A stretch of 64,000 bases of DNA from IMG/VR virus record IMGVR_UViG_3300023174_004481, positions 1 through 64,000 of that record; one strand, given 5' to 3'. The notes below the pieces were generated by a model. That model was not told the DNA's origin. It did no database searches and worked only from the letters and a program-made list of their open reading frames with translations. The stretch comes from a virus. Position numbers and translations under genes: made by a program. Shown piece by piece: positions 1-64,000 of this stretch; within the stretch, counting starts at the first letter, position 1; the number at the start of each line of letters is the position of its first letter.

Positions 1-1
1 A

Positions 2-106
2 TCTTCAGATAAACTATTAAATATTTTTAAAGATTTTAAATTTACTTCTTTAGAGAATGGGATAAAAAATACATATAATCACTATGTGGAAGCTAAACGA
101 GTCTAA
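2..106 (+). CDS. 3' end (partial) of an NAD(P)-dependent epimerase/reductase, GDP-L-fucose synthase (Fcl)/ColC-like
   Basis: Not in the ORF track. Frame 2 reads SSDKLLNIFKDFKFTSLENGIKNTYNHYVEAKRV*, resembling the C-terminal 'KL...F.FT.L..GI..TY' of extended SDR GDP-fucose synthases. Adjacent to colD-like and gmd genes. Confidence 0.55.
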   Translation, partial: SSDKLLNIFKDFKFTSLENGIKNTYNHYVEAKRV

Positions 107-1229
107 CTTTACTCTTAAAGATAAATATAAAATAGCTAAATTTTTCTTTCAAAAGAAAGATATGTGGACTATGGGGGATCAAGTTAAAATATTTGAACGC
201 AAAATGGCAAAATTTGCTAGTTCGAAATATGCCGTATTTGTAGCGAATGGCTCAGTTGCTAATACTTTAATAGCGATGTATCTAAAGGATAAAGTATATA
301 AACCAAATAAAAATATAATAGTATTTCCATCCACAACTTGGGTTACATCCGTTTCACCATTCATAAGAGAAGGTTTTGCGCCAGAATTTATTGATATTAG
401 TTTGGATGATTGGTCAATGGACTTGAATAATTTAGAGGAATTTTTAAAATCAAAAGCGGAAAATGTAGCTTGTATTTTTATTACAAGTCTTCTTGGATAT
501 ACTCCAAATATTAATAAAATTAAAGAATTATCAGAAAAATATAAAGTTAAAGTAATGATGGATAATTGTGAAAATACTTTTGGCGAATTTGAAAATAGAA
601 ATATTAGTTCTTTTTTCACTTCTACAACTAGCACTTACTTTGGGCATCAACTACAAAGCGTTGAAGGTGGTTTTGTTTTTACGAATTGCAAGGATGAATA
701 TGAATATTTTTTAATGGCAAGAAATCATGGTTTGACAAGGAGCGTGCCAGACCCAAAACCTTTTCTAAACAAAAATGTAGATTCAAGATTTGATTTTCAT
801 TTATTAGGTAATAATTTTAGAAATACCAATATTCATGCATTTATTGGGCTTCTAGATTTTGAAAGAATATCATTTTATATAGAAGAAAGAATTCGAGTAT
901 ATAAATACTACGAAAGCAAATATCAACACGCAGATTTATTACCTAAATATTTCGATGATAGATTGCATGTTCCATTTTCTATACCAATTATTTGTAAAAA
1001 TAAAGAGGAAAGAGATAAGGCTTTAGAGTTTTGCAGATATAATCATATTGAAACAAGACCTATAATTTCTGGCAATTTACTAAAACAAACATGTTTTCAA
1101 AAATATGGAGATTATAAAAAGTATAAAAATAGCGAATTTTTAGATCAATATGCTTTTTATGTTGGCCTCCACAGTAAAGTAAATAAAAATATTTTAGATA
1201 AACTGTTAAAATATCTCAATAATATCTAA
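84..1229 (+). CDS. DegT/DnrJ/EryC1/StrS-family PLP enzyme, ColD-like GDP-4-keto-6-deoxymannose 3-dehydratase
   Basis: VANGSVAN, DNCE, ARNHG and ETRPIISGNL motifs. STYFGHQLQSVEGG has His where aminotransferases have the PLP Lys, as in ColD/E1 dehydratases. Confidence 0.8.
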   Translation: MWKLNESNFTLKDKYKIAKFFFQKKDMWTMGDQVKIFERKMAKFASSKYAVFVANGSVANTLIAMYLKDKVYKPNKNIIVFPSTTWVTSVSPFIREGFAPEFIDISLDDWSMDLNNLEEFLKSKAENVACIFITSLLGYTPNINKIKELSEKYKVKVMMDNCENTFGEFENRNISSFFTSTTSTYFGHQLQSVEGGFVFTNCKDEYEYFLMARNHGLTRSVPDPKPFLNKNVDSRFDFHLLGNNFRNTNIHAFIGLLDFERISFYIEERIRVYKYYESKYQHADLLPKYFDDRLHVPFSIPIICKNKEERDKALEFCRYNHIETRPIISGNLLKQTCFQKYGDYKKYKNSEFLDQYAFYVGLHSKVNKNILDKLLKYLNNI

Positions 1230-1230
1230 T

Positions 1231-2283
1231 ATGAAGAAAATTATTATAACTGGCGTTAGCGGTCAAGATGGTTCTTATATGGCAGAACATTGTTTAGCTT
1301 TGGGACATAAGGTTTATGGAATAGTAAGAAGATCCTCTAATCCGAATTATAGCAATTTGATTAATGTAATTAATAATCCTAATTTTAAATTTGTTTACGC
1401 AGACTTATCTGATTTTTCATCTATTGAAAATGCAATAAAAGAAATAGAACCAGATTATTTTATTAATTTTGCAGCCCAATCTTATGTAGGGGCAAGTTGG
1501 GTAATGCCAGAGCAAACATTTGATATTACTGCTATGGGCGTTTTAAGATGCCTAGAAGCTATTAGAAAAAATTCTCCAAAATGTAAATTCTATAGCGCTG
1601 GATCTAGCGAAGAAATGGGGAATGTTGAGTACAGTCCTCAAGACCTTAAGCATCCATTGAAACCAAGATCTCCATATGGAGCAGCAAAAGCAGCTGCCAG
1701 ACATATAACTAAAGTTTATAGAGAGTCTTATGATTTATATGCAATTCATTGTATTTTATATAATCACGAAAGCGAAAGACGAGGAGAAGAATTTGTAACT
1801 AGAAAAATAACAAAAGGCGTAGCAAGAATTAATTACGCTTTAAAAAATAAATTGCCATTTGAACCAATTGAATTAGGAAATTTAGATTCAAAAAGAGATT
1901 GGAGTCACGCTAAAGATTTCGTTGAAGGAATATGGGAAATGCTTAATCAAGAATCTCCAAAAGAATATATTCTTTCTTCAAATGAAACACATAGTATCAG
2001 AGAGTTTGTGGAAAAATCATTTAAAAATATTGGTATTGATGGTCATTGGATTTATATAAACGATGGCAGACCAGAAGATGAAGGATACTATTTAAAAGAC
2101 AATAATAATAATCACATCCTATTAGTTAAAGTTAATCCTAAATTTTATAGGCCAGCAGAAGTTGATCTGTTGCTAGGGGATTCTTCTTTAGCTAGAAAAG
2201 AGTTAAATTGGGAACCTAAAATTTCATTTGACAATCTAGTAAAAAGAATGGTAGAATGGGACGTTGAAAATTACAAACCATAA
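1231..2283 (+). CDS. gmd: GDP-mannose 4,6-dehydratase
   Basis: ITGVSGQDGSY, AAQSYV, SSEE, PRSPYGAAK (YxxxK), NHESERRGEEFVTRKIT, LGNLDSKRDW, RPAEVDLLLGD. Confidence 0.95.
   Translation: MKKIIITGVSGQDGSYMAEHCLALGHKVYGIVRRSSNPNYSNLINVINNPNFKFVYADLSDFSSIENAIKEIEPDYFINFAAQSYVGASWVMPEQTFDITAMGVLRCLEAIRKNSPKCKFYSAGSSEEMGNVEYSPQDLKHPLKPRSPYGAAKAAARHITKVYRESYDLYAIHCILYNHESERRGEEFVTRKITKGVARINYALKNKLPFEPIELGNLDSKRDWSHAKDFVEGIWEMLNQESPKEYILSSNETHSIREFVEKSFKNIGIDGHWIYINDGRPEDEGYYLKDNNNNHILLVKVNPKFYRPAEVDLLLGDSSLARKELNWEPKISFDNLVKRMVEWDVENYKP
2228..2257 (+). promoter_or_regulatory. Putative sigma70-type promoter for the 2264 gene
   Basis: TTGACA (2228-2233), 18 nt, TGgTAGAAT (extended -10). TTG start at 2264 follows after 6 nt. 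Confidence 0.45.
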
Positions 2284-2605
2284 GCTTTGCCAATTTATAA
2301 TTAAAAAATACATCAAAGAAAAATTTAATTGGCCAAGAGAGATTAAGATAGCTCAAAAGCTTACCAAAATATATAAAGGTTATTCCTATTGGAATAATTT
2401 AAAAGAATTAAAATTACCTAGTCTAGCTTGGTTTTTAACTGACGAGGGCAAGGTTTTTATGGCTACCGAATCCATAAAACAAAAGGTGGTTATTGAAAAG
2501 CCTATAAAATACCAACTACAAGAAAATAAAATAGGTGAAGATAAAAAAGTTTGCCAAAAGCCTAAAAGTCTGTTAGAATTTATTACATATGGGAAGAAAA
2601 CCTAA
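2264..2605 (+). CDS. Hypothetical basic protein
   Basis: 113-aa ORF filling the gap between gmd and the recA-like gene, overlapping both. Confidence 0.6.
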   Translation: MKITNHKLCQFIIKKYIKEKFNWPREIKIAQKLTKIYKGYSYWNNLKELKLPSLAWFLTDEGKVFMATESIKQKVVIEKPIKYQLQENKIGEDKKVCQKPKSLLEFITYGKKT

Positions 2606-3731
2606 AGAAGAAATCGTTGAATCATCTGGACCTAGCGCTTCAGATAGATTGTTGTCATTTTTAAAAGATAACAAAGAAGATCATTATAATTTTGAGGACG
2701 AAGTTTATTATAAAGTATCTACTGGTAGCTTAAACCTAGATATCGCTACAGGTGGTGGCTTGTGTCCAGGATTACATAGATTCATTGGAATGAATGAAGG
2801 TGGTAAAACCTCAGAAGCACTTGAAGTAGCTAAAAACTTTCTTAAATCAATAGAAAATTCAAGAGCGTTACTTTTTAAAGCAGAAGGAAGATTAAGCAAG
2901 GAAATTAAAGAGCGTTCTGGAATTAAGTTCGTAACTGACCCCAAAGAGTGGGTTGATGGAACTTGTTTCGTATTTGAATGCAATATTTTTGAAACCGTTT
3001 CAGAACTAATGAAAGATCTTATTCAATCAAATGACGAAAATAAAAGATACATGTTTATTCTTGATTCGGTTGATGGCTTGATGACAAAAGGCGATTCTCA
3101 AAAAAGTATGACTGAAGCGACCAAGGTTGCAGGAGGAGCAGTTATCTCATCGATGTTGATGAAGAAAATTTCCCTTGCTCTTTCCAAGCGTGGTCATATG
3201 GCTATTTTTATCAGTCAAGTTCGATCAGATATTAAACTTGATCCTTACGCTGCGAACAAAGATATTCGCCAAACTACAGCCACTGGTGGAAATGCATTAT
3301 TGCATTTTGCTAATTGGATTTTAGAGTTTGAACCAAAGTTTAATAAAGATCTTATCCTTGAAAAACCAAATGAGAAATACGATGCACTAAAGAATAAAAT
3401 TATTGGACATAATGTTAAGATTGCAATTAAGAAATCCACTAATGAATCTACAAATTCAAAAGTTCAATATCCAATTAAATATGGTCGTAAAGAAGGCTCA
3501 TCGGTTTGGAGAGAGTATGAAGTAATTGATCAAATTCTTTCTTGGGAATTTGCAACAGCCAAAGGAGCATGGGTAACTTTCTCGGACGAAATTATTGCCG
3601 AACTTAAAGAACAAAATTTAGAATTAAAGAAGCAACATCAGGGTATAGATAATTTAAGATCTTATCTAGAGGAGAATAAACCAATTGTTGATTATTTTTA
3701 TAATAAATTTATTCAAACTCTTGCATCATGA
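2589..3731 (+). CDS. RecA/UvsX-like recombinase
   Basis: VSTGSLNLDIATGGG, P-loop GMNEGGKTS, Walker B FILDSV, IFISQVR, TGGNALLHFA. Confidence 0.9.
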   Translation: MGRKPKEEIVESSGPSASDRLLSFLKDNKEDHYNFEDEVYYKVSTGSLNLDIATGGGLCPGLHRFIGMNEGGKTSEALEVAKNFLKSIENSRALLFKAEGRLSKEIKERSGIKFVTDPKEWVDGTCFVFECNIFETVSELMKDLIQSNDENKRYMFILDSVDGLMTKGDSQKSMTEATKVAGGAVISSMLMKKISLALSKRGHMAIFISQVRSDIKLDPYAANKDIRQTTATGGNALLHFANWILEFEPKFNKDLILEKPNEKYDALKNKIIGHNVKIAIKKSTNESTNSKVQYPIKYGRKEGSSVWREYEVIDQILSWEFATAKGAWVTFSDEIIAELKEQNLELKKQHQGIDNLRSYLEENKPIVDYFYNKFIQTLAS

Positions 3732-4147
3732 GATTATTAAATGTTAACGGAACGCTCGTTAACAAAAATGTAAGAAAATATTTAGTAAATTGGGAAGGCA
3801 AAAGTAGAAGTAAACTTCAATACAAATTCAAACAGTTCTTTTATCCTTACTGGAAAAATCATATTGTTTACGAGGAGTTTCCAGTTTACGGAAGTATGCT
3901 TAAAGTTGATTTATTAAATGCAACAAAAAAGATAGCAGTAGAGATACAGGGCGAACAACATGAATCGTTTAATAAATTTTTCCACGATAATTCTAGATTA
4001 AAATACCTTCAAAGCATCAAAAGAGATGTTAAGAAAGAAAAATGGCTAGAGATAAATGAATTTAAATTTCTTCAAGTATATGAATCGGATTTAAAGACTT
4101 TATCACCACAATATATAGAAGAAAAGTGTGGAATTTTAATTATTTAA
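3728..4147 (+). CDS. DUF559/Vsr-like PD-(D/E)XK endonuclease
   Basis: EF...KVD......IAVEIQGEQH...RD..K..W pattern. ATGA overlap with the recA-like gene. Confidence 0.7.
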   Translation: MRLLNVNGTLVNKNVRKYLVNWEGKSRSKLQYKFKQFFYPYWKNHIVYEEFPVYGSMLKVDLLNATKKIAVEIQGEQHESFNKFFHDNSRLKYLQSIKRDVKKEKWLEINEFKFLQVYESDLKTLSPQYIEEKCGILII

Positions 4148-4162
4148 GTGTAAAATTAGTTG

Positions 4163-4426
4163 GTGACTAATAAGAAAAAATTCAATTTTCCAGATGCGCT
4201 TTTAAAGCAAATTGATGAATGCAGTTTCGGTGGATATGTTCTTTTTAATTTCTCAAATAAAGGCGAGCCTCAAGTATTCACAAAGTTTGATAATCAAATA
4301 AATGCTATGGCACTTTTATATTATTTAAATACATGGAGCCAAAGCGTTGACCAACTTAATCTTGAAGCTACAACAGATTTAATTGCTAGAAAAAATGACG
4401 AAGATAACGAAGAAGACGAAGATTAA
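4163..4426 (+). CDS. Hypothetical protein with acidic C-terminus
   Basis: ORF track 4160..4426. GTG at 4163 lies 9 nt after a GTGTAA motif (4148-4153), the spacing seen at other such starts. Confidence 0.65.
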   Translation: MTNKKKFNFPDALLKQIDECSFGGYVLFNFSNKGEPQVFTKFDNQINAMALLYYLNTWSQSVDQLNLEATTDLIARKNDEDNEEDED

Positions 4427-4427
4427 C

Positions 4428-4456
4428 TTGACTTTTAATTTTTAACATAGTATCAT
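4428..4456 (+). promoter_or_regulatory. sigma70-type promoter of the helicase gene
   Basis: TTGACT-N17-TATCAT; ATG at 4465. Confidence 0.7.
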
Positions 4457-4464
4457 AATTGTTG

Positions 4465-5949
4465 ATGATTTATTCTATTCAAGTAGAACGACATGTATTA
4501 AGTGGTTTAATTAAATATCAAAATTTATTCGCAGAAGTAGATATTTTCTTAAATGATACGGACTTCTTTAATGAAGTTCATTCAACTATATATTCCGTCT
4601 ACAAAAGCATAGCTCATAAAGGCGAAAAAGTAGACAAAGTACTTTTAGCGGAAAAGATTAAAAATCTCGGAATATCTTTTAAAGATGATATTAATATATT
4701 TGACTATATTGAAAACTTAGCATTCTCTCAGATTACAGAAGAAGCGACAATGAACGCTTGCAAAGAATTAATGAAATTAAGAATACGTAGAGAGATAATT
4801 CAGACAGCAGATAAATTAAAATCTTTTATAACAAAAAATGGTGATGATGCAATCGATAAAATCATTGCAGAAGCGGATTCTATTTATAATAACAAAATTT
4901 CATCTTATATCTCAAAGGATGAGCCAATCAATTTATTTGAAGGAGTCGAGGACATAATTGAGGAATTAGGAAATAATCCCAAAGAAGACTCTGGTTTAAT
5001 TACTGGCTATCCAGAGTTTAACAGACTTTACGGTGGTTTAAAAAATGGAAACATTTATGCAATCGTAAGTCGTCCAGGTCAAGGAAAATCTACTTGGATA
5101 AATGATATATGCTTTAATGTAGCAAAGAACCCAAAGAATAAAGTAAAAACATTAATTCTAGATACAGAAATGCAGACCTTCGACATTCAATTGAGAATGG
5201 TGTCTTCTATATCTGATGTACCAATGTGGTATCTCGAAACTGGTAATTGGCGCAAAAATGAAGAGATGACTAAAAAAGTTAGAGCAGCTTGGGTGCATGT
5301 TAAAAATTACGAACATTATCACTATCATGTTGGTAGTAAAAACATTGATCAAATCTGTTCAATGATTCGCAGATGGTATTTGTCGAAAGTAGGAAGAGGA
5401 AATCAAGCTCTGATTGCTTATGATTATATTAAATTAACTGGAGAAAAAGTTGGACAGAATTGGGCGGAGCATCAAGCGATTGGAGACAAGATTGATAAGC
5501 TAAAAAGAATTTCAGAAGAAATTAATTGCCCAATCGTAACAGCAATGCAACTTAATAGAACTGGAGAAAATTTTAATAGAAATGCTTCAGCCGTTGTTGA
5601 TGATAGTTCGGCTATTTCATTATCAGATAGATTGCAATGGTTCGCTTCGTTCGTAGCAATTTTCAGAAGAAAAACCTTAGACGAATTAGCTTTAGATGGT
5701 CAACAATTTGGAACGCATAAACTTATTCCAACTAAAACCAGATTCCAAGGTAGAGAAGCAGCGGGGCATCAAGATTTAGTTAGAAGATTAGATGCTACTG
5801 GTAAAGAGACTTGGGCGCAAAATTATTTAAATTATAATGTGCAAAATTTTAAGATTGAAGAACGAGGATCTTTACATGATATCGCAACAAGACAAAGAGA
5901 ACAATACCAATTAAATGATCAAAGCGCAAATGATGGAGAATTATTATGA
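4465..5949 (+). CDS. dnaB: Replicative DNA helicase DnaB-like
   Basis: N-terminal ERHVLSGL domain, ITGYPEFNRLYGG, Walker A SRPGQGKST, DTEM, YDYIKL, AMQLNR. ATG 4465 preferred over TTG 4459. Confidence 0.92.
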   Translation: MIYSIQVERHVLSGLIKYQNLFAEVDIFLNDTDFFNEVHSTIYSVYKSIAHKGEKVDKVLLAEKIKNLGISFKDDINIFDYIENLAFSQITEEATMNACKELMKLRIRREIIQTADKLKSFITKNGDDAIDKIIAEADSIYNNKISSYISKDEPINLFEGVEDIIEELGNNPKEDSGLITGYPEFNRLYGGLKNGNIYAIVSRPGQGKSTWINDICFNVAKNPKNKVKTLILDTEMQTFDIQLRMVSSISDVPMWYLETGNWRKNEEMTKKVRAAWVHVKNYEHYHYHVGSKNIDQICSMIRRWYLSKVGRGNQALIAYDYIKLTGEKVGQNWAEHQAIGDKIDKLKRISEEINCPIVTAMQLNRTGENFNRNASAVVDDSSAISLSDRLQWFASFVAIFRRKTLDELALDGQQFGTHKLIPTKTRFQGREAAGHQDLVRRLDATGKETWAQNYLNYNVQNFKIEERGSLHDIATRQREQYQLNDQSANDGELL

Positions 5950-6605
5950 ACGTAAAATTGATATCTATAACTAAACCAGATATTGAAGGATTACAAAATG
6001 CAGAAGATTTAGTCGCTTACTGCGCTAGAGTAAGTAATCCATCCAATCAAATGAATTCCGAAAGTGCGCCTAAATTGCTTGGCTTCTTGATTAAGCATAA
6101 ACATTGGAGTCCGTTTGAAATGGTTGATATGACAGTTGAAATTAAAACTAGTAGAGCAATTGCAGCGCAAATATTAAGACATAGATCATTTAGCTTTCAA
6201 GAATTTAGCCAAAGGTATAGTATTGCAACGGATTTTGAAGATATTGAATTTAGATTGCAAGGAGATAAAAATCGCCAAGTAGGAGAGAACTTATTAGACC
6301 CAACAGATTTAAGATACGCGGATTTATACACTTCTGTCCAAGAAGCTATAGAAGCATCAACTATTGCTTATAATAAAATGATTCAAGGTGGAATAGCAAA
6401 AGAAGTAGCGCGAATGATTCTTCCTCTAACAACAGAAACAACAATGTATATGAAAGGATCGTTAAGAAGCTGGGTCCATTATATTGATTTAAGAACAGAG
6501 AATAATACTCAAAAAGAACACAGATTAATTGCAGATGAATGTAAAAATATTTTTGTTAAAAATTTTCCAACTATAAGTGAGGCATTACAATGGAAAGCGG
6601 AGTAA
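5946..6605 (+). CDS. thyX: FAD-dependent thymidylate synthase
   Basis: RHRSFSFQEFSQRY signature, HWSPFE, EVARMILP, QKEHR. Confidence 0.95.
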   Translation: MNVKLISITKPDIEGLQNAEDLVAYCARVSNPSNQMNSESAPKLLGFLIKHKHWSPFEMVDMTVEIKTSRAIAAQILRHRSFSFQEFSQRYSIATDFEDIEFRLQGDKNRQVGENLLDPTDLRYADLYTSVQEAIEASTIAYNKMIQGGIAKEVARMILPLTTETTMYMKGSLRSWVHYIDLRTENNTQKEHRLIADECKNIFVKNFPTISEALQWKAE

Positions 6606-7504
6606 ATATTCACGAAGTGTTAACCAACATAGGTTACTCACTTAAAGATTGCGGAAAAGAATATAGAACAAGACCAATCTACAGAGATAGCGATAATGAT
6701 TCTGTTTTAAGAATTTATAAAGATTCTGGAAACTGGGTTGATTTCAAAGAAAATATAAGTGGGGATTTTGCTACTTTAATTAAACTGAGTTTAAAACTGG
6801 AAACTCAAGATCAAGCGAAAACATGGTTAAAAGAAAAAAACTTTGTTGGAAGTACTGTGCTTAAAGACGAAAAACCAAAGATTAAATCTGCAAAAACTTT
6901 TGATAAAGATTTACTTTTAAAATTAAAAAAAGATCACTCTTATTGGATAAACAGAGGAGTCTCCCAAGAAACTCTAAACTTGTTTTTGGGTGGAGTAGCA
7001 GATAATGGCAAGATGAAAAATAGATACGTATTTCCAATTCTTAATAGTAAAAAAGATATCGTAGGATTTTCTGGAAGAGATTTAAATTCCCAAACCAAAA
7101 TCAAATGGAAACATTTAGGAGAAAAAATTAATTGGTGTTATCCTTTATTTTTAAATATTGATGATATTCAAAAATCCAAGGAAGTATTCTTAATAGAAAG
7201 TATTGGGGATTGTTTATCTTTATGGGATGCTGGAATTAAAAATACAATAGTTACCTTTGGATTAGAAGTCAGCGTATCAATTTTAAATGTTTTACTCAAA
7301 GTAGATCCCACTAAAATTTACATATCATTCAATAATGATCAAGAAAAAAATAGTGCAGGTAATGTCGCAGCAGAAAAAGCTTATAATAAATTATTAAGAT
7401 ATTTTGATTCGAGACAATTAGAGATTAAATTACCATCCAAGAAAGATTTTGGCGAAATGAACGCCGAAGAAATACTACAATGGCAGAAGAAACCAAAAAT
7501 TTAA
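6590..7504 (+). CDS. DNA primase (Toprim)
   Basis: NRYVFPI...IVGFSGR, Toprim LIESIGD and SFNND, KDFGE. N-terminal zinc-finger-like region lacks the Cys ligands. Confidence 0.85.
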   Translation: MESGVNIHEVLTNIGYSLKDCGKEYRTRPIYRDSDNDSVLRIYKDSGNWVDFKENISGDFATLIKLSLKLETQDQAKTWLKEKNFVGSTVLKDEKPKIKSAKTFDKDLLLKLKKDHSYWINRGVSQETLNLFLGGVADNGKMKNRYVFPILNSKKDIVGFSGRDLNSQTKIKWKHLGEKINWCYPLFLNIDDIQKSKEVFLIESIGDCLSLWDAGIKNTIVTFGLEVSVSILNVLLKVDPTKIYISFNNDQEKNSAGNVAAEKAYNKLLRYFDSRQLEIKLPSKKDFGEMNAEEILQWQKKPKI

Positions 7505-8442
7505 AAGTTCTTTCAGCCTCTAGAATAAAAACCCTTGAAACTTGTTCTTGGGTTTACTGGAATAATTATCACACTAAAGTTCCTCAATCTCAAAATGATG
7601 GGGCTTTGAGAGGAACTATTTGTCATACGATTTTTGAATTACTTTTAAATAAAAAGCATCTTAAAAATTACAAGAGGATAATCAAAAAGAACGCAATTAA
7701 TGGAGATAAAGGAGTTGATACATTAGTTAAGAAATTAGCTAAAAAAGTTAAACTAGATGATAGTAATTATAAACTATTAAATGATATGATTTTAGTAGGA
7801 TTAAAACATGATTTCTTTGGAGAACATGGAGACATAGTTAAACCAGAGTATTCTTTTGATATTGAAAATCAAGAGCCAAAATACCATATTCGAGGTTTTA
7901 TAGACAAGCCTATTAAAACCAAAAAAGAAATGCATATAATCGACTACAAGAGCTCTAAATATAAATTTAGGGGTGATGACCTTGAGGCAAATATTCAAGC
8001 CATGATGTATAGTCTAGCAAGTAAGAAATTATGGCCTAAATTAAAGCCAATTGTTAAATTCTTATTTCTTCGATTCCCTAAACAGCCAATACAAGAGTTA
8101 ATTTTTACAGACGAACAAATTAAAGGATTCGAATATTATTTGGAGCATATTAATGATTATGTTGATAAATTTGATGAAAATTCAGCTCAAGCAAATTTTG
8201 CAGTAGATAATCAAAAAAATAAATGGATGTGCAAAGTAGGAGGATGGACATGCCCATATAAAGACCCTTATGAATATTATGTCAAATTAAATGACGAAGG
8301 CAACGTAGTTGAAACTAGCTTAGAAAATAATTTTAAAGATATTAAAGGATTTAAAGTAGAAACTAGAAAATATGAAGGTTGTCCAAAATGGCCACAAAGC
8401 CAAGTGACGAAAAGTAGCGATGATTTTGCTGATTTAAATTAG
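7480..8442 (+). CDS. PD-(D/E)XK RecB/Cas4-like exonuclease
   Basis: LSASRI...C, RGTICH, IRGFIDK, IIDYKS, Q..MY; C-terminal Cys residues (WMC...CP, GCP) suggest an Fe-S cluster. Confidence 0.85.
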   Translation: MAEETKNLKVLSASRIKTLETCSWVYWNNYHTKVPQSQNDGALRGTICHTIFELLLNKKHLKNYKRIIKKNAINGDKGVDTLVKKLAKKVKLDDSNYKLLNDMILVGLKHDFFGEHGDIVKPEYSFDIENQEPKYHIRGFIDKPIKTKKEMHIIDYKSSKYKFRGDDLEANIQAMMYSLASKKLWPKLKPIVKFLFLRFPKQPIQELIFTDEQIKGFEYYLEHINDYVDKFDENSAQANFAVDNQKNKWMCKVGGWTCPYKDPYEYYVKLNDEGNVVETSLENNFKDIKGFKVETRKYEGCPKWPQSQVTKSSDDFADLN

Positions 8443-8445
8443 CTA

Positions 8446-8474
8446 TTGACACTAGAATATATATTAATTATAAT
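8446..8474 (+). promoter_or_regulatory. Perfect-consensus sigma70 promoter, probably leaderless transcript
   Basis: TTGACA-N17-TATAAT, then 6 nt, then ATG at 8481. Confidence 0.85.
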
Positions 8475-8480
8475 ACCAAA

Positions 8481-9233
8481 ATGGAAGTACTGCCATTATT
8501 TAAATCTCATTTTAGCATTGGAAGATCTATTCTTACTCTTGAAGACGAAGAGAAAGAAGAAAATCAACCAGACTCTATTATAGATATTGCCAAAGATAAT
8601 AATTTAAAAGAAGTTAATCTAGTCGAAGATAATATGACTTCCTTTCTGCAAGCCTATACCAATACCAAGAAATATAATATTAACTTAAGATATGGATTAA
8701 GGATTTCTATAAACGATGATATGAACGAAAGGTCAGAAGAGTCTCGCCAAAAAACCTCTAAAGTAGTTATATTTTTTAAAAACGAACAAGGCTATAAAGA
8801 TTTAATTAAAATATTTTCAACTGCTGCAAAAGATGGTTTTTATTATGAACCAAGAATAGATTTCAAAACTTTAAAATCATTATGGAGTGATAAGAATTTA
8901 ATATTATGTATTCCATTTTATGATTCTTTCATTTTTAATAACACATTAAGAGGAACAGTTTGTGTGCCAGATTTAGAGTTTACCAAACCAATATTATTCA
9001 TTGAAAATAATAGTCTTCCATTTGATCATATCATTAAGGATAAAGTCTTAGCTTATGCCAAAGCTAATAAACTAGAAACTCTAAACACTAAAAGCATTTA
9101 CTATAAAAATAGCAAAGATTTTAAAGCATATTTAACCTTCAGATGCATTAATAATCGAACTACTTTAAACAAGCCAGAATTGTCTCATATGACTAGTAAC
9201 CGTTTTTCTTTTGAAAGCCTAAAGATCAAATGA
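8481..9233 (+). CDS. Stand-alone PHP domain of DNA polymerase III alpha
   Basis: LFKSHFSIGRS, KNEQGYKDLIK..S.A...GFYYEPRID resemble the DnaE N-terminal PHP domain. Confidence 0.8.
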   Translation: MEVLPLFKSHFSIGRSILTLEDEEKEENQPDSIIDIAKDNNLKEVNLVEDNMTSFLQAYTNTKKYNINLRYGLRISINDDMNERSEESRQKTSKVVIFFKNEQGYKDLIKIFSTAAKDGFYYEPRIDFKTLKSLWSDKNLILCIPFYDSFIFNNTLRGTVCVPDLEFTKPILFIENNSLPFDHIIKDKVLAYAKANKLETLNTKSIYYKNSKDFKAYLTFRCINNRTTLNKPELSHMTSNRFSFESLKIK

Positions 9234-9727
9234 ATAAAAAAGTTAATGAACATGGCACAAAATGCCGACAAAGAGAGGATACAGAAGATCGTCTTATAGA
9301 TTATAGAAACTGGAAATATAAACAAAAATCTTTATGGACAACAGATATAGATCAAGTAGAGTGGGGTAGTGAAAATGGAGAAGATGTTCCAGTTGCGATT
9401 TTAGAAGTTACTAGGATAGATGGTTATCGAGTTCCACCAGATTCATATTTTCAAGATATAGTAGATAGAATGTTTATTCGCGATACGCAAGGAAGAAAAG
9501 CTGTTAAATTAGCAAATAGATTAAATGTTCCAGTTTTTATTGTAGCTTATCTTCAAAGTATGACCAAATTTATTATGTATGATATGAAAAAAAGAGATGG
9601 ATGGAAAATTTTAAATGAAAATCAATATATAGATTGGCATTATAAAATTAGAAATATGGAAAGACCGATAGAACAGTTAAAACAAAAACCAGAAATAAAG
9701 GAAGATCCTTTTGCGGATTTAATATAA
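9230..9727 (+). CDS. Hypothetical protein, possible restriction-fold nuclease
   Basis: TDID...PVAILEV and LANRLNVPVFIV resemble degenerate PD-(D/E)XK folds; weak. Confidence 0.45.
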   Translation: MNKKVNEHGTKCRQREDTEDRLIDYRNWKYKQKSLWTTDIDQVEWGSENGEDVPVAILEVTRIDGYRVPPDSYFQDIVDRMFIRDTQGRKAVKLANRLNVPVFIVAYLQSMTKFIMYDMKKRDGWKILNENQYIDWHYKIRNMERPIEQLKQKPEIKEDPFADLI

Positions 9728-9728
9728 T

Positions 9729-10367
9729 ATGGACGAACATTTATTAAGATACGATAAGACTAAGACTTTTGTTTTTATTGATTTAGAAACATTTAATCTT
9801 TGTTTGAATTTTTGTCATAACTTACCTTGGCAAATTGGAATGATAAAAGCTAAAGGTGATTTTAAAACTGATAGCAAAAATTTCTATATTAAATGGAATA
9901 CTGATTTGAAGATTAGCGATGATGCAGCGAGAATCACAAGATACGATCATAAGAAAGTTCAAAAAGAAGGTCTTGATATCAAAGAAGCATTTCCTACAAT
10001 CAAAGATTGGCTAGATCATGCAGATTATATTGTTGGACATAATATTCTTGGTTTTGATATTTTCTTAATTAAAGAACTGTATGAATCAATGGGTTGCCAT
10101 TGGGATCATTTAATGAATAAGATAATTGATACTAATTGTATCGCAAGAGGCATAAAATATGGAACTCCATATAAACCTAATACTGATTTATTAGAATACC
10201 AATATAAAATCTATCATACAAAACGAAAAGATGTAAAAAGCAGCTTGACATTCCTTGGTAAAGAGAATAGTATAGATCATGACTATGATAAACTGCACGA
10301 TGCGATTAACGATCTTGATCTTAACTTGAAAGTTTGGAATAAGCTAAAGTGGCAAATTGAGTTATAA
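9729..10367 (+). CDS. DEDDh 3'-5' exonuclease (DnaQ/epsilon-like)
   Basis: ExoI FIDLET, ExoII VGHNILGFD, IIDT, ExoIII LHDAIND. Confidence 0.9.
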   Translation: MDEHLLRYDKTKTFVFIDLETFNLCLNFCHNLPWQIGMIKAKGDFKTDSKNFYIKWNTDLKISDDAARITRYDHKKVQKEGLDIKEAFPTIKDWLDHADYIVGHNILGFDIFLIKELYESMGCHWDHLMNKIIDTNCIARGIKYGTPYKPNTDLLEYQYKIYHTKRKDVKSSLTFLGKENSIDHDYDKLHDAINDLDLNLKVWNKLKWQIEL

Positions 10368-10368
10368 T

Positions 10369-10593
10369 ATGGGATCTCTAGATGATGTATATGATTTGAC
10401 CCAAAAATTAGAAGATAGTAATATAGAATATCTTCTGATAACTGTTCAAAAAGGAAAAAAACAAGGCAAAGCAGATGTATTTTTTCATTTAAAAGATAAA
10501 GCTTCTATGAAAATTTTAGCTACTGGATTAGCCGCTTTTGATAAAGAAATAGATAAAATAAGAAAAGAACAAGAGGAAAAAGATGACGAATAA
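10369..10593 (+). CDS. Hypothetical protein
   Basis: ORF track 10357..10593; ATG at 10369 just after the exonuclease stop. Confidence 0.6.
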   Translation: MGSLDDVYDLTQKLEDSNIEYLLITVQKGKKQGKADVFFHLKDKASMKILATGLAAFDKEIDKIRKEQEEKDDE

Positions 10594-13144
10594 GGATTTT
10601 AATAGTTTATTTGATCAAGTGGATCTACCTCTTTACGGAGTTAGGCTTCCAGAATTTAAAATTGATAATCAGTATAAACACGATTTAGAAGTAAGTGAAG
10701 ATGTATCCAATTATGAATTTTTAAGAGCATTATCTTTAAAAGGATTTAAGAAATTGAATCTTAAGAAAGATTCGGATTTATATAAAAAATATATTGAAAG
10801 AGCAAAGCACGAATTAGAAACCCTTAAAGAATTGGAGTTTATTGATTATATTATTTTAGTTTGGAGTGTTATTGATTTTTGTAATAAGAATAATATTCCA
10901 GTTGGATTAGGCCGAGGTTCAGCAGCGGGTTCTCTTATATTATATCTAATTGGGGTTACTCAAATTGATCCAGTTAAATATGACCTTTATTTCGAAAGAT
11001 TTATATCTAAGATTAGAGCTAAAAAGCAAGTTGTTGATGGAGTAACCTATTTGGATGGCAGTTTGATGTGTGACGTAGATTTAGATATTTGTTATTATAA
11101 TAGACATAAAGTTCTCCAATATCTAGAAGAACAATTCAAAGGTAAGACTAGTAAAATTTTGACATTAAATACATTAAGCGGAAAACTCTTAATTAAAGAG
11201 TGCGGAAAAATTGTTGGTGAAAAATCAGAGCAAGAGATGACAGAAGTATCGTCTATGATTCCAAAGATTTTCGGACAAGTCAAAGACATCACAACAGCTT
11301 TTGATGAAGTGCCTAAATTTAAAGAATGGTGCGAATCTAATAAAGATATTTATGGCGTAGCCCTTAAACTAAGAAACTTAATTAAAAATAAAGGAGTTCA
11401 TCCATCTGGAGTTTTACTATCTTATAATGATTTAGAAAAATCTTGTCCCACTGAATTATCTGGAGATAAAGAAGCGGTATCGAGTTTTGATATGAGTTGG
11501 GTTTCATTATTTAATATTAAACTTGATATTCTAGGTTTAAGAAGCGTTTCTGTAGTAGATGACGTTTGTAAGAGTATTGGTAAAAAAATAACTGATATTG
11601 ATTTAAATGATGAATCTATATATAGGAACTTACAAGACTTAAGAAATCCTCATGGGTTATTTCAAATTGAAGCAGAAACTAATTTTAAAGTTTGTCAAAA
11701 AGTTAAGCCTAAAAATCTAGAAGAATTAAGCGGAGTTTTAGCTTTAGCTAGACCTGGAGCTTTGCAATTTGCTGATAAATATGCTGCTCATACTAATTTT
11801 CAACAATCAGAAAGTATCCATCCATTCTTCGATGACATATTAAAAGATACTGGTGGAGTAGCTTTATACCAAGAGCAATTAATGAAGATGGCTCATAAAA
11901 TTGGCTTCACTCTAGATGAAGCAGAAATTTTGAGAAGAATTGTAGGTAAAAAGAAAACCGAAGAAATCAAAGCTTGGAAAAAGAAGATTGAAGATAAAAT
12001 TAAAGAAAATAAACTTCCAAAAGAAGTAGGAGAAATCTTATGGAAAATCTTAGAGGATTCAGCAAACTATTCATTTAATAAATCACATTCAATCGCCTAT
12101 GCAGCTTTAGCCGCGATTACTATTTATTTGAAGTTCAATTATCCTCAACAATTCTTTTTGTCTTTATTAAAGATGACTAGAAATGAACCAGATCCAATTG
12201 GTGAAATATCTAAAATTCAAAAAGAAATGGGTCATTTCGATATTAAATTATTAAAGCCACATATTATTAAATCTCAGATGGATTTCTCTATTGAAGGTTC
12301 AGATATTAGATTTGGGCTATTATCAATTAAAGGTATTTCAGATAAATCAATTGAAAAGTTAAACGGATTTAGAAACAAGTATTCTAATAAGTTCGAAATT
12401 TTTCAAGCAGCAGAAGAAGCAGATCTTAATATCGGAGTATTATGTTCGTTGATTCAAGCTGGAGCTTTAACTGGATTTAAACAATCTAGAAGCAAAATAG
12501 TATTAGAGGCTCAACTTTGGAATATATTAACAGCAAAAGAAAAGAAATACGCAATTTCATTCGCTGAACAATTTGATTATGATCTTATTAAAATTATTAA
12601 GCATTTAAATACATTTACTGATGAAAAGAATAAAGTCATAATCAAGAGTTCTAGATTAGATACTATTAAATCTAAATATGAACCTTATCTTAAAATATAT
12701 AATCAAAATAGCAAGAGCGAAAGTTTTGCTAATTGGTATTATGAAAAAAGACTCTTGGGCTATACTTACGAAAGAACATTGAAAGATATCTTTAATGAAA
12801 AAAGAGAAGATCTATTGTTTATTGATGAAATTATGGATTTGCCAGTAAATCAAAAAGTAGCACTAGTTGGAGAGGTTACAGATGTATATTCTGGAACATC
12901 AAAAAATGAAAAGAAGACTAAATATCTAAGACTTAAAATATCAGACGAATCTGGCGATATTACTGTATTATTATTTAATGATAAGATAGAAAATTGTAAA
13001 ACACTTAATGGGAATAAGAATCCAGAAGAAAAGAATATTGTTATAGTTAAAGGTATTAAAAAAGAAGATTGTATATTTGCGGATTTGGTAGCTGTTCAAG
13101 ATCATCAAATATATATGAAATTGAGTGAAATTAAAAAGATTTGA
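10583..13144 (+). CDS. dnaE: DNA polymerase III alpha catalytic subunit (DnaE-type, lacking PHP domain)
   Basis: GLGRGSAAGSL, FERF, DVDLD catalytic motif, HPSG, KLDILGL, RPG, YQEQLM, YSFNKSH, IRFGL..IKG, C-terminal OB fold. Confidence 0.93.
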   Translation: MTNKDFNSLFDQVDLPLYGVRLPEFKIDNQYKHDLEVSEDVSNYEFLRALSLKGFKKLNLKKDSDLYKKYIERAKHELETLKELEFIDYIILVWSVIDFCNKNNIPVGLGRGSAAGSLILYLIGVTQIDPVKYDLYFERFISKIRAKKQVVDGVTYLDGSLMCDVDLDICYYNRHKVLQYLEEQFKGKTSKILTLNTLSGKLLIKECGKIVGEKSEQEMTEVSSMIPKIFGQVKDITTAFDEVPKFKEWCESNKDIYGVALKLRNLIKNKGVHPSGVLLSYNDLEKSCPTELSGDKEAVSSFDMSWVSLFNIKLDILGLRSVSVVDDVCKSIGKKITDIDLNDESIYRNLQDLRNPHGLFQIEAETNFKVCQKVKPKNLEELSGVLALARPGALQFADKYAAHTNFQQSESIHPFFDDILKDTGGVALYQEQLMKMAHKIGFTLDEAEILRRIVGKKKTEEIKAWKKKIEDKIKENKLPKEVGEILWKILEDSANYSFNKSHSIAYAALAAITIYLKFNYPQQFFLSLLKMTRNEPDPIGEISKIQKEMGHFDIKLLKPHIIKSQMDFSIEGSDIRFGLLSIKGISDKSIEKLNGFRNKYSNKFEIFQAAEEADLNIGVLCSLIQAGALTGFKQSRSKIVLEAQLWNILTAKEKKYAISFAEQFDYDLIKIIKHLNTFTDEKNKVIIKSSRLDTIKSKYEPYLKIYNQNSKSESFANWYYEKRLLGYTYERTLKDIFNEKREDLLFIDEIMDLPVNQKVALVGEVTDVYSGTSKNEKKTKYLRLKISDESGDITVLLFNDKIENCKTLNGNKNPEEKNIVIVKGIKKEDCIFADLVAVQDHQIYMKLSEIKKI

Positions 13145-13169
13145 CATTTTATTAAAGATAATATATCAT
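13141..13169 (+). promoter_or_regulatory. sigma70-type promoter, probably leaderless transcript
   Basis: TTGACA-N17-TATCAT, then 6 nt, then in-frame ATG at 13176. Confidence 0.8.
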
Positions 13170-13175
13170 CACTAT

Positions 13176-13724
13176 ATGATATCATTCTACAAACCTAATA
13201 GTAAAAATACTGGAACAGCTTGCAGCTTTACAGTAAATTCAAAAGACGCTTCAATTTGGAGCTCATTAATTAAGCAATCCTCTTGGAACGAAGCTAAGAA
13301 AATTGGCTCATTTTCTGAAAATCAAAATAATCCAAATAAAAGTGTTAAAATTAAATTCTCTTTAACAGAAGCAGCTGGCCTTTTGGATGCTCTAGAAAGA
13401 AATAGCGAATTTTCTGCATATCATACATCAGAAAAGCAATCCACACAAATTAAATTATCTCCGTATATGAGAGATGATAAGCAAGTTGGATATTCTTATA
13501 TGGTATCAAAAACAGATAAACAAAATAGCGAAAATAAACAATCATATCTAATTGGTTTTTATTTTAACGAAGCTCGACTATTAAAGCAATTTTTATCTTA
13601 TGCATTAGATTCAGTATTTGAATCTCAAAGAATAGAAACAATTAAAAAACTTAAAAATTCTAAAAAAGATAATGACGAAGATCAAAATGATGCCAAAGCT
13701 GATAACGATGGCGACCTTTGGTAA
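13176..13724 (+). CDS. Hypothetical protein, possible ssDNA-binding protein
   Basis: Start moved to MISFYKPN (13176). Beta-rich body with an acidic tail ending DNDGDLW, like SSB tails; follows dnaE. Confidence 0.5.
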   Translation: MISFYKPNSKNTGTACSFTVNSKDASIWSSLIKQSSWNEAKKIGSFSENQNNPNKSVKIKFSLTEAAGLLDALERNSEFSAYHTSEKQSTQIKLSPYMRDDKQVGYSYMVSKTDKQNSENKQSYLIGFYFNEARLLKQFLSYALDSVFESQRIETIKKLKNSKKDNDEDQNDAKADNDGDLW

Positions 13725-15646
13725 TGTCTAGAAAAAAGAAATTTTTATATCATTCTGATTTTGCTCTAGCCAAAACTGGATTTGGTAGAGTATCAAAAGC
13801 TTTATTAACTTATTTATATAAAACTGGTAAGTATGATATTGTTCATTATTGCTGTGGTATGCAGCAAGGAAATCCAGATCTATTAAAGACTCCTTGGAAA
13901 TCTATAGGATCGCTACCAAATTCTCAACAAGAATTGGAACAATTAAATAGAGATCCAAATCAAGGCAGAATGGCGAGTTATGGAGCTTATCTAATTGATA
14001 AAGTTATAGAAGAAGAAAAGCCAGATGCTTATGTTGCTGCCCAAGATATTTGGGGAGTTGATTATAGTATACCAAAACCTTGGTTTAATAAAATTAAATC
14101 TTCTATTTGGACTACTTTAGATTCTTTACCCATACTTCCAAGTGCGGTAAGTTGTGCTCCTAAATTAAAAAATTATTGGATTTGGAGTGATTTTGCCACG
14201 AAAGCTTTACATGATTTAAATCATAAACAAGTAGAAACAGTTCACGGCCCTATAGATGTTCATAATTTTCATAGACTATCAAACGAACAAAGAGCAAATT
14301 TAAGAAATAAATTCAACATTCCTCTTAATGCTTTTATCATTGGATTTGTATTTAGAAATCAATTAAGAAAAAGCGTTCCTAATCTTTTGGAGGGATACGC
14401 TCTTTGGAAAGCTAGAAATCCAGAAGTCAAAAATACTTTTCTTTTATTGCACACTCATTGGTCTGAAGGATGGAATATATACAAATTGGCAGACGAATAT
14501 AATGTGCCTAAAAATGAAATATTAACTACTTATGTATGTAGGAATTGTGGAAATTATGAAATTAAAAATTTCGTTGGACAAAATATAGATTGTAAATTCT
14601 GTGGAACTCAAAAATCTCAGATTACAACTAGCGTTGGCTATGGAGTAACAGAAGAACAACTTAATGAAGTTTATAACTTGATGGATGTTTATTGTCATCC
14701 ATTTACTAGCGGTGGACAAGAAATACCCATACAAGAAGCTAAACTTACAGAATTAATAACATTAGTAACAAATTATTCTTGTGGAGAAGAAATGTGTTAT
14801 GACGAAGCTAATTCATTTCCCTTAGAATGGGCAGAATATAGAGAACATGGAACAGAGTTTAGAAAAGCATCAACTTTGCCAAGCTCAATAGCAAAACAAC
14901 TTCATAAAGCTTGGAAAATGCCACTTAACAAAAGATTAGAAATGGGTAAGTTAGCTAGAGAATGGACAGTTGATAACTATTCTTCAGAAATAATTGGTAA
15001 AAAATTTGAGGAATTTATAGATTCAGCAGATTTTGCAGATTATAACAGTATTTCTATAAGCCCAGAATCTCAAGATCCATTAATTAAAATACCAGAAATT
15101 AAAAATGATTCAGAATGGTTAAAATTTTTATATGCTAATATTCTTAAAAGACCAGATGTAGACGAGAGTGATGATGGCCATAGATATTGGATGCAGGAAA
15201 TAGCTAAGGGTATGAAAAGACAAGATATCGAAAACTATTTCAGACAAGTAGCTTGGCAAGAAAATCAAAAAAATAAACAAATAGATTTCAATGATCTTCT
15301 TGATAAAAATGATAAAGGCAAAAGGATTCTATATATTATACCAGAAGATGAATCTGACGTATTTATGAGTACTAGTATATTTCCTTCTATTAAAAAAATG
15401 TATCCAGATCATAATTTATATGTTGCAACTAAAAATGAATATTTTGAAATTTTAGAAGGCAATCCAAACATATATAAAGTAATTCCCTTTGTACCACAAA
15501 TGGAAAACCAAATATGGTGCGAAGGAAATAAAGATCATGAAGGATATTTTGAAATTGCATTTTTACCATATATTGGTACACAAAAAATATTAAATTACCT
15601 TCATAATGGTAAAGATAAACTTGAATTTGATATAAAAAACTTTTAA
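13724..15646 (+). CDS. GT4-like (GT-B) glycosyltransferase with CxxC...CxxC insert, fused to a GT9-like N-terminal domain
   Basis: TGFGRVS, RNQLRK, YNLMDVYCHPFTSGGQEIPIQEA; CRNC/CKFC insert. C-terminal RILYIIP...DVFMST..FPSIKKMYPD...VAT...ILEGNPNI resembles heptosyltransferase N-termini. Confidence 0.75.
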   Translation: MSRKKKFLYHSDFALAKTGFGRVSKALLTYLYKTGKYDIVHYCCGMQQGNPDLLKTPWKSIGSLPNSQQELEQLNRDPNQGRMASYGAYLIDKVIEEEKPDAYVAAQDIWGVDYSIPKPWFNKIKSSIWTTLDSLPILPSAVSCAPKLKNYWIWSDFATKALHDLNHKQVETVHGPIDVHNFHRLSNEQRANLRNKFNIPLNAFIIGFVFRNQLRKSVPNLLEGYALWKARNPEVKNTFLLLHTHWSEGWNIYKLADEYNVPKNEILTTYVCRNCGNYEIKNFVGQNIDCKFCGTQKSQITTSVGYGVTEEQLNEVYNLMDVYCHPFTSGGQEIPIQEAKLTELITLVTNYSCGEEMCYDEANSFPLEWAEYREHGTEFRKASTLPSSIAKQLHKAWKMPLNKRLEMGKLAREWTVDNYSSEIIGKKFEEFIDSADFADYNSISISPESQDPLIKIPEIKNDSEWLKFLYANILKRPDVDESDDGHRYWMQEIAKGMKRQDIENYFRQVAWQENQKNKQIDFNDLLDKNDKGKRILYIIPEDESDVFMSTSIFPSIKKMYPDHNLYVATKNEYFEILEGNPNIYKVIPFVPQMENQIWCEGNKDHEGYFEIAFLPYIGTQKILNYLHNGKDKLEFDIKNF

Positions 15647-15653
15647 TATCAAT

Positions 15654-16808
15654 ATGCATACCATAGAAGCATTTGCATCATCTTGTGGATTAAAAATATC
15701 AAAACCCTACATTTATGAAAAGTATTACCCAATCTATTTAAATAAATATATAGTCATAGAAACTAATGATGTAAAGTATCAATCTAAAAACTATGATTAT
15801 TGGCAAGAAGTTATTAATTTAATTTTGCCATATTTAAAAGAAAATGATATTAATGTATTACAATTTTGCAATCAAAATGATCCAAAGTTAATAAATACTT
15901 ATAGTGTTACTGCTCTTACTTATAATCAAAAGGCTTATTTAATAAAAAATTCAATTTGTTATATAGGCTCTAATTCATTTGGTTTACAAATAGCATCTCA
16001 TTATAATAAGAAAATTATAGGGCTATATTCAAATATGTACGCTTCTCAGAATAAACCATATTGGAGCAATCCAGATGAAGTTAAATTAATTGAAGCATTT
16101 GAATCTAATTCAAAACCATCTTATATGCCTCAAGAAAATCCCAAGGTTATAAATAATTTAAAACCAGATGTGGTCTCAAAGTCAATTTTAGATTTATTAA
16201 ACATTAAACATAAATTTCAATATAAATTTTTGAATATTGGAAATAATTATAATAATAAAACTATTGAAATGCTTCCAAATATGATCATTGATCCGACTAA
16301 AATTTCTACCCCCAACATTATAATAAGGATGGATTTGGAGCATAATGAACAATTTTTAGAAATGCAATTATCAACAATGAAATGTATCTTATTAACAAAT
16401 AAAACTATATCCGAGGATATAATTAAAAAATACAAGCAAAATATTCTTCAAATTATATATAAAATTGAAGAAGATAACGACCATAAATTCGTGCAATTTC
16501 TTAAAAATCAAAATATAAGTTATGCTCTAGTATCTCATTTACCTCAATCAGAAATAGATAGAATTAAGATAAATTATATGGATCTAGGTTTAATCTCAAA
16601 AATTAATAATGCAAATAAAAATAATTACCCTAATGTAAAATACTATAAGAGTAATAGATTTATCTTGAGTAATAACAAATTATATATGAGCGAAGCTGCA
16701 GTGCAAAAAGATTTACCAATTAAAGATTTTAATAATAATATTCAAGAAGTGATTGATACTGAATTGTTTTGGGATAATGCAGATAATTATGCTTTTTTAG
16801 TTGACTAG
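15654..16808 (+). CDS. GT9 (heptosyltransferase-like) C-terminal half plus unknown domain
   Basis: YIVIET...SKNYDYWQEVI, AYLIKNSICYIGSNSFGLQIASHYNKKIIGLY resemble the GT9 second Rossmann domain. Confidence 0.6.
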   Translation: MHTIEAFASSCGLKISKPYIYEKYYPIYLNKYIVIETNDVKYQSKNYDYWQEVINLILPYLKENDINVLQFCNQNDPKLINTYSVTALTYNQKAYLIKNSICYIGSNSFGLQIASHYNKKIIGLYSNMYASQNKPYWSNPDEVKLIEAFESNSKPSYMPQENPKVINNLKPDVVSKSILDLLNIKHKFQYKFLNIGNNYNNKTIEMLPNMIIDPTKISTPNIIIRMDLEHNEQFLEMQLSTMKCILLTNKTISEDIIKKYKQNILQIIYKIEEDNDHKFVQFLKNQNISYALVSHLPQSEIDRIKINYMDLGLISKINNANKNNYPNVKYYKSNRFILSNNKLYMSEAAVQKDLPIKDFNNNIQEVIDTELFWDNADNYAFLVD

Positions 16809-16829
16809 TTTATATAAATAGACTATCAT
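16801..16829 (+). promoter_or_regulatory. sigma70-type promoter, probably leaderless transcript
   Basis: TTGACT-N17-TATCAT, then 7 nt, then ATG at 16837. Confidence 0.75.
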
Positions 16830-16836
16830 ACTAATA

Positions 16837-17649
16837 ATGAGCCCAAAAATTAAACAACAAGATCAAACTGCTTCGATGGGAAGCTCCGCACTTTTCGATA
16901 CTAATATCAATATTGCGCCAGAATTAAATGAACCAGTACTAGAAGTAGTTCCTCCAAAACTTATCACAAGAAACAAATATGGTTTAATTGAAGATAAAAA
17001 TACCAATTATACATATAATGATGATGGTACTATTAATTGGCGTAAAATGGTTAAGCATGAATATCTAGTTCCTAATAGACAAAAAACACAAGAAACAGAT
17101 GTATCCAAATTAGAAGACAAAGATCTTCTTATTCTTCTTGGAGGAATCAAAGAACTTGCTCAGATCAGAGGTTATACTAGTGTTTCATACAAAGTAGTAG
17201 CTGCCAGCGAAAGCTATTTTGCTACTTCTTGTAAGATTACTTGGATTCCTAATTACGAAACAAATGGCAAGGTTATTGAATTCGAAGCTCTTGCTGATGC
17301 TACTTTAAATAATACTAAGAGTTTTGCTAGATACTTTTTAGCGGCAATTGCAGAGAATAGAGCCTTTGTAAGGTGTGTTCGTAATTTCTTAAAAATTAAT
17401 ATTGTTTCTCAAGAAGAATTAGGTGATGCTAAAATTCTTGAAGAAGCAGTGTCTTCAAATGAAAGTCCAACTTCTCCACAAGTTTTATTGGAGAAAGTTA
17501 TGAAAGAAAAAAAAATAACATTTGAAACTTTAAAAGAACGGTTATTAAAAGAAAAGTTTGAAAACGCAGAGAGTTTGAATTGTACTCAAGATATTCCAAA
17601 ATCTAAAATATTCGAACTAATAGAAAGAATTAAAAAGATTAAAAATTAA
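16837..17649 (+). CDS. Hypothetical protein, possible Rad52/Sak-like single-strand annealing protein
   Basis: AIAENRAFVRCVRNFL.I..VSQEEL resembles the 'AETRA..RA.R....I...S.EE' motif of phage annealing proteins; inferred. Confidence 0.45.
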   Translation: MSPKIKQQDQTASMGSSALFDTNINIAPELNEPVLEVVPPKLITRNKYGLIEDKNTNYTYNDDGTINWRKMVKHEYLVPNRQKTQETDVSKLEDKDLLILLGGIKELAQIRGYTSVSYKVVAASESYFATSCKITWIPNYETNGKVIEFEALADATLNNTKSFARYFLAAIAENRAFVRCVRNFLKINIVSQEELGDAKILEEAVSSNESPTSPQVLLEKVMKEKKITFETLKERLLKEKFENAESLNCTQDIPKSKIFELIERIKKIKN

Positions 17650-20600
17650 TTAATAAACGGTATATTATAATACGGTATTCTGACCGCAATATTATTTATG
17701 GTTGTCGCTAAATAACCTCTTGGTGTAGCTGGCAACGCTGCAGCTCCTCCAGCTGTGCCAACTGTCGTTCCAGTAATTCCAGTTATACTTATATCAGTTA
17801 TATTTGTTTTGCCAGAAATATATAAACCACTTGTAGGTGAAGCAAGTATTCTTGCGTAAATTTTACCAGCAGGATTATTTGCTGGTAGCACTGGGTAATT
17901 ATGATAAACCCCACTCCTTTTGTAAAAAAGTATACTAATATCATCTATTCCTATTAATCCACTATTCATTTCTAAAACTCCACTACTTATTTCAATATTA
18001 GGATCTGATTGGGTCCCGTTATCATAATATCCACCACTTGCATAATTATTATACTTAAATATAAAACTCTTAAAACCTTTATTAAAATTAAAATTATTTT
18101 GACCATAGTCATCTTGCATAGTAAATCTATATGCATTTAATTGAGAATAAAGATTCGTCGACACCGATCCCATTGATATATTAGATCCTCCATATAGTAC
18201 TATATTAGATGCACTTAATTGCATATCTGATCTAATAAGCTCTAAATTACCTCGAGTACCACCCGCACTAGTAGGATAAGAAGAGTTAGTTATATACCAA
18301 TTTCCTGTATTATAAATATCTCTTCTTAAACATCCACTAAGATCGCTTGCGCTAACTGTATTATCTAGATCATTTTGCAATGCAGTAGCCGAATCACTAT
18401 AACTTCCTAAAAACATTAAATTATTAAACACATTTCTATTATCACTAGAGTTATTCCATTTATATACTTGAGAAATGCCATTTGGAAGAGATCCATAATT
18501 TACTGCTATTGATGCCGTGCCAAGTCCAGTTTTATATACTCCAGTTTCCTCAAATCTTTGCGTATATCTATTTATTAAATTTTCTTCAAAATTCGAAGCA
18601 AATCTAAAAGCAGCCCATCCACTTTTGACAACAGCACCTGGAGTTTTTGAATTAATAACTGGTACACTAGTTGAAAAACTACCATTTGAAGTTGAATTAG
18701 CTTTTCTTACTTGTATACCATTATTATATAAATCAAGTATTACATCATAATTTGATTGTTTTGTAGCTTTAGTTAAATATGAATTTATACTTGCTGTAGT
18801 TAAAAGTCCAGTTTTTGATTCTTGGTCTGTGAAAAATACATAGCCATTTCCTACATCTTGAGGTGTTTGCGCTGAGATATAAATATTATTACTAGCAGTA
18901 ATATTGAGCACAGAGTTTGTGAAATTCATTCTAGGAACAATTGGGTTATTGTAAAAATATCCTTGTACATATCCATTAACTTGAGTATATGGCGCAGAAG
19001 ATACTGATGCTTGAGAAGTGTATTTAACGCCAGTTCTTTCTTTTGCATCTATGGCTAACCAAAATCCACTCATAGTATAATCTTTTAATATTAAAGCCAT
19101 TTCATCTGAATTAATTCCAGTGAACGCTGACAAACTATCAATATCATCTATATTTAAATTATATTGTCTTATAGTATTTTGCTGGGCAACAGCAGAACTA
19201 AATGTTCCAGTCCCAAAAGTTAATCTATAAGTTAAATCTAAATTGTTAAAATCTTTTACAGTTGGAGCTAAATTTTGTAAACTCCAATTGAAATTGAAAT
19301 TTGATCCAGCAAAAAGATTTGCGGCATTTAAAATAACACTAGATGGACTACCTCCATTATTATAATTAAAATTATTAAATACTAGTATGTTAGTTAAATC
19401 TTTTAAAGTTTCAGATACATATAGAAAATTTCCAGCTGTATAAGATCTAGAATAATAACCATCTGTACTTAAACCATAAATTCTAAAATAATAACGTGTA
19501 TTATTTTGACTTGGAATAAATCGTCCTGTAATTGGATTTACTGTAGTAGCTAAATTTGCAGTCTCAATTAAAAATGATTGGTTTGGCACAAGAACACTAA
19601 CACCTTTCAAATTAACTAGCTGTCTACCAAGATCTGCACTCGTAAAATCACTTCCAGCTTTCGCGTAAACTTTCCAAAAGCTTGTATCAAAATTAATTGT
19701 AGAAACTGGCACACCAATTGTATATTGTAAGTATAAATCGGTAATCAATTGAAAAGCCAATGAACTTGGATAACTTGCTTCTAATTGACTTGTTCCTTGT
19801 TCTAGTGGCGGAGCATCTGTTAAACTAATTCCAGATTCTACAAATAAGTATTTACTTGGGTTATGTTCAATTGCATTTATATTATATTTATTTCCTTCCA
19901 ATTCAGTTAATCCAATGACTCTGTAAAGTTCAGTTTCTAAATCTTGATTGTTAGTTGCATTTACTGCTACATTTATTGTCCATATAGCTCCAGTTTGTAA
20001 AATATAATTTGTTGAATCAAATACTTTATTCGTATTTAATTTAACTAAAGTTTTTTCTGGATCATAACCTACGGCTCCGACCATATTGCTTAGATTAAAT
20101 GTTCCAGATTGTATTTCTGGTCTTTGATAACTTGAAACAAAATCTGAATAATTTGTTCCAGCAACTCTATAAGTTGGGGTTAAAATTTCAAAATTAAATT
20201 GATTAGCGCCCCTAGATGATATATATGAATTTATTTTATTATATTCGCCATCTAATATAAAACTATGAGTTCCATTTTCAAGAGATATACCCAACACTCT
20301 TCCACCCAATCTATTTAAAACTCTGTTTGAATCTTGAATTTTTATTAAATCTCCAGGTTTTAAATACAGAGCGTCTAATCCTGCGGTAAAATCAACAGTT
20401 TCTGTTTCTAATTGTTCGCTAGCTAAAGCCCATCTTCCAAGTCTATAAGCTTGACCTCGACTAGTACAACCAAAAGCTGTAAGTTCTAATTTTCTAATTC
20501 CATATTTTCTAACTGCATCTGGATCTTCTACATATTCAACTACTGGTTTAGCAAAATTAGTCATATCATTATATCTTACTACCGCAATACTATTTCTTAC

Positions 20601-22478
20601 CTTTTTGCTACTACTAGAATAGTTAAAGTCTCCATTTTCTACATTAGCATTAGTAAATAAAACAAATGGATCTTGAGGTATATCAGCAATTGCATAAATT
20701 GATCCATTCGCATAGTAAGACATTCCTCTAAATATACTAGCAAAATCATTTAATAAATTAAAAGCATCAGAAAAATCATTTATAATTGCATTACAAGTAA
20801 ATCTTGGTTCTACACCACCATAACCATCAGAAACTAAAGTATCGCAATATCTTGAAATTTTATATAAATTCCATTTATCTACATTATAACTTTCTATGTA
20901 TTTACCTAATCCATATCTAGTGTTTGTTAAAAGATCATAATAACACCATACAGGATTATCTGTCCATTTTAATTCAGCACTAAAAGTACCATCCCAATCT
21001 CCAGTATAAGTTTTTTTAATTGTATCATAATTAGATGGCACTTTGACTTTTAATAAATTAACATCATATGATCTACTTGGTACATCTTGAAAATAATCAG
21101 TAGTAAATAAATTTTTAAAAATAGCAACTTTTGGATATATATATTGTTCAGAAAAAACTTCAGTTATAGCATGCACGCTACACGAATCTCTCAAATTTAA
21201 TACTGTACTATCTTGTTTAGTTCTTTCAATTTGAACTCTCCACCCAAGATGACTTTTCTCATCTGCTTTAAAATAAGGACTTAAATCAAAAGTAAAAGTA
21301 TCTATAAATCCACTACTTATTTTACCTTTTGATTGTTTATTTTCGCTTATAACAATAGATGGACCACTTGTAGTTAATTTAATTATTTTTATATTGTATG
21401 TTATATCTCGATCTCTTATGTCTCCTAAAGTTTGCGAAATTTTGACTGTTTGTCCACAACCTAAATTAAAATCTTGTCGATCAATATTTGGATCATTTTG
21501 TTGATCAAATAAATTATCAATTTTTATTGCAACTATAAAATTACTAACATCTGTACTTTTGAAATCATAAGATTTTTTAAATCCTGGTCCATATTTTAAA
21601 ATATCTCCTATAGATAATGTTCTAGTTGCATTAGATAAAGATTTATTTCCTTGTAAATTACTCTGTAAAGAGCTTGGCGCTATTTGATTTCCATAATCAT
21701 ATCTAAAATTTATAGAAGAATAATTATATTGACCATTTTCATCTACTACTGGAACATTTCTCCAAAAAACAGATTGTAAATATCCACCTATATAAGGAGT
21801 AAAATTAGCAGAATCCCAGCCAATATTTCCAACTCTACCTGCATAATTATATTTTCCACTCACCAAACCTTCTATAGGTCCTTCACAAATTAAATCTGTT
21901 ACTTCTGTTTCGGTTCTTGATATCGCTCTTGAAATACCAGGTTTATCTTTAATACCTTCTGTTTCTTCTTTTGGAGTATGCGGATCTGGAGGAGGGCTTG
22001 GATAACATGGTGGTGGTCCTCCTTTATTATGTACAAAAATATCTTCTGCAATATAAGTATGATATTTCTCTACTGTAAAATTATAAACAGTATATTCTTT
22101 ATCAATAATTTCTATTTTATCAATTTTTAATTTTTCGTTAAATCTACTTATGATTAAATCAGTTTGAATAAAATTTTTAATTTCAATAAATTCATTATTT
22201 TGATTTAAAAATGGATGATTTGGAGTAGTCCGAATTTTCTTATCTTTGAAAAATATATCTATAACTTTTTCATTTTCATGTATAAATGTATTTTCAACTT
22301 TACTAATTTTTATAGATAAGTCTTTATCGAAACAAAATACTAAATCTCCAATTTTAATATCTTCAATATTTTTATATCCAAAAGGAGTATATATTTTTGT
22401 TCCAGCTACAAAACATCCTGCTCCTCTAATAATTTTAGGATATATTTTTTTTCTATTATTTTGCTCTAATTTTTCCAT
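17646..22478 (-). CDS. Tail tip / host-specificity protein (lambda gpJ-like) with N-terminal Hint domain
   Basis: HTPKE, DLICEGPIEGL, WDGTF..KWTDNPVWCYYDLLTNTRYGLG, YCD..V.DG.GG.EPRFTCN, AFGCTSRGQAYRLGRW, LKPGDLI. Confidence 0.92.
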   Translation of the reverse strand: MEKLEQNNRKKIYPKIIRGAGCFVAGTKIYTPFGYKNIEDIKIGDLVFCFDKDLSIKISKVENTFIHENEKVIDIFFKDKKIRTTPNHPFLNQNNEFIEIKNFIQTDLIISRFNEKLKIDKIEIIDKEYTVYNFTVEKYHTYIAEDIFVHNKGGPPPCYPSPPPDPHTPKEETEGIKDKPGISRAISRTETEVTDLICEGPIEGLVSGKYNYAGRVGNIGWDSANFTPYIGGYLQSVFWRNVPVVDENGQYNYSSINFRYDYGNQIAPSSLQSNLQGNKSLSNATRTLSIGDILKYGPGFKKSYDFKSTDVSNFIVAIKIDNLFDQQNDPNIDRQDFNLGCGQTVKISQTLGDIRDRDITYNIKIIKLTTSGPSIVISENKQSKGKISSGFIDTFTFDLSPYFKADEKSHLGWRVQIERTKQDSTVLNLRDSCSVHAITEVFSEQYIYPKVAIFKNLFTTDYFQDVPSRSYDVNLLKVKVPSNYDTIKKTYTGDWDGTFSAELKWTDNPVWCYYDLLTNTRYGLGKYIESYNVDKWNLYKISRYCDTLVSDGYGGVEPRFTCNAIINDFSDAFNLLNDFASIFRGMSYYANGSIYAIADIPQDPFVLFTNANVENGDFNYSSSSKKVRNSIAVVRYNDMTNFAKPVVEYVEDPDAVRKYGIRKLELTAFGCTSRGQAYRLGRWALASEQLETETVDFTAGLDALYLKPGDLIKIQDSNRVLNRLGGRVLGISLENGTHSFILDGEYNKINSYISSRGANQFNFEILTPTYRVAGTNYSDFVSSYQRPEIQSGTFNLSNMVGAVGYDPEKTLVKLNTNKVFDSTNYILQTGAIWTINVAVNATNNQDLETELYRVIGLTELEGNKYNINAIEHNPSKYLFVESGISLTDAPPLEQGTSQLEASYPSSLAFQLITDLYLQYTIGVPVSTINFDTSFWKVYAKAGSDFTSADLGRQLVNLKGVSVLVPNQSFLIETANLATTVNPITGRFIPSQNNTRYYFRIYGLSTDGYYSRSYTAGNFLYVSETLKDLTNILVFNNFNYNNGGSPSSVILNAANLFAGSNFNFNWSLQNLAPTVKDFNNLDLTYRLTFGTGTFSSAVAQQNTIRQYNLNIDDIDSLSAFTGINSDEMALILKDYTMSGFWLAIDAKERTGVKYTSQASVSSAPYTQVNGYVQGYFYNNPIVPRMNFTNSVLNITASNNIYISAQTPQDVGNGYVFFTDQESKTGLLTTASINSYLTKATKQSNYDVILDLYNNGIQVRKANSTSNGSFSTSVPVINSKTPGAVVKSGWAAFRFASNFEENLINRYTQRFEETGVYKTGLGTASIAVNYGSLPNGISQVYKWNNSSDNRNVFNNLMFLGSYSDSATALQNDLDNTVSASDLSGCLRRDIYNTGNWYITNSSYPTSAGGTRGNLELIRSDMQLSASNIVLYGGSNISMGSVSTNLYSQLNAYRFTMQDDYGQNNFNFNKGFKSFIFKYNNYASGGYYDNGTQSDPNIEISSGVLEMNSGLIGIDDISILFYKRSGVYHNYPVLPANNPAGKIYARILASPTSGLYISGKTNITDISITGITGTTVGTAGGAAALPATPRGYLATTINNIAVRIPYYNIPFIN
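22026..22415 (-). other. Hint (mini-intein/BIL-like) domain, 130 aa, inside gpJ
   Basis: CFVAGTKI (block A), TTPNHPF (block B), VYNFTV..YHTY (block F), FVHN (block G). No endonuclease; +1 residue is Lys. Confidence 0.9.
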
Positions 22479-22480
22479 AG

Positions 22481-23191
22481 TTAAGTCGTTCTAGTTGTAG
22501 TATTAGAGGCATTTTCTATATATGAAGTTGCATAAGTTGCACTTATTGTCTTTGATCCAATTAAAAGTCTGCCATACCCTATTGGAATTGGTCCGCCTTC
22601 TCCAGCTGTATTTGTTGGCCCATCAAAAAGATAAGATTTTCCACCTCCACTTTTACTTCCAGCAACATTTGGAGCATTAAATTCTGGAGCTACAAATGGA
22701 GGAGGCGAAGATAATAAAGCTAAAAATCCAACTGCAGCTAAACCTATTCCAGCTACTACTAAAGATGCCGCTAATAAACCGAATACTCCAGCTGAAGCAG
22801 CAATACCAACTCCAGTAAAAATCAAAGCTATTCCTAAAATTACTGGAATAATTTGGAAAAATCCACCACCACCACCAGATCCCTCTAAAATAGGTATAAT
22901 ATCTATAGATTCTAAAACTTGCTCTTCAAAAGAAGTTAATAAATTTGAATTGATTACTTTATCAAAATCATTTTTAATCTCTTCTTCTGGTTTAAAAACT
23001 TTAAAATCTTTTTTGTTTATTAATATTCTATATTTAATATTTTGTTTATCTAATTCGTAAAGATTTTTATATAGAATTCCAGTATTCGCTTCGATAGCTC
23101 GAATAGCTTCACTTACGCTATTAATTGCTAAATTCCAATTTGCTTTATTTAATTTTTCTGCTAAAATTCCATGTAATTCTACTTTTACCAT
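22481..23191 (-). CDS. Tail assembly protein (lambda gpI-like)
   Basis: VELHGIL...SVSEAIRAI ubiquitin-like domain, hydrophobic Gly/Ala segment, SYLFDGPTNT..EGGPIPIGYGRLLIGS. Confidence 0.9.
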   Translation of the reverse strand: MVKVELHGILAEKLNKANWNLAINSVSEAIRAIEANTGILYKNLYELDKQNIKYRILINKKDFKVFKPEEEIKNDFDKVINSNLLTSFEEQVLESIDIIPILEGSGGGGGFFQIIPVILGIALIFTGVGIAASAGVFGLLAASLVVAGIGLAAVGFLALLSSPPPFVAPEFNAPNVAGSKSGGGKSYLFDGPTNTAGEGGPIPIGYGRLLIGSKTISATYATSYIENASNTTTRTT

Positions 23192-23193
23192 AA

Positions 23194-24279
23194 TTATAAT
23201 TCCTTATTTGTTGCTGGGAATCCACCAAATGGAAGATTAGTTGCATATCTTTTTCTGCAACCTCTTAATTTTTTAGAGCATTGATCCGCAATCCAATAAT
23301 TTGTATCATAAGGAGATTTTGTATTTGAAGAAATTTTAGAAACAAAATAATTTTTAATTTCATTTGCAATAATAAAAACATATTCACCTTTATTATATGA
23401 AGTATTTTTATTCCATTCTCCCCTATTAGTTAAAGATCCCAAACCAATTAAATTAGTAATTAACTCATCTTTTTCATTTGCAATTGGCTTTCCTTGATTT
23501 AATCTTGTTGAATAAGGATTATTAGTTTCAGAATATTCACAACCTTCTCCTCTATAATCAAAAGAGCAAGAAGTACTATATAAAGTCCTCAATGGAAGTC
23601 TGATATTTTCTAAATCTAAAATTGAACTTAATTCATACTCTAAAACATTTTTATTTTCTTTTAATTTTCTATCAATATAATAAATATCTGCAGCTAACTC
23701 AGCATTATTATCTGGATCAATTTGGAAATCATCATCATTAATTATACCACCATTACTTTTAAAATTAACTGCATCTAAATATTTTAAAAAAGTTCTTCTT
23801 CTTAAGATTTTTAAACCAATGATATCTCCTATGTTTCTTATTTGACTTTTAATTTGAGTAAAAAAAGTATTGTAATATGCATTTTGCGCACGGTTTGAAA
23901 AAGTCATTTTTGGTTTTGGTAATGTTCCTCTACTTACAGTTTCAAAACCTTCTATTATTATTGGAAACGGTATATATCTTTTACCCTTCCAAATTAATTG
24001 TCCAAATAAATCTGGAGAAGTAAGATTAACACTTGTATTTTCCATCATGATATTTACATTATGAAATCTTAAAACTCCAGGAGTATCAACCGAACTACCA
24101 CCATAAGGAGGTGGTATACTGCCAGCAAAACTTATTTCCGCTAAACTTGTATTATTTCTATCTAAACCAAATTTACTAAAATCTAATTCATAGAAGCTAA
24201 TAAGTAAAGAAGGCGCAAATTTTGAAGATTCTGAAAATATTTTCTTTGATCCAGCGGAGACTGATTGATTTACGCTCAT
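23194..24279 (-). CDS. Minor tail protein L (lambda gpL-like)
   Basis: YIPFPI..EGFE....LPKPK, RRRTFLKYLDAVNF, CSFDYRGEGC...DQCSK..GC..R...LPFGGFP. Confidence 0.93.
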   Translation of the reverse strand: MSVNQSVSAGSKKIFSESSKFAPSLLISFYELDFSKFGLDRNNTSLAEISFAGSIPPPYGGSSVDTPGVLRFHNVNIMMENTSVNLTSPDLFGQLIWKGKRYIPFPIIIEGFETVSRGTLPKPKMTFSNRAQNAYYNTFFTQIKSQIRNIGDIIGLKILRRRTFLKYLDAVNFKSNGGIINDDDFQIDPDNNAELAADIYYIDRKLKENKNVLEYELSSILDLENIRLPLRTLYSTSCSFDYRGEGCEYSETNNPYSTRLNQGKPIANEKDELITNLIGLGSLTNRGEWNKNTSYNKGEYVFIIANEIKNYFVSKISSNTKSPYDTNYWIADQCSKKLRGCRKRYATNLPFGGFPATNKEL

Positions 24280-24818
24280 AGATTTGCGGTTTCAACAAAT
24301 GTAGTATTTACTGTATAGTTGTTGAAAAAATTATAATTTAACGTCCACTCTTCACACACAAATCTTTTAGGATAAGTTTGCGAACTATCAAAATTATATG
24401 GAAATGGTGGATCAAAAAAGAAACCTTCAGCAGATCTTCTTTTATGCAAAAAATGAGCAATTGCTTTTGTTTCGTTTTTGTCTCTTCCTTCAAATGTTAA
24501 ACTGAATCTTAAAGAATTATTATTTATTCCATCTGCAACTCTTTGTTCGTATCCATCTCCAAATTTAATAACACTAACTGTTGGCTTTAATTTTAGATCT
24601 GAATTATTATAACTAGCTTTCCAACAAAAATCTGGTTTAGTTAAAGTTCCATACGTTTTATAACCTCCCCAAAAAGCAGATGATGAGCTTGGGGTATTAT
24701 TTCTATTGTTATCTACTAAACTATAATAATATATTGAATTGTATAAAACTATATAATTTTTATAATAAGTGCTACTAGCACTATATTGAGGCACATTATA
24801 TAATGATGAATCAGCCAT
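24276..24818 (-). CDS. Minor/distal tail protein M (lambda gpM-like) with N-terminal extension
   Basis: VIKFGDGYEQRVADGINN, FL.......FFFDPP, FVCEEW. Confidence 0.88.
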   Translation of the reverse strand: MADSSLYNVPQYSASSTYYKNYIVLYNSIYYYSLVDNNRNNTPSSSSAFWGGYKTYGTLTKPDFCWKASYNNSDLKLKPTVSVIKFGDGYEQRVADGINNNSLRFSLTFEGRDKNETKAIAHFLHKRRSAEGFFFDPPFPYNFDSSQTYPKRFVCEEWTLNYNFFNNYTVNTTFVETANL

Positions 24819-24842
24819 ATTAATCCTTTTACCTTGTGGTAT

Positions 24843-24880
24843 TAATTATTACACTTAGTTATGCAAGGTGTAATTAATTA
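24843..24880. promoter_or_regulatory. Divergent pair of GTGTAA motifs forming an inverted repeat
   Basis: TTACAC 24849-24854 (for gpM, - strand) and GTGTAA 24868-24873 (9 nt before ATG 24883, + strand). Confidence 0.65.
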
Positions 24881-24882
24881 TA

Positions 24883-26655
24883 ATGCTATCCAGAACAGTA
24901 AGACAAGATCAAAAAGTATATATAAACAATAATGAAATTGTTGGCATTCAAGAATTTAATGCTGATTATAATACCCCAATAGAAATCGTCAAAAGTTTAG
25001 GAATGGAAGCAGTATCTTACTATAACAATAATAATATATTAGCTGAAATTTCAATTAATAAGTTATTGATAGATAATGATCCTTTTATTAACTTTGTTGA
25101 TTATGATCAAGTATTTGGTGGTCACGTTGAATATAAAGACAAATATTTTGCATTTAATTCTGGTATATTGAATAATTATAGACTTAACTGTTCTGTAAAT
25201 GAAATTCCAAGATTAAGCGTAACTTTGAATGCTTTAGGAGATTTTGGCAGTGGAGTAAATAAACCAAATAAAGATTCATTAATAAAACCACACATTGATA
25301 TAACTGACTACGCTGATATAGAGATAGACTTGGATGATTTTAAATTTAATAGACTACAAGCAATTGATATAAATATAAATTCTGAAAAAAATATAATCTA
25401 CGCTCTAGGAAGCTCTTATCCAAAAGAAATAAAAATTATTCCTCCAATTGTAGTCGATTTACAATTTACAGTCAAAGCAGATGATTATAATTTTAAGAAT
25501 ACAAGAGATTTAATATGCAAATACAAAGTAGATTCATTTAGTATAAAATTTAATAAATTCAAAGATCCTTCTAGTGAGTTATTTAATTTTACTTTCAATC
25601 AAGCTATATTCATGGGAGAAACATTTCAAGGCTCGGTAGATTCATCTGCAAATATTATAATAAAATATCAAGGTTTAATTTATAACGAAAGAACAATGAC
25701 TCATCCTCCTGCAATGGGTGGAGCACAAGGCGCGCCACCTCTTGTTATACCAATTGTAAGACCTCCAGTTCCATTAACAACAACTCCGCCCCCGCCTCCA
25801 GCTTTACCTAATCAAGGTTTTGATGGAGCGACTGTACCACCTCCGCCTTCATCACCTCCTACTACTACGACTACTACTACGACTACTACGACCACTACGA
25901 CCACTACAACTACCACGACAACAATTGGACCAGTTGGTTGTACTACTGCTTATGTTGGATTTGGTGGAAGTACTGGATCTGGAAGAGAAAAACATGAAAT
26001 TTTATCTTTTTCTTTTTCTAACGCTTTTCATACAATTACAAATATTAGTTCATCTGATGTAAATTTTGTAGGAGGTGCACGTTATTCAAATTCTTTTATT
26101 TTAACTGAAGATGAATATGATTCTGCTGGAAATTTTTATTTAAAAAATCCATTACGTTTTAAATTAACAAAAGATGCGAATGTTTTACCATTTTCTGTAT
26201 TTTTTACGATGAAAATGACTGTTGGACCTAATCCTGGAATTGGAAGAGCAGATGGTATAACTTTTATAATTCAAAGTCAATCTGTATCAGCAGGTGGTAC
26301 TGGAGGAGGAATTGGATATATGGGAATCACACAAAGTATTGGAGTAGCTTTTGATACTTTTAACAATGGTAGCATGGATAACAATCAAAACAATAACATT
26401 GAATTTGATATTAATGGGAATGTGACATCAAGCATTAGTCAAGTTAATTTAAACTCAAATGTAATGGATTTAGCAGATGGACAAATAAAATATGTTTGGA
26501 TAGATTATTCTGGAGGCGATAATTTAGGTATATTAAGTGTTTACATAAGTAATTCATCAAGTAAACCAGCTTCACCTTCTCTTATGATACAATCACAAAG
26601 TTTAGAATCTCCATTTCCTTGCTTAACCACCACTACAACTACTACTCCTTTGTAG
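24883..26655 (+). CDS. Tail-tube-like N-terminal domain, Pro/Thr linker and L-type (legume) lectin-like domain
   Basis: N-terminal ~270 aa shares a pattern with 49745..50842. Poly-Thr tract. Lectin motifs ADGITFIIQ, GGGIGY.GI..SIGVAFDTFNN, DGQIKYVWIDY. Confidence 0.7.
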   Translation: MLSRTVRQDQKVYINNNEIVGIQEFNADYNTPIEIVKSLGMEAVSYYNNNNILAEISINKLLIDNDPFINFVDYDQVFGGHVEYKDKYFAFNSGILNNYRLNCSVNEIPRLSVTLNALGDFGSGVNKPNKDSLIKPHIDITDYADIEIDLDDFKFNRLQAIDININSEKNIIYALGSSYPKEIKIIPPIVVDLQFTVKADDYNFKNTRDLICKYKVDSFSIKFNKFKDPSSELFNFTFNQAIFMGETFQGSVDSSANIIIKYQGLIYNERTMTHPPAMGGAQGAPPLVIPIVRPPVPLTTTPPPPPALPNQGFDGATVPPPPSSPPTTTTTTTTTTTTTTTTTTTTTIGPVGCTTAYVGFGGSTGSGREKHEILSFSFSNAFHTITNISSSDVNFVGGARYSNSFILTEDEYDSAGNFYLKNPLRFKLTKDANVLPFSVFFTMKMTVGPNPGIGRADGITFIIQSQSVSAGGTGGGIGYMGITQSIGVAFDTFNNGSMDNNQNNNIEFDINGNVTSSISQVNLNSNVMDLADGQIKYVWIDYSGGDNLGILSVYISNSSSKPASPSLMIQSQSLESPFPCLTTTTTTTPL

Positions 26656-26662
26656 CAAACTA

Positions 26663-27499
26663 TTATTTATTAGATAATTTTTTAATTTCTTGTTCTAATG
26701 AAGCAAGTTTATTATCTATTTTAAAGAAAATATCTTCTAGCATTTTTGCTGCAACCTCATCTTCAATATCTGGATATGGTAAATTTAAATATGGAAGCTT
26801 GTTGTTTATTATATAAAAAAATTCTTTGTGTTTTTTAATTTGCGATAAATCGCTTGTTGTTTTTAATAAATATTTATTAGTTATAATAGTTCCACTTTTA
26901 AGATCATTTGGTAAATCATTTAACAATGTAATTACTATAAAGTTATCTCCATGAACTATATTTTTTATTAAATTTGATTGAAAATTTTTGTTACTAACTT
27001 TTCTATAAAAATAATCTATTAAAATTTTTGAACCATCATCACTTATAAAATATAAATTTTCTTCTGGAATATCTGGATATCCGCCTTTTTGTAATACCTC
27101 TAGATCTATTGATCCGTCTTCATTGATTTCTGATACCTCAAGAATTGTATCTTTATCTTCAAGATTAAGTCTCTTTTCTAAAAGAAATTTTTGCCCTCTG
27201 AAAAAATTACCACTTTTTTCTATTACTTTAGAATACCCAAAAAATTCATATTCATCATAATATATATCAACATAATCATTCTCAATAAAATCTAAAGTAT
27301 TTTCAAAAATATGTATCTTATTTTGTCCCTCTAGGCTTTTGAATTTTTTTTCTATTTTATAATTATCAAAATCGTCAATTCTTGCAGATGAAAAATCTGT
27401 ATCAAATACTATAAACATACCTTTTCTAATAGGTATACTAGACATTGACCCATGAATCAATATTCCATCTTTAATTACTGAAGCTGTATATCTTTCCAT
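26663..27499 (-). CDS. Hypothetical protein with C-terminal coiled coil
   Basis: 278-aa ORF co-oriented with the tail genes. Confidence 0.65.
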   Translation of the reverse strand: MERYTASVIKDGILIHGSMSSIPIRKGMFIVFDTDFSSARIDDFDNYKIEKKFKSLEGQNKIHIFENTLDFIENDYVDIYYDEYEFFGYSKVIEKSGNFFRGQKFLLEKRLNLEDKDTILEVSEINEDGSIDLEVLQKGGYPDIPEENLYFISDDGSKILIDYFYRKVSNKNFQSNLIKNIVHGDNFIVITLLNDLPNDLKSGTIITNKYLLKTTSDLSQIKKHKEFFYIINNKLPYLNLPYPDIEDEVAAKMLEDIFFKIDNKLASLEQEIKKLSNK

Positions 27500-27506
27500 T
27501 TATATA

Positions 27507-28358
27507 TTATATGAAATATTTTAAAGATATTCTAGAGTTTATAACATCATTAACCTTAACATTGTAATTTTTGCTCATTAAAAATCCAGATTTTAATTGG
27601 AAATTAATTCCAGTTGGATTGGTTTGTATACCAGATAATCCAGATAATATAATATTAGTATCTTCTATTATGTTATTTATATTTCTTATGTTTAAATTAT
27701 ATACGTCTAATTCCGCTGATAAATCAATCTGCTCTTTGCTAAATACTACTCTATGTGGATAAGTTTCATTGATATTATAAATGGGGGTTATATCTGCTTT
27801 GTATGTAAAATCTAATTTTTTAACGTCATGATTACTAAATTCATTAAAATTATCATTAAAATATATATTAGCCAATGATCCATGTGCATATGAATTTGTA
27901 TTTACTCCAGTAACTCCAGTATAACTTATTGGTAAAGATCCAGTAAAACTATTACTTCCAAAATTAAAAAATACAAATTCTGCTTGATTTTTAACTAAAG
28001 AATGAGGATCAATTGACATACCAAAAGATCTTAAATATCCAGATGTAAAAGTACTATTTCCACATTTTATTGAAAAATTATTTTTTTGACCAGATTGTAA
28101 TAAAATATTATTTAAAAAAATATAATCATTTGGTATTTGACTTATAAAATTAATAGATATTACAGAAGTTGCACCATTACTATTAACTCCTCTGTATGGA
28201 GTTTTTCTTTCTATTTGAAATGAAAAATCTGCATTTGGATTTACATCTATAACTAAATTATCTGCTACGCAATCATATGAATAGTAATTAGTTTCGGAAG
28301 AACCACTTGTAGTAAAACGATCTATCTGTATTGGAAGATTTTTATATGAATAAAACAT
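27507..28358 (-). CDS. Tail-tube-like paralogue
   Basis: GYLRSFGMSIDPHSLVKNQAEF and HGS motifs shared with 28358..29173. Confidence 0.55.
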   Translation of the reverse strand: MFYSYKNLPIQIDRFTTSGSSETNYYSYDCVADNLVIDVNPNADFSFQIERKTPYRGVNSNGATSVISINFISQIPNDYIFLNNILLQSGQKNNFSIKCGNSTFTSGYLRSFGMSIDPHSLVKNQAEFVFFNFGSNSFTGSLPISYTGVTGVNTNSYAHGSLANIYFNDNFNEFSNHDVKKLDFTYKADITPIYNINETYPHRVVFSKEQIDLSAELDVYNLNIRNINNIIEDTNIILSGLSGIQTNPTGINFQLKSGFLMSKNYNVKVNDVINSRISLKYFI

Positions 28359-29173
28359 TAATAATATTTTGTAAATCTTCTTCTAGTTGTAGTAATTCCA
28401 TCTACAGCGCTACTTCCTTCTATGGTCGTGCTCTGTGCACCACTTATTAGCATCGAATAACTTGATCCAGGGCAACACAATGGCTCAATTGCAAAAGTTA
28501 TAACTCTCGAATCTCCAGTATAAACTACTCTTCTATACAAAGCTTCACTCATCTCGAACTCTTCCGATGCACCATTGAATTTTACGGTTCTTGGTATTTG
28601 AGTATTTAAAACTTTAACTGGTAGATATTCTGCTTTAAAACTATAAGATAAATTAAATAGATTAGTATAATCTTCCGTTTGCCCAAGAAAACTATTTGGA
28701 GTGGCATTAATTGCGGCTCTTGATCCATGTAAAAAATTAGAATTTAAAGATTGTTGAGTTGTGTACGTTCCAATCTGTCCAGTTGGAGGAAAAAAAGTAA
28801 AGAACGATGCTTGTGCATTTACAATTTTATCAGGCTCTACTGTAAAAGAAAAACTATCTAAATAACATCCAGTGAATCTTAAACCAGCAATATCTATATC
28901 TCCACTTGGCGGAACATCTGTAAAATTATTTTTCATATTATCTATGAAGCTTTTTACAAGATCATCATTTTGAATATTGTATTGAAAAGAAATATTATGA
29001 GTAACTACATCATTAGGTACTTGAGAATAAAATGCTTGTCTCTTTCCAAGTGATTTAACTTGTGTTATATTATTGGTTGTAGAGAATGTTATATTTGTTG
29101 CTGGTATTCCCCCAGTAACTCCATTACATAACAATCTAACTGGTGTATATTTAAAAGAATAAACGTCACTCAT
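28358..29173 (-). CDS. Tail-tube-like paralogue
   Basis: CYLDSFSFTVEPDKIVNAQASF, FLHGS. GTGTAA motif 9 nt before the ATG. Confidence 0.55.
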   Translation of the reverse strand: MSDVYSFKYTPVRLLCNGVTGGIPATNITFSTTNNITQVKSLGKRQAFYSQVPNDVVTHNISFQYNIQNDDLVKSFIDNMKNNFTDVPPSGDIDIAGLRFTGCYLDSFSFTVEPDKIVNAQASFFTFFPPTGQIGTYTTQQSLNSNFLHGSRAAINATPNSFLGQTEDYTNLFNLSYSFKAEYLPVKVLNTQIPRTVKFNGASEEFEMSEALYRRVVYTGDSRVITFAIEPLCCPGSSYSMLISGAQSTTIEGSSAVDGITTTRRRFTKYY

Positions 29174-29217
29174 TAGTTAAAATTACACTTTAAAGTGTTT
29201 ATTAAGAATATAAAATT

Positions 29218-29315
29218 AGCCATATTATTCTGTCGTTGCTTACGCAATGTCCTGTTATTTTGTAAAGTTTCTCCCGAAAACAGTTAAAATATTCAGTCTG
29301 ATAGGTTTTTTAAAT
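29218..29315 (-). ncRNA. Predicted 98-nt exon released as a circular RNA by the permuted ribozyme
   Basis: Lies between the putative omega-G (29316) and GGCU (U at 29218), which pairs with the 5'-terminal guide GAAUUGGCC via a G.U wobble. Contains two GNRA-capped hairpins (GGGA, GUAA). Inferred. Confidence 0.55.
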
Positions 29316-29573
29316 CAATTTATTAATATTTTCAATTTTAAATGAAAATTTACTTATTGTTACCAATAAGATTGGACTATATCTTATTTATATTGCTATA
29401 AATTCGGGCGCTCGTGTCTCTTTTATTGTTGCGGTAACTCAAGAATTAGTCTCTACACCTTCTTATATCTTTATATCCGCGATATAAGCTTGGCTCGGTA
29501 TTGTCCTAAATATGTCAAAGAACTATTTTTTATTTTTAGGGTTTCCACCGAATTCACCCGATAGGGCCAATTC
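29316..29573 (-). ncRNA. Group I intron ribozyme (IA-like core, no P2, no ORF), intergenic
   Basis: P3 UCGGGUG (29561-29555)/CGCCCGA (29410-29404); P4 UUCGGU/ACCGAG; P5 CCUAAA/UUUAGG; P6a CUUAUAUC/GAUAUAAG; R element GUAGAGACUA (29456-29447); P8 AUUUAUA-GCAA-UAUAAAU; S element AAGAUAUAGUCC (29385-29374); P9 CUUAUUG-GUAA-CAAUAAG; P9.1 hairpin; putative omega-G at 29316. Confidence 0.92.
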
Positions 29574-29581
29574 ATTAGTAT

Positions 29582-29587
29582 TTACAC
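29582..29587 (-). promoter_or_regulatory. GTGTAA motif immediately upstream of the ribozyme
   Basis: Same motif as before many virion genes. An 8-9 nt offset puts the start at G29573/A29572, the first base of the guide strand. Confidence 0.65.
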
Positions 29588-29615
29588 CAATTATTGGTTA
29601 TTTATTTTAATAAAT

Positions 29616-32600
29616 TTAACAAAGAGAGGGTAATGATATAAAATTAGCGGGCCAAGGTGAGGTTGAAAATGGATAACCATTTTTGCTTGGACAATAATAA
29701 ATATTAGCATTATAAGGCATTGGGAAATAGCCAACGCTAGGTGCATTTCCAAGGAAGTATACGTTTACAGGCCCAGGTGGTATATGAGCAAAAGCATAAT
29801 CTTGGATACTTATTATTGTAGATGGAATAGTAATATTAGTTAATCCTGTACAATTAGTAAATGCATTGGTTGCTATAACTAATAAATTATTACCCAAATT
29901 TATACCAGTTAATTCGGAACAATTAACAAATGCGGCTACTCTAATATATTGAATACCATTTCCCATGTTCGCATATTTTAATTTACCACAATTAGCAAAT
30001 GCCATATCTTGAATATCTATGAGATTATTTCCAATAGTATTTACTCCTGTTAATTCAGGACAATCGGCAAATGCAACTGTTTCCAAGTTTATTACGCTAT
30101 TAGGTATAGTTAAAGATTTTAATTTTTGACAAGAACGAAATGCGCCGAGTCCTATATTAGATACTCCATTTCCAAGATTTATATTTTCTAATTCTATACA
30201 TGACCTAAACGCATACATTCCAATACCAGTGCAAGTATCAGGTATAGTTAAAGATTTTAATTTTTCACAAGAATCAAATGCACGGGTTTTAATATTATTT
30301 AGAGTATTTGAAAGAACAACGCCACTTAAGTTAGAGCAATAAGCAAATACGTCTTCATTAATTGTAGTTATGCCGTTTCCAATTATAACACCAGTTAATC
30401 CTGTGCAATAATAAAAAGCGTTAGACTCAATACTAGTAACAGTATTTGGAATTGTAATATTTTTAATTTTTACATAAGGATTAGACGCAAAAGCATAATC
30501 TTGAATAGTATTCACTTCCCTTCCAATATCAACTCCAGTTAAATCTTTACCAAAAGTAACACCATAGTCACTAAATGTAATTGTGGAATTCGAATGTGTA
30601 GAAACACTTCCATTTGAATAATAAAAAGTAGTGTTGGCAGGACCAGGAGTAGTTGTTGTAGTTGTAGTTGTAGTAGTTGGTCCAACTGTAGTTGTAGTGC
30701 TAGTTGTTACCCCAGGACAAGAAGCGCTATAGCTATAATATACTCCATAACTACAATCTTCTGTATTTAAAATTTTAACATTAACAGTTAAATTATTTAT
30801 TCCTGCTAATTTTGCAAATGAGAATGTTCCAGAAGAATTTGTTGTTCTTGATAATATTTTTACGCTATTATAATACAATTCAAACAATAATTCATATCCA
30901 TTATCAGAAGAGTATGTAAAAATTATATTTCCAGTAGAAGTAGTTCCTAAATTTAGTAATCTTCTATGATTACAATAATAATCTACAAAATTAGTATCAT
31001 CTGAATCAGTATAAGTAATTCCACAAGATCCATTTAATTCTATTGGAGCAAGAGTTGTTGTTGTTGTAGTCGTTGTTGTTGTGGTTGTGGTTGTTGTTCT
31101 AGAACAATTTATACTATATTCATAATTATATTCATCACAAAATCCGTCTTCTGGACCATCAATAGCTACAATAACTTTATCATACGCATCATTTTTAATA
31201 AAAGAATATGAACCATTATTATTTGAAATTATTGATGTTCCATTATTAGAACTAACATAAGAGGTTCCATCCACAATATCAACTTTAATAAGTAATACGC
31301 TATTAGTTACATTTAAATTATAAATATAAAATGTTAAATTAGAAGTGCTGTACCAATTAAAAGTTAATATTCCATTTTGACTTCCAACATTTACTTCTCT
31401 AGCACCATAACATCTTCCAGGTAATGTTTTTCCATAATTCCATATTTCATCTGATGTATAATATGTTGTATTACATGTTCCAAAAGTACAATAAGGCGCG
31501 AATGGATGTCTTGGAGTCGTTGTTGTAGTTGTGGTAGTTGTAGTTGTTGTCGTAGGAGGAGGAGTCGTGCTAGTGGTAGTAGTAGTTGTGGTCGTTGTCG
31601 TAGTAGTTATAATATAAGTATAAAATTTAGGATGACTTTTTCCTACAATCATAAAATATGCAACATCGTCTGATGCAATTGCAATCCAATTATCATTTTG
31701 TGAAGAAATTGTTACCTCTTGAAATGGTTCATCATTTCTGCTTACTAATATTTTATTTGTATCAGGTAAAACTAATGCTGGTTTGTTAATGGATATAACT
31801 CTAACTATGCCATCTTGCCATGATGTATTTCTATTATAATTAATAGTTTTTAAATCCGATAAAATATATGGACTAAAAGTTGAGCTGGTTTTCTTTTCCC
31901 AAGAATCGCCATAATCACTTATATAGTAAGATTCACTTGCAGACGTAATATTTAAATTTGTAAATTCATTTATAGTATTGTATATGCCTTTACTAATTTG
32001 ATAACCATTACTAACAATTGGAGATTCACTAGTTTGAACCCAATTTATTCCATCTTCTGACCAAGCTGTTCTACCCAAAGAATCTATCACAATAAAACGA
32101 CTATCTTTCGTAGCCACTCCAACCCAATATCCAACAAAAGGTAATGATCGTTTTGTCCAATTTATTCCATCTGTAGAAGTGGCGTAATTTACTCCATAAG
32201 CAAAACTTTCTCCACTATACGAAACCGCTACCCAAAGATTTAATGTATTATTATAAGCCGCAGCAGACCAATTTAAAGATGGCATTGAATTAGTAAAAGA
32301 CCAATCTCTTCCATTTGATGAATACAATGCAAAATTACAATTTCCATATAAATTAATATTACTATCTCCACAAAGTATTAAAAATTTTCCATTACCATAA
32401 CAAATTCTTTTAACTTTACATTGATCTGGTAGAGTTGGTAAACTAGCACTAGTCCAATCAATTTTATTTTCTGTGATATAAACTTTATTGTTATTTCCTA
32501 AAACTATCCAAGTATCAGTTGTCCCATTTTTTCCAAAAACAGCATCTATTGGTACTCCAGATGGATAAGGGGTCGTACTTGTGGTAGTGGTTGTTGTCGT

Positions 32601-33215
32601 AGTAGTTGTAGTAGTTGTGGTAGTTGTAGTCGATGTTATTGCATTACAAGGATCTATAGTTGTAGGAGTATTCGCAGCAACACATTGATTAAATATTTTT
32701 CGATCTGTAATTATATCATAAATTGTTATCCAATTCAATGCAGGATCACATTGTCCCAAACCAAAACCAGCATCTTCATTATTTTGTAATGCACATCTTA
32801 ATTCAAATATTAATTGACCATCTACAGAACTAGAAGAAATTTGATTAATTTGTAATGGATTTAAAAGCAAATAATCATAAAGATCTCCACCACTAAGGTC
32901 TATATTATTTAAACTTACTTTTCCTAAATTTATATTATTAATATAAATATAAAAATCAGAACCATCAGAATATCTGTATGCTGGACATGGCCCATTTGCA
33001 TGATCATGTCTTATTTCAATATTTAAATTAGATAAACATGGATTTGGAGTTGTGGTTGTGGTTGTGGTGGTTGTAGTTGTATTAGGTCCAATGGTAGTTG
33101 TAGTAGTAGTTGTGGTTGGAATTGGACCGCAACAGCTTAAATAATCATTGCCATAAATATCTACTACTCCTGGTGGTAAGTATATTCTATTATCTGGGCC
33201 ATTAATACAATCCAT
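29616..33215 (-). CDS. Modular virion/adhesin-like protein: poly-Thr linkers, beta-propeller-like repeats, C-terminal BspA-type leucine-rich repeats
   Basis: Multiple Thr tracts; SSNGRDW/STDGINW/SEDGINW Asp-box-like repeats; about ten IPxxVxxIxxxAFxxCxxL repeats. Confidence 0.75.
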   Translation of the reverse strand: MDCINGPDNRIYLPPGVVDIYGNDYLSCCGPIPTTTTTTTTIGPNTTTTTTTTTTTPNPCLSNLNIEIRHDHANGPCPAYRYSDGSDFYIYINNINLGKVSLNNIDLSGGDLYDYLLLNPLQINQISSSSVDGQLIFELRCALQNNEDAGFGLGQCDPALNWITIYDIITDRKIFNQCVAANTPTTIDPCNAITSTTTTTTTTTTTTTTTTTSTTPYPSGVPIDAVFGKNGTTDTWIVLGNNNKVYITENKIDWTSASLPTLPDQCKVKRICYGNGKFLILCGDSNINLYGNCNFALYSSNGRDWSFTNSMPSLNWSAAAYNNTLNLWVAVSYSGESFAYGVNYATSTDGINWTKRSLPFVGYWVGVATKDSRFIVIDSLGRTAWSEDGINWVQTSESPIVSNGYQISKGIYNTINEFTNLNITSASESYYISDYGDSWEKKTSSTFSPYILSDLKTINYNRNTSWQDGIVRVISINKPALVLPDTNKILVSRNDEPFQEVTISSQNDNWIAIASDDVAYFMIVGKSHPKFYTYIITTTTTTTTTTTTSTTPPPTTTTTTTTTTTTTPRHPFAPYCTFGTCNTTYYTSDEIWNYGKTLPGRCYGAREVNVGSQNGILTFNWYSTSNLTFYIYNLNVTNSVLLIKVDIVDGTSYVSSNNGTSIISNNNGSYSFIKNDAYDKVIVAIDGPEDGFCDEYNYEYSINCSRTTTTTTTTTTTTTTTLAPIELNGSCGITYTDSDDTNFVDYYCNHRRLLNLGTTSTGNIIFTYSSDNGYELLFELYYNSVKILSRTTNSSGTFSFAKLAGINNLTVNVKILNTEDCSYGVYYSYSASCPGVTTSTTTTVGPTTTTTTTTTTPGPANTTFYYSNGSVSTHSNSTITFSDYGVTFGKDLTGVDIGREVNTIQDYAFASNPYVKIKNITIPNTVTSIESNAFYYCTGLTGVIIGNGITTINEDVFAYCSNLSGVVLSNTLNNIKTRAFDSCEKLKSLTIPDTCTGIGMYAFRSCIELENINLGNGVSNIGLGAFRSCQKLKSLTIPNSVINLETVAFADCPELTGVNTIGNNLIDIQDMAFANCGKLKYANMGNGIQYIRVAAFVNCSELTGINLGNNLLVIATNAFTNCTGLTNITIPSTIISIQDYAFAHIPPGPVNVYFLGNAPSVGYFPMPYNANIYYCPSKNGYPFSTSPWPANFISLPSLC

Positions 33216-33243
33216 ATTTTAAATTACACACTTAATCATTTTT

Positions 33244-33272
33244 TTGAATTTTCTTAAAAAGATATATATAAT
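33244..33272 (+). promoter_or_regulatory. sigma70-type promoter for the two-gene + strand island
   Basis: TTGAAT-N17-TATAAT; ATG at 33282. Confidence 0.55.
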
Positions 33273-33281
33273 TAGATATAC

Positions 33282-33698
33282 ATGAATATACCATTAAATT
33301 ATGAATATTTATCTAAATTAGCTTTAGATCTTATACAAAAAAATCCTCAATTTAAGAATGAACTTCAAGCATTTGCGCCAGAAATTTATGCAGATATACA
33401 AAGTTATAGCACAAATCCAAACTGCTCTTGTAGGGCTAAAGTAGAAGCTTATATTAATAATAATAGAGAAATATCTGTTAATTTTATTAATAATTTTATA
33501 AATAACAACAATTTGACTATAGATCTAAAAGATATTGAAAATAAATATAAAGTCGTTAATTATTCTGGTAAAGTAGAAAAAGTCAAAATATCAGAATGGC
33601 CAGCATTTAGAGATAAGATTGTAAACGAAAAAGCAGTGTATAGAGCATTCTCTGTTGCGAATATAGATAATGAATACGTTAACGTATTCTTTTTATGA
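33282..33698 (+). CDS. Hypothetical protein (NPNCSC motif)
   Basis: 138-aa ORF; ATGA overlap with the next gene. Confidence 0.65.
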   Translation: MNIPLNYEYLSKLALDLIQKNPQFKNELQAFAPEIYADIQSYSTNPNCSCRAKVEAYINNNREISVNFINNFINNNNLTIDLKDIENKYKVVNYSGKVEKVKISEWPAFRDKIVNEKAVYRAFSVANIDNEYVNVFFL

Positions 33699-33982
33699 TA
33701 TTTTTTGAACTTCTTACTTATATTATATTAAGTTTAGGAGTTAGTTTTGTTTGGAGTTTTTCTGATATATTTGCGCCAGTAAGAAATTTTATAGCTAAAA
33801 TTCCATATATTAGGCGACCTTTATTATGTCCAGAATGTTCTAGTTTTTGGATGGGAATTTTTACTAGTTTATTCTATAATCCACTTTATAATATTCTTGG
33901 AATTTTTTCTTTTCCATTTTGTGGATTATCGACGCATCTTTTTGCTTGTTTTTTATATAAAGTATATTTTAAACTTAAATAA
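33695..33982 (+). CDS. Small membrane protein, DUF1360-like (CxxC)
   Basis: Hydrophobic helices flanking LLCPECSSFW. Confidence 0.6.
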   Translation: MIFFELLTYIILSLGVSFVWSFSDIFAPVRNFIAKIPYIRRPLLCPECSSFWMGIFTSLFYNPLYNILGIFSFPFCGLSTHLFACFLYKVYFKLK

Positions 33983-33984
33983 AT

Positions 33985-35517
33985 TTATAATTTATAATCT
34001 ATAGTTATTGGAAACACTGTTTCTTTGTCGGAAGTTTTAACATTTAAAAATGAAACAAATAATTGTCCAGATGGTATTTGCCCAGTATTTTTTATTGAAA
34101 AATATATATCATTTTGAAAACTTCCAGATTGGCCACTACATATAATGTTATGATAATTTGGTAATGATCCAGAAATGCCCGTTTCAAAATATACAGATCC
34201 AGATTTATTTAAAATTTTTATATTTTCATTAGAGGAATAAGCCTCCCAATACATACTTGATTCAATACATGGTTTAAAAAATCCAGAAGAAATTTTATTT
34301 AGACTTTTAGTTCCAGAAACTCCGCTGCCAATATTATAAACACTTAATCCTAAAGTTATTTTTGGATACAAACCACTTGCTCCAGTATATACTGGTATAT
34401 GTGAACCAATATTATATGTTTTAAATCCATTTATATTTTCTAAATGAGATCCAGTATATTTAAAATAAAAATTATCAAAAGCTGATTTTGGATTATAATT
34501 ATTTACTGTATAAACAATTGGTAAATTTAATCCAGTAATATTGAAGCTGACATCAGGTTGATAAATTCCACTTATATTTATATATCCAGTATATTCTTTG
34601 TTTACTTGTAATCCATCTGTATTTATAGTATAACTTATGCTTTTTTTATTAAAAAATCTTTTTCTGTGAGGTTTTCTATATATTGATCCTGCTCTTACTA
34701 AGATTCCAGTTGATCTTCCACTTACGAAAGGAGATTCAATATTTATTCTAGGACTTAAAGATTTTACATTATATTTAAAATTATAATTTCCAGTATTGCT
34801 GACGTTAAAAGTTCCAAATATTTTTTCTCCAATAATTCCACTATGAAAAAATCTATGATTTTGATTATTTTCATCATTTAAATTAAAATAATTTTCTGCA
34901 TTAACCTCTGTACCCACACTTAAATAAGCTGTTTTAGAATTAGTTCCAGGATTAGTGGAAAAATCTCCAGTAGATAAAAAGAATTGATACCTTAAAGTTC
35001 CTGGTGAAACTTTTTGTTTTTTAATTTTAAAATCATCTTCAGTTTGAATTACTCCACTATCACTAAATCTAGATATCATTATGCAATTTACTTCTTGACC
35101 AATTAAATCTCCTAAAGACCCACCTCCAGATATATAAACTTCATTATACCCAACTGCTGCACCAGTTACAGTATATTTATATCCATATTTTCCAGCTAAA
35201 TTCGCGGGAATACCTTCATCTACTAAATCTCCACTAGAAGCAAATACGGTTTGACCCATATCTCCAACTTGAGTACCAGAATGTAAAATTAATTCAAATA
35301 TATTTTTATATGGAAAAGAAAATATAGCTTTTGGTCTTGTTGGTGTCCAATATCCTAATACAGTTCTATCAAAAGTTTTATTATTATTTAAACTTGTAAA
35401 ATTTTTTAATTTTATATAATCTCCAGAAAACGGAGGAGAATCTACGATCCAAAAAGGGTTAGACTTTGTAGAAGCTACATTTAAAATTTCTATATTTGTT
35501 ATATCTCCTGCTGGCAT
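33985..35517 (-). CDS. Hypothetical virion protein, SG/TG-rich beta protein
   Basis: 510-aa ORF in the structural module, preceded by GTGTAA (35535-35540). Confidence 0.65.
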   Translation of the reverse strand: MPAGDITNIEILNVASTKSNPFWIVDSPPFSGDYIKLKNFTSLNNNKTFDRTVLGYWTPTRPKAIFSFPYKNIFELILHSGTQVGDMGQTVFASSGDLVDEGIPANLAGKYGYKYTVTGAAVGYNEVYISGGGSLGDLIGQEVNCIMISRFSDSGVIQTEDDFKIKKQKVSPGTLRYQFFLSTGDFSTNPGTNSKTAYLSVGTEVNAENYFNLNDENNQNHRFFHSGIIGEKIFGTFNVSNTGNYNFKYNVKSLSPRINIESPFVSGRSTGILVRAGSIYRKPHRKRFFNKKSISYTINTDGLQVNKEYTGYINISGIYQPDVSFNITGLNLPIVYTVNNYNPKSAFDNFYFKYTGSHLENINGFKTYNIGSHIPVYTGASGLYPKITLGLSVYNIGSGVSGTKSLNKISSGFFKPCIESSMYWEAYSSNENIKILNKSGSVYFETGISGSLPNYHNIICSGQSGSFQNDIYFSIKNTGQIPSGQLFVSFLNVKTSDKETVFPITIDYKL

Positions 35518-35548
35518 AAATCTTTACCTTAAAATTACACTCATAAAA

Positions 35549-36811
35549 TTAAGCGCTAACTGTGAATTTAAGTGCCGTAGCTGTAGTACAACCTGGTGGA
35601 GGTGGCGGCGGTGGTGGTGGAGGTGGCGGCGGTGGTGGTGGAGGTGGTGGAGGTGGCGGAGGTGGCGGAGGTGGTGGTGGTCCTGGTGGCGGTGGCGGGG
35701 GTGGTGGAGGCGCGCCAGTCGTTGTTGTAGTTGTTGTAGTTGTAGGACAAGGAGTTGTAGTAGTTGTGGTGGTAGTTGTGCAAGCTGTATCACAACAATT
35801 ATTATAATTAAATGTAAAAGTAAAGCTTTGTCCATTTGATCCATTATATATTCTAGAATCAAGAACACAAGAACTTGTTAATGCATTACCAACTTTTTTA
35901 TATCCAATAAATTTAATAATACCTTCGTTGTTATTATTATTTACTTGTGTGTTTCTCATTTCAAGAGTATTTGTTGATAATTTCTTTATTAAACTTGGAT
36001 TGAAATAATAAACATTCATTAAATCAATAGGACATGAAAATCCTGCTCCTGCTCCTGATATATTAATGCTAGTATTTGTACTAGCTATAAATAATGAACC
36101 TACTTGAGCATTTTGATTCAAGTTTAATGCACCAATATAACTATTATTTAAATAAACATTAAAATTATCATCTTTTGAAGCATTTTCATTACAAATTTGA
36201 ATAGTCCAAATATCTATCAAACAAGGACAAGGAGCAATTGTAGTTGTAGTTGTAGTTGTAGTTGTTGGTGGAATAGGAGGTAATGTTGTTGTAGTAGTAG
36301 TCACAGGTGGACGACGAGTTGTAGTTGTAGTTGTGGTTGTCGTTCCTACTGAGATACAACACTCGTATGCTGGCCCACCAATAGGTGATTGTACAATTAT
36401 TCCAGAAGGAATAAGACCAGATAAACCACTTGGACTTAAATAATTTACTTCTGGAAAACAACAAAATTCACTTGATAAATCTAAACAATTTACTTGAGTT
36501 AATGGAGTTGTGGTAGTTGTTGTTGTTGTAGTTGTAGTTGTGCTTGGAGTAAAACAGTATCCACTTGGAAAATTGCTATAATCTAAACAATCTACTACTT
36601 CATAACATTCATAACAAGTTTTAATATTATTATAACAATCTTGTGTATAATTATAATTATTATCTCCTACTGGAAATGGAACTGGATATTTACCTTGATT
36701 AATACAATCTTGTGCAGTTTTTACTAATGGTGAATGATATGTTCCAGAGTAGGATGAGCAACCACAATCTCCTATAGTTGATTCTAAATCGTTGCATCTA
36801 TTTATACTCAT
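35549..36811 (-). CDS. Cys-rich mucin-like protein with poly-Thr and poly-Pro tracts
   Basis: 420-aa ORF with many Cys, several Thr tracts and a long C-terminal Pro run using mixed codons. Confidence 0.7.
   Translation of the reverse strand: MSINRCNDLESTIGDCGCSSYSGTYHSPLVKTAQDCINQGKYPVPFPVGDNNYNYTQDCYNNIKTCYECYEVVDCLDYSNFPSGYCFTPSTTTTTTTTTTTTPLTQVNCLDLSSEFCCFPEVNYLSPSGLSGLIPSGIIVQSPIGGPAYECCISVGTTTTTTTTTRRPPVTTTTTTLPPIPPTTTTTTTTTIAPCPCLIDIWTIQICNENASKDDNFNVYLNNSYIGALNLNQNAQVGSLFIASTNTSINISGAGAGFSCPIDLMNVYYFNPSLIKKLSTNTLEMRNTQVNNNNNEGIIKFIGYKKVGNALTSSCVLDSRIYNGSNGQSFTFTFNYNNCCDTACTTTTTTTTTPCPTTTTTTTTTGAPPPPPPPPPGPPPPPPPPPPPPPPPPPPPPPPPPPPPPPGCTTATALKFTVSA
35595..35712. repeat. GC-rich low-complexity repeat encoding poly-Pro on the - strand
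   Basis: (ggt/ggc/gga)n run in an otherwise AT-rich window. Confidence 0.9.
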
Positions 36812-36917
36812 AATGTTATATTAAAATTACACTTATCTCAACAATTACTAATAAAGCATGAATGATTTGATTAATGGGTTTAGAAGGAATAGTTATCATA
36901 TGTTAAAAAATTATATT

Positions 36918-39698
<2,781 letters not shown>

Positions 39699-39703
39699 AT
39701 TTT

Positions 39704-42700
39704 TTAAATTGGTGAATTTTTATTTAATAATCCGCCAGGACGTTTTTGTTCAATTATAGTAGTAATAACATTTGTTTTAATTAATTCAGTTAAAGCTTTA
39801 TATTTTTGTGATGACTCTCTATTACCTGTTGAATCATTTGAGTCATCGTCTCCTGATCCAGATGATGAAGAATTTTGATTTTGTGCTACTTTATTATCAG
39901 CTTCTACATTTACAGATATATTTATATTATTAACCATTCCTTCGCTTGATTTTTTCTCACTTAAATTAGTATTTAAATCTGTTAAAGCGCTAATTAAACT
40001 TGGTAGTGTATTATTTTCTTCTTGATTAATTTTTGTGTATTCTATATTTTTTTCATTAAAAATTGTATTAGAGTTTTTATCCTTAGTTGGCGTCATCTCA
40101 TTTAGCTTATTTAAAATACCATTTAAAGTGGTAATATTTTCTTCATTAACTTTGCTTGCTTCTATATTAGTTATTTGAGTTGAATTTACATTTTCTGGAT
40201 TTTTATTTAATTGATTATTTGTATTTGTGGTTTGAATAACAGTAGTTAAATTATTTATTGCTTCAATTAAATAATTAGAAGGATCTTCGTTAACTGTTGA
40301 AATTTGAGTTGATCCAACTTGTCCACCTTTTGCAAATTTATTTACTGATCCTTTATTTAATTTTTCAAAGAATCCTGAGCCGTACTTTTTAACTGCTTCT
40401 TTATTGACTACGTATTCTCCATTCATTAATAATGCTGGAATATCATCACCAGCTTGTCCACCATCTGCAAATCTAAATCGATTGCTTACTTCTAATCCAT
40501 TACTTCTTGTATTTGATACTGTATTATAAGCTGGTCGATTTGAACTTTGTAAAGCATTTTGTAAAAATGGTGAGCCAATTCCTCCAGCTGCCAATAAACC
40601 TAAAGTTGGTAAATTTTTAGAAGAGAGTAGACTACCTAATCCGCCACCACTTGTTCCGCCAGCCCCACCATATAAACTAGTTATTGCTCCATAATTACTT
40701 CCAAGTGCGCTTGTTGTTCCACCCATACCACCTGGAAGTGCATAAGCGCTTGCTCCTCCACCACCACCAAATAGACTACTTAATCCACCGCCACCTCCTC
40801 CAAATAAACTTCCTAATCCACCCCCACCCATACTTCCCAACAGTCCTCCACCAATTGCCATTGCAGCATTTATATATCCACTTGTTATAAGATTACTTTT
40901 TCTTTGGTTATAGGCATTTAACGCTTCTTCATAAGCTGATCTAGCTTGAACATAAGACATTTTATTTTGCATTAAATTATCTTGTATATAAGAAACATAA
41001 TCATAGAAATCTTGTTCTGTTTGCATTCTTTCTTCATTTTTACGACTTGTTGGATCAGATAATGCATAATTAGAAAGATTTGGATCAGTAACGCTTTGCC
41101 CCTTCAATTGATTTAAATAATCTTCTTCTGCTCGTATGCCACCAGCTAAATCTTTTGTATTTAATCCAGCTGTATTTTCATAACCAGTAACTACATATTT
41201 ATTATCAAAATTTTTGCTAATTCCACCGCCATCAGCCATACCTTTAGTTGATCCTACATTTAAAGATTCTAAAAATCCCATTCCATAAGCTTGTTGTACG
41301 CTTCTAACGGCTCTTTTATTTAAAACATATTCTCCTTTAGAAAGCATCGCTGGAACATCATCAACCATTCCAGATCCATCTTTTACATATCCACCAGAAG
41401 CATAACCTTTTACTAATCCACCTCTTGAAAATCCAAATAAACTTCCCAATCCACCTCCTCCGCCCCCTCCTAAAAGCCCTTGGAATTGATTAAAAATTCC
41501 ACCAAAAAGTAATTTAGTTGCTATTTGAGTAGAAATTTGTTGGACTTGTTGTAATACTTGAACAGCAAAGTCATTGAAAGCATCCCCAGCGCTTTGCGTG
41601 CTATTTGCAAAACCCATTAATGCATTAGAAAATGAATCTTGTATATTTCTTGCTACATCTGTTGCTGATTGATTTAAATCTTGAAAAAGTTGAGTTCCAT
41701 TGTAACTCATTGAATTAACAAAATTAGTTGTTATACCTTCAACAGAATTATATCCTGGTCTACGAGCTAAACCTTGTTGTCTTTCTAATTCTTTATTTGC
41801 ATATTCTGTAGAACTCAAATAACCATCAGCAAGATCTTTTAAATCTTTAGCATGTTCGACTCTAATTTTTTCTAATTCATTTGCTCTTTCGCTTTGAGTA
41901 TTTGATTCTTCTAAAGCTCTATTTAATTCTATTCTAGCTTGCAGTATATTAATTTCACCAGATTCTAATCTAGATAAAGTACTTTCTAAATTCTTTTGGT
42001 ATTCATTACTAATTGATAATCCTGCATTATAATTTTGTACATTTCTAACTATTGCGTCGTATTGTTGAACATATTCTTTAGCAAGTTCTGAATTAGCTTC
42101 TTCTCCAGCGTATTTTTGTTTTATTTGTTCAACTTGTTGTTTTGCAAGTGATACTAAGTCTTGCGCTTTCATTTTAGCTTCACCAGCATCTATATTTGTA
42201 CCACCATTTAATTGACTTTGTATATTTTGATTAATTCTATTGCCTTCTTGTTCAGCTACAACTTGTTTAATTGTTTGATCCAAACTTGCTTGAGCTTCTT
42301 GACTCAAAGGTTTAGTGCTGCCAGTTAATTGTTGTAAAAGACTAGTAGATCCTCCGCCCTGTCCTCCTGGTTTCCCATTTGGAGCAATAGTATTTAAGGT
42401 ATTATTTCCTAATTCTATACCATTTGTCGTAATATCTTCAATTTTAGTTTTAATTGTTTCTATATTGATTTCTGTTTTATTAAGAGATTCAAATTGTTTT
42501 GTAGCTATATCTGTCGCATCTTTTTGATTAATATTAATTCCAAATGTTTTTGATAATTGTAAAAGATTTTGGCTTTGACCCTCTATAATAGCTTTTCTTA
42601 ATTCTGGATTTACAGTTTGTGGTCCAACACCAAATTGTTTTAATTCATCATACATTCCTAATGCACCACGGCCACGAGTGGTTGGATTTTGAGAGCCATA

Positions 42701-45700
42701 TAAATATCTATTTGTTCCAAATTGACTAGATCTAGCATTAATATCATTTCTTCTTAATGATTCCAAACCACCACCAAAGGATATAGTTTGTAAATCTTTT
42801 GTGAATTGTATTCTTTGTTGGATTTCTTTTAATCTAATTTCTTTTTCAGCACTAAAAATATCTTGTAGTTGTTTTAATCTAGCTTGAGATTCTGGCAATT
42901 CTTTATATTGAGTTCTTGTAAGTGAATTTATTAATGACTGAGCAGCCTGAACTGTTTCTTTTCCATATTTTGCTGATCCATCTGCATATTCTTTTAATTG
43001 ACCAATTAATCCATTCAAATATTCATTTACTTGATCTAAAGGAATATTTTGTATTTGATCTGATGCATTTTTTACAACTCCAGCAAAAGCTTTTGTTCCA
43101 GCATCATTTTTACCAGCTAATCCAGATAATGTTTCTCCAAAAAGATTTGGACCTAATTTTTCTCTTATGCTTCTATTTTCTTGTAATAAATCTGCTTGAT
43201 ATTTTAAATTAGCTTCTGCTTCGTTTAATTGTGATTCTATATTAATATTACTAAATTCACCAAAAAATAATTTAGCATTTTCTAGCAAACTATTTTTTCC
43301 GCTTTGTAATTTTTTAAGATTAATTTGCACTTCGGTTTCTGCATTTGTAAAATTAAGATTTGTTTCGGTTATTGATTTAGTTATGTTATTTAAATACCCA
43401 TCTATAACATTTGTAAAAGCTTGAGCTTCGTTTTCGTTTTTTAAAGCTGCTGCAGTTGTACTCAAACCAGCAGATCTACCCTTTATTGATTGTATAATTA
43501 ATTCTGGATTTTTTCTTAATTGATTAGCTTGTTCTAATGCTGCTCCATAATTTCCAGATTTTAATCCAGCCTCTTCTATTTGTCTTGCGGTCGATTCTGC
43601 AATAGCTTGTAATTTTTTAGGATCTTTTATGAATTCTTCTACTAAATTTTTATATCTTTCAGAATATTGATCTATTGTTTCGCCAGCTTTTTGATCTGCA
43701 ATATAAAATTCATCAAATTGTTTGGAAACTAAATCTGATATCGTTGTTAATTGTCCACTAAATTTTCCTACTGCTACAGTTCCTGTAGTTGCATTTAAAG
43801 CTCCTGGTTTTACTCTTCCTTCTGCTCCTTGAAGTCCAATTGTCCTAGCCATAGCTTCTTGTAAAGTTTCTGGCGCTTTATATGTAGCATATGCAGTTTG
43901 ATATTCTAATTGTTTTTGTTCTTGTTGTCTTACTTCTAAGGCTTCGGTTTGTATTGATTGAATTTTCAACGTATCACCTTTACCATATGCACCTATTAAA
44001 TCTTGTCTTAAATTTTCTGGTATACTAGCTAATGTTGATCCTAATTTTTGTTGTAATTTTCCTATATCATTTGCACTTAATCCAGCACTATTTCTTAATT
44101 TGTCTGTTATGGCATTAAATTGAGAAAATGAATCGTTTAATTTATTAAGATCTTCTTGAGATTGCTCTAAACGTTTTTTAAATTTATCAATTCCTTCTTG
44201 ATTCGCTGCTTTATCTAAATCATTTAAAGTAGTAATTAATCCTACTAATCCGCCAATAATCGCTCCAGGCAATCCTCCAACAGCTGCTCCAGTAGCCGTA
44301 AAACTAGCTGCATTAGAAAGCCCAGAAATTGCTGCTCGTGTTCGCACATTTTCTTCTGGAATAAATTGTTGCGCGACTCCACCAGCTATTGGTATACCTA
44401 TAGATGCAGCTAACGCACTACTTTGTAGTCGATCTTTGAATGCGTAATTAGGTATATATCCTTTTGCTGCTCCAGATATTCTTGCTGAATTTAGATCTTT
44501 AAATCTAGCAATGCCTTGACTTAAACCAGCTGGTTCATCTTTTGTATTATAAATTCCTAATCCCATTGGATTTTGTGAATTAGATAATCTTGAATCTTGA
44601 CCAACTCTTACGGAACCTGGTGATACTCCAGCAGAAATTTCTCTTGCAATTGATTGCATTAATGGAGAATAATTTGGTATAAAGCCAGAAGATTTATTTA
44701 CATTATTACTTTTAACAAATTGTTTAACTGAAGCTTGACGATTAGCTAAATCCTTTTCATTTCCACTAAATATTTCTTTTCCTAAAACTCCAGATGCAGA
44801 TATAATTTTTTCTGCCATACTTTTTCTATTACCAGCACTACTATCATTAATTTTAAAATCTGCTAATGGAGTATTGTAACCAAACAATTTTTTAAGTTCT
44901 GGATTAGAGGATAAAACGTCAAAATTTACTCCCTCTACAGCTGCACTTTCTGCTCCAAGTGCAAGCCCCATTCCAACTTCAAATGCTGCTCCAGCTGCAG
45001 CACCTAAAGCTCCAGCAGCACCAGGAGTTCTTTTAATTGCAGATATAACGCTTGGTCCATTAGGTACGGAGGCTGGTGGTTTAATTGAAGAAGCGTATTT
45101 TATTGTGCCAGTTGCAACACCTTTTTCAATTTCTTGATAAACATCTCTGATTCCAGTTTCAGATCTTGAACCATAAGTACGAACTGGCCATTTTACAGTA
45201 AGTCCATTATCAAAAGTATATGATCCAACTGGAGAAGTCAATCCTCCATGAGGAACTAACATTGTAGCTATACCATTTGCATCTAATACAGATGTTGTTT
45301 TAACTTTTGCTGCTAATGCTTTTTTAATTTCGGATTGACTTGCGGTTAATCCAGTTTCTCCTATTGCAAATTTTTTAGTATTACCAATTCTTTGTAAATT
45401 ATTTTCATTCGCTCTTATTACTTCATTTGAAGCCGTAGCAAAATTTGGTATATATCCCATTGCTGCATATGGATTAAATCCTAATTTTTTTTCAAAAGCT
45501 TCTGCGTAATTTCTTCCAGCGCTACTACCTTCAGGAGGCATAATTGCTGGTTGAGACATTCCAGCAAATTGTTTAACTTGTTCTGCTTTATTATAAACAA
45601 TCTGACCTTCTCCAGGAATATTCATTTTTGATACTGAACCAGGTTTATAGCCGCCAAGATAAGCGCCGTAAACTTCTGCTTGTTCTGAAGAAGAAAAATT

Positions 45701-47329
45701 AGGAATAAATCCACTACTTTTTGCTGTGATTTTTCCTCCAGTAGAAGTTACTCCTCTGCCAATTAAATTTGTTGTTAAAGTTGCTGAAATTGCTGCGGAT
45801 TGCTGTCTAGCTGTAGTTTGCGCTCTTATTACTGATAAAATTTGATTTTCTACTTCTAATAAACTTAATTCTTTACTTAAAATTCCTTGAATAAGATTTG
45901 GATTTTGAGCAAGAATTGAATTAATTCTTTCTTGAATTTGTGCTTGTTGTTGAGATCCTTTGTTTAATTCTAAAATTTGACCTACTGCTTGTGTACTAAA
46001 TTTAGCTAAATTAATAAATAATTTTCCTACGACTGCTCCAATCAACGCTAATCCTGGTCCACTTATATAATTTCCTAAACCTTCTAAAAATCCTTTAGCA
46101 ATTTTTTCTCCTGGTCCTTTTGCATCAGATAAACTAAATGATTCTAATGCTGTGTTAATATTTCCAAGAACATTTTCAATCGCAGGAGCTAAAGTCAAGC
46201 CGCCAACTTCAGCACCTAATTTTGTAAAATTTGCTAATGTTTTATTTATTAAAGCAGATAAAGTTTGATTTAATTGTTCATTTCTTTTTACTGCTGCATC
46301 TGTAGCTCCACTGCTTGTATTTAATGCACTATTATAAGTAGAATATTCCTTACTTAAATCTCCTAATGCGGCTTTTAAAATATTGATTTGAAAAACTCCA
46401 CCAACTAATTCAGCTACATTTGCTCTTTGTGAATCAGATAATCCATCAAATCTTTGAGACAATTGAGTTAAAGTATCTATCGCTGGACGAAAACTACCAT
46501 CTAAATTTCTAACTTGTAAACCTAATTGTTCTAATTGATCTAAAACTTCTGTTCTTTCTAGTCTTGTAAAAATTGTTTTTAAAGAGTTTCCAATTACAGC
46601 TCCACCTCTAGCGGTAGTTTGCTGTACGCTAGTGATTAATGCAATCAATTGATCAAAATTAACTCCCACACTTTCGGCAGATGATCCTACTCGTTGAATT
46701 GCTTGAGCAAGATCTCCACTACTAACAGCAAAAGCTGCGTCAACTGTTGCTAATTTATTAACAATTTCAGTTGAATCTAAAGCAGCTTTATTAAAACTAT
46801 TAATTGTCGCAGTAAGGGCTTCTGTACTAGATACAACATCCAATCCACTTAATCTAGTTAAAATTAGTGCATCTCTTGTTCTTTTTAAAGTTTCTTCTAC
46901 TCCAAGACCTTGACGAGAGAATTCAACGGCAGCTTGAGATACAGCTTCAAAACTTTGTCCAGTTTGTCCTGCTACTTTAAATAATTGATCTCCAAAACTT
47001 GTAAGATTTTTAGAACTTAAACCTAATATACTATTAATATCTGTTAGATTTTTTTGTACATTAATTGTTGTTCTTATTAAATTTTCAAAACCTTTTTGAA
47101 TTGCAAAAATAGCGCCAGCAGAAGCACCGAATGCAAGAACACGAGCATTAGATGCGTCTAATGATTTTTTAAATTCATCTACTGCACCAGTAATTCTCCC
47201 AAGAGGTTGAGAAAAGGCTTTTTCGTTTAATCCCTTTAATTGGTAATTTTTATTAAGCGCATTAGATATATCCCTTTCAAGGGGTCTTGTATCTGCACCA
47301 ATTGGAATTGAGCCTACTACATTTGCCAT
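39704..47329 (-). CDS. Tail tape measure protein (2541 aa)
   Basis: TP901-type core (AAVEFSRQG, DLAQAIQRVGS, IGNSLKTIF), long helical Ala/Gln-rich region, repeated GG...D.VPAML..GEYV.N motifs. Confidence 0.92.
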   Translation of the reverse strand: MANVVGSIPIGADTRPLERDISNALNKNYQLKGLNEKAFSQPLGRITGAVDEFKKSLDASNARVLAFGASAGAIFAIQKGFENLIRTTINVQKNLTDINSILGLSSKNLTSFGDQLFKVAGQTGQSFEAVSQAAVEFSRQGLGVEETLKRTRDALILTRLSGLDVVSSTEALTATINSFNKAALDSTEIVNKLATVDAAFAVSSGDLAQAIQRVGSSAESVGVNFDQLIALITSVQQTTARGGAVIGNSLKTIFTRLERTEVLDQLEQLGLQVRNLDGSFRPAIDTLTQLSQRFDGLSDSQRANVAELVGGVFQINILKAALGDLSKEYSTYNSALNTSSGATDAAVKRNEQLNQTLSALINKTLANFTKLGAEVGGLTLAPAIENVLGNINTALESFSLSDAKGPGEKIAKGFLEGLGNYISGPGLALIGAVVGKLFINLAKFSTQAVGQILELNKGSQQQAQIQERINSILAQNPNLIQGILSKELSLLEVENQILSVIRAQTTARQQSAAISATLTTNLIGRGVTSTGGKITAKSSGFIPNFSSSEQAEVYGAYLGGYKPGSVSKMNIPGEGQIVYNKAEQVKQFAGMSQPAIMPPEGSSAGRNYAEAFEKKLGFNPYAAMGYIPNFATASNEVIRANENNLQRIGNTKKFAIGETGLTASQSEIKKALAAKVKTTSVLDANGIATMLVPHGGLTSPVGSYTFDNGLTVKWPVRTYGSRSETGIRDVYQEIEKGVATGTIKYASSIKPPASVPNGPSVISAIKRTPGAAGALGAAAGAAFEVGMGLALGAESAAVEGVNFDVLSSNPELKKLFGYNTPLADFKINDSSAGNRKSMAEKIISASGVLGKEIFSGNEKDLANRQASVKQFVKSNNVNKSSGFIPNYSPLMQSIAREISAGVSPGSVRVGQDSRLSNSQNPMGLGIYNTKDEPAGLSQGIARFKDLNSARISGAAKGYIPNYAFKDRLQSSALAASIGIPIAGGVAQQFIPEENVRTRAAISGLSNAASFTATGAAVGGLPGAIIGGLVGLITTLNDLDKAANQEGIDKFKKRLEQSQEDLNKLNDSFSQFNAITDKLRNSAGLSANDIGKLQQKLGSTLASIPENLRQDLIGAYGKGDTLKIQSIQTEALEVRQQEQKQLEYQTAYATYKAPETLQEAMARTIGLQGAEGRVKPGALNATTGTVAVGKFSGQLTTISDLVSKQFDEFYIADQKAGETIDQYSERYKNLVEEFIKDPKKLQAIAESTARQIEEAGLKSGNYGAALEQANQLRKNPELIIQSIKGRSAGLSTTAAALKNENEAQAFTNVIDGYLNNITKSITETNLNFTNAETEVQINLKKLQSGKNSLLENAKLFFGEFSNINIESQLNEAEANLKYQADLLQENRSIREKLGPNLFGETLSGLAGKNDAGTKAFAGVVKNASDQIQNIPLDQVNEYLNGLIGQLKEYADGSAKYGKETVQAAQSLINSLTRTQYKELPESQARLKQLQDIFSAEKEIRLKEIQQRIQFTKDLQTISFGGGLESLRRNDINARSSQFGTNRYLYGSQNPTTRGRGALGMYDELKQFGVGPQTVNPELRKAIIEGQSQNLLQLSKTFGININQKDATDIATKQFESLNKTEINIETIKTKIEDITTNGIELGNNTLNTIAPNGKPGGQGGGSTSLLQQLTGSTKPLSQEAQASLDQTIKQVVAEQEGNRINQNIQSQLNGGTNIDAGEAKMKAQDLVSLAKQQVEQIKQKYAGEEANSELAKEYVQQYDAIVRNVQNYNAGLSISNEYQKNLESTLSRLESGEINILQARIELNRALEESNTQSERANELEKIRVEHAKDLKDLADGYLSSTEYANKELERQQGLARRPGYNSVEGITTNFVNSMSYNGTQLFQDLNQSATDVARNIQDSFSNALMGFANSTQSAGDAFNDFAVQVLQQVQQISTQIATKLLFGGIFNQFQGLLGGGGGGGLGSLFGFSRGGLVKGYASGGYVKDGSGMVDDVPAMLSKGEYVLNKRAVRSVQQAYGMGFLESLNVGSTKGMADGGGISKNFDNKYVVTGYENTAGLNTKDLAGGIRAEEDYLNQLKGQSVTDPNLSNYALSDPTSRKNEERMQTEQDFYDYVSYIQDNLMQNKMSYVQARSAYEEALNAYNQRKSNLITSGYINAAMAIGGGLLGSMGGGGLGSLFGGGGGGLSSLFGGGGGASAYALPGGMGGTTSALGSNYGAITSLYGGAGGTSGGGLGSLLSSKNLPTLGLLAAGGIGSPFLQNALQSSNRPAYNTVSNTRSNGLEVSNRFRFADGGQAGDDIPALLMNGEYVVNKEAVKKYGSGFFEKLNKGSVNKFAKGGQVGSTQISTVNEDPSNYLIEAINNLTTVIQTTNTNNQLNKNPENVNSTQITNIEASKVNEENITTLNGILNKLNEMTPTKDKNSNTIFNEKNIEYTKINQEENNTLPSLISALTDLNTNLSEKKSSEGMVNNINISVNVEADNKVAQNQNSSSSGSGDDDSNDSTGNRESSQKYKALTELIKTNVITTIIEQKRPGGLLNKNSPI

Positions 47330-47366
47330 CCTTATACCTCTTTCCTGTGATAAATTACACTAAATA

Positions 47367-48356
47367 TTAAGCATTATGTAATTTTATGAGGTCTTGGAAT
47401 GATAATGATCCGCCTTTCTTTTCTGCTTCTTTTACTAAGCTTATTCCGTCTTTATTTTCTATACCCATTCTTTTTAGATCCTTATCAGAAGCACCAACTA
47501 CAGATGAACCCAGTACATCTTCTTTTTTAGTATTAGCTACTGTTTTATTTGCATTTCTGGATCCTTCATACCAATCAATCAATGCTTCTGGATCACTAAG
47601 CACATTTTCTGGTGGTTTTGTTGTACTGTTACTAATAATATTTTTAAAGAATTTAGCACACGAAAATAATTCAGTTTGTACAAATGTTAGATTCACAATA
47701 GGTTTACCGAAAAATATATATGGATCATCTTCGCATAAATAAAATGAATTTAAAAAGAAGTTAGATAATGCAATTTTCTTTATATTTTTATCATTTAATT
47801 GAACCAAGCCAATACTATATTTTGTATATAATTCATATAGTTCTTTATATTCTAATTGCTCAAATTCTTGTTCTGTTAATAGTTTTTGCTTTAAATCTGT
47901 ATCTTTGTAAAGAGAGCAATAGACATAATATTCGTTAAGTTTTTTATTTGTATATGTCTCTAATGTTGTTCCTAATAATTCTTGTTTTTCAGTTAATATA
48001 TCATTTAATATTTTATTATTTTCTTTAATTTGACTATTGATCTGATCTATATCCCTAATTAATATTAATTTTGATTTTGTATAATTTAAGTCTTTTATAA
48101 ATTGGCTAATCTTCTTGATTTCCTCTTCTTTTGCGATAGACCAATTATCTTTTTCTATTAAATTCTTTATTTGAGTCTCTTCATCAAGAAGGCCCATTTT
48201 CCTAGCTTTATGCTCTATGGCTAGTTTTTTGGTGTTTATTACATTTAAATCTTGCAAACCAAAGTGTTTTATATAAAATGATGATGTATCGTCGGTATAA
48301 AACGAATAACCGTTTAATATATCATGATAAAGTAATTTATATTCCTCTTGGTTCAA
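47367..48356 (-). CDS. Hypothetical protein, probable tail assembly chaperone region
   Basis: Helical 329-aa ORF between tail tube and tape measure; positional inference. Confidence 0.5.
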   Translation of the reverse strand: MNQEEYKLLYHDILNGYSFYTDDTSSFYIKHFGLQDLNVINTKKLAIEHKARKMGLLDEETQIKNLIEKDNWSIAKEEEIKKISQFIKDLNYTKSKLILIRDIDQINSQIKENNKILNDILTEKQELLGTTLETYTNKKLNEYYVYCSLYKDTDLKQKLLTEQEFEQLEYKELYELYTKYSIGLVQLNDKNIKKIALSNFFLNSFYLCEDDPYIFFGKPIVNLTFVQTELFSCAKFFKNIISNSTTKPPENVLSDPEALIDWYEGSRNANKTVANTKKEDVLGSSVVGASDKDLKRMGIENKDGISLVKEAEKKGGSLSFQDLIKLHNA

Positions 48357-48358
48357 GA

Positions 48359-49099
48359 TTATACATTTTCAAAAGTTACCAATTTTTCGAATTCTTCTTG
48401 TGTGCTAGCTCTTCCCATATACCAAAAGCTAACATAAAAAGCAAACTTTTTAACAACAGTTTTTAACCATTCATCTTGATTATCTTCAATTCCATCATAA
48501 ATACTTAATCTCTCATCATATGATCCATCTCCAAAAATAGCAACTTCTTTTCCATCTTTATCTATCATATAAGATAAATGTAAAATCCACCATAAAATGG
48601 TTTTATTTCTGGCTCTATTTTCGGCAGTTTGATCAAATAAACTAGCTTGTGCAATTTCAAAATCTTGAATTTCAGTTCTTAGATTAATAATTTCTCCTGT
48701 TAATTTTTCAAAAATCTCTTGCTCTTCTGGAGTTCTTTCGCTCTTATCTTTAATCGATAATTTTTGAAATTCATTTTGCTTTTCAAAAAGTTTAATATAA
48801 AAATCTGCGTATTTCTCCTTATCTTTATCGCTTAATGCTCCACCATCATTAGAATATCTTTTAGACAAAAGAGATCTGGTTAAAAGTCCAGCTTTGATTC
48901 CTTCTGATAGTTTTACTGCGTAGAATAATTCTGCTTCTTCAAATAATCCCCTAGTAGGTTTTCTAATAAAGAAATTACGTTGTATAGTTTCTTTAGCTTT
49001 AGATGTAATTTTAATTTCTTTTCCATCCTCCATCTTAGATTCAATCTTATCTATTTCTTCTTCTTTTTTTACTATAAATTCATATATTTTTTTGTTCAT
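48359..49099 (-). CDS. Hypothetical protein, probable tail assembly chaperone
   Basis: FFIRKPTR motif, charged helical protein between tube and tape measure genes; positional inference. Confidence 0.5.
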   Translation of the reverse strand: MNKKIYEFIVKKEEEIDKIESKMEDGKEIKITSKAKETIQRNFFIRKPTRGLFEEAELFYAVKLSEGIKAGLLTRSLLSKRYSNDGGALSDKDKEKYADFYIKLFEKQNEFQKLSIKDKSERTPEEQEIFEKLTGEIINLRTEIQDFEIAQASLFDQTAENRARNKTILWWILHLSYMIDKDGKEVAIFGDGSYDERLSIYDGIEDNQDEWLKTVVKKFAFYVSFWYMGRASTQEEFEKLVTFENV

Positions 49100-49102
49100 A
49101 TT

Positions 49103-49357
49103 TTATACTCCTACTTTTAAAGATTCAATAAAGCCTTTAGTCTTTTTGTAATTAGCATTTCCACCAATTAATTTTATAAAGTTATTCTGCTTTTCTTCAT
49201 TCCAAGAATTATATTGATTTAAAAAATTTGGATTTCTAAATGTAATCAAAGAGGGATTTTTAATTCCTAGTTTGTTTAATTCTCTTTGTATTGTTTGCAT
49301 TTCCAAATTAGCTTGGATAATTGCATCAATAGGGAAGCTAATGTATTTATTTCTCAT
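49103..49357 (-). CDS. Hypothetical protein
   Basis: ORF track 49103..49390; ATG at 49357 gives a minimal overlap with the upstream gene. Confidence 0.55.
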   Translation of the reverse strand: MRNKYISFPIDAIIQANLEMQTIQRELNKLGIKNPSLITFRNPNFLNQYNSWNEEKQNNFIKLIGGNANYKKTKGFIESLKVGV

Positions 49358-49646
49358 TTTCATCTTTAAATTCCATTTTAATAAATTCAAAATTTTTCTC
49401 TATCTCTCTTATAGATTCATTTCCTATATCAAGTATTTTCTTTCTTAAGTAATTATATCTATTATCATCAAAATAATCTATATTTTTTAATGTATTTGAA
49501 TCAATTTTATTATTAAGCTTTTCTAGCATGGATTTATGATCTTCTTGAATATCTTCTATTAAATTAAGATATCTTTTATATAAATTAACTAAACTTTTAT
49601 GTATTTGAAAAGATACGTAATCTTTAACTTTATTATCGTTTTGCAT
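49347..49646 (-). CDS. Hypothetical protein
   Basis: 99-aa ORF preceded by GTGTAA (49685-49690) and AGG-rich leader. Confidence 0.6.
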   Translation of the reverse strand: MQNDNKVKDYVSFQIHKSLVNLYKRYLNLIEDIQEDHKSMLEKLNNKIDSNTLKNIDYFDDNRYNYLRKKILDIGNESIREIEKNFEFIKMEFKDENEK

Positions 49647-49691
49647 AACTTATACCTTTTGACCGACCTTTTACCTACATATGTTTACACT

Positions 49692-49717
49692 AAAAACCCC
49701 GCCGAAGCGGGGCTTTT
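49692..49717 (-). terminator. Rho-independent terminator after the major tail gene
   Basis: AAAAGCCCCGC-TTCG-GCGGGGTTTTT: GC stem, cUUCGg tetraloop, U tract. Confidence 0.9.
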
Positions 49718-49744
49718 AATATTAACAATTAATTATTAATTATA

Positions 49745-50842
49745 TTACGGTGCTGGAGCATCAATAAACAATCCCTTAGTAGTTTCACTTGGTCCGCCCA
49801 AGAATGCTGAGTATTGTAGTGAGATTGATTTATTTGCTCCGATTGAACTTGTGAATGATTGAGATGTTAGTTTTGCTCCTTTTAGAGTATATTTTAATGC
49901 CCTAGCTTGCTCGCCACCTTCGCAAGTTTTTGGAGATAACATATTGATTACTAGATCTGCATCTGCACAATCCGAAGCAATTACTGAAGCAAGATTTTCT
50001 GCTTCTAGTTCTCCGAGTACTGCGTTAATTGATGCAGTAACTGTTACTGGGAATGTGATTTCTCTTGAGAAAGCAAATCTATTTCCTAGCTTTTGGATTG
50101 GATCTCTTCCAAGATCAAAGCTAATTGTAAAATCTTGAATTTTTAGATCTTCCTCTACTACGCCTTTTGCACCAGAGAATGTTACTGTGATATCACCTGG
50201 TCTTAAAGCTGAAAATCCAGCTCCAGTTGTTAAACCAGAAATACCGAATTTTCCAGTAGCTTCACTGCCGTCTGCAGGATTAATTGCTGGTACATTTCCA
50301 GTAGTAGAATCATAAAATCTCATGTTCAAACCTTCGGCTGAAACTGAAACTGTTGGGAAACCTCCTACTGCAGCATTAATACTATAAGAAGTTAATCCTG
50401 CGTTTCCAATTCCAATAACTTTTCCATTTGTCATTACGTCTGTTTCATTTAAATTAGCGTCTGTTCCTTCTGGAGCAACTACGATATAATAATTTTTAAC
50501 ATCTTCGGCGTTTGCTCCGCCACTTAAAATATTTCTAAGAGCTGGCACTGTAGCATTGCCATCTGTTCCCAAAGCCAATCCTAGATTTGCTTCGTTTTCG
50601 CCAGAATTTGCATAGTAAGAAAAATCTAAACTAACTGTTGGAGCTTCGAGAATAACTTGATCAAGTGCGCCGATTTGACCAAATTGATTTACATTTTGTC
50701 TAGCGATATTAAAACTATAGTTTGCGCTTTGTACGCGGTTCAATTGTTTTGATTCACCATAAGCTGCGTTTACGCTACCAGCTCCTCCGCTTGGTCCTAC
50801 AAAAACTGCTTCTGATTGATAAATTACTCTTTTTCTTGACAT
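49745..50842 (-). CDS. Major tail tube protein
   Basis: Strong SD (AAGGAG), own terminator, Gly/Ala-rich beta protein located between neck genes and chaperone/tape measure genes. Confidence 0.7.
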   Translation of the reverse strand: MSRKRVIYQSEAVFVGPSGGAGSVNAAYGESKQLNRVQSANYSFNIARQNVNQFGQIGALDQVILEAPTVSLDFSYYANSGENEANLGLALGTDGNATVPALRNILSGGANAEDVKNYYIVVAPEGTDANLNETDVMTNGKVIGIGNAGLTSYSINAAVGGFPTVSVSAEGLNMRFYDSTTGNVPAINPADGSEATGKFGISGLTTGAGFSALRPGDITVTFSGAKGVVEEDLKIQDFTISFDLGRDPIQKLGNRFAFSREITFPVTVTASINAVLGELEAENLASVIASDCADADLVINMLSPKTCEGGEQARALKYTLKGAKLTSQSFTSSIGANKSISLQYSAFLGGPSETTKGLFIDAPAP

Positions 50843-50902
50843 ATAAAAATTCTCCTTAAGTTATACTGTTTATTACATTGTTTTTAAAGCAAAGAGAAAT
50901 AA

Positions 50903-51757
50903 TTATGCATGTGGATATCTGAAATCTGATAGTTCAAAATCCACAAAAGCACTGAATATTTCTGGATTAACGTTATTTTGATATTCATACCTATATGGTA
51001 TGATTTTGCTAACATTGACAGTTTTAACATAGATTAAATTTGGATTAACTATACCAGAAACAAGATTAATATAATTAAAATTATTATTCTTGGTTATACC
51101 ATAATTATCAAAAGGCATATTGCTTTGTGATATTAAAGGCATATTTTTTCTGGCTGTATCTCTTAAAATGGAGCAAACTGCGTCCAAAGAGAACAAATTA
51201 TCTGCCATTACTATTGCTCTTACTTGTAATAAAGTCTCATCTTGACCACCTAAAGCGAATGGTTTATTTTGACCACCATTGTTTTTTAAAAATATAGCTG
51301 GATAAGTTAATGCCGAAGTAGATATTCCAGTAGGATTTTGTGTTACTTTAGGGTTAATTTCAAATTTTGTTTCAAATATTAATTGTTCTTCAGCTAAACT
51401 AGTTAAATATATATTAAAATCTTTAACAGCGTAATTACCACTTATTCCGCTACCAGCTGGATCAGAAGAAAAGAATGCATATCCTACATTTGGATTAATA
51501 CCAGAAAATCCACTAGTTCCTGGATTTATATATGCACCATTCAAATATATGCCAGACATTAAATTAGCACCAGTAATAGATGAGTCTGCTACTACTTGTT
51601 TAAATGGTAAACTATAAGTATAAAATCCATTAACCAAACTATCAACAGGATAAAAATTACCAGAATAATTAGTAAAAGCTTCACCTTTAGATAATATTTG
51701 ATTATCCAACCAAAGCAGCATATTTGACATTACTATATTATCAACTTGAGGTTTCAT
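50903..51757 (-). CDS. Putative tail terminator/completion protein
   Basis: Directly upstream of the tube gene; YPAIFL and PFALGG...VRAIV pattern. Positional inference. Confidence 0.5.
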   Translation of the reverse strand: MKPQVDNIVMSNMLLWLDNQILSKGEAFTNYSGNFYPVDSLVNGFYTYSLPFKQVVADSSITGANLMSGIYLNGAYINPGTSGFSGINPNVGYAFFSSDPAGSGISGNYAVKDFNIYLTSLAEEQLIFETKFEINPKVTQNPTGISTSALTYPAIFLKNNGGQNKPFALGGQDETLLQVRAIVMADNLFSLDAVCSILRDTARKNMPLISQSNMPFDNYGITKNNNFNYINLVSGIVNPNLIYVKTVNVSKIIPYRYEYQNNVNPEIFSAFVDFELSDFRYPHA

Positions 51758-52350
51758 CTTTTGATTTTGGTATAAAATTTATTCATTATCTCGCTCATAT
51801 ATGATATAGGTCTAAAGTCTCCTTGTCTAAATGATCTTCTTCCTTGTAAGCCTTTTCCAGATCTACTATTTTTAAACATTCTGCCGTAAATATATGCTCC
51901 AAATCCAGAGATGCCGTTTTCTATTCCTTTAATCCAACTGTTTCCTTGTTCAAATGGCAAAGATCCAACTGATTCAATTTCTTCAATTGAAGGAGCGACA
52001 ACATCAAATTCAAAAGATAAATTAAGATCATTATTAGAAGCTTTTACTTTAGGATTTAAAGTTACAGTATTTAATTTATCTCTTACCACTTCTGTTGGAT
52101 TAGATCCTTCTTGAAATCCTATATAAGTTGTTAAATTTCCAACTCCATTTAAAGTTTGTGAAATATTTTCTGAATCAGCGCCAGCTTCTAATTCTTTAGT
52201 AACAGGATGATCATTATAATCTTCTAAAAGTTCTTGTTTTATTTTACTAATTTCTTTTTGAGCTTGCTTTAGCGCTTGCTCTTTTAACGAGGAAAGATCA
52301 AAAGATTTTAATTCTTTTAATAAAACTGATTTGTTTATAGTCACAGACAT
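51754..52350 (-). CDS. Putative neck/tail completion protein
   Basis: Position in the head-tail joining cluster; basic C-terminus. Confidence 0.45.
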   Translation of the reverse strand: MSVTINKSVLLKELKSFDLSSLKEQALKQAQKEISKIKQELLEDYNDHPVTKELEAGADSENISQTLNGVGNLTTYIGFQEGSNPTEVVRDKLNTVTLNPKVKASNNDLNLSFEFDVVAPSIEEIESVGSLPFEQGNSWIKGIENGISGFGAYIYGRMFKNSRSGKGLQGRRSFRQGDFRPISYMSEIMNKFYTKIKR

Positions 52351-52799
52351 TATGTTATCTCCTTGATGATAAATTCATAATATTGTTTTGTAAAATAATA
52401 TTTTACTGTTCCGCTAGATATAACATTAAAAGATTTTCCATCAAATACAATTTTTTCTGTTTTTTCTTTTGCTATGTAATCTTTAGCAGCAGAATCTACA
52501 ATCATCGTTACATAATTTTGACTTGCAACATAAGCGTTGATATCTGCTATTAAATTTAAATCTTGATTGTTGTTATATTTTACAACAGCATAAAAATCTT
52601 GACTTCGTGGAATGTATTCTACTTGCTGAGAAGTTGCTTGTCCATTTTGACCATAACCAAATAGTTGAGTATCTATATTATTTTTAATTTTTTTAATTGG
52701 CTCTTTATGGACTGTGATTAGTCTTTTAAAAGTATCAAACCATTGGGTTGCTGATTCAGAAAACCAAGCTTCATCATTTGCTGATATAAAGCTTGCCAT
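52350..52799 (-). CDS. Putative head-closure protein
   Basis: 149 aa, IVFDGKSFNV strand typical of stopper proteins; position. Confidence 0.45.
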   Translation of the reverse strand: MASFISANDEAWFSESATQWFDTFKRLITVHKEPIKKIKNNIDTQLFGYGQNGQATSQQVEYIPRSQDFYAVVKYNNNQDLNLIADINAYVASQNYVTMIVDSAAKDYIAKEKTEKIVFDGKSFNVISSGTVKYYFTKQYYEFIIKEIT

Positions 52800-52803
52800 A
52801 AGT

Positions 52804-53316
52804 TTATAAACTTTCTATATTTCTACTGTAGCTATAAGATCTGCCTGGAGCTTCGATTGTATCATCTCCAGCAACTTGAAGAGGTTTTGCTTCATTAAGA
52901 TTGTAATTCTTAGTAAGAATTTGTAATTCGTCATTAATTTGTTTTCTTAATTCTGCATAAGTTTTTGCTAATTCGTTTTTATTTACTCTTTTTGCTCTGA
53001 ATCCATTTTGATCTATTTCAATTGTGCTATCTGTGCTAGCTGCACCAAGAGCATTTCTAAAAAGCCTCTCGTAATAGTGCATACTATAGATCATTTTAAA
53101 TATACTTTTTTCTATATCTTTAAACTCATCTCCACTATCTTCTAGTACACCAATTTCAAGAGTATCTTCTGTAATATAATATTTTTTATTAATAAGAATG
53201 TTAAGATCGCCAATATTGGTTCTTAGCCAAAAAGCTATACTAGCTAAGCTAAGATCACTTGGCTCGCCTAATTCGCGATAAATTTCGTCTGATATATCTA
53301 CAATTTTATTGGTCAT
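52804..53316 (-). CDS. Putative head-tail adaptor
   Basis: Helical 170-aa protein opening the neck cluster; GTGTAA 10 nt before the ATG. Confidence 0.45.
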   Translation of the reverse strand: MTNKIVDISDEIYRELGEPSDLSLASIAFWLRTNIGDLNILINKKYYITEDTLEIGVLEDSGDEFKDIEKSIFKMIYSMHYYERLFRNALGAASTDSTIEIDQNGFRAKRVNKNELAKTYAELRKQINDELQILTKNYNLNEAKPLQVAGDDTIEAPGRSYSYSRNIESL

Positions 53317-53427
53317 ATAATAGATATTACACTATATAATATATATTATAATCAAATTCTGAGGGTTATTTTAATTTAATTTAAATAATTCCATCTTAGC
53401 CCAATGACTAAGGTAGTTTTATATAAA

Positions 53428-54252
53428 TCATATATAATTTACATTTTGTCCAAGAGTCTTTTTAAATATACTTTTTAATAACTCTCTGTTAGAAAAAGTA
53501 TTATAACTATTAAAAATAGCCACAAAATCAAACAAAGTTGTGCTTGTGCTGTTGTTTCTAGTTAGGATACTTAATGTACTCGGAGAAGTTCTAGTAAGAC
53601 TAGCAGAGATTGGAGTTGTTGCACCAAAACGAGTAGTATCTAATATAGTAGTAATTGAAACGTTCGCCCTTGAATAAGCTATGCAATTAGGAATATTTAA
53701 CATTGACGCAGTTGCGGCGCCATTTGCATAATTTCTAATTGCATCACTTCTAAAATAATTAAATGCAACTTGTCCTGTCCCTCCCGTGCTTCTATGACCA
53801 TAAACTGTAGAATCTGTTGAAGAATATCTCATAGCGAAAAATTCTGAACTTACATTTGTTGCTGTGCCTATAGGAGTAAAAAATGCTATAAAATTTGGCC
53901 CTTGAATTAAATCATTTATAATAAAATTAGATACATCTATAGTTGAAGAAAGATTAGGATCTAATAAAATTCCATTAGGAGTCCAAATTCCGTTATTAGT
54001 TATTGATCCATTAAATGCTGATTTTGCGAATCCTCCAAGGCTATAAACTGTGGTGCCAGAACCTGCATTATGAGGCTGACGCATTGGCCAACAAACCATA
54101 TCGTCCCAAATTCCTATTTTTTTTATTTCAATAACAAATTGATTTAATTGCCTTAAACTTTGCATGCTTAAACTTTGATTACCGCCAGCTATTATTCTAG
54201 CGTTATAAGCTAATACATCATTATCCATTCCGTATGTTTTATTGGTTATCAT
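53428..54252 (-). CDS. Tandem paralogue 5 (conserved ends, variable beta-rich middle)
   Basis: D.D..AY..RI..GG, FV..IK..GIW, NAGSGTTVYSLGG, KKTLGQ. Confidence 0.75.
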   Translation of the reverse strand: MITNKTYGMDNDVLAYNARIIAGGNQSLSMQSLRQLNQFVIEIKKIGIWDDMVCWPMRQPHNAGSGTTVYSLGGFAKSAFNGSITNNGIWTPNGILLDPNLSSTIDVSNFIINDLIQGPNFIAFFTPIGTATNVSSEFFAMRYSSTDSTVYGHRSTGGTGQVAFNYFRSDAIRNYANGAATASMLNIPNCIAYSRANVSITTILDTTRFGATTPISASLTRTSPSTLSILTRNNSTSTTLFDFVAIFNSYNTFSNRELLKSIFKKTLGQNVNYI

Positions 54253-55091
54253 GGTAGAGTTATTCCTTTGCCAATTGTACTTTTAAATAAACTTTCAAAA
54301 CTTACAAAATTAATATCAATATCAAAAAAACAATGAAAAATATGAGTACCATGAAAGCCTGTTCCAAAACTTCCATTAGATGATTGAATAGATCCAGAGC
54401 TCCATCTACCACCAAATATAATACGATCATAAGATATTGTTCTTGGAATGTTAGTATTAGATGTAGAAGCTGATGTAAGAGTCGAAGAAGAATTTCTGCT
54501 TTCCGCTAATATTGTAGAAGAGTTAAAAGATCCTTTTACTATTTTAAAAAGAGTATTTCCTGAAATATTGCTTGTGGAGTTGCTTTTTGATTCTGCGCCC
54601 CAACTAGTTCCACTACTACTTATTCCAAGAATTGAAATACCATTGTTATAATAATTATTCGTACTAAGACTACTAACATAAGGATAACCATTTGTGAAAT
54701 TTTCCATACCAGCAGGAGTACTCATAAATATAGAAAATAAACTACATGTTTCAAGCAAATTGGGTCTTAGATTACAAGTTACATAATTAGAAAGAGAAGT
54801 TGTGGCATTTGCTATGCATACTAATCCTCTATCATTCCAACTTGCAGTTGAAATATTATTGATTATACCATTATTAAAACTATCTCTAAAAGAGTAAAGA
54901 ATATTACCACTTCCTACGTTATGATTTTTTCTAAAAAACCAAGCTTCTATCATATTATTGTATATACCAAGATCTTTTAAGCCTCTTATGAATTGATCTA
55001 TTGAAATTATATCAGTTGGAGTTTGAATACCATTATAATTAAGGCGTTTTATATATTTTTTTGTATCGTTGTCTAATTGATAAAATCTCAT
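54249..55091 (-). CDS. Tandem paralogue 4
   Basis: MRFYQLDNDTKKY...HNVGSGN...KSTIGKGITLP. Confidence 0.75.
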   Translation of the reverse strand: MRFYQLDNDTKKYIKRLNYNGIQTPTDIISIDQFIRGLKDLGIYNNMIEAWFFRKNHNVGSGNILYSFRDSFNNGIINNISTASWNDRGLVCIANATTSLSNYVTCNLRPNLLETCSLFSIFMSTPAGMENFTNGYPYVSSLSTNNYYNNGISILGISSSGTSWGAESKSNSTSNISGNTLFKIVKGSFNSSTILAESRNSSSTLTSASTSNTNIPRTISYDRIIFGGRWSSGSIQSSNGSFGTGFHGTHIFHCFFDIDINFVSFESLFKSTIGKGITLP

Positions 55092-55888
55092 GGTAGTCCA
55101 AGTCCTTTCCCAAGAGTAGATTTATAAAGTGAATAAATTAAATCAATTGAATTTATATTACTTGGTAAAAAAATTGCACAAAACGAAGCAGTCATTGGAT
55201 TTGCAAGATCTAAAGAGCCAGCGTTCCATCTGCCATTTATTTGAAGCCTATTTAATGTTGCAGTTCCAGATGTTGGAGATGCTCCGCTTGCTGATGTTCC
55301 ATTTCGAAGATTTCTAATCCTTATAGTTCCACCAACTGAAGATGAAATAGAATGAAAAACAAAATTAGTAGAAGCAGACATTCCATTTAAAATTGCGGTA
55401 CTAGTAAGAAAATCTCCACTTGAATTTCTGTGAAATCCTTGAGCGTCTCCAGCTCCACCATTTGATGCAAAACGTATCTCGTTAGAATAAAAAGTAGAAG
55501 AAGACTGAACACCAAATATCATTGGATAAGAACCATAAGTAGTTCCATTTCCTGCGCCACAAAATAAAACTGTAACATCTTGACCAAGATCAATTAAACT
55601 TGCACTGATTTGTTGTGTACTGGAAAGAGATATACCGTTGCTTGCCCAAATTCCATCATGTGTTGCGGTTTGCATATTTAATCCGCCGAGTGAATAAACT
55701 ATATTACCAGATCCAGCATTTTGATTTGATCTTAATGGCCAAAATGCTATATTTCCCCATAAATTTAAATCTTTTAATGCAACAACAAAATCATTAACAG
55801 AATAAATATCAGCTGGAGTTTTAATTCCATCAACAGCCATTCTTTTAAGATAGGCTTTTGTATCTCTGTCTAGTTTATAATATTTCAT
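55088..55888 (-). CDS. Tandem paralogue 3
   Basis: MKYYKLDRDTKAY...QNAGSGN...KSTLGKGLGLP. Confidence 0.75.
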   Translation of the reverse strand: MKYYKLDRDTKAYLKRMAVDGIKTPADIYSVNDFVVALKDLNLWGNIAFWPLRSNQNAGSGNIVYSLGGLNMQTATHDGIWASNGISLSSTQQISASLIDLGQDVTVLFCGAGNGTTYGSYPMIFGVQSSSTFYSNEIRFASNGGAGDAQGFHRNSSGDFLTSTAILNGMSASTNFVFHSISSSVGGTIRIRNLRNGTSASGASPTSGTATLNRLQINGRWNAGSLDLANPMTASFCAIFLPSNINSIDLIYSLYKSTLGKGLGLP

Positions 55889-56658
55889 GCTAGTCCAAGT
55901 CCTTTGCCTATTGTAGATTTATATAAAGAATAATAATTTAAATATAAAGGATTAATATTATCATTAAAGATGACAACAGAAGAAGTTGTTGGATTTGGGT
56001 TTGAGCCAGCTGTAAGCCTATAATAAAAATCACCATTTGTTGTTCCATCTATATCCCAATTAAAACTTGCATTTGTTCCACCAGATTTATATGTTGTGCC
56101 AAAATAACCTTCAAAAGAAGTTGCTGATTTTAAAGAAAATAATGTGCTTTTAAAATTATTTGAAGTTATTTGAGATCCAAGATTGAATTGTTGACCACCA
56201 TCGTTTCGATATCCTAAATATTCTCTATTACCTCCTGGAAAAAAGAAATACCTATCTCTTGAAGCGCTAAGATGACCAAAAGCTATACTACTTGTATATC
56301 CACCAAAATTTGTATTATCTATTACATGAGTACTGAACGGACTATTTTTAAATTTATATCCTCTTATAATAATATTCGAATTATCGATCCCGAAAAATAA
56401 ACCATTAAAAGTCCAAACCGCGCTAGTAATAGTTCCATTATATAAACTATTTTTTAATGCATAAACTGTACTCCCTGATCCAGAATTTTGCTGTTGTCTT
56501 AATAGCCAAATCTCTTCTACGCTATTCCAAATATTTAAAAGTTTCAATCCTTTTACAAAATCACTAACACTATTAATATCAGCTGGACATTTATATCCAG
56601 CATCTACTATGCGCTTTGCATAATTTTTAACATCAATATCAAGATCATAAAATCTCAT
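55885..56658 (-). CDS. Tandem paralogue 2
   Basis: MRFYDLDIDVKNY...QNSGSGS...KSTIGKGLGLA. Confidence 0.75.
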   Translation of the reverse strand: MRFYDLDIDVKNYAKRIVDAGYKCPADINSVSDFVKGLKLLNIWNSVEEIWLLRQQQNSGSGSTVYALKNSLYNGTITSAVWTFNGLFFGIDNSNIIIRGYKFKNSPFSTHVIDNTNFGGYTSSIAFGHLSASRDRYFFFPGGNREYLGYRNDGGQQFNLGSQITSNNFKSTLFSLKSATSFEGYFGTTYKSGGTNASFNWDIDGTTNGDFYYRLTAGSNPNPTTSSVVIFNDNINPLYLNYYSLYKSTIGKGLGLA

Positions 56659-57431
56659 GGTAATCCAAGTCCTTTTCCTATAGTTGATTTAACAATAGAA
56701 TAAAAAGTATCAATCTGTGCTGATGAAAAAGCTCTGTCTGAAACTAATCCAAAAGATGTTGTACCTAATGATAATGGGCCTCCTCTTGGAAGCCAATCTC
56801 CAAAAGTTATTAAAGATGAAGGCGCAAAACTCATTGATATATTTGATGTTGTTGCTGTTGAATTATTAGCTTTAAAAAGCAAAGTGTTAGTATCATAACT
56901 TGCGGCTAATTGATTGAATATTCCAACTGCAGTTGTAACTCCAAAATTATCATTTCCAGATCCATTATAAGCATCTAAACTTAATCTATCTGGACTAATT
57001 AGCGTTTTTAAAGCAAATCTGACTGTATTTAAATTACCATAAGAAATAGCTGGAGCTTCTGCAGAACTTCTTTTGGATACTGCAATTAAAGTTCTGTTAA
57101 CTCTGCCTCCATTTGACTCTAATATAGCAGTCATATATTGCGTAGATACAGTCCTTATAATTCCAGTATTATCCCATACCATAGAAGCAGAAGACATTGT
57201 AGCATTATATCTATCATTTTTAAGAGCATATACAGTTGTTCCAGTTCCAATATTATGGTCTTTTCTCATTAACCAAACATCTAAAATATCAATCCAAAGA
57301 TTATTAATCTTTAATTTTTTTATAAAATCACTAACATTAACTATATCAGACGGAATTCTTCCGCCAGCTTTTACGATTCTGTTTGCGTAAGCTTTTGCAT
57401 CAACATCAATATCATAGTATCTTTTATACAT
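56655..57431 (-). CDS. Tandem paralogue 1
   Basis: Start moved to ATG 57431 (TAATG overlap). MYKRYYDIDVDAKAY...HNIGTGT...KSTIGKGLGLP. Confidence 0.75.
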   Translation of the reverse strand: MYKRYYDIDVDAKAYANRIVKAGGRIPSDIVNVSDFIKKLKINNLWIDILDVWLMRKDHNIGTGTTVYALKNDRYNATMSSASMVWDNTGIIRTVSTQYMTAILESNGGRVNRTLIAVSKRSSAEAPAISYGNLNTVRFALKTLISPDRLSLDAYNGSGNDNFGVTTAVGIFNQLAASYDTNTLLFKANNSTATTSNISMSFAPSSLITFGDWLPRGGPLSLGTTSFGLVSDRAFSSAQIDTFYSIVKSTIGKGLGLP

Positions 57432-58291
57432 TAAACTAGTTCCCAAGAAATATATTTAATATTTGTGCTTGGATAAGCTGCTACGCTAACTGGGCCATTA
57501 TATTTTGGGGTGAAATCAAGGAAGTTTCCGCCATTATTATCAAATTCACTAGCTCCACCTTTTAATATAAGATTAAAACTACTACCAGTTATAACAGCGC
57601 CAGTTACTCCAAAGCTAACGCCAGTTGTTACCGTTGCTCCTGCACCAAATTTAAGATAAATATTTCCTGTGCCATAATTAGTAATACCCCAAGCAAGTCT
57701 ACTATTATTGCCACTTAGTATTGTACCAACTCCAGTTTGTATGGAATAATTGCTAGCATAACCACCAACTGGAGGAAATGCTGTGACACTATCAATATCT
57801 TTATCAAGATCTGCTTGAAGAGTTAGTGCGCCACCACCTTGAGAGTCAATATTTAATACTGCATTTGCATTTCTACCGTATTGAGGAAAAAATCCAGAAG
57901 CTACATCAACTGCTCGTCCTCCAACTGCTCCAAATTCAATTGGAACTCCTGATGAATATAATCCAGTACTAGTTCCAGATCCAGTTATATATCCAGTTAA
58001 ATAACCAGAACAAAAATCATACTCTTCACTTGGCACATCATAAAATATTTGCAATTTATCAGTATTGGCCATTGAGGTTGTATTATAACCCAATAAAAAT
58101 CCGCTAGTTGAATTAACAGCTCCTGTAGTTGCTGAATCTGCGAAATTGTATATTATTTGTCCGCTACTTACATTAGTAATTAATAGTAGACTCTCAAGAT
58201 TTACTGGATTTTGAGGTCCGTAAAGAGATGTTGGAAAATTAACAATTTTGCTACTTGCTAAGAATTGGTATCCTGTTATAAGTTTTTTCAT
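57431..58291 (-). CDS. Hypothetical virion protein (SG/TG-rich)
   Basis: LLLITNV....IIYNFAD and DKLQIFYD N-terminal motif; follows the fibre gene. Confidence 0.6.
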   Translation of the reverse strand: MKKLITGYQFLASSKIVNFPTSLYGPQNPVNLESLLLITNVSSGQIIYNFADSATTGAVNSTSGFLLGYNTTSMANTDKLQIFYDVPSEEYDFCSGYLTGYITGSGTSTGLYSSGVPIEFGAVGGRAVDVASGFFPQYGRNANAVLNIDSQGGGALTLQADLDKDIDSVTAFPPVGGYASNYSIQTGVGTILSGNNSRLAWGITNYGTGNIYLKFGAGATVTTGVSFGVTGAVITGSSFNLILKGGASEFDNNGGNFLDFTPKYNGPVSVAAYPSTNIKYISWELV

Positions 58292-58320
58292 ATATGTTTA
58301 AATAGATTACACCTTTTATA

Positions 58321-61300
58321 TTATAGGGCTATAGCATATGCTAATGCTAATTTTTTTGTATTTTCAATTTGAGTATTTAAATTAGACCCAGTTGAAGCTA
58401 AATTTGTGATCGTTGCATAAGTAGATGTTAAAGTTCCACTTAGAGAATTGATATTGCTATTTAAACTTGAACCAGTAGAAGCAAGATTTGAGATAGTCGC
58501 ATAATTAGATGTTAGAGTTCCGCTTAAAGAATTTATACTGCTAACTAAAGTAGAGCCTGTTGATGCAAGATTAGTGATTGTGGCGTAAGTTGAGGTTAAA
58601 GTACCACTTAATGAACTAATATTAGAGTTTAAAGTAGAACCAGTGCTTGCGATGTTTGTTGCTAACGTACTTCCAGTCAAAGCAACATTCGAAATGGTAG
58701 CGTAAGTGTTGCTTAAGTTATTGATATTCGTTTGCAAGGTTGAGCCAGTGCTTGCAATATTTCCTGCTAACGTACTTCCAGTCAAACCAACATTCGTTGT
58801 TAACGTATTGATATTCGTTTGAAACGTCGAACCAGTCAAACCAATATTCGAAATAGTAGCGTACTTGCCATCAACAAAACCGCTATAAGCGGTTATATCT
58901 TGAACTGATGCGATATCAGGTAAAGTTGAAAGGTCGCTATTTCTGGTACTAACTCCAAATTTAAATTTATTGCTATGATCAAAACCAATAATTGGACCAG
59001 TATCATTTACTCCCGTTAAACCACTTCCAGTAACAAAGAATATTCCACCATCTACTGCGCCACCAGTAAGATTCAAAAGAACATAAGGACTTTGAACATT
59101 AAAATTATTAGTACTAATAATAGTTTCAGTTCCAGTAACAAAAAGATTATTAATATAAACATTATCTCTAAAAGTTTTAATTCCGCCAACGCTTTGATTT
59201 CCATAAAGTAAAACTGAACTGCCACTTAGTGAATTTATACTATTTTGTAAAGTATTACCTGTTGAACTTAAATTATTAGATATAGAATTATCTTGAGTAT
59301 TAACATATCCGCTTAAGTCATTGATTTTTGTATTTAATGTAGAACCAGTACTAGCAAGATTAATGATGGTAGCATAAGTAGATGTTAGCGTTCCACTCAA
59401 TGATCCAATCTTATTGTCTAATGAGTTGCCTGTTGAGCTTATGTTACTTTGTAGTGTAGAACCAGTGCTTGCTAGATTATTAATTGTTGCATAAGTACTA
59501 GTAAGAGTTCCGCTCAAAGAGCTGATACTATTATTTAAAGTAGAACCAGTTGATGCTAAATTTGTTATTGTAGAATAAGTATTTACTACATCTCCAGTAT
59601 AACCAGTAAAAGTAGATCGTACTATAACTGGATCACCACTAATTTTTATTGATTCTTCTGTAATTATTATTGAATTTAAACCAATTTTAATTCCATTCCA
59701 AAAGAAACCGCTTTTTTGAACAACTAAATCTTCTGTAAAAGTTTTATTTCCGCTTATGGTTTGATTGCCAGTATTATAAACTAAATTATTAGCTAATATA
59801 TTTCCAACTACTTGTAATTTTTCAGAAGGTATATTTGTTCCAATTCCTATATTACCATTATTTTTTATATATAATCTCTCAATACCACTGTTTGGATTTT
59901 CCGCTGTATAAAATACTATATCTCCACCTTGATTATTATATAATTCAAATTCATTGCCATTCATACAGACTTGTGCGCCCTGACCTGATCCACCATTATT
60001 TAAAATTTCTAAAAGTGTTAATGCATTATTAGATTGGAGACTTAATGTATATGGAGAACTTCGATCTAATATAGCATCACCAATTACTAAATGACCAGTT
60101 TTGATTTGATTGCCAGTGGTATAAATTAAATTATTTGCTATAATATTTCCATTTACTTGTAATTTTTCAGATGGAGAACTTGTGCCTATACCTACGCTGC
60201 CACTATTTGTAATTCTCAACCTTTCATCTCCAGCACTATGATTTGGTGACGTAAAAAATAATATATCTCCACCTTGCCAATTATATTGTTCAAAATCATT
60301 ACGATTTATTCCAATAAACGCTCCTTCACCAGATCCACCGCTATTTAAAATTTCTAAAAATGTATCTTGATAATTCGTTTGGAGACTTAATGTATATGGA
60401 GAATTTGGATCTACTATAGTATCACCGATTATCAAACGACCACTTTTAATTTGATTTCCAGTTGTATAAAGAATTGTATTTGGTAACCTAGCTTCTTCAC
60501 CACTTAAAAGAACACCAGTACCATTTACAGTAGGACGATTGATAAATTGTCCATTAGATTTTGTAACGTAATTTCCAGTAAGAGTTCCACTCAAAGAATT
60601 TATACTAGAATTTAATGTATTACCTGTAGAATTTAAATTTGTTATTGTGGCATAAGTTGAACTCGCTGTAGAAGAAGTTAGATAAGAACTAAGATCTACT
60701 CCAGTTATAAAACCACTAGGATTAGATTTGAGATAGTAATTTCCTGTTAATGTACCGCTTAAACTATTAATGTTTTGAGAGAGTGTAGATCCTGTATTTT
60801 GTAATTGACTATCAGTTGCATATGTTGCATCAAGATTTCCAGTAAATCCAGTGAAAACAGAATTAAGAGAATTTATACTAGAAACCAAAGTAGAACCAGT
60901 AGAGGCAAGATTTGTAATAGTAGCATAAGTATTTGATGCAGAAGATGATGTAAGATAATTTCCTGTTAAAGTTCCGCTTAGTGAGTTGATAGTATTAATT
61001 AAAGTAGCACCAGTATTTGCAAGTTGAGTATCACTTGCAAATGTAGCATCTAAAGTTCCAGTATATCCTGTGAACAATCCGCTTAAAGAAATAATATTAT
61101 TATTTAAATTAGATCCAGTAGATGAAAGATTAGTAATAGTTGCGTATGTACTAGATGCAGTAGATGAAGTTAAATAATTACCAGTAAGAGTACCACTTAA
61201 ACTATTAATACTATTAACTAAAGTACTTCCTGTGTTAGCTAAATTAGTTGTTGTTGCATAATTACTTGTCAAAGTCCCACTTAATGAACCAATCTTAGTT

Positions 61301-62139
61301 TCTAATGTACTGCCAGTACTTGCAAGATTATTTGCTACTGCTGTAACGCTAGCGTCTGTTGCATAAACGTTATCAAGATTATTAATCTGATTTTGTAGAT
61401 TTGAACCTGTGGACGCGAGATTAATTATTGTAGCATAGTTAGAAGTTAGAGCTCCACTCAAAGAAGATATACTAGAGTTTAAAGTAGTTCCAGTTGAATT
61501 TAAATTACTTATTGTAGCATAAGTATTAGATGCAACATTTGTTGTAAGATAATTTCCAGTTAAAGTTCCGCTAAGAGAATTAATTTTATTTTCTAAATTC
61601 AAACCTGTTAAACTTAAATTAGATGAAAGTATATTTATATTGCTTTGAAGAGAAGATCCAGTAGATGCTAAGTTATTTGATATACTTGAATCTTGAGAAT
61701 TTACATAACCACTTAGATTATCTATTTTAATATTTAATGTATTACCAGTTGAATTTAATTGAGAATCTGTTGCATAAGTTGCGTCTAAAGTTCCAGTATA
61801 TCCAGTAAACAATCCACTTAAATTATTTATTGAAGTATTTAAATTGGCGCCAGTATTATTTAAATTAGTTGTTAATGAGTTTACTGCTGATTGAAAATAT
61901 CCACTATTACCAGAAATAAAAATTGTATTAAGACCACTATTATAAACTATATTTCCATCTGCTCCAGTTATAATAATGTTTTCTGCAGTTAGTGAATTTA
62001 TTGATGTAGGATTGCCTTTTTCGCCTCTTGGTCCTTGAGGTCCAGGAATAGAAATGTTAGTAGCTAAAACTTGCGTTGGTGATGTTACATCAACACTAAT
62101 TGTACTAGGCAAATTAACATCTACTGTAATGTCTGCCAT
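58321..62139 (-). CDS. Long fibre protein with ~29-aa coiled-coil repeats and duplicated beta modules
   Basis: Short collagen GPQGPRGEKG; many YATITNLASTGSTLxxxIxSLSGTLT repeats; two copies of an SPYTLSLQ...GIGT..PSEKLQV.GNI module. Confidence 0.8.
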   Translation of the reverse strand: MADITVDVNLPSTISVDVTSPTQVLATNISIPGPQGPRGEKGNPTSINSLTAENIIITGADGNIVYNSGLNTIFISGNSGYFQSAVNSLTTNLNNTGANLNTSINNLSGLFTGYTGTLDATYATDSQLNSTGNTLNIKIDNLSGYVNSQDSSISNNLASTGSSLQSNINILSSNLSLTGLNLENKINSLSGTLTGNYLTTNVASNTYATISNLNSTGTTLNSSISSLSGALTSNYATIINLASTGSNLQNQINNLDNVYATDASVTAVANNLASTGSTLETKIGSLSGTLTSNYATTTNLANTGSTLVNSINSLSGTLTGNYLTSSTASSTYATITNLSSTGSNLNNNIISLSGLFTGYTGTLDATFASDTQLANTGATLINTINSLSGTLTGNYLTSSSASNTYATITNLASTGSTLVSSINSLNSVFTGFTGNLDATYATDSQLQNTGSTLSQNINSLSGTLTGNYYLKSNPSGFITGVDLSSYLTSSTASSTYATITNLNSTGNTLNSSINSLSGTLTGNYVTKSNGQFINRPTVNGTGVLLSGEEARLPNTILYTTGNQIKSGRLIIGDTIVDPNSPYTLSLQTNYQDTFLEILNSGGSGEGAFIGINRNDFEQYNWQGGDILFFTSPNHSAGDERLRITNSGSVGIGTSSPSEKLQVNGNIIANNLIYTTGNQIKTGHLVIGDAILDRSSPYTLSLQSNNALTLLEILNNGGSGQGAQVCMNGNEFELYNNQGGDIVFYTAENPNSGIERLYIKNNGNIGIGTNIPSEKLQVVGNILANNLVYNTGNQTISGNKTFTEDLVVQKSGFFWNGIKIGLNSIIITEESIKISGDPVIVRSTFTGYTGDVVNTYSTITNLASTGSTLNNSISSLSGTLTSTYATINNLASTGSTLQSNISSTGNSLDNKIGSLSGTLTSTYATIINLASTGSTLNTKINDLSGYVNTQDNSISNNLSSTGNTLQNSINSLSGSSVLLYGNQSVGGIKTFRDNVYINNLFVTGTETIISTNNFNVQSPYVLLNLTGGAVDGGIFFVTGSGLTGVNDTGPIIGFDHSNKFKFGVSTRNSDLSTLPDIASVQDITAYSGFVDGKYATISNIGLTGSTFQTNINTLTTNVGLTGSTLAGNIASTGSTLQTNINNLSNTYATISNVALTGSTLATNIASTGSTLNSNISSLSGTLTSTYATITNLASTGSTLVSSINSLSGTLTSNYATISNLASTGSSLNSNINSLSGTLTSTYATITNLASTGSNLNTQIENTKKLALAYAIAL

Positions 62140-62143
62140 AAAT

Positions 62144-62488
62144 TTATCTCGTTACTTCTGGTAAAATTGAAAACTTTCCTCGCATTAATTTAATAGTATT
62201 TCCAGTAGGTATTCCAGATGGATATCTTTCAATATCATAAATATGATCGCTAACTGGAAGATCTTGTGAAATATAAGAATTAATATTAATTGCAATCGTA
62301 CCAGATGTACTATTAGTAATAGTAGGATTTAAATCTAATAAAACTCCTGTAGCACCATAATTAGTGCGAACTTGACCTCTTACCTGATAGCCACTTAAAT
62401 TTAGTGCTGTTCCGTTGCTATCTTTTAAATTTAACGTTAATTGTATATAGTCGCCTTGATACCCAGTAATATTGTAAAATGTTGCCAT
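62144..62488 (-). CDS. Fibre adaptor / BppU-N-like small beta protein
   Basis: QGD...L.L.LKD..G..LNLSGY..RGQVR, YDIE, LMRGKF.I.PEVTR. Confidence 0.6.
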   Translation of the reverse strand: MATFYNITGYQGDYIQLTLNLKDSNGTALNLSGYQVRGQVRTNYGATGVLLDLNPTITNSTSGTIAININSYISQDLPVSDHIYDIERYPSGIPTGNTIKLMRGKFSILPEVTR

Positions 62489-62513
62489 GTTAAATATTAC
62501 ACTTTAATTGATA

Positions 62514-62666
62514 TTATTTTTTGTATAATTCTTTTGTTACGTCGTCTGCAGAACCCATAGTTGGGGTTTCTGGATATTTAGTAGGTAATTCTCTGCTTTC
62601 ATAGCTTTGTTCTGAACAACCATTTAAAATCAATAATAAAGGTAATATTAACACTAACTTTTTCAT
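62514..62666 (-). CDS. Small lipoprotein (50 aa)
   Basis: Not in the ORF track. MKKLVLILPLLLILNG-CSEQ...LYKK*: basic N-terminus, hydrophobic core, lipobox LNGC. GTGTAA 8 nt upstream. Confidence 0.75.
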   Translation of the reverse strand: MKKLVLILPLLLILNGCSEQSYESRELPTKYPETPTMGSADDVTKELYKK

Positions 62667-62674
62667 AAAGACTA

Positions 62675-63301
62675 TTACACTTTTAAGGAATCTTCTATTA
62701 ATTTAGCTTCTGCATCTCGCCTGCGACTCATGCCCTTTTCTATGCTTCCACCAATCCATATTCTTTTCATGCTTCTTATTTGATTAGCTATAAAAGTTAA
62801 TGCTTTTTGATCATAATTAGATACTAATTTCATGCCATCTCTTATTAATTTCATTTCGCGGCGACGATCACCTTCTAAAGCTGCTCCTCTATTAAATACA
62901 AGACTAACTAATCCACCTTTTGCATCTTCTGGAAGATTATCAAAATTAGGAAAAGTTTGGCGCGTTAAATTATAGAATTTAGTTACTGTTTTATTATTAA
63001 ATACTTTAAGAGCAAGATCCCAAGGAATAGTTATATCTTTTAATCCTCTAATAAGATCTTTTGCGGCTATGCCTTTTATGCCAACAATTTTATATAATCT
63101 ATCAAAATCTTTTTGAGGCAATTCTTTCCAGTCATTTGTGAATTCTGTTTTATTCACATATCCCAAATCATAACCAACACCAATTGTAACTCCGCTTTGC
63201 TCTCCTGGCCATGCTGGACTTTTTAAAAATTTATTATAATAGTTTTCGCCACCGCCAACTTCAAATTCGAGAATAAGATCTAAGGATTTTTTATTCAACA
63301 T
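62675..63301 (-). CDS. Endolysin, lysozyme-like (GH24/pesticin C-terminal-like)
   Basis: LILEFE, SGVTIGVGYDLG, LVSLVFNRG, GM.RRR.AEA. Start moved to ATG 63301. Confidence 0.82.
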   Translation of the reverse strand: MLNKKSLDLILEFEVGGGENYYNKFLKSPAWPGEQSGVTIGVGYDLGYVNKTEFTNDWKELPQKDFDRLYKIVGIKGIAAKDLIRGLKDITIPWDLALKVFNNKTVTKFYNLTRQTFPNFDNLPEDAKGGLVSLVFNRGAALEGDRRREMKLIRDGMKLVSNYDQKALTFIANQIRSMKRIWIGGSIEKGMSRRRDAEAKLIEDSLKV

Positions 63302-63303
63302 AA

Positions 63304-63966
63304 TTAAATTGCAGATATTGTAACTGTTCCGCTCCATCCACCATAAGATGTATAAGTTCCTATTAAATTACCTATTCCGATTGGAGCCACATATCCTTTA
63401 TCAATCTCAGCAATTAATGTAATTACCCAATTTGCTCCACTATAATATACTTTATAAGTATTTGTCTCATCATAATAAATTGGTCGTGGAATGCCAACCG
63501 CATTTTTCAAACCACTATCATAAAATCTCAAATTATCTATATTTGGAACTGCGCTTATACCTGTTGCTTTATATACATATACCCTGTTTCCAAGATTTAT
63601 TTTTCCACCACCAAGATTTTCTTTTTTAATAGAAATTTTATTTTTATATTCAGATATTGTAACAGTTCCAGTTGTAGAAACAAATGTGGCTGGATATGAT
63701 CCAGTTGTAATATCTGTTGCTCCTATTTTCGTCCAACTATTTGTAGTGAAAGTTCCAATATTAGCTATAGGTCCTATATACCAAGCCTCAACTCCAATAG
63801 TGTTATACCAGATAGCATATTGACCATTTTCACTATAAAAAGATTTTTTACCATTATAAATTAAACCACTATCATAAAATCTCAAACCATTAATATTAGG
63901 CGATAGCCCTGTTCCAAAAGCTTTATATAGATAATCTCTAGTTTTAGGTATTATTAATCTGCCCAT
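63304..63966 (-). CDS. Hypothetical protein with an internally duplicated domain
   Basis: YKAFGTGLSPNINGLRFYDSGL...GTVTIS and YKATGISAVPNIDNLRFYDSGL...GTVTIS. Confidence 0.65.
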   Translation of the reverse strand: MGRLIIPKTRDYLYKAFGTGLSPNINGLRFYDSGLIYNGKKSFYSENGQYAIWYNTIGVEAWYIGPIANIGTFTTNSWTKIGATDITTGSYPATFVSTTGTVTISEYKNKISIKKENLGGGKINLGNRVYVYKATGISAVPNIDNLRFYDSGLKNAVGIPRPIYYDETNTYKVYYSGANWVITLIAEIDKGYVAPIGIGNLIGTYTSYGGWSGTVTISAI

Positions 63967-64000
63967 TTTATTTAATTATTAATTTTATCTATGGTCTTGT

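What the first reader, a model, noticed from the sequence alone, without database searches (positions are those of the whole stretch)
29208..29590. Stand-alone, apparently permuted group I ribozyme predicted to make a 98-nt circular RNA
Seen: an intact group I core (P3-P9, R and S elements) on the - strand of an intergenic gap. It has no homing endonuclease and interrupts nothing: the upstream gene has already stopped at 29616 and the sequence after the terminal G reads AUU UAA. A GTGTAA motif would start the RNA at ~29573, so there is no 5' exon. The first bases, GAAUUGGCC (29573-29565), instead pair with GGCUAAUUU (29221-29213), which lies ~100 nt downstream of the omega-G. That pairing places G29568 against U29218, the wobble that defines group I 5' splice sites. 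UGAAU (29574-29570) can alternatively pair with AUUUA just after the omega-G, a P10. P2 is absent and P8 is short, which is self-consistent. Established: the order guide-core-omegaG-exon-5' splice site is the geometry of engineered permuted/trans-ribozyme circularisation constructs. Inference: this is a natural group I intron permuted at L1 that circularises 29315-29218 (junction ...AUAUGGCU|AUUUAAAA...) late in infection.
Basis: partly seen in the sequence, partly recalled or inferred. Interest (0 to 1): 0.95.

Follow-up and report, generated by a model that had tools for sequence, protein, structure and literature searches.

The report
Guide-first group I ribozyme in phage
Between two tail genes of a freshwater phage lies a complete self-splicing-type RNA enzyme that interrupts no gene and whose cut site lies behind it instead of in front, so it probably cuts its own transcript there and may close the 98 bases in between into an RNA ring.

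Summary
A full-length group I core (RF00028, 66 bits) lies on the minus strand at 29630-29353, between a BspA-LRR tail protein gene and a 271-aa gene.

I collected 37 distinct relatives. 23 are complete copies with a GTGTAA-type box, and all 23 are intergenic. In 5 of the 23 the upstream gene is on the other strand, so no coding 5' exon exists there.

GTGTAA is this phage's gene-start box, and the ribozyme has its own.

The key claim is that the 5' guide pairs with a site downstream of the terminal G across a G.U wobble. Covariation supports it:
- 22 of 23 loci carry the exact complement of their own guide class downstream.
- Only 2 of 69 cross-class tests hit, and 0 of 92 on the opposite strand.
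- The tree needs 3-5 independent guide switches.

The ring itself is not shown. P10 is not supported across the family, the cargo is not conserved, and RNA contigs show no joint.

The window also has an upstream look-alike site.

This scan noted similar elements in other phages. I found none in print.

The parts
29582..29587 (-). GTGTAA box, the putative promoter or RNA-start signal of the ribozyme unit
   Evidence: The window has 15 GTGTAA hits against about 43 expected from composition. 14 are intergenic. 10 lie 8-30 nt before the start of an ORF of 100 aa or more, and one more follows a terminator and precedes a 99-aa ORF. A GTGTA[AT] box precedes the guide in 23 of 33 family copies.
29565..29573 (-). 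5' guide (internal guide sequence, the 3' strand of P1), with the wobble G at 29568
   Evidence: Read. The guide block covaries with the downstream site in the family.
29570..29574 (-). Candidate P10 strand (UGAAU)
   Evidence: It forms 5 pairs with 29315-29311 in this window. This is not supported by covariation across the family.
29316..29562 (-). Catalytic core, P3 to P9.1, ending at the terminal G29316
   Evidence: RF00028 match at 66 bits. The alignment of 23 copies gives 51 predicted pairs, 24 of them with compensatory changes. Conservation stops at ...(A/U)UG in all 23.
29218..29315 (-). 98-nt insert ('cargo'), the stretch that would become the ring
   Evidence: It folds no better than shuffles (z +1.24). 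Only a 24-nt stretch is shared with L097.
29236..29247 (-). Small hairpin UUGC-GUAA-GCAA inside the cargo. It lies within the 24-nt stretch shared with L097, where the loop reads GCAA.
   Evidence: Read; blastn hit between the two cargoes. Its role is unknown.
29213..29221 (-). Downstream substrate site GGCU|AAUUU (the 5' strand of P1). The predicted cut is between U29218 and A29217.
   Evidence: It forms 9 contiguous pairs with the guide. The class-specific site is present downstream in 22 of 23 loci. U.G wobble is found in 22 of 23.
29183..29188 (-). Second GTGTAA box, 9 nt before the ATG of the 271-aa gene
   Evidence: The same layout is seen in L078, L097, L064/83/87 and L079.
29636..29648 (-). 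Upstream copy of the site (GCU|AAUUUUAUAU) in the last codons of the 1199-aa gene, a possible alternative conventional 5' splice site after U29646
   Evidence: Exact 13-mer found twice. 16/18 direct repeat, 428 nt apart. An exact repeat of 13 or more arises in 46 of 2000 simulated regions.
29616..33215 (-). Upstream gene: 1199-aa Thr-rich protein with BspA-type LRR repeats
   Evidence: ORF. Pfam LRR_5, E 3e-73.
28358..29173 (-). Downstream gene: 271-aa protein of no known family
   Evidence: ORF. No Pfam or PHROG hit. Homologues follow the ribozyme in 6 loci including the window.

Best explanation
This is a stand-alone, promoter-driven group I ribozyme with its substrate helix split. The guide strand of P1 sits at the RNA's 5' end, and the strand carrying the reactive U lies about 100 nt behind the terminal G.

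Proposed course:
1. Transcription starts at or near the GTGTAA box (inferred).
2. The guide 29573-29565 folds back onto 29221-29213, placing U29218 opposite G29568. This pairing is shown by covariation.
3. A free guanosine nucleotide bound in P7 attacks after U29218. This cuts the transcript and leaves the extra G on the downstream RNA. The step is inferred from group I chemistry.
4. The new 3' end of U29218 then attacks after G29316 and closes 29315-29218 into a 98-nt ring, releasing the ribozyme. This step is inferred and is the least secure.
For: The core is real and under selection:
- RF00028 match at 66 bits.
- 24 of 51 predicted pairs have compensatory changes in 23 distinct copies.
- Their neighbouring proteins are only 23-36% identical at the extremes.

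No conventional exon:
- All 23 copies are intergenic.
- The upstream gene is on the opposite strand in 5 of 23.
- A locus's own-class site occurs in the upstream flank in 1 of 23.

Guide-site pairing:
- The own-class complement plus UAA is found downstream in 22 of 23 loci, against 2 of 69 cross-class tests and 0 of 92 on the opposite strand.
- The matching pairs are GCC/GGU, GCCC/GGGU, GGCC/GGCU, GGUCC/GGACU, GCCA/UGGU and CCUU/AAGG.
- Positions -3 to -1 pair in 23 of 23 loci, the wobble is U.G in 22 of 23, and +1 is A-U in 21 of 23.
- Own guides beat permuted guides in all but 3 of 10000 permutations.
- The core tree needs 5 guide-class switches (3 is the minimum possible).

Terminal G: the conserved block ends in UG in all 23 copies, 11-13 nt after P9.1. 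This is my reading.

Own start signal. In L079 a terminator hairpin and a second box separate the unit from the next gene.

Engineered ribozymes of this layout make rings (abstract of PMC10415121).
Against: - P10, which would align the ring-closing step, is not supported: 3.48 bp with the own guide against 3.37 bp with others; 3816 of 10000 permutations reach it; displaced controls give 3.2-4.3 bp.
- In 19 of 23 loci the helix is only 5-8 bp and is not significant on its own (45-300 of 300 shuffles reach it; two loci scored 0 under the strict rule).
- L079 has C instead of U at the reactive position.
- Cargoes share no sequence between subfamilies, and the window's cargo is not structured (z +1.24), so no use for a ring is evident.
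- The window's downstream gene has its own GTGTAA box, so cutting is not needed to express it.
- The sites were located with motifs derived from guide classes that I defined. Many loci are related, so the number of independent events is small (3-5, and only 3 tree branches are well supported).
- Where the RNA really starts is unknown.
Confidence: 0.5

Rival explanations
1. Same guide-first architecture, but only cutting matters. The ribozyme cleaves at U|A (or hydrolyses) to set the 5' end of the downstream message or to separate transcripts, and no ring, or only a by-product ring, forms.
For: - The site lies 5-13 nt before the next gene's start codon in 10 of 23 loci. Three more (L070, L092, L106) have it 7-8 nt before what is probably the true ATG; that is my reading, because one search reports negative distances to the start codon my script picked.
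- These phages' own gene-start boxes also leave very short leaders.
- P10 is not supported, and the cargo is not conserved.
Against: - The terminal G and the fixed linker before it are conserved in all 23 copies, by my reading. The first step alone does not need them.
- In 8 of 23 loci (window, L097, L078, L075, L064/83/87, L079) the site is 44 nt or more from the ATG. In all of these but L075 the gene has its own box, and in L079 a terminator comes first.
- Cargo length is held to 84-149 nt in 22 of 23 loci.
Confidence: 0.25
2. In this window the element also, or instead, works as a conventional intron on read-through transcripts of the 1199-aa gene. The 5' splice site would be after U29646 and the 3' splice site after G29316, changing the protein's end from ...WPANFISLPSLC to ...WPAI.
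For: - The upstream site GCU|AAUUU gives 8 contiguous pairs with the same guide.
- It sits exactly at a codon boundary, and the sequence after G29316 reads AUU UAA in frame.
- A 16/18 direct repeat links the two sites.
- No terminator-like site lies on that strand between the gene and the ribozyme.
Against: - It is not conserved. L078, the syntenic relative, has no such site, and own-class sites occur upstream in 1 of 23 loci.
- The repeat is only modestly unlikely by chance (46 of 2000 simulated regions).
- The loop of such a P1 would be 67 nt and would contain the GTGTAA box.
Confidence: 0.1
3. The guide-site pairing is a purely structural or regulatory helix, for example masking the next gene's ribosome-binding region, or the element is an inactive relic of a 5'-truncated intron.
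For: - Several sites are purine-rich and lie close to the start codon (AAGGU, AGGGU, AGGACU).
- Helices are short in most loci.
- No catalytic activity has been shown.
Against: - A relic would not keep 24 compensated pairs and invariant R and S elements across hosts this diverged.
- A plain helix would not keep U opposite G at one fixed position in 22 of 23 loci.
- In 8 loci the site is 44 nt or more from the start codon.
Confidence: 0.07

Closest known systems
Engineered group I circularisation constructs: ribozyme, then insert, then a guide-complementary site (Tetrahymena-based system, PMC10415121, abstract read), and permuted intron-exon (PIE) constructs (recalled; named only in review listings)
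   Same: The order of parts matches: guide, core, terminal G, insert, reactive U. The expected products match: a ring of the insert plus a linear ribozyme.
   Different: Those are man-made. Here the layout is natural, promoter-driven, conserved across phages, breaks the RNA only in the P1 loop, and its ring has not been observed.
ND5-717 giant group I intron of mushroom-coral mitochondria (Chi et al. 2019, PMC6545197, abstract read)
   Same: It is a natural group I RNA processed from a permuted precursor by back-splicing through a circular exon-containing RNA.
   Different: That intron interrupts a protein gene. It is permuted because of where the transcript begins within a giant P8 insert, and its purpose is to join coding exons. 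The phage element interrupts nothing and carries a short, variable, non-coding insert.
Circularly permuted group II ribozymes of bacteria (Roth et al. 2021, PMC8637638, passages read)
   Same: They are stand-alone, interrupt no ORF, are permuted self-splicing ribozymes that release small RNA rings, and their function is unknown.
   Different: They belong to a different ribozyme class with different chemistry (branching), and they are bacterial rather than phage elements.
Canonical ORF-less phage group I introns (Rfam RF00028)
   Same: They share the same core, R and S elements, a P1 with a U.G wobble, and a terminal G.
   Different: Canonical introns have the U-bearing strand upstream and restore a gene. 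Here it lies downstream and no gene is restored.
Lariat-capping (GIR1) ribozyme (known to me from passages of PMC8637638 citing Nielsen 2005 and Meyer 2014)
   Same: It is a group I-derived ribozyme in front of an ORF whose reaction creates the 5' end of the downstream message.
   Different: GIR1 makes a 3-nt lariat by branching and has lost P1 and guanosine chemistry. This family keeps P1, the wobble pair and the terminal G. No GIR1 match was listed in the permissive Rfam scan.

Membership tests
Group I intron (Rfam RF00028) | Conserved catalytic core P3-P9 with R and S elements | tested here: met
   66 bits against a cut-off of 50, full model. R and S elements are invariant in 23 copies. 24 of 51 pairs are compensated.
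Group I intron (Rfam RF00028) | P1 helix formed by an internal guide, with a U.G wobble at the reactive bond | tested here: met
   Met, but with the U strand downstream of the core. 9 bp in the window. U.G in 22 of 23 copies, and the flanking pairs covary.
Group I intron (Rfam RF00028) | Terminal guanosine at the 3' end of the core | tested here: met
   The conserved block ends in UG in 23 of 23 copies, 11-13 nt after P9.1. Positions were read by hand.
Group I intron (Rfam RF00028) | Interrupts a gene whose exons are rejoined | tested here: not met
   The upstream ORF is complete. All 23 copies are intergenic, and 5 have divergent upstream genes. So this is a group I ribozyme but not an intron in the usual sense.
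Group I intron (Rfam RF00028) | P10 pairing between the guide and the sequence after the terminal G | tested here: inconclusive
   5 bp in the window, but no family-wide signal. P10 is weak in some canonical introns too (recalled).
Group I intron (Rfam RF00028) | Guanosine-dependent self-cleavage and ligation | not testable with these tools
   Needs in vitro transcription.
Permuted or guide-first ring-forming group I layout (engineered constructs; coral ND5-717) | 3' splice site upstream of the 5' splice site on one transcript | tested here: met
   G29316 precedes U29218 by 98 nt. The same order is found in 22 of 23 relatives.
Permuted or guide-first ring-forming group I layout (engineered constructs; coral ND5-717) | Head-to-tail joined (circular) product | tested here: inconclusive
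   No joint appears in contigs of 3 RNA runs. Contigs cannot show absence. Raw reads were not available to me.
Lariat-capping ribozyme (GIR1) | GIR1-type fold detectable by its Rfam model | tested here: not met
   The permissive scan of 28900-29900 (E up to 10) listed RF00028 and five weak unrelated matches, and no GIR1.

The most novel reading that the evidence does not exclude
Freshwater phages carry a family of natural guide-first group I ribozymes that act as small gene-expression devices. One transcript yields three products:
- a free ribozyme;
- a covalently closed RNA ring of about 85-150 nt with lineage-specific sequence;
- a downstream message whose 5' end is made by the ribozyme and carries an added guanosine nucleotide.

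In this window the same guide could additionally splice read-through transcripts of the tail-protein gene and so change that protein's last residues.
Probability: 0.4. Interest if true: 0.9.

Novelty: new variant of a known kind. Interest (0 to 1): 0.82.

Why it matters
Group I ribozymes are textbook selfish introns. A conserved, promoter-driven version that interrupts nothing and targets a site behind itself would be a second natural case, after the permuted group II ribozymes, of a self-splicing RNA recruited to make RNA rings or to process messages.

It would be the natural counterpart of the designs now engineered to make circular RNA. It offers compact natural scaffolds (about 250 nt, no P2) for that purpose.

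It also raises the question of what short, fast-evolving rings, or ribozyme-made message ends, do during phage infection.

The covariation found here makes this directly testable with a single in vitro transcript.

Tried and rejected
Searches that found nothing:
- The default Rfam scan of the window found nothing. Only the permissive scan found the core.
- blastn of 29150-29700 against cultured phage records gave no match.
- A first 23-nt core pattern found nothing in viral contigs, because relatives differ at one base. Later patterns worked.
- Pfam and PHROGs gave no hit for 9 downstream proteins.
- No tRNA was found in the window.

Ideas rejected:
- P10 covariation is not supported.
- Cargo as a peptide gene: reading from the NTG that holds the terminal G gives 2-36 aa with no conservation.
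- Cargo as a conserved structured RNA: there is no shared sequence between subfamilies, and the window's z-score is +1.24.
- The orphan GTGTAA at 49690 as a second RNA gene: it is a terminator, then the box, then a 99-aa ORF.
- Non-GTGTAA family members as conventional introns: in 7 of 10 the downstream frame is closed well after the core, 2 more have their next ORF on the other strand, and L071 may be conventional. I did not resolve their sites.

Rows dropped: of the 37 distinct cores, 4 were left out before the counts. L065 and L077 had their contig end inside the core, and in L068 and L085 the P3/P4 motif was not found. The 10 copies without a box were analysed apart.

RNA data:
- Contigs of three lake metatranscriptome runs cover only the core (29308-29560 at most).
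- No joint was reported.
- No contig bridges G29316 by the tool's 31-letter rule.
- Loose ends of 14, 20 and 40 letters run on past it. By my reading, one resembles the start of L097's cargo.
- These libraries may contain DNA, and contigs cannot show absence.

Supplements of the papers were not opened.

Full report
WHAT IS THERE

On the minus strand, between the stop of a 1199-aa Thr-rich BspA-LRR protein gene (29616) and the start of a 271-aa gene (29173), lies a complete group I catalytic core. The default Rfam scan of the window missed it. The permissive scan and the genome search both give RF00028, model positions 1-253, 66 bits against a cut-off of 50, at 29630-29353. The window is a 72.5-kb viral record rated 47% complete, and this is its only copy. 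This covers the GTGTAA box at 29587-29582, the guide at 29573-29565, the site at 29221-29213 with G29568 opposite U29218, G29316 followed by AUUUAA, and the 5-bp P10 candidate.

THE FAMILY

The neighbouring 271-aa protein led to two viral contigs with the same ribozyme at the same place (73 bits). Their upstream gene ends in a different domain. Core patterns then gave 58, 32 and 19 loci.

- After removing duplicates there are 37 distinct cores including the window.
- 33 of them have both ends on their contig.
- 23 of those carry a GTGTA[AT] box shortly before the guide.
- The alignment of these 23 has invariant R and S elements.
- Its consensus fold has 51 pairs, 24 of them with compensatory changes.

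This is a ribozyme under selection, not a relic.

CONTEXT

- All 23 copies are intergenic, with a same-strand gene behind them (L100, whose contig gave no same-strand ORF, is the exception).
- In 5 of 23 (L062, L069, L072, L084 and L019) the upstream gene is on the other strand, so no coding 5' exon can exist.
- The downstream genes fall into two families of no known function. One is about 900 aa (15 loci, 23-94% identity). The other is the window's type (6 loci, 36-95% identity). There is one singleton.
- The upstream neighbours fall into at least five unrelated groups.

THE GTGTAA BOX

In the window, GTGTAA occurs 15 times against about 43 expected from composition.

- 14 of the 15 hits are intergenic.
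- 10 lie 8-30 nt before the start of an ORF of 100 aa or more.
- One more follows an intrinsic terminator and precedes a 99-aa ORF.

It is therefore a gene-start signal of this phage, probably a promoter element, and the ribozyme has its own. In most relatives the box lies exactly 8 nt before the wobble G. The spacing is 13 nt in the window and L097. Nine copies have a hairpin inserted there. That the RNA starts at the box is an inference.

GUIDE AND DOWNSTREAM SITE

Each copy has, between the terminal G and the next gene, a site of the form GG(N)U|AAA whose left half mirrors its own guide block:

| Guide block | Site |
|---|---|
| GCCUU | AAGGU |
| GCCCUU | AGGGU |
| GCCC | GGGU |
| GCCA | UGGU |
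| GGCC | GGCU |
| GGCCUU | AAGGCU |
| GGUCC | GGACU |

As a test I searched for each class's exact complement followed by UAA.

- It occurs downstream in 22 of 23 loci of that class.
- It occurs in 2 of 69 cross-class locus-motif tests.
- It occurs in 0 of 92 tests on the opposite strand.
- In the 280 nt upstream, the own-class motif occurs in 1 of 23 loci.

Position by position, -3 to -1 pair in 23 of 23 loci with several pair types, the reactive position is U opposite G in 22 of 23, and +1 is A-U in 21 of 23. Further positions pair in 6-18 of 23.

Own guides beat permuted guides in all but 3 of 10000 permutations. A tree of the cores, with the guide columns left out, needs 5 switches of guide class, where 3 is the minimum possible. 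Only 3 of its inner branches are well supported.

Results against:
- In 19 of 23 loci the helix is short and not significant alone.
- L079 has C instead of U at the reactive position.
- The guide classes and the positions of the terminal G were defined by me.

THE SECOND STEP

The conserved block ends in UG in all 23 copies, 11-13 nt after the P9.1 hairpin, and the sequences become unalignable after it. This is what a 3' splice site looks like, and the first step alone would not require it. Cargo length is 84-149 nt in 22 of 23 loci.

P10, however, shows no family signal. The mean helix is 3.48 bp with the own guide against 3.37 bp with other guides, 3816 of 10000 permutations reach that value, and displaced controls give 3.2-4.3 bp. 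It is 5 bp in the window but 2 bp in its closest relative, L097. Cargoes share nothing between subfamilies, encode no conserved peptide, and the window's cargo is not unusually structured. Ring closure is therefore plausible but unproven, and a ring's purpose is unknown.

RNA DATA

This neither supports nor counts against the ring.

AN EXTRA IN THIS WINDOW

A 16/18 direct repeat (13 exact), 428 nt apart, places a second guide-complementary site, GCU|AAUUU, in the last codons of the upstream gene. A repeat this long arises in 46 of 2000 simulated regions. It sits at a codon boundary. Joining it to the sequence after G29316 would read ...WPA-I-stop instead of ...WPANFISLPSLC-stop. No terminator-like site lies on that strand in between. 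The syntenic relative L078 lacks this site, so it is not the conserved function, but read-through transcripts could be spliced conventionally here.

MECHANISM

Shown:
- the core;
- its conservation;
- the absence of a conserved upstream exon;
- the guide-site pairing with a fixed U.G.

Inferred from group I chemistry:
- guanosine attack after U29218, which frees the downstream RNA with an added G;
- then attack of U29218 on the bond after G29316, giving a 98-nt ring and a free ribozyme.

In 10 loci (three more by my reading) the cut would fall 5-13 nt before the next start codon. In 8, including the window, it falls 44 nt or more before it; in all of these but L075 the gene has its own box, and in L079 a terminator comes first. 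That separability is why I favour a role for the ribozyme-cargo unit itself over mere message trimming.

WHAT IS KNOWN

My searches found:
- natural permuted group II ribozymes (PMC8637638, passages read);
- one natural group I back-splicing case, the coral mitochondrial ND5-717 intron, which calls itself the first (PMC6545197, abstract read);
- engineered ribozyme-insert-complement and permuted intron-exon systems (PMC10415121, abstract read; others as search listings only).

They found no stand-alone phage group I ribozyme of this layout. The library lacks most subscription journals.

This scan's earlier notes describe similar elements in other freshwater and marine phages. One of them claims an exact ring joint in environmental RNA. 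I could not check that and do not count it as evidence.

Noticed in passing
L070, L076, L079, L081, L086, L092, L094, L095, L106 (alignment A1, columns 1-100): In nine relatives the AGUUCUUUGA-type motif that sits in the P5 loop of the window's ribozyme is missing from P5. It appears instead in the loop of an extra hairpin between the GTGTAA box and the guide, as if a tertiary-contact module had been moved.
   Followed up: no
window 29546-29560 (RNA contigs of runs X15, X16 and X18): All four RNA contigs end, in RNA sense, at the start of P3/P4 and none reaches the guide. One high-depth contig of an L097-like relative carries sequencing adapter directly at that end. This may be an assembly break at variable sequence, a reverse-transcription stop, or a real RNA end.
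   Followed up: no
L079, between the ribozyme's site and the next gene: After the site (which has C instead of U) come a terminator-like hairpin with a T-run, then a GTGTAA box, then the gene. Here the ribozyme-cargo unit looks like a separate transcription unit.
   Followed up: partly
window 49644-49715 (minus strand): A strong intrinsic terminator is followed directly by a GTGTAA box and, 38 nt later, by a 99-aa ORF. The weak Rfam sRNA matches there only reflect the terminator.
   Followed up: yes
L063, L074, L093, L082, L088: Family members without a GTGTAA box have a GGCCC guide and a conserved GGGUC shortly after the core. They are intergenic as well, so they may be guide-first ribozymes with very short inserts in phages that use other start signals.
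   Followed up: partly
window 29585-29598 and L064/L083/L087 at the same place: A small hairpin (ACCAA-UAA-UUGGU in the window, ACCAU-AAA-AUGGU in the relatives) ends in the first bases of the GTGTAA box, with compensatory differences.
   Followed up: no
window 17646-22478 (minus strand): The gpJ-like tail tip protein carries an N-terminal Hint / pretoxin-HINT domain (Pfam PT-HINT, E 5e-12), as another first-stage note says.
   Followed up: no
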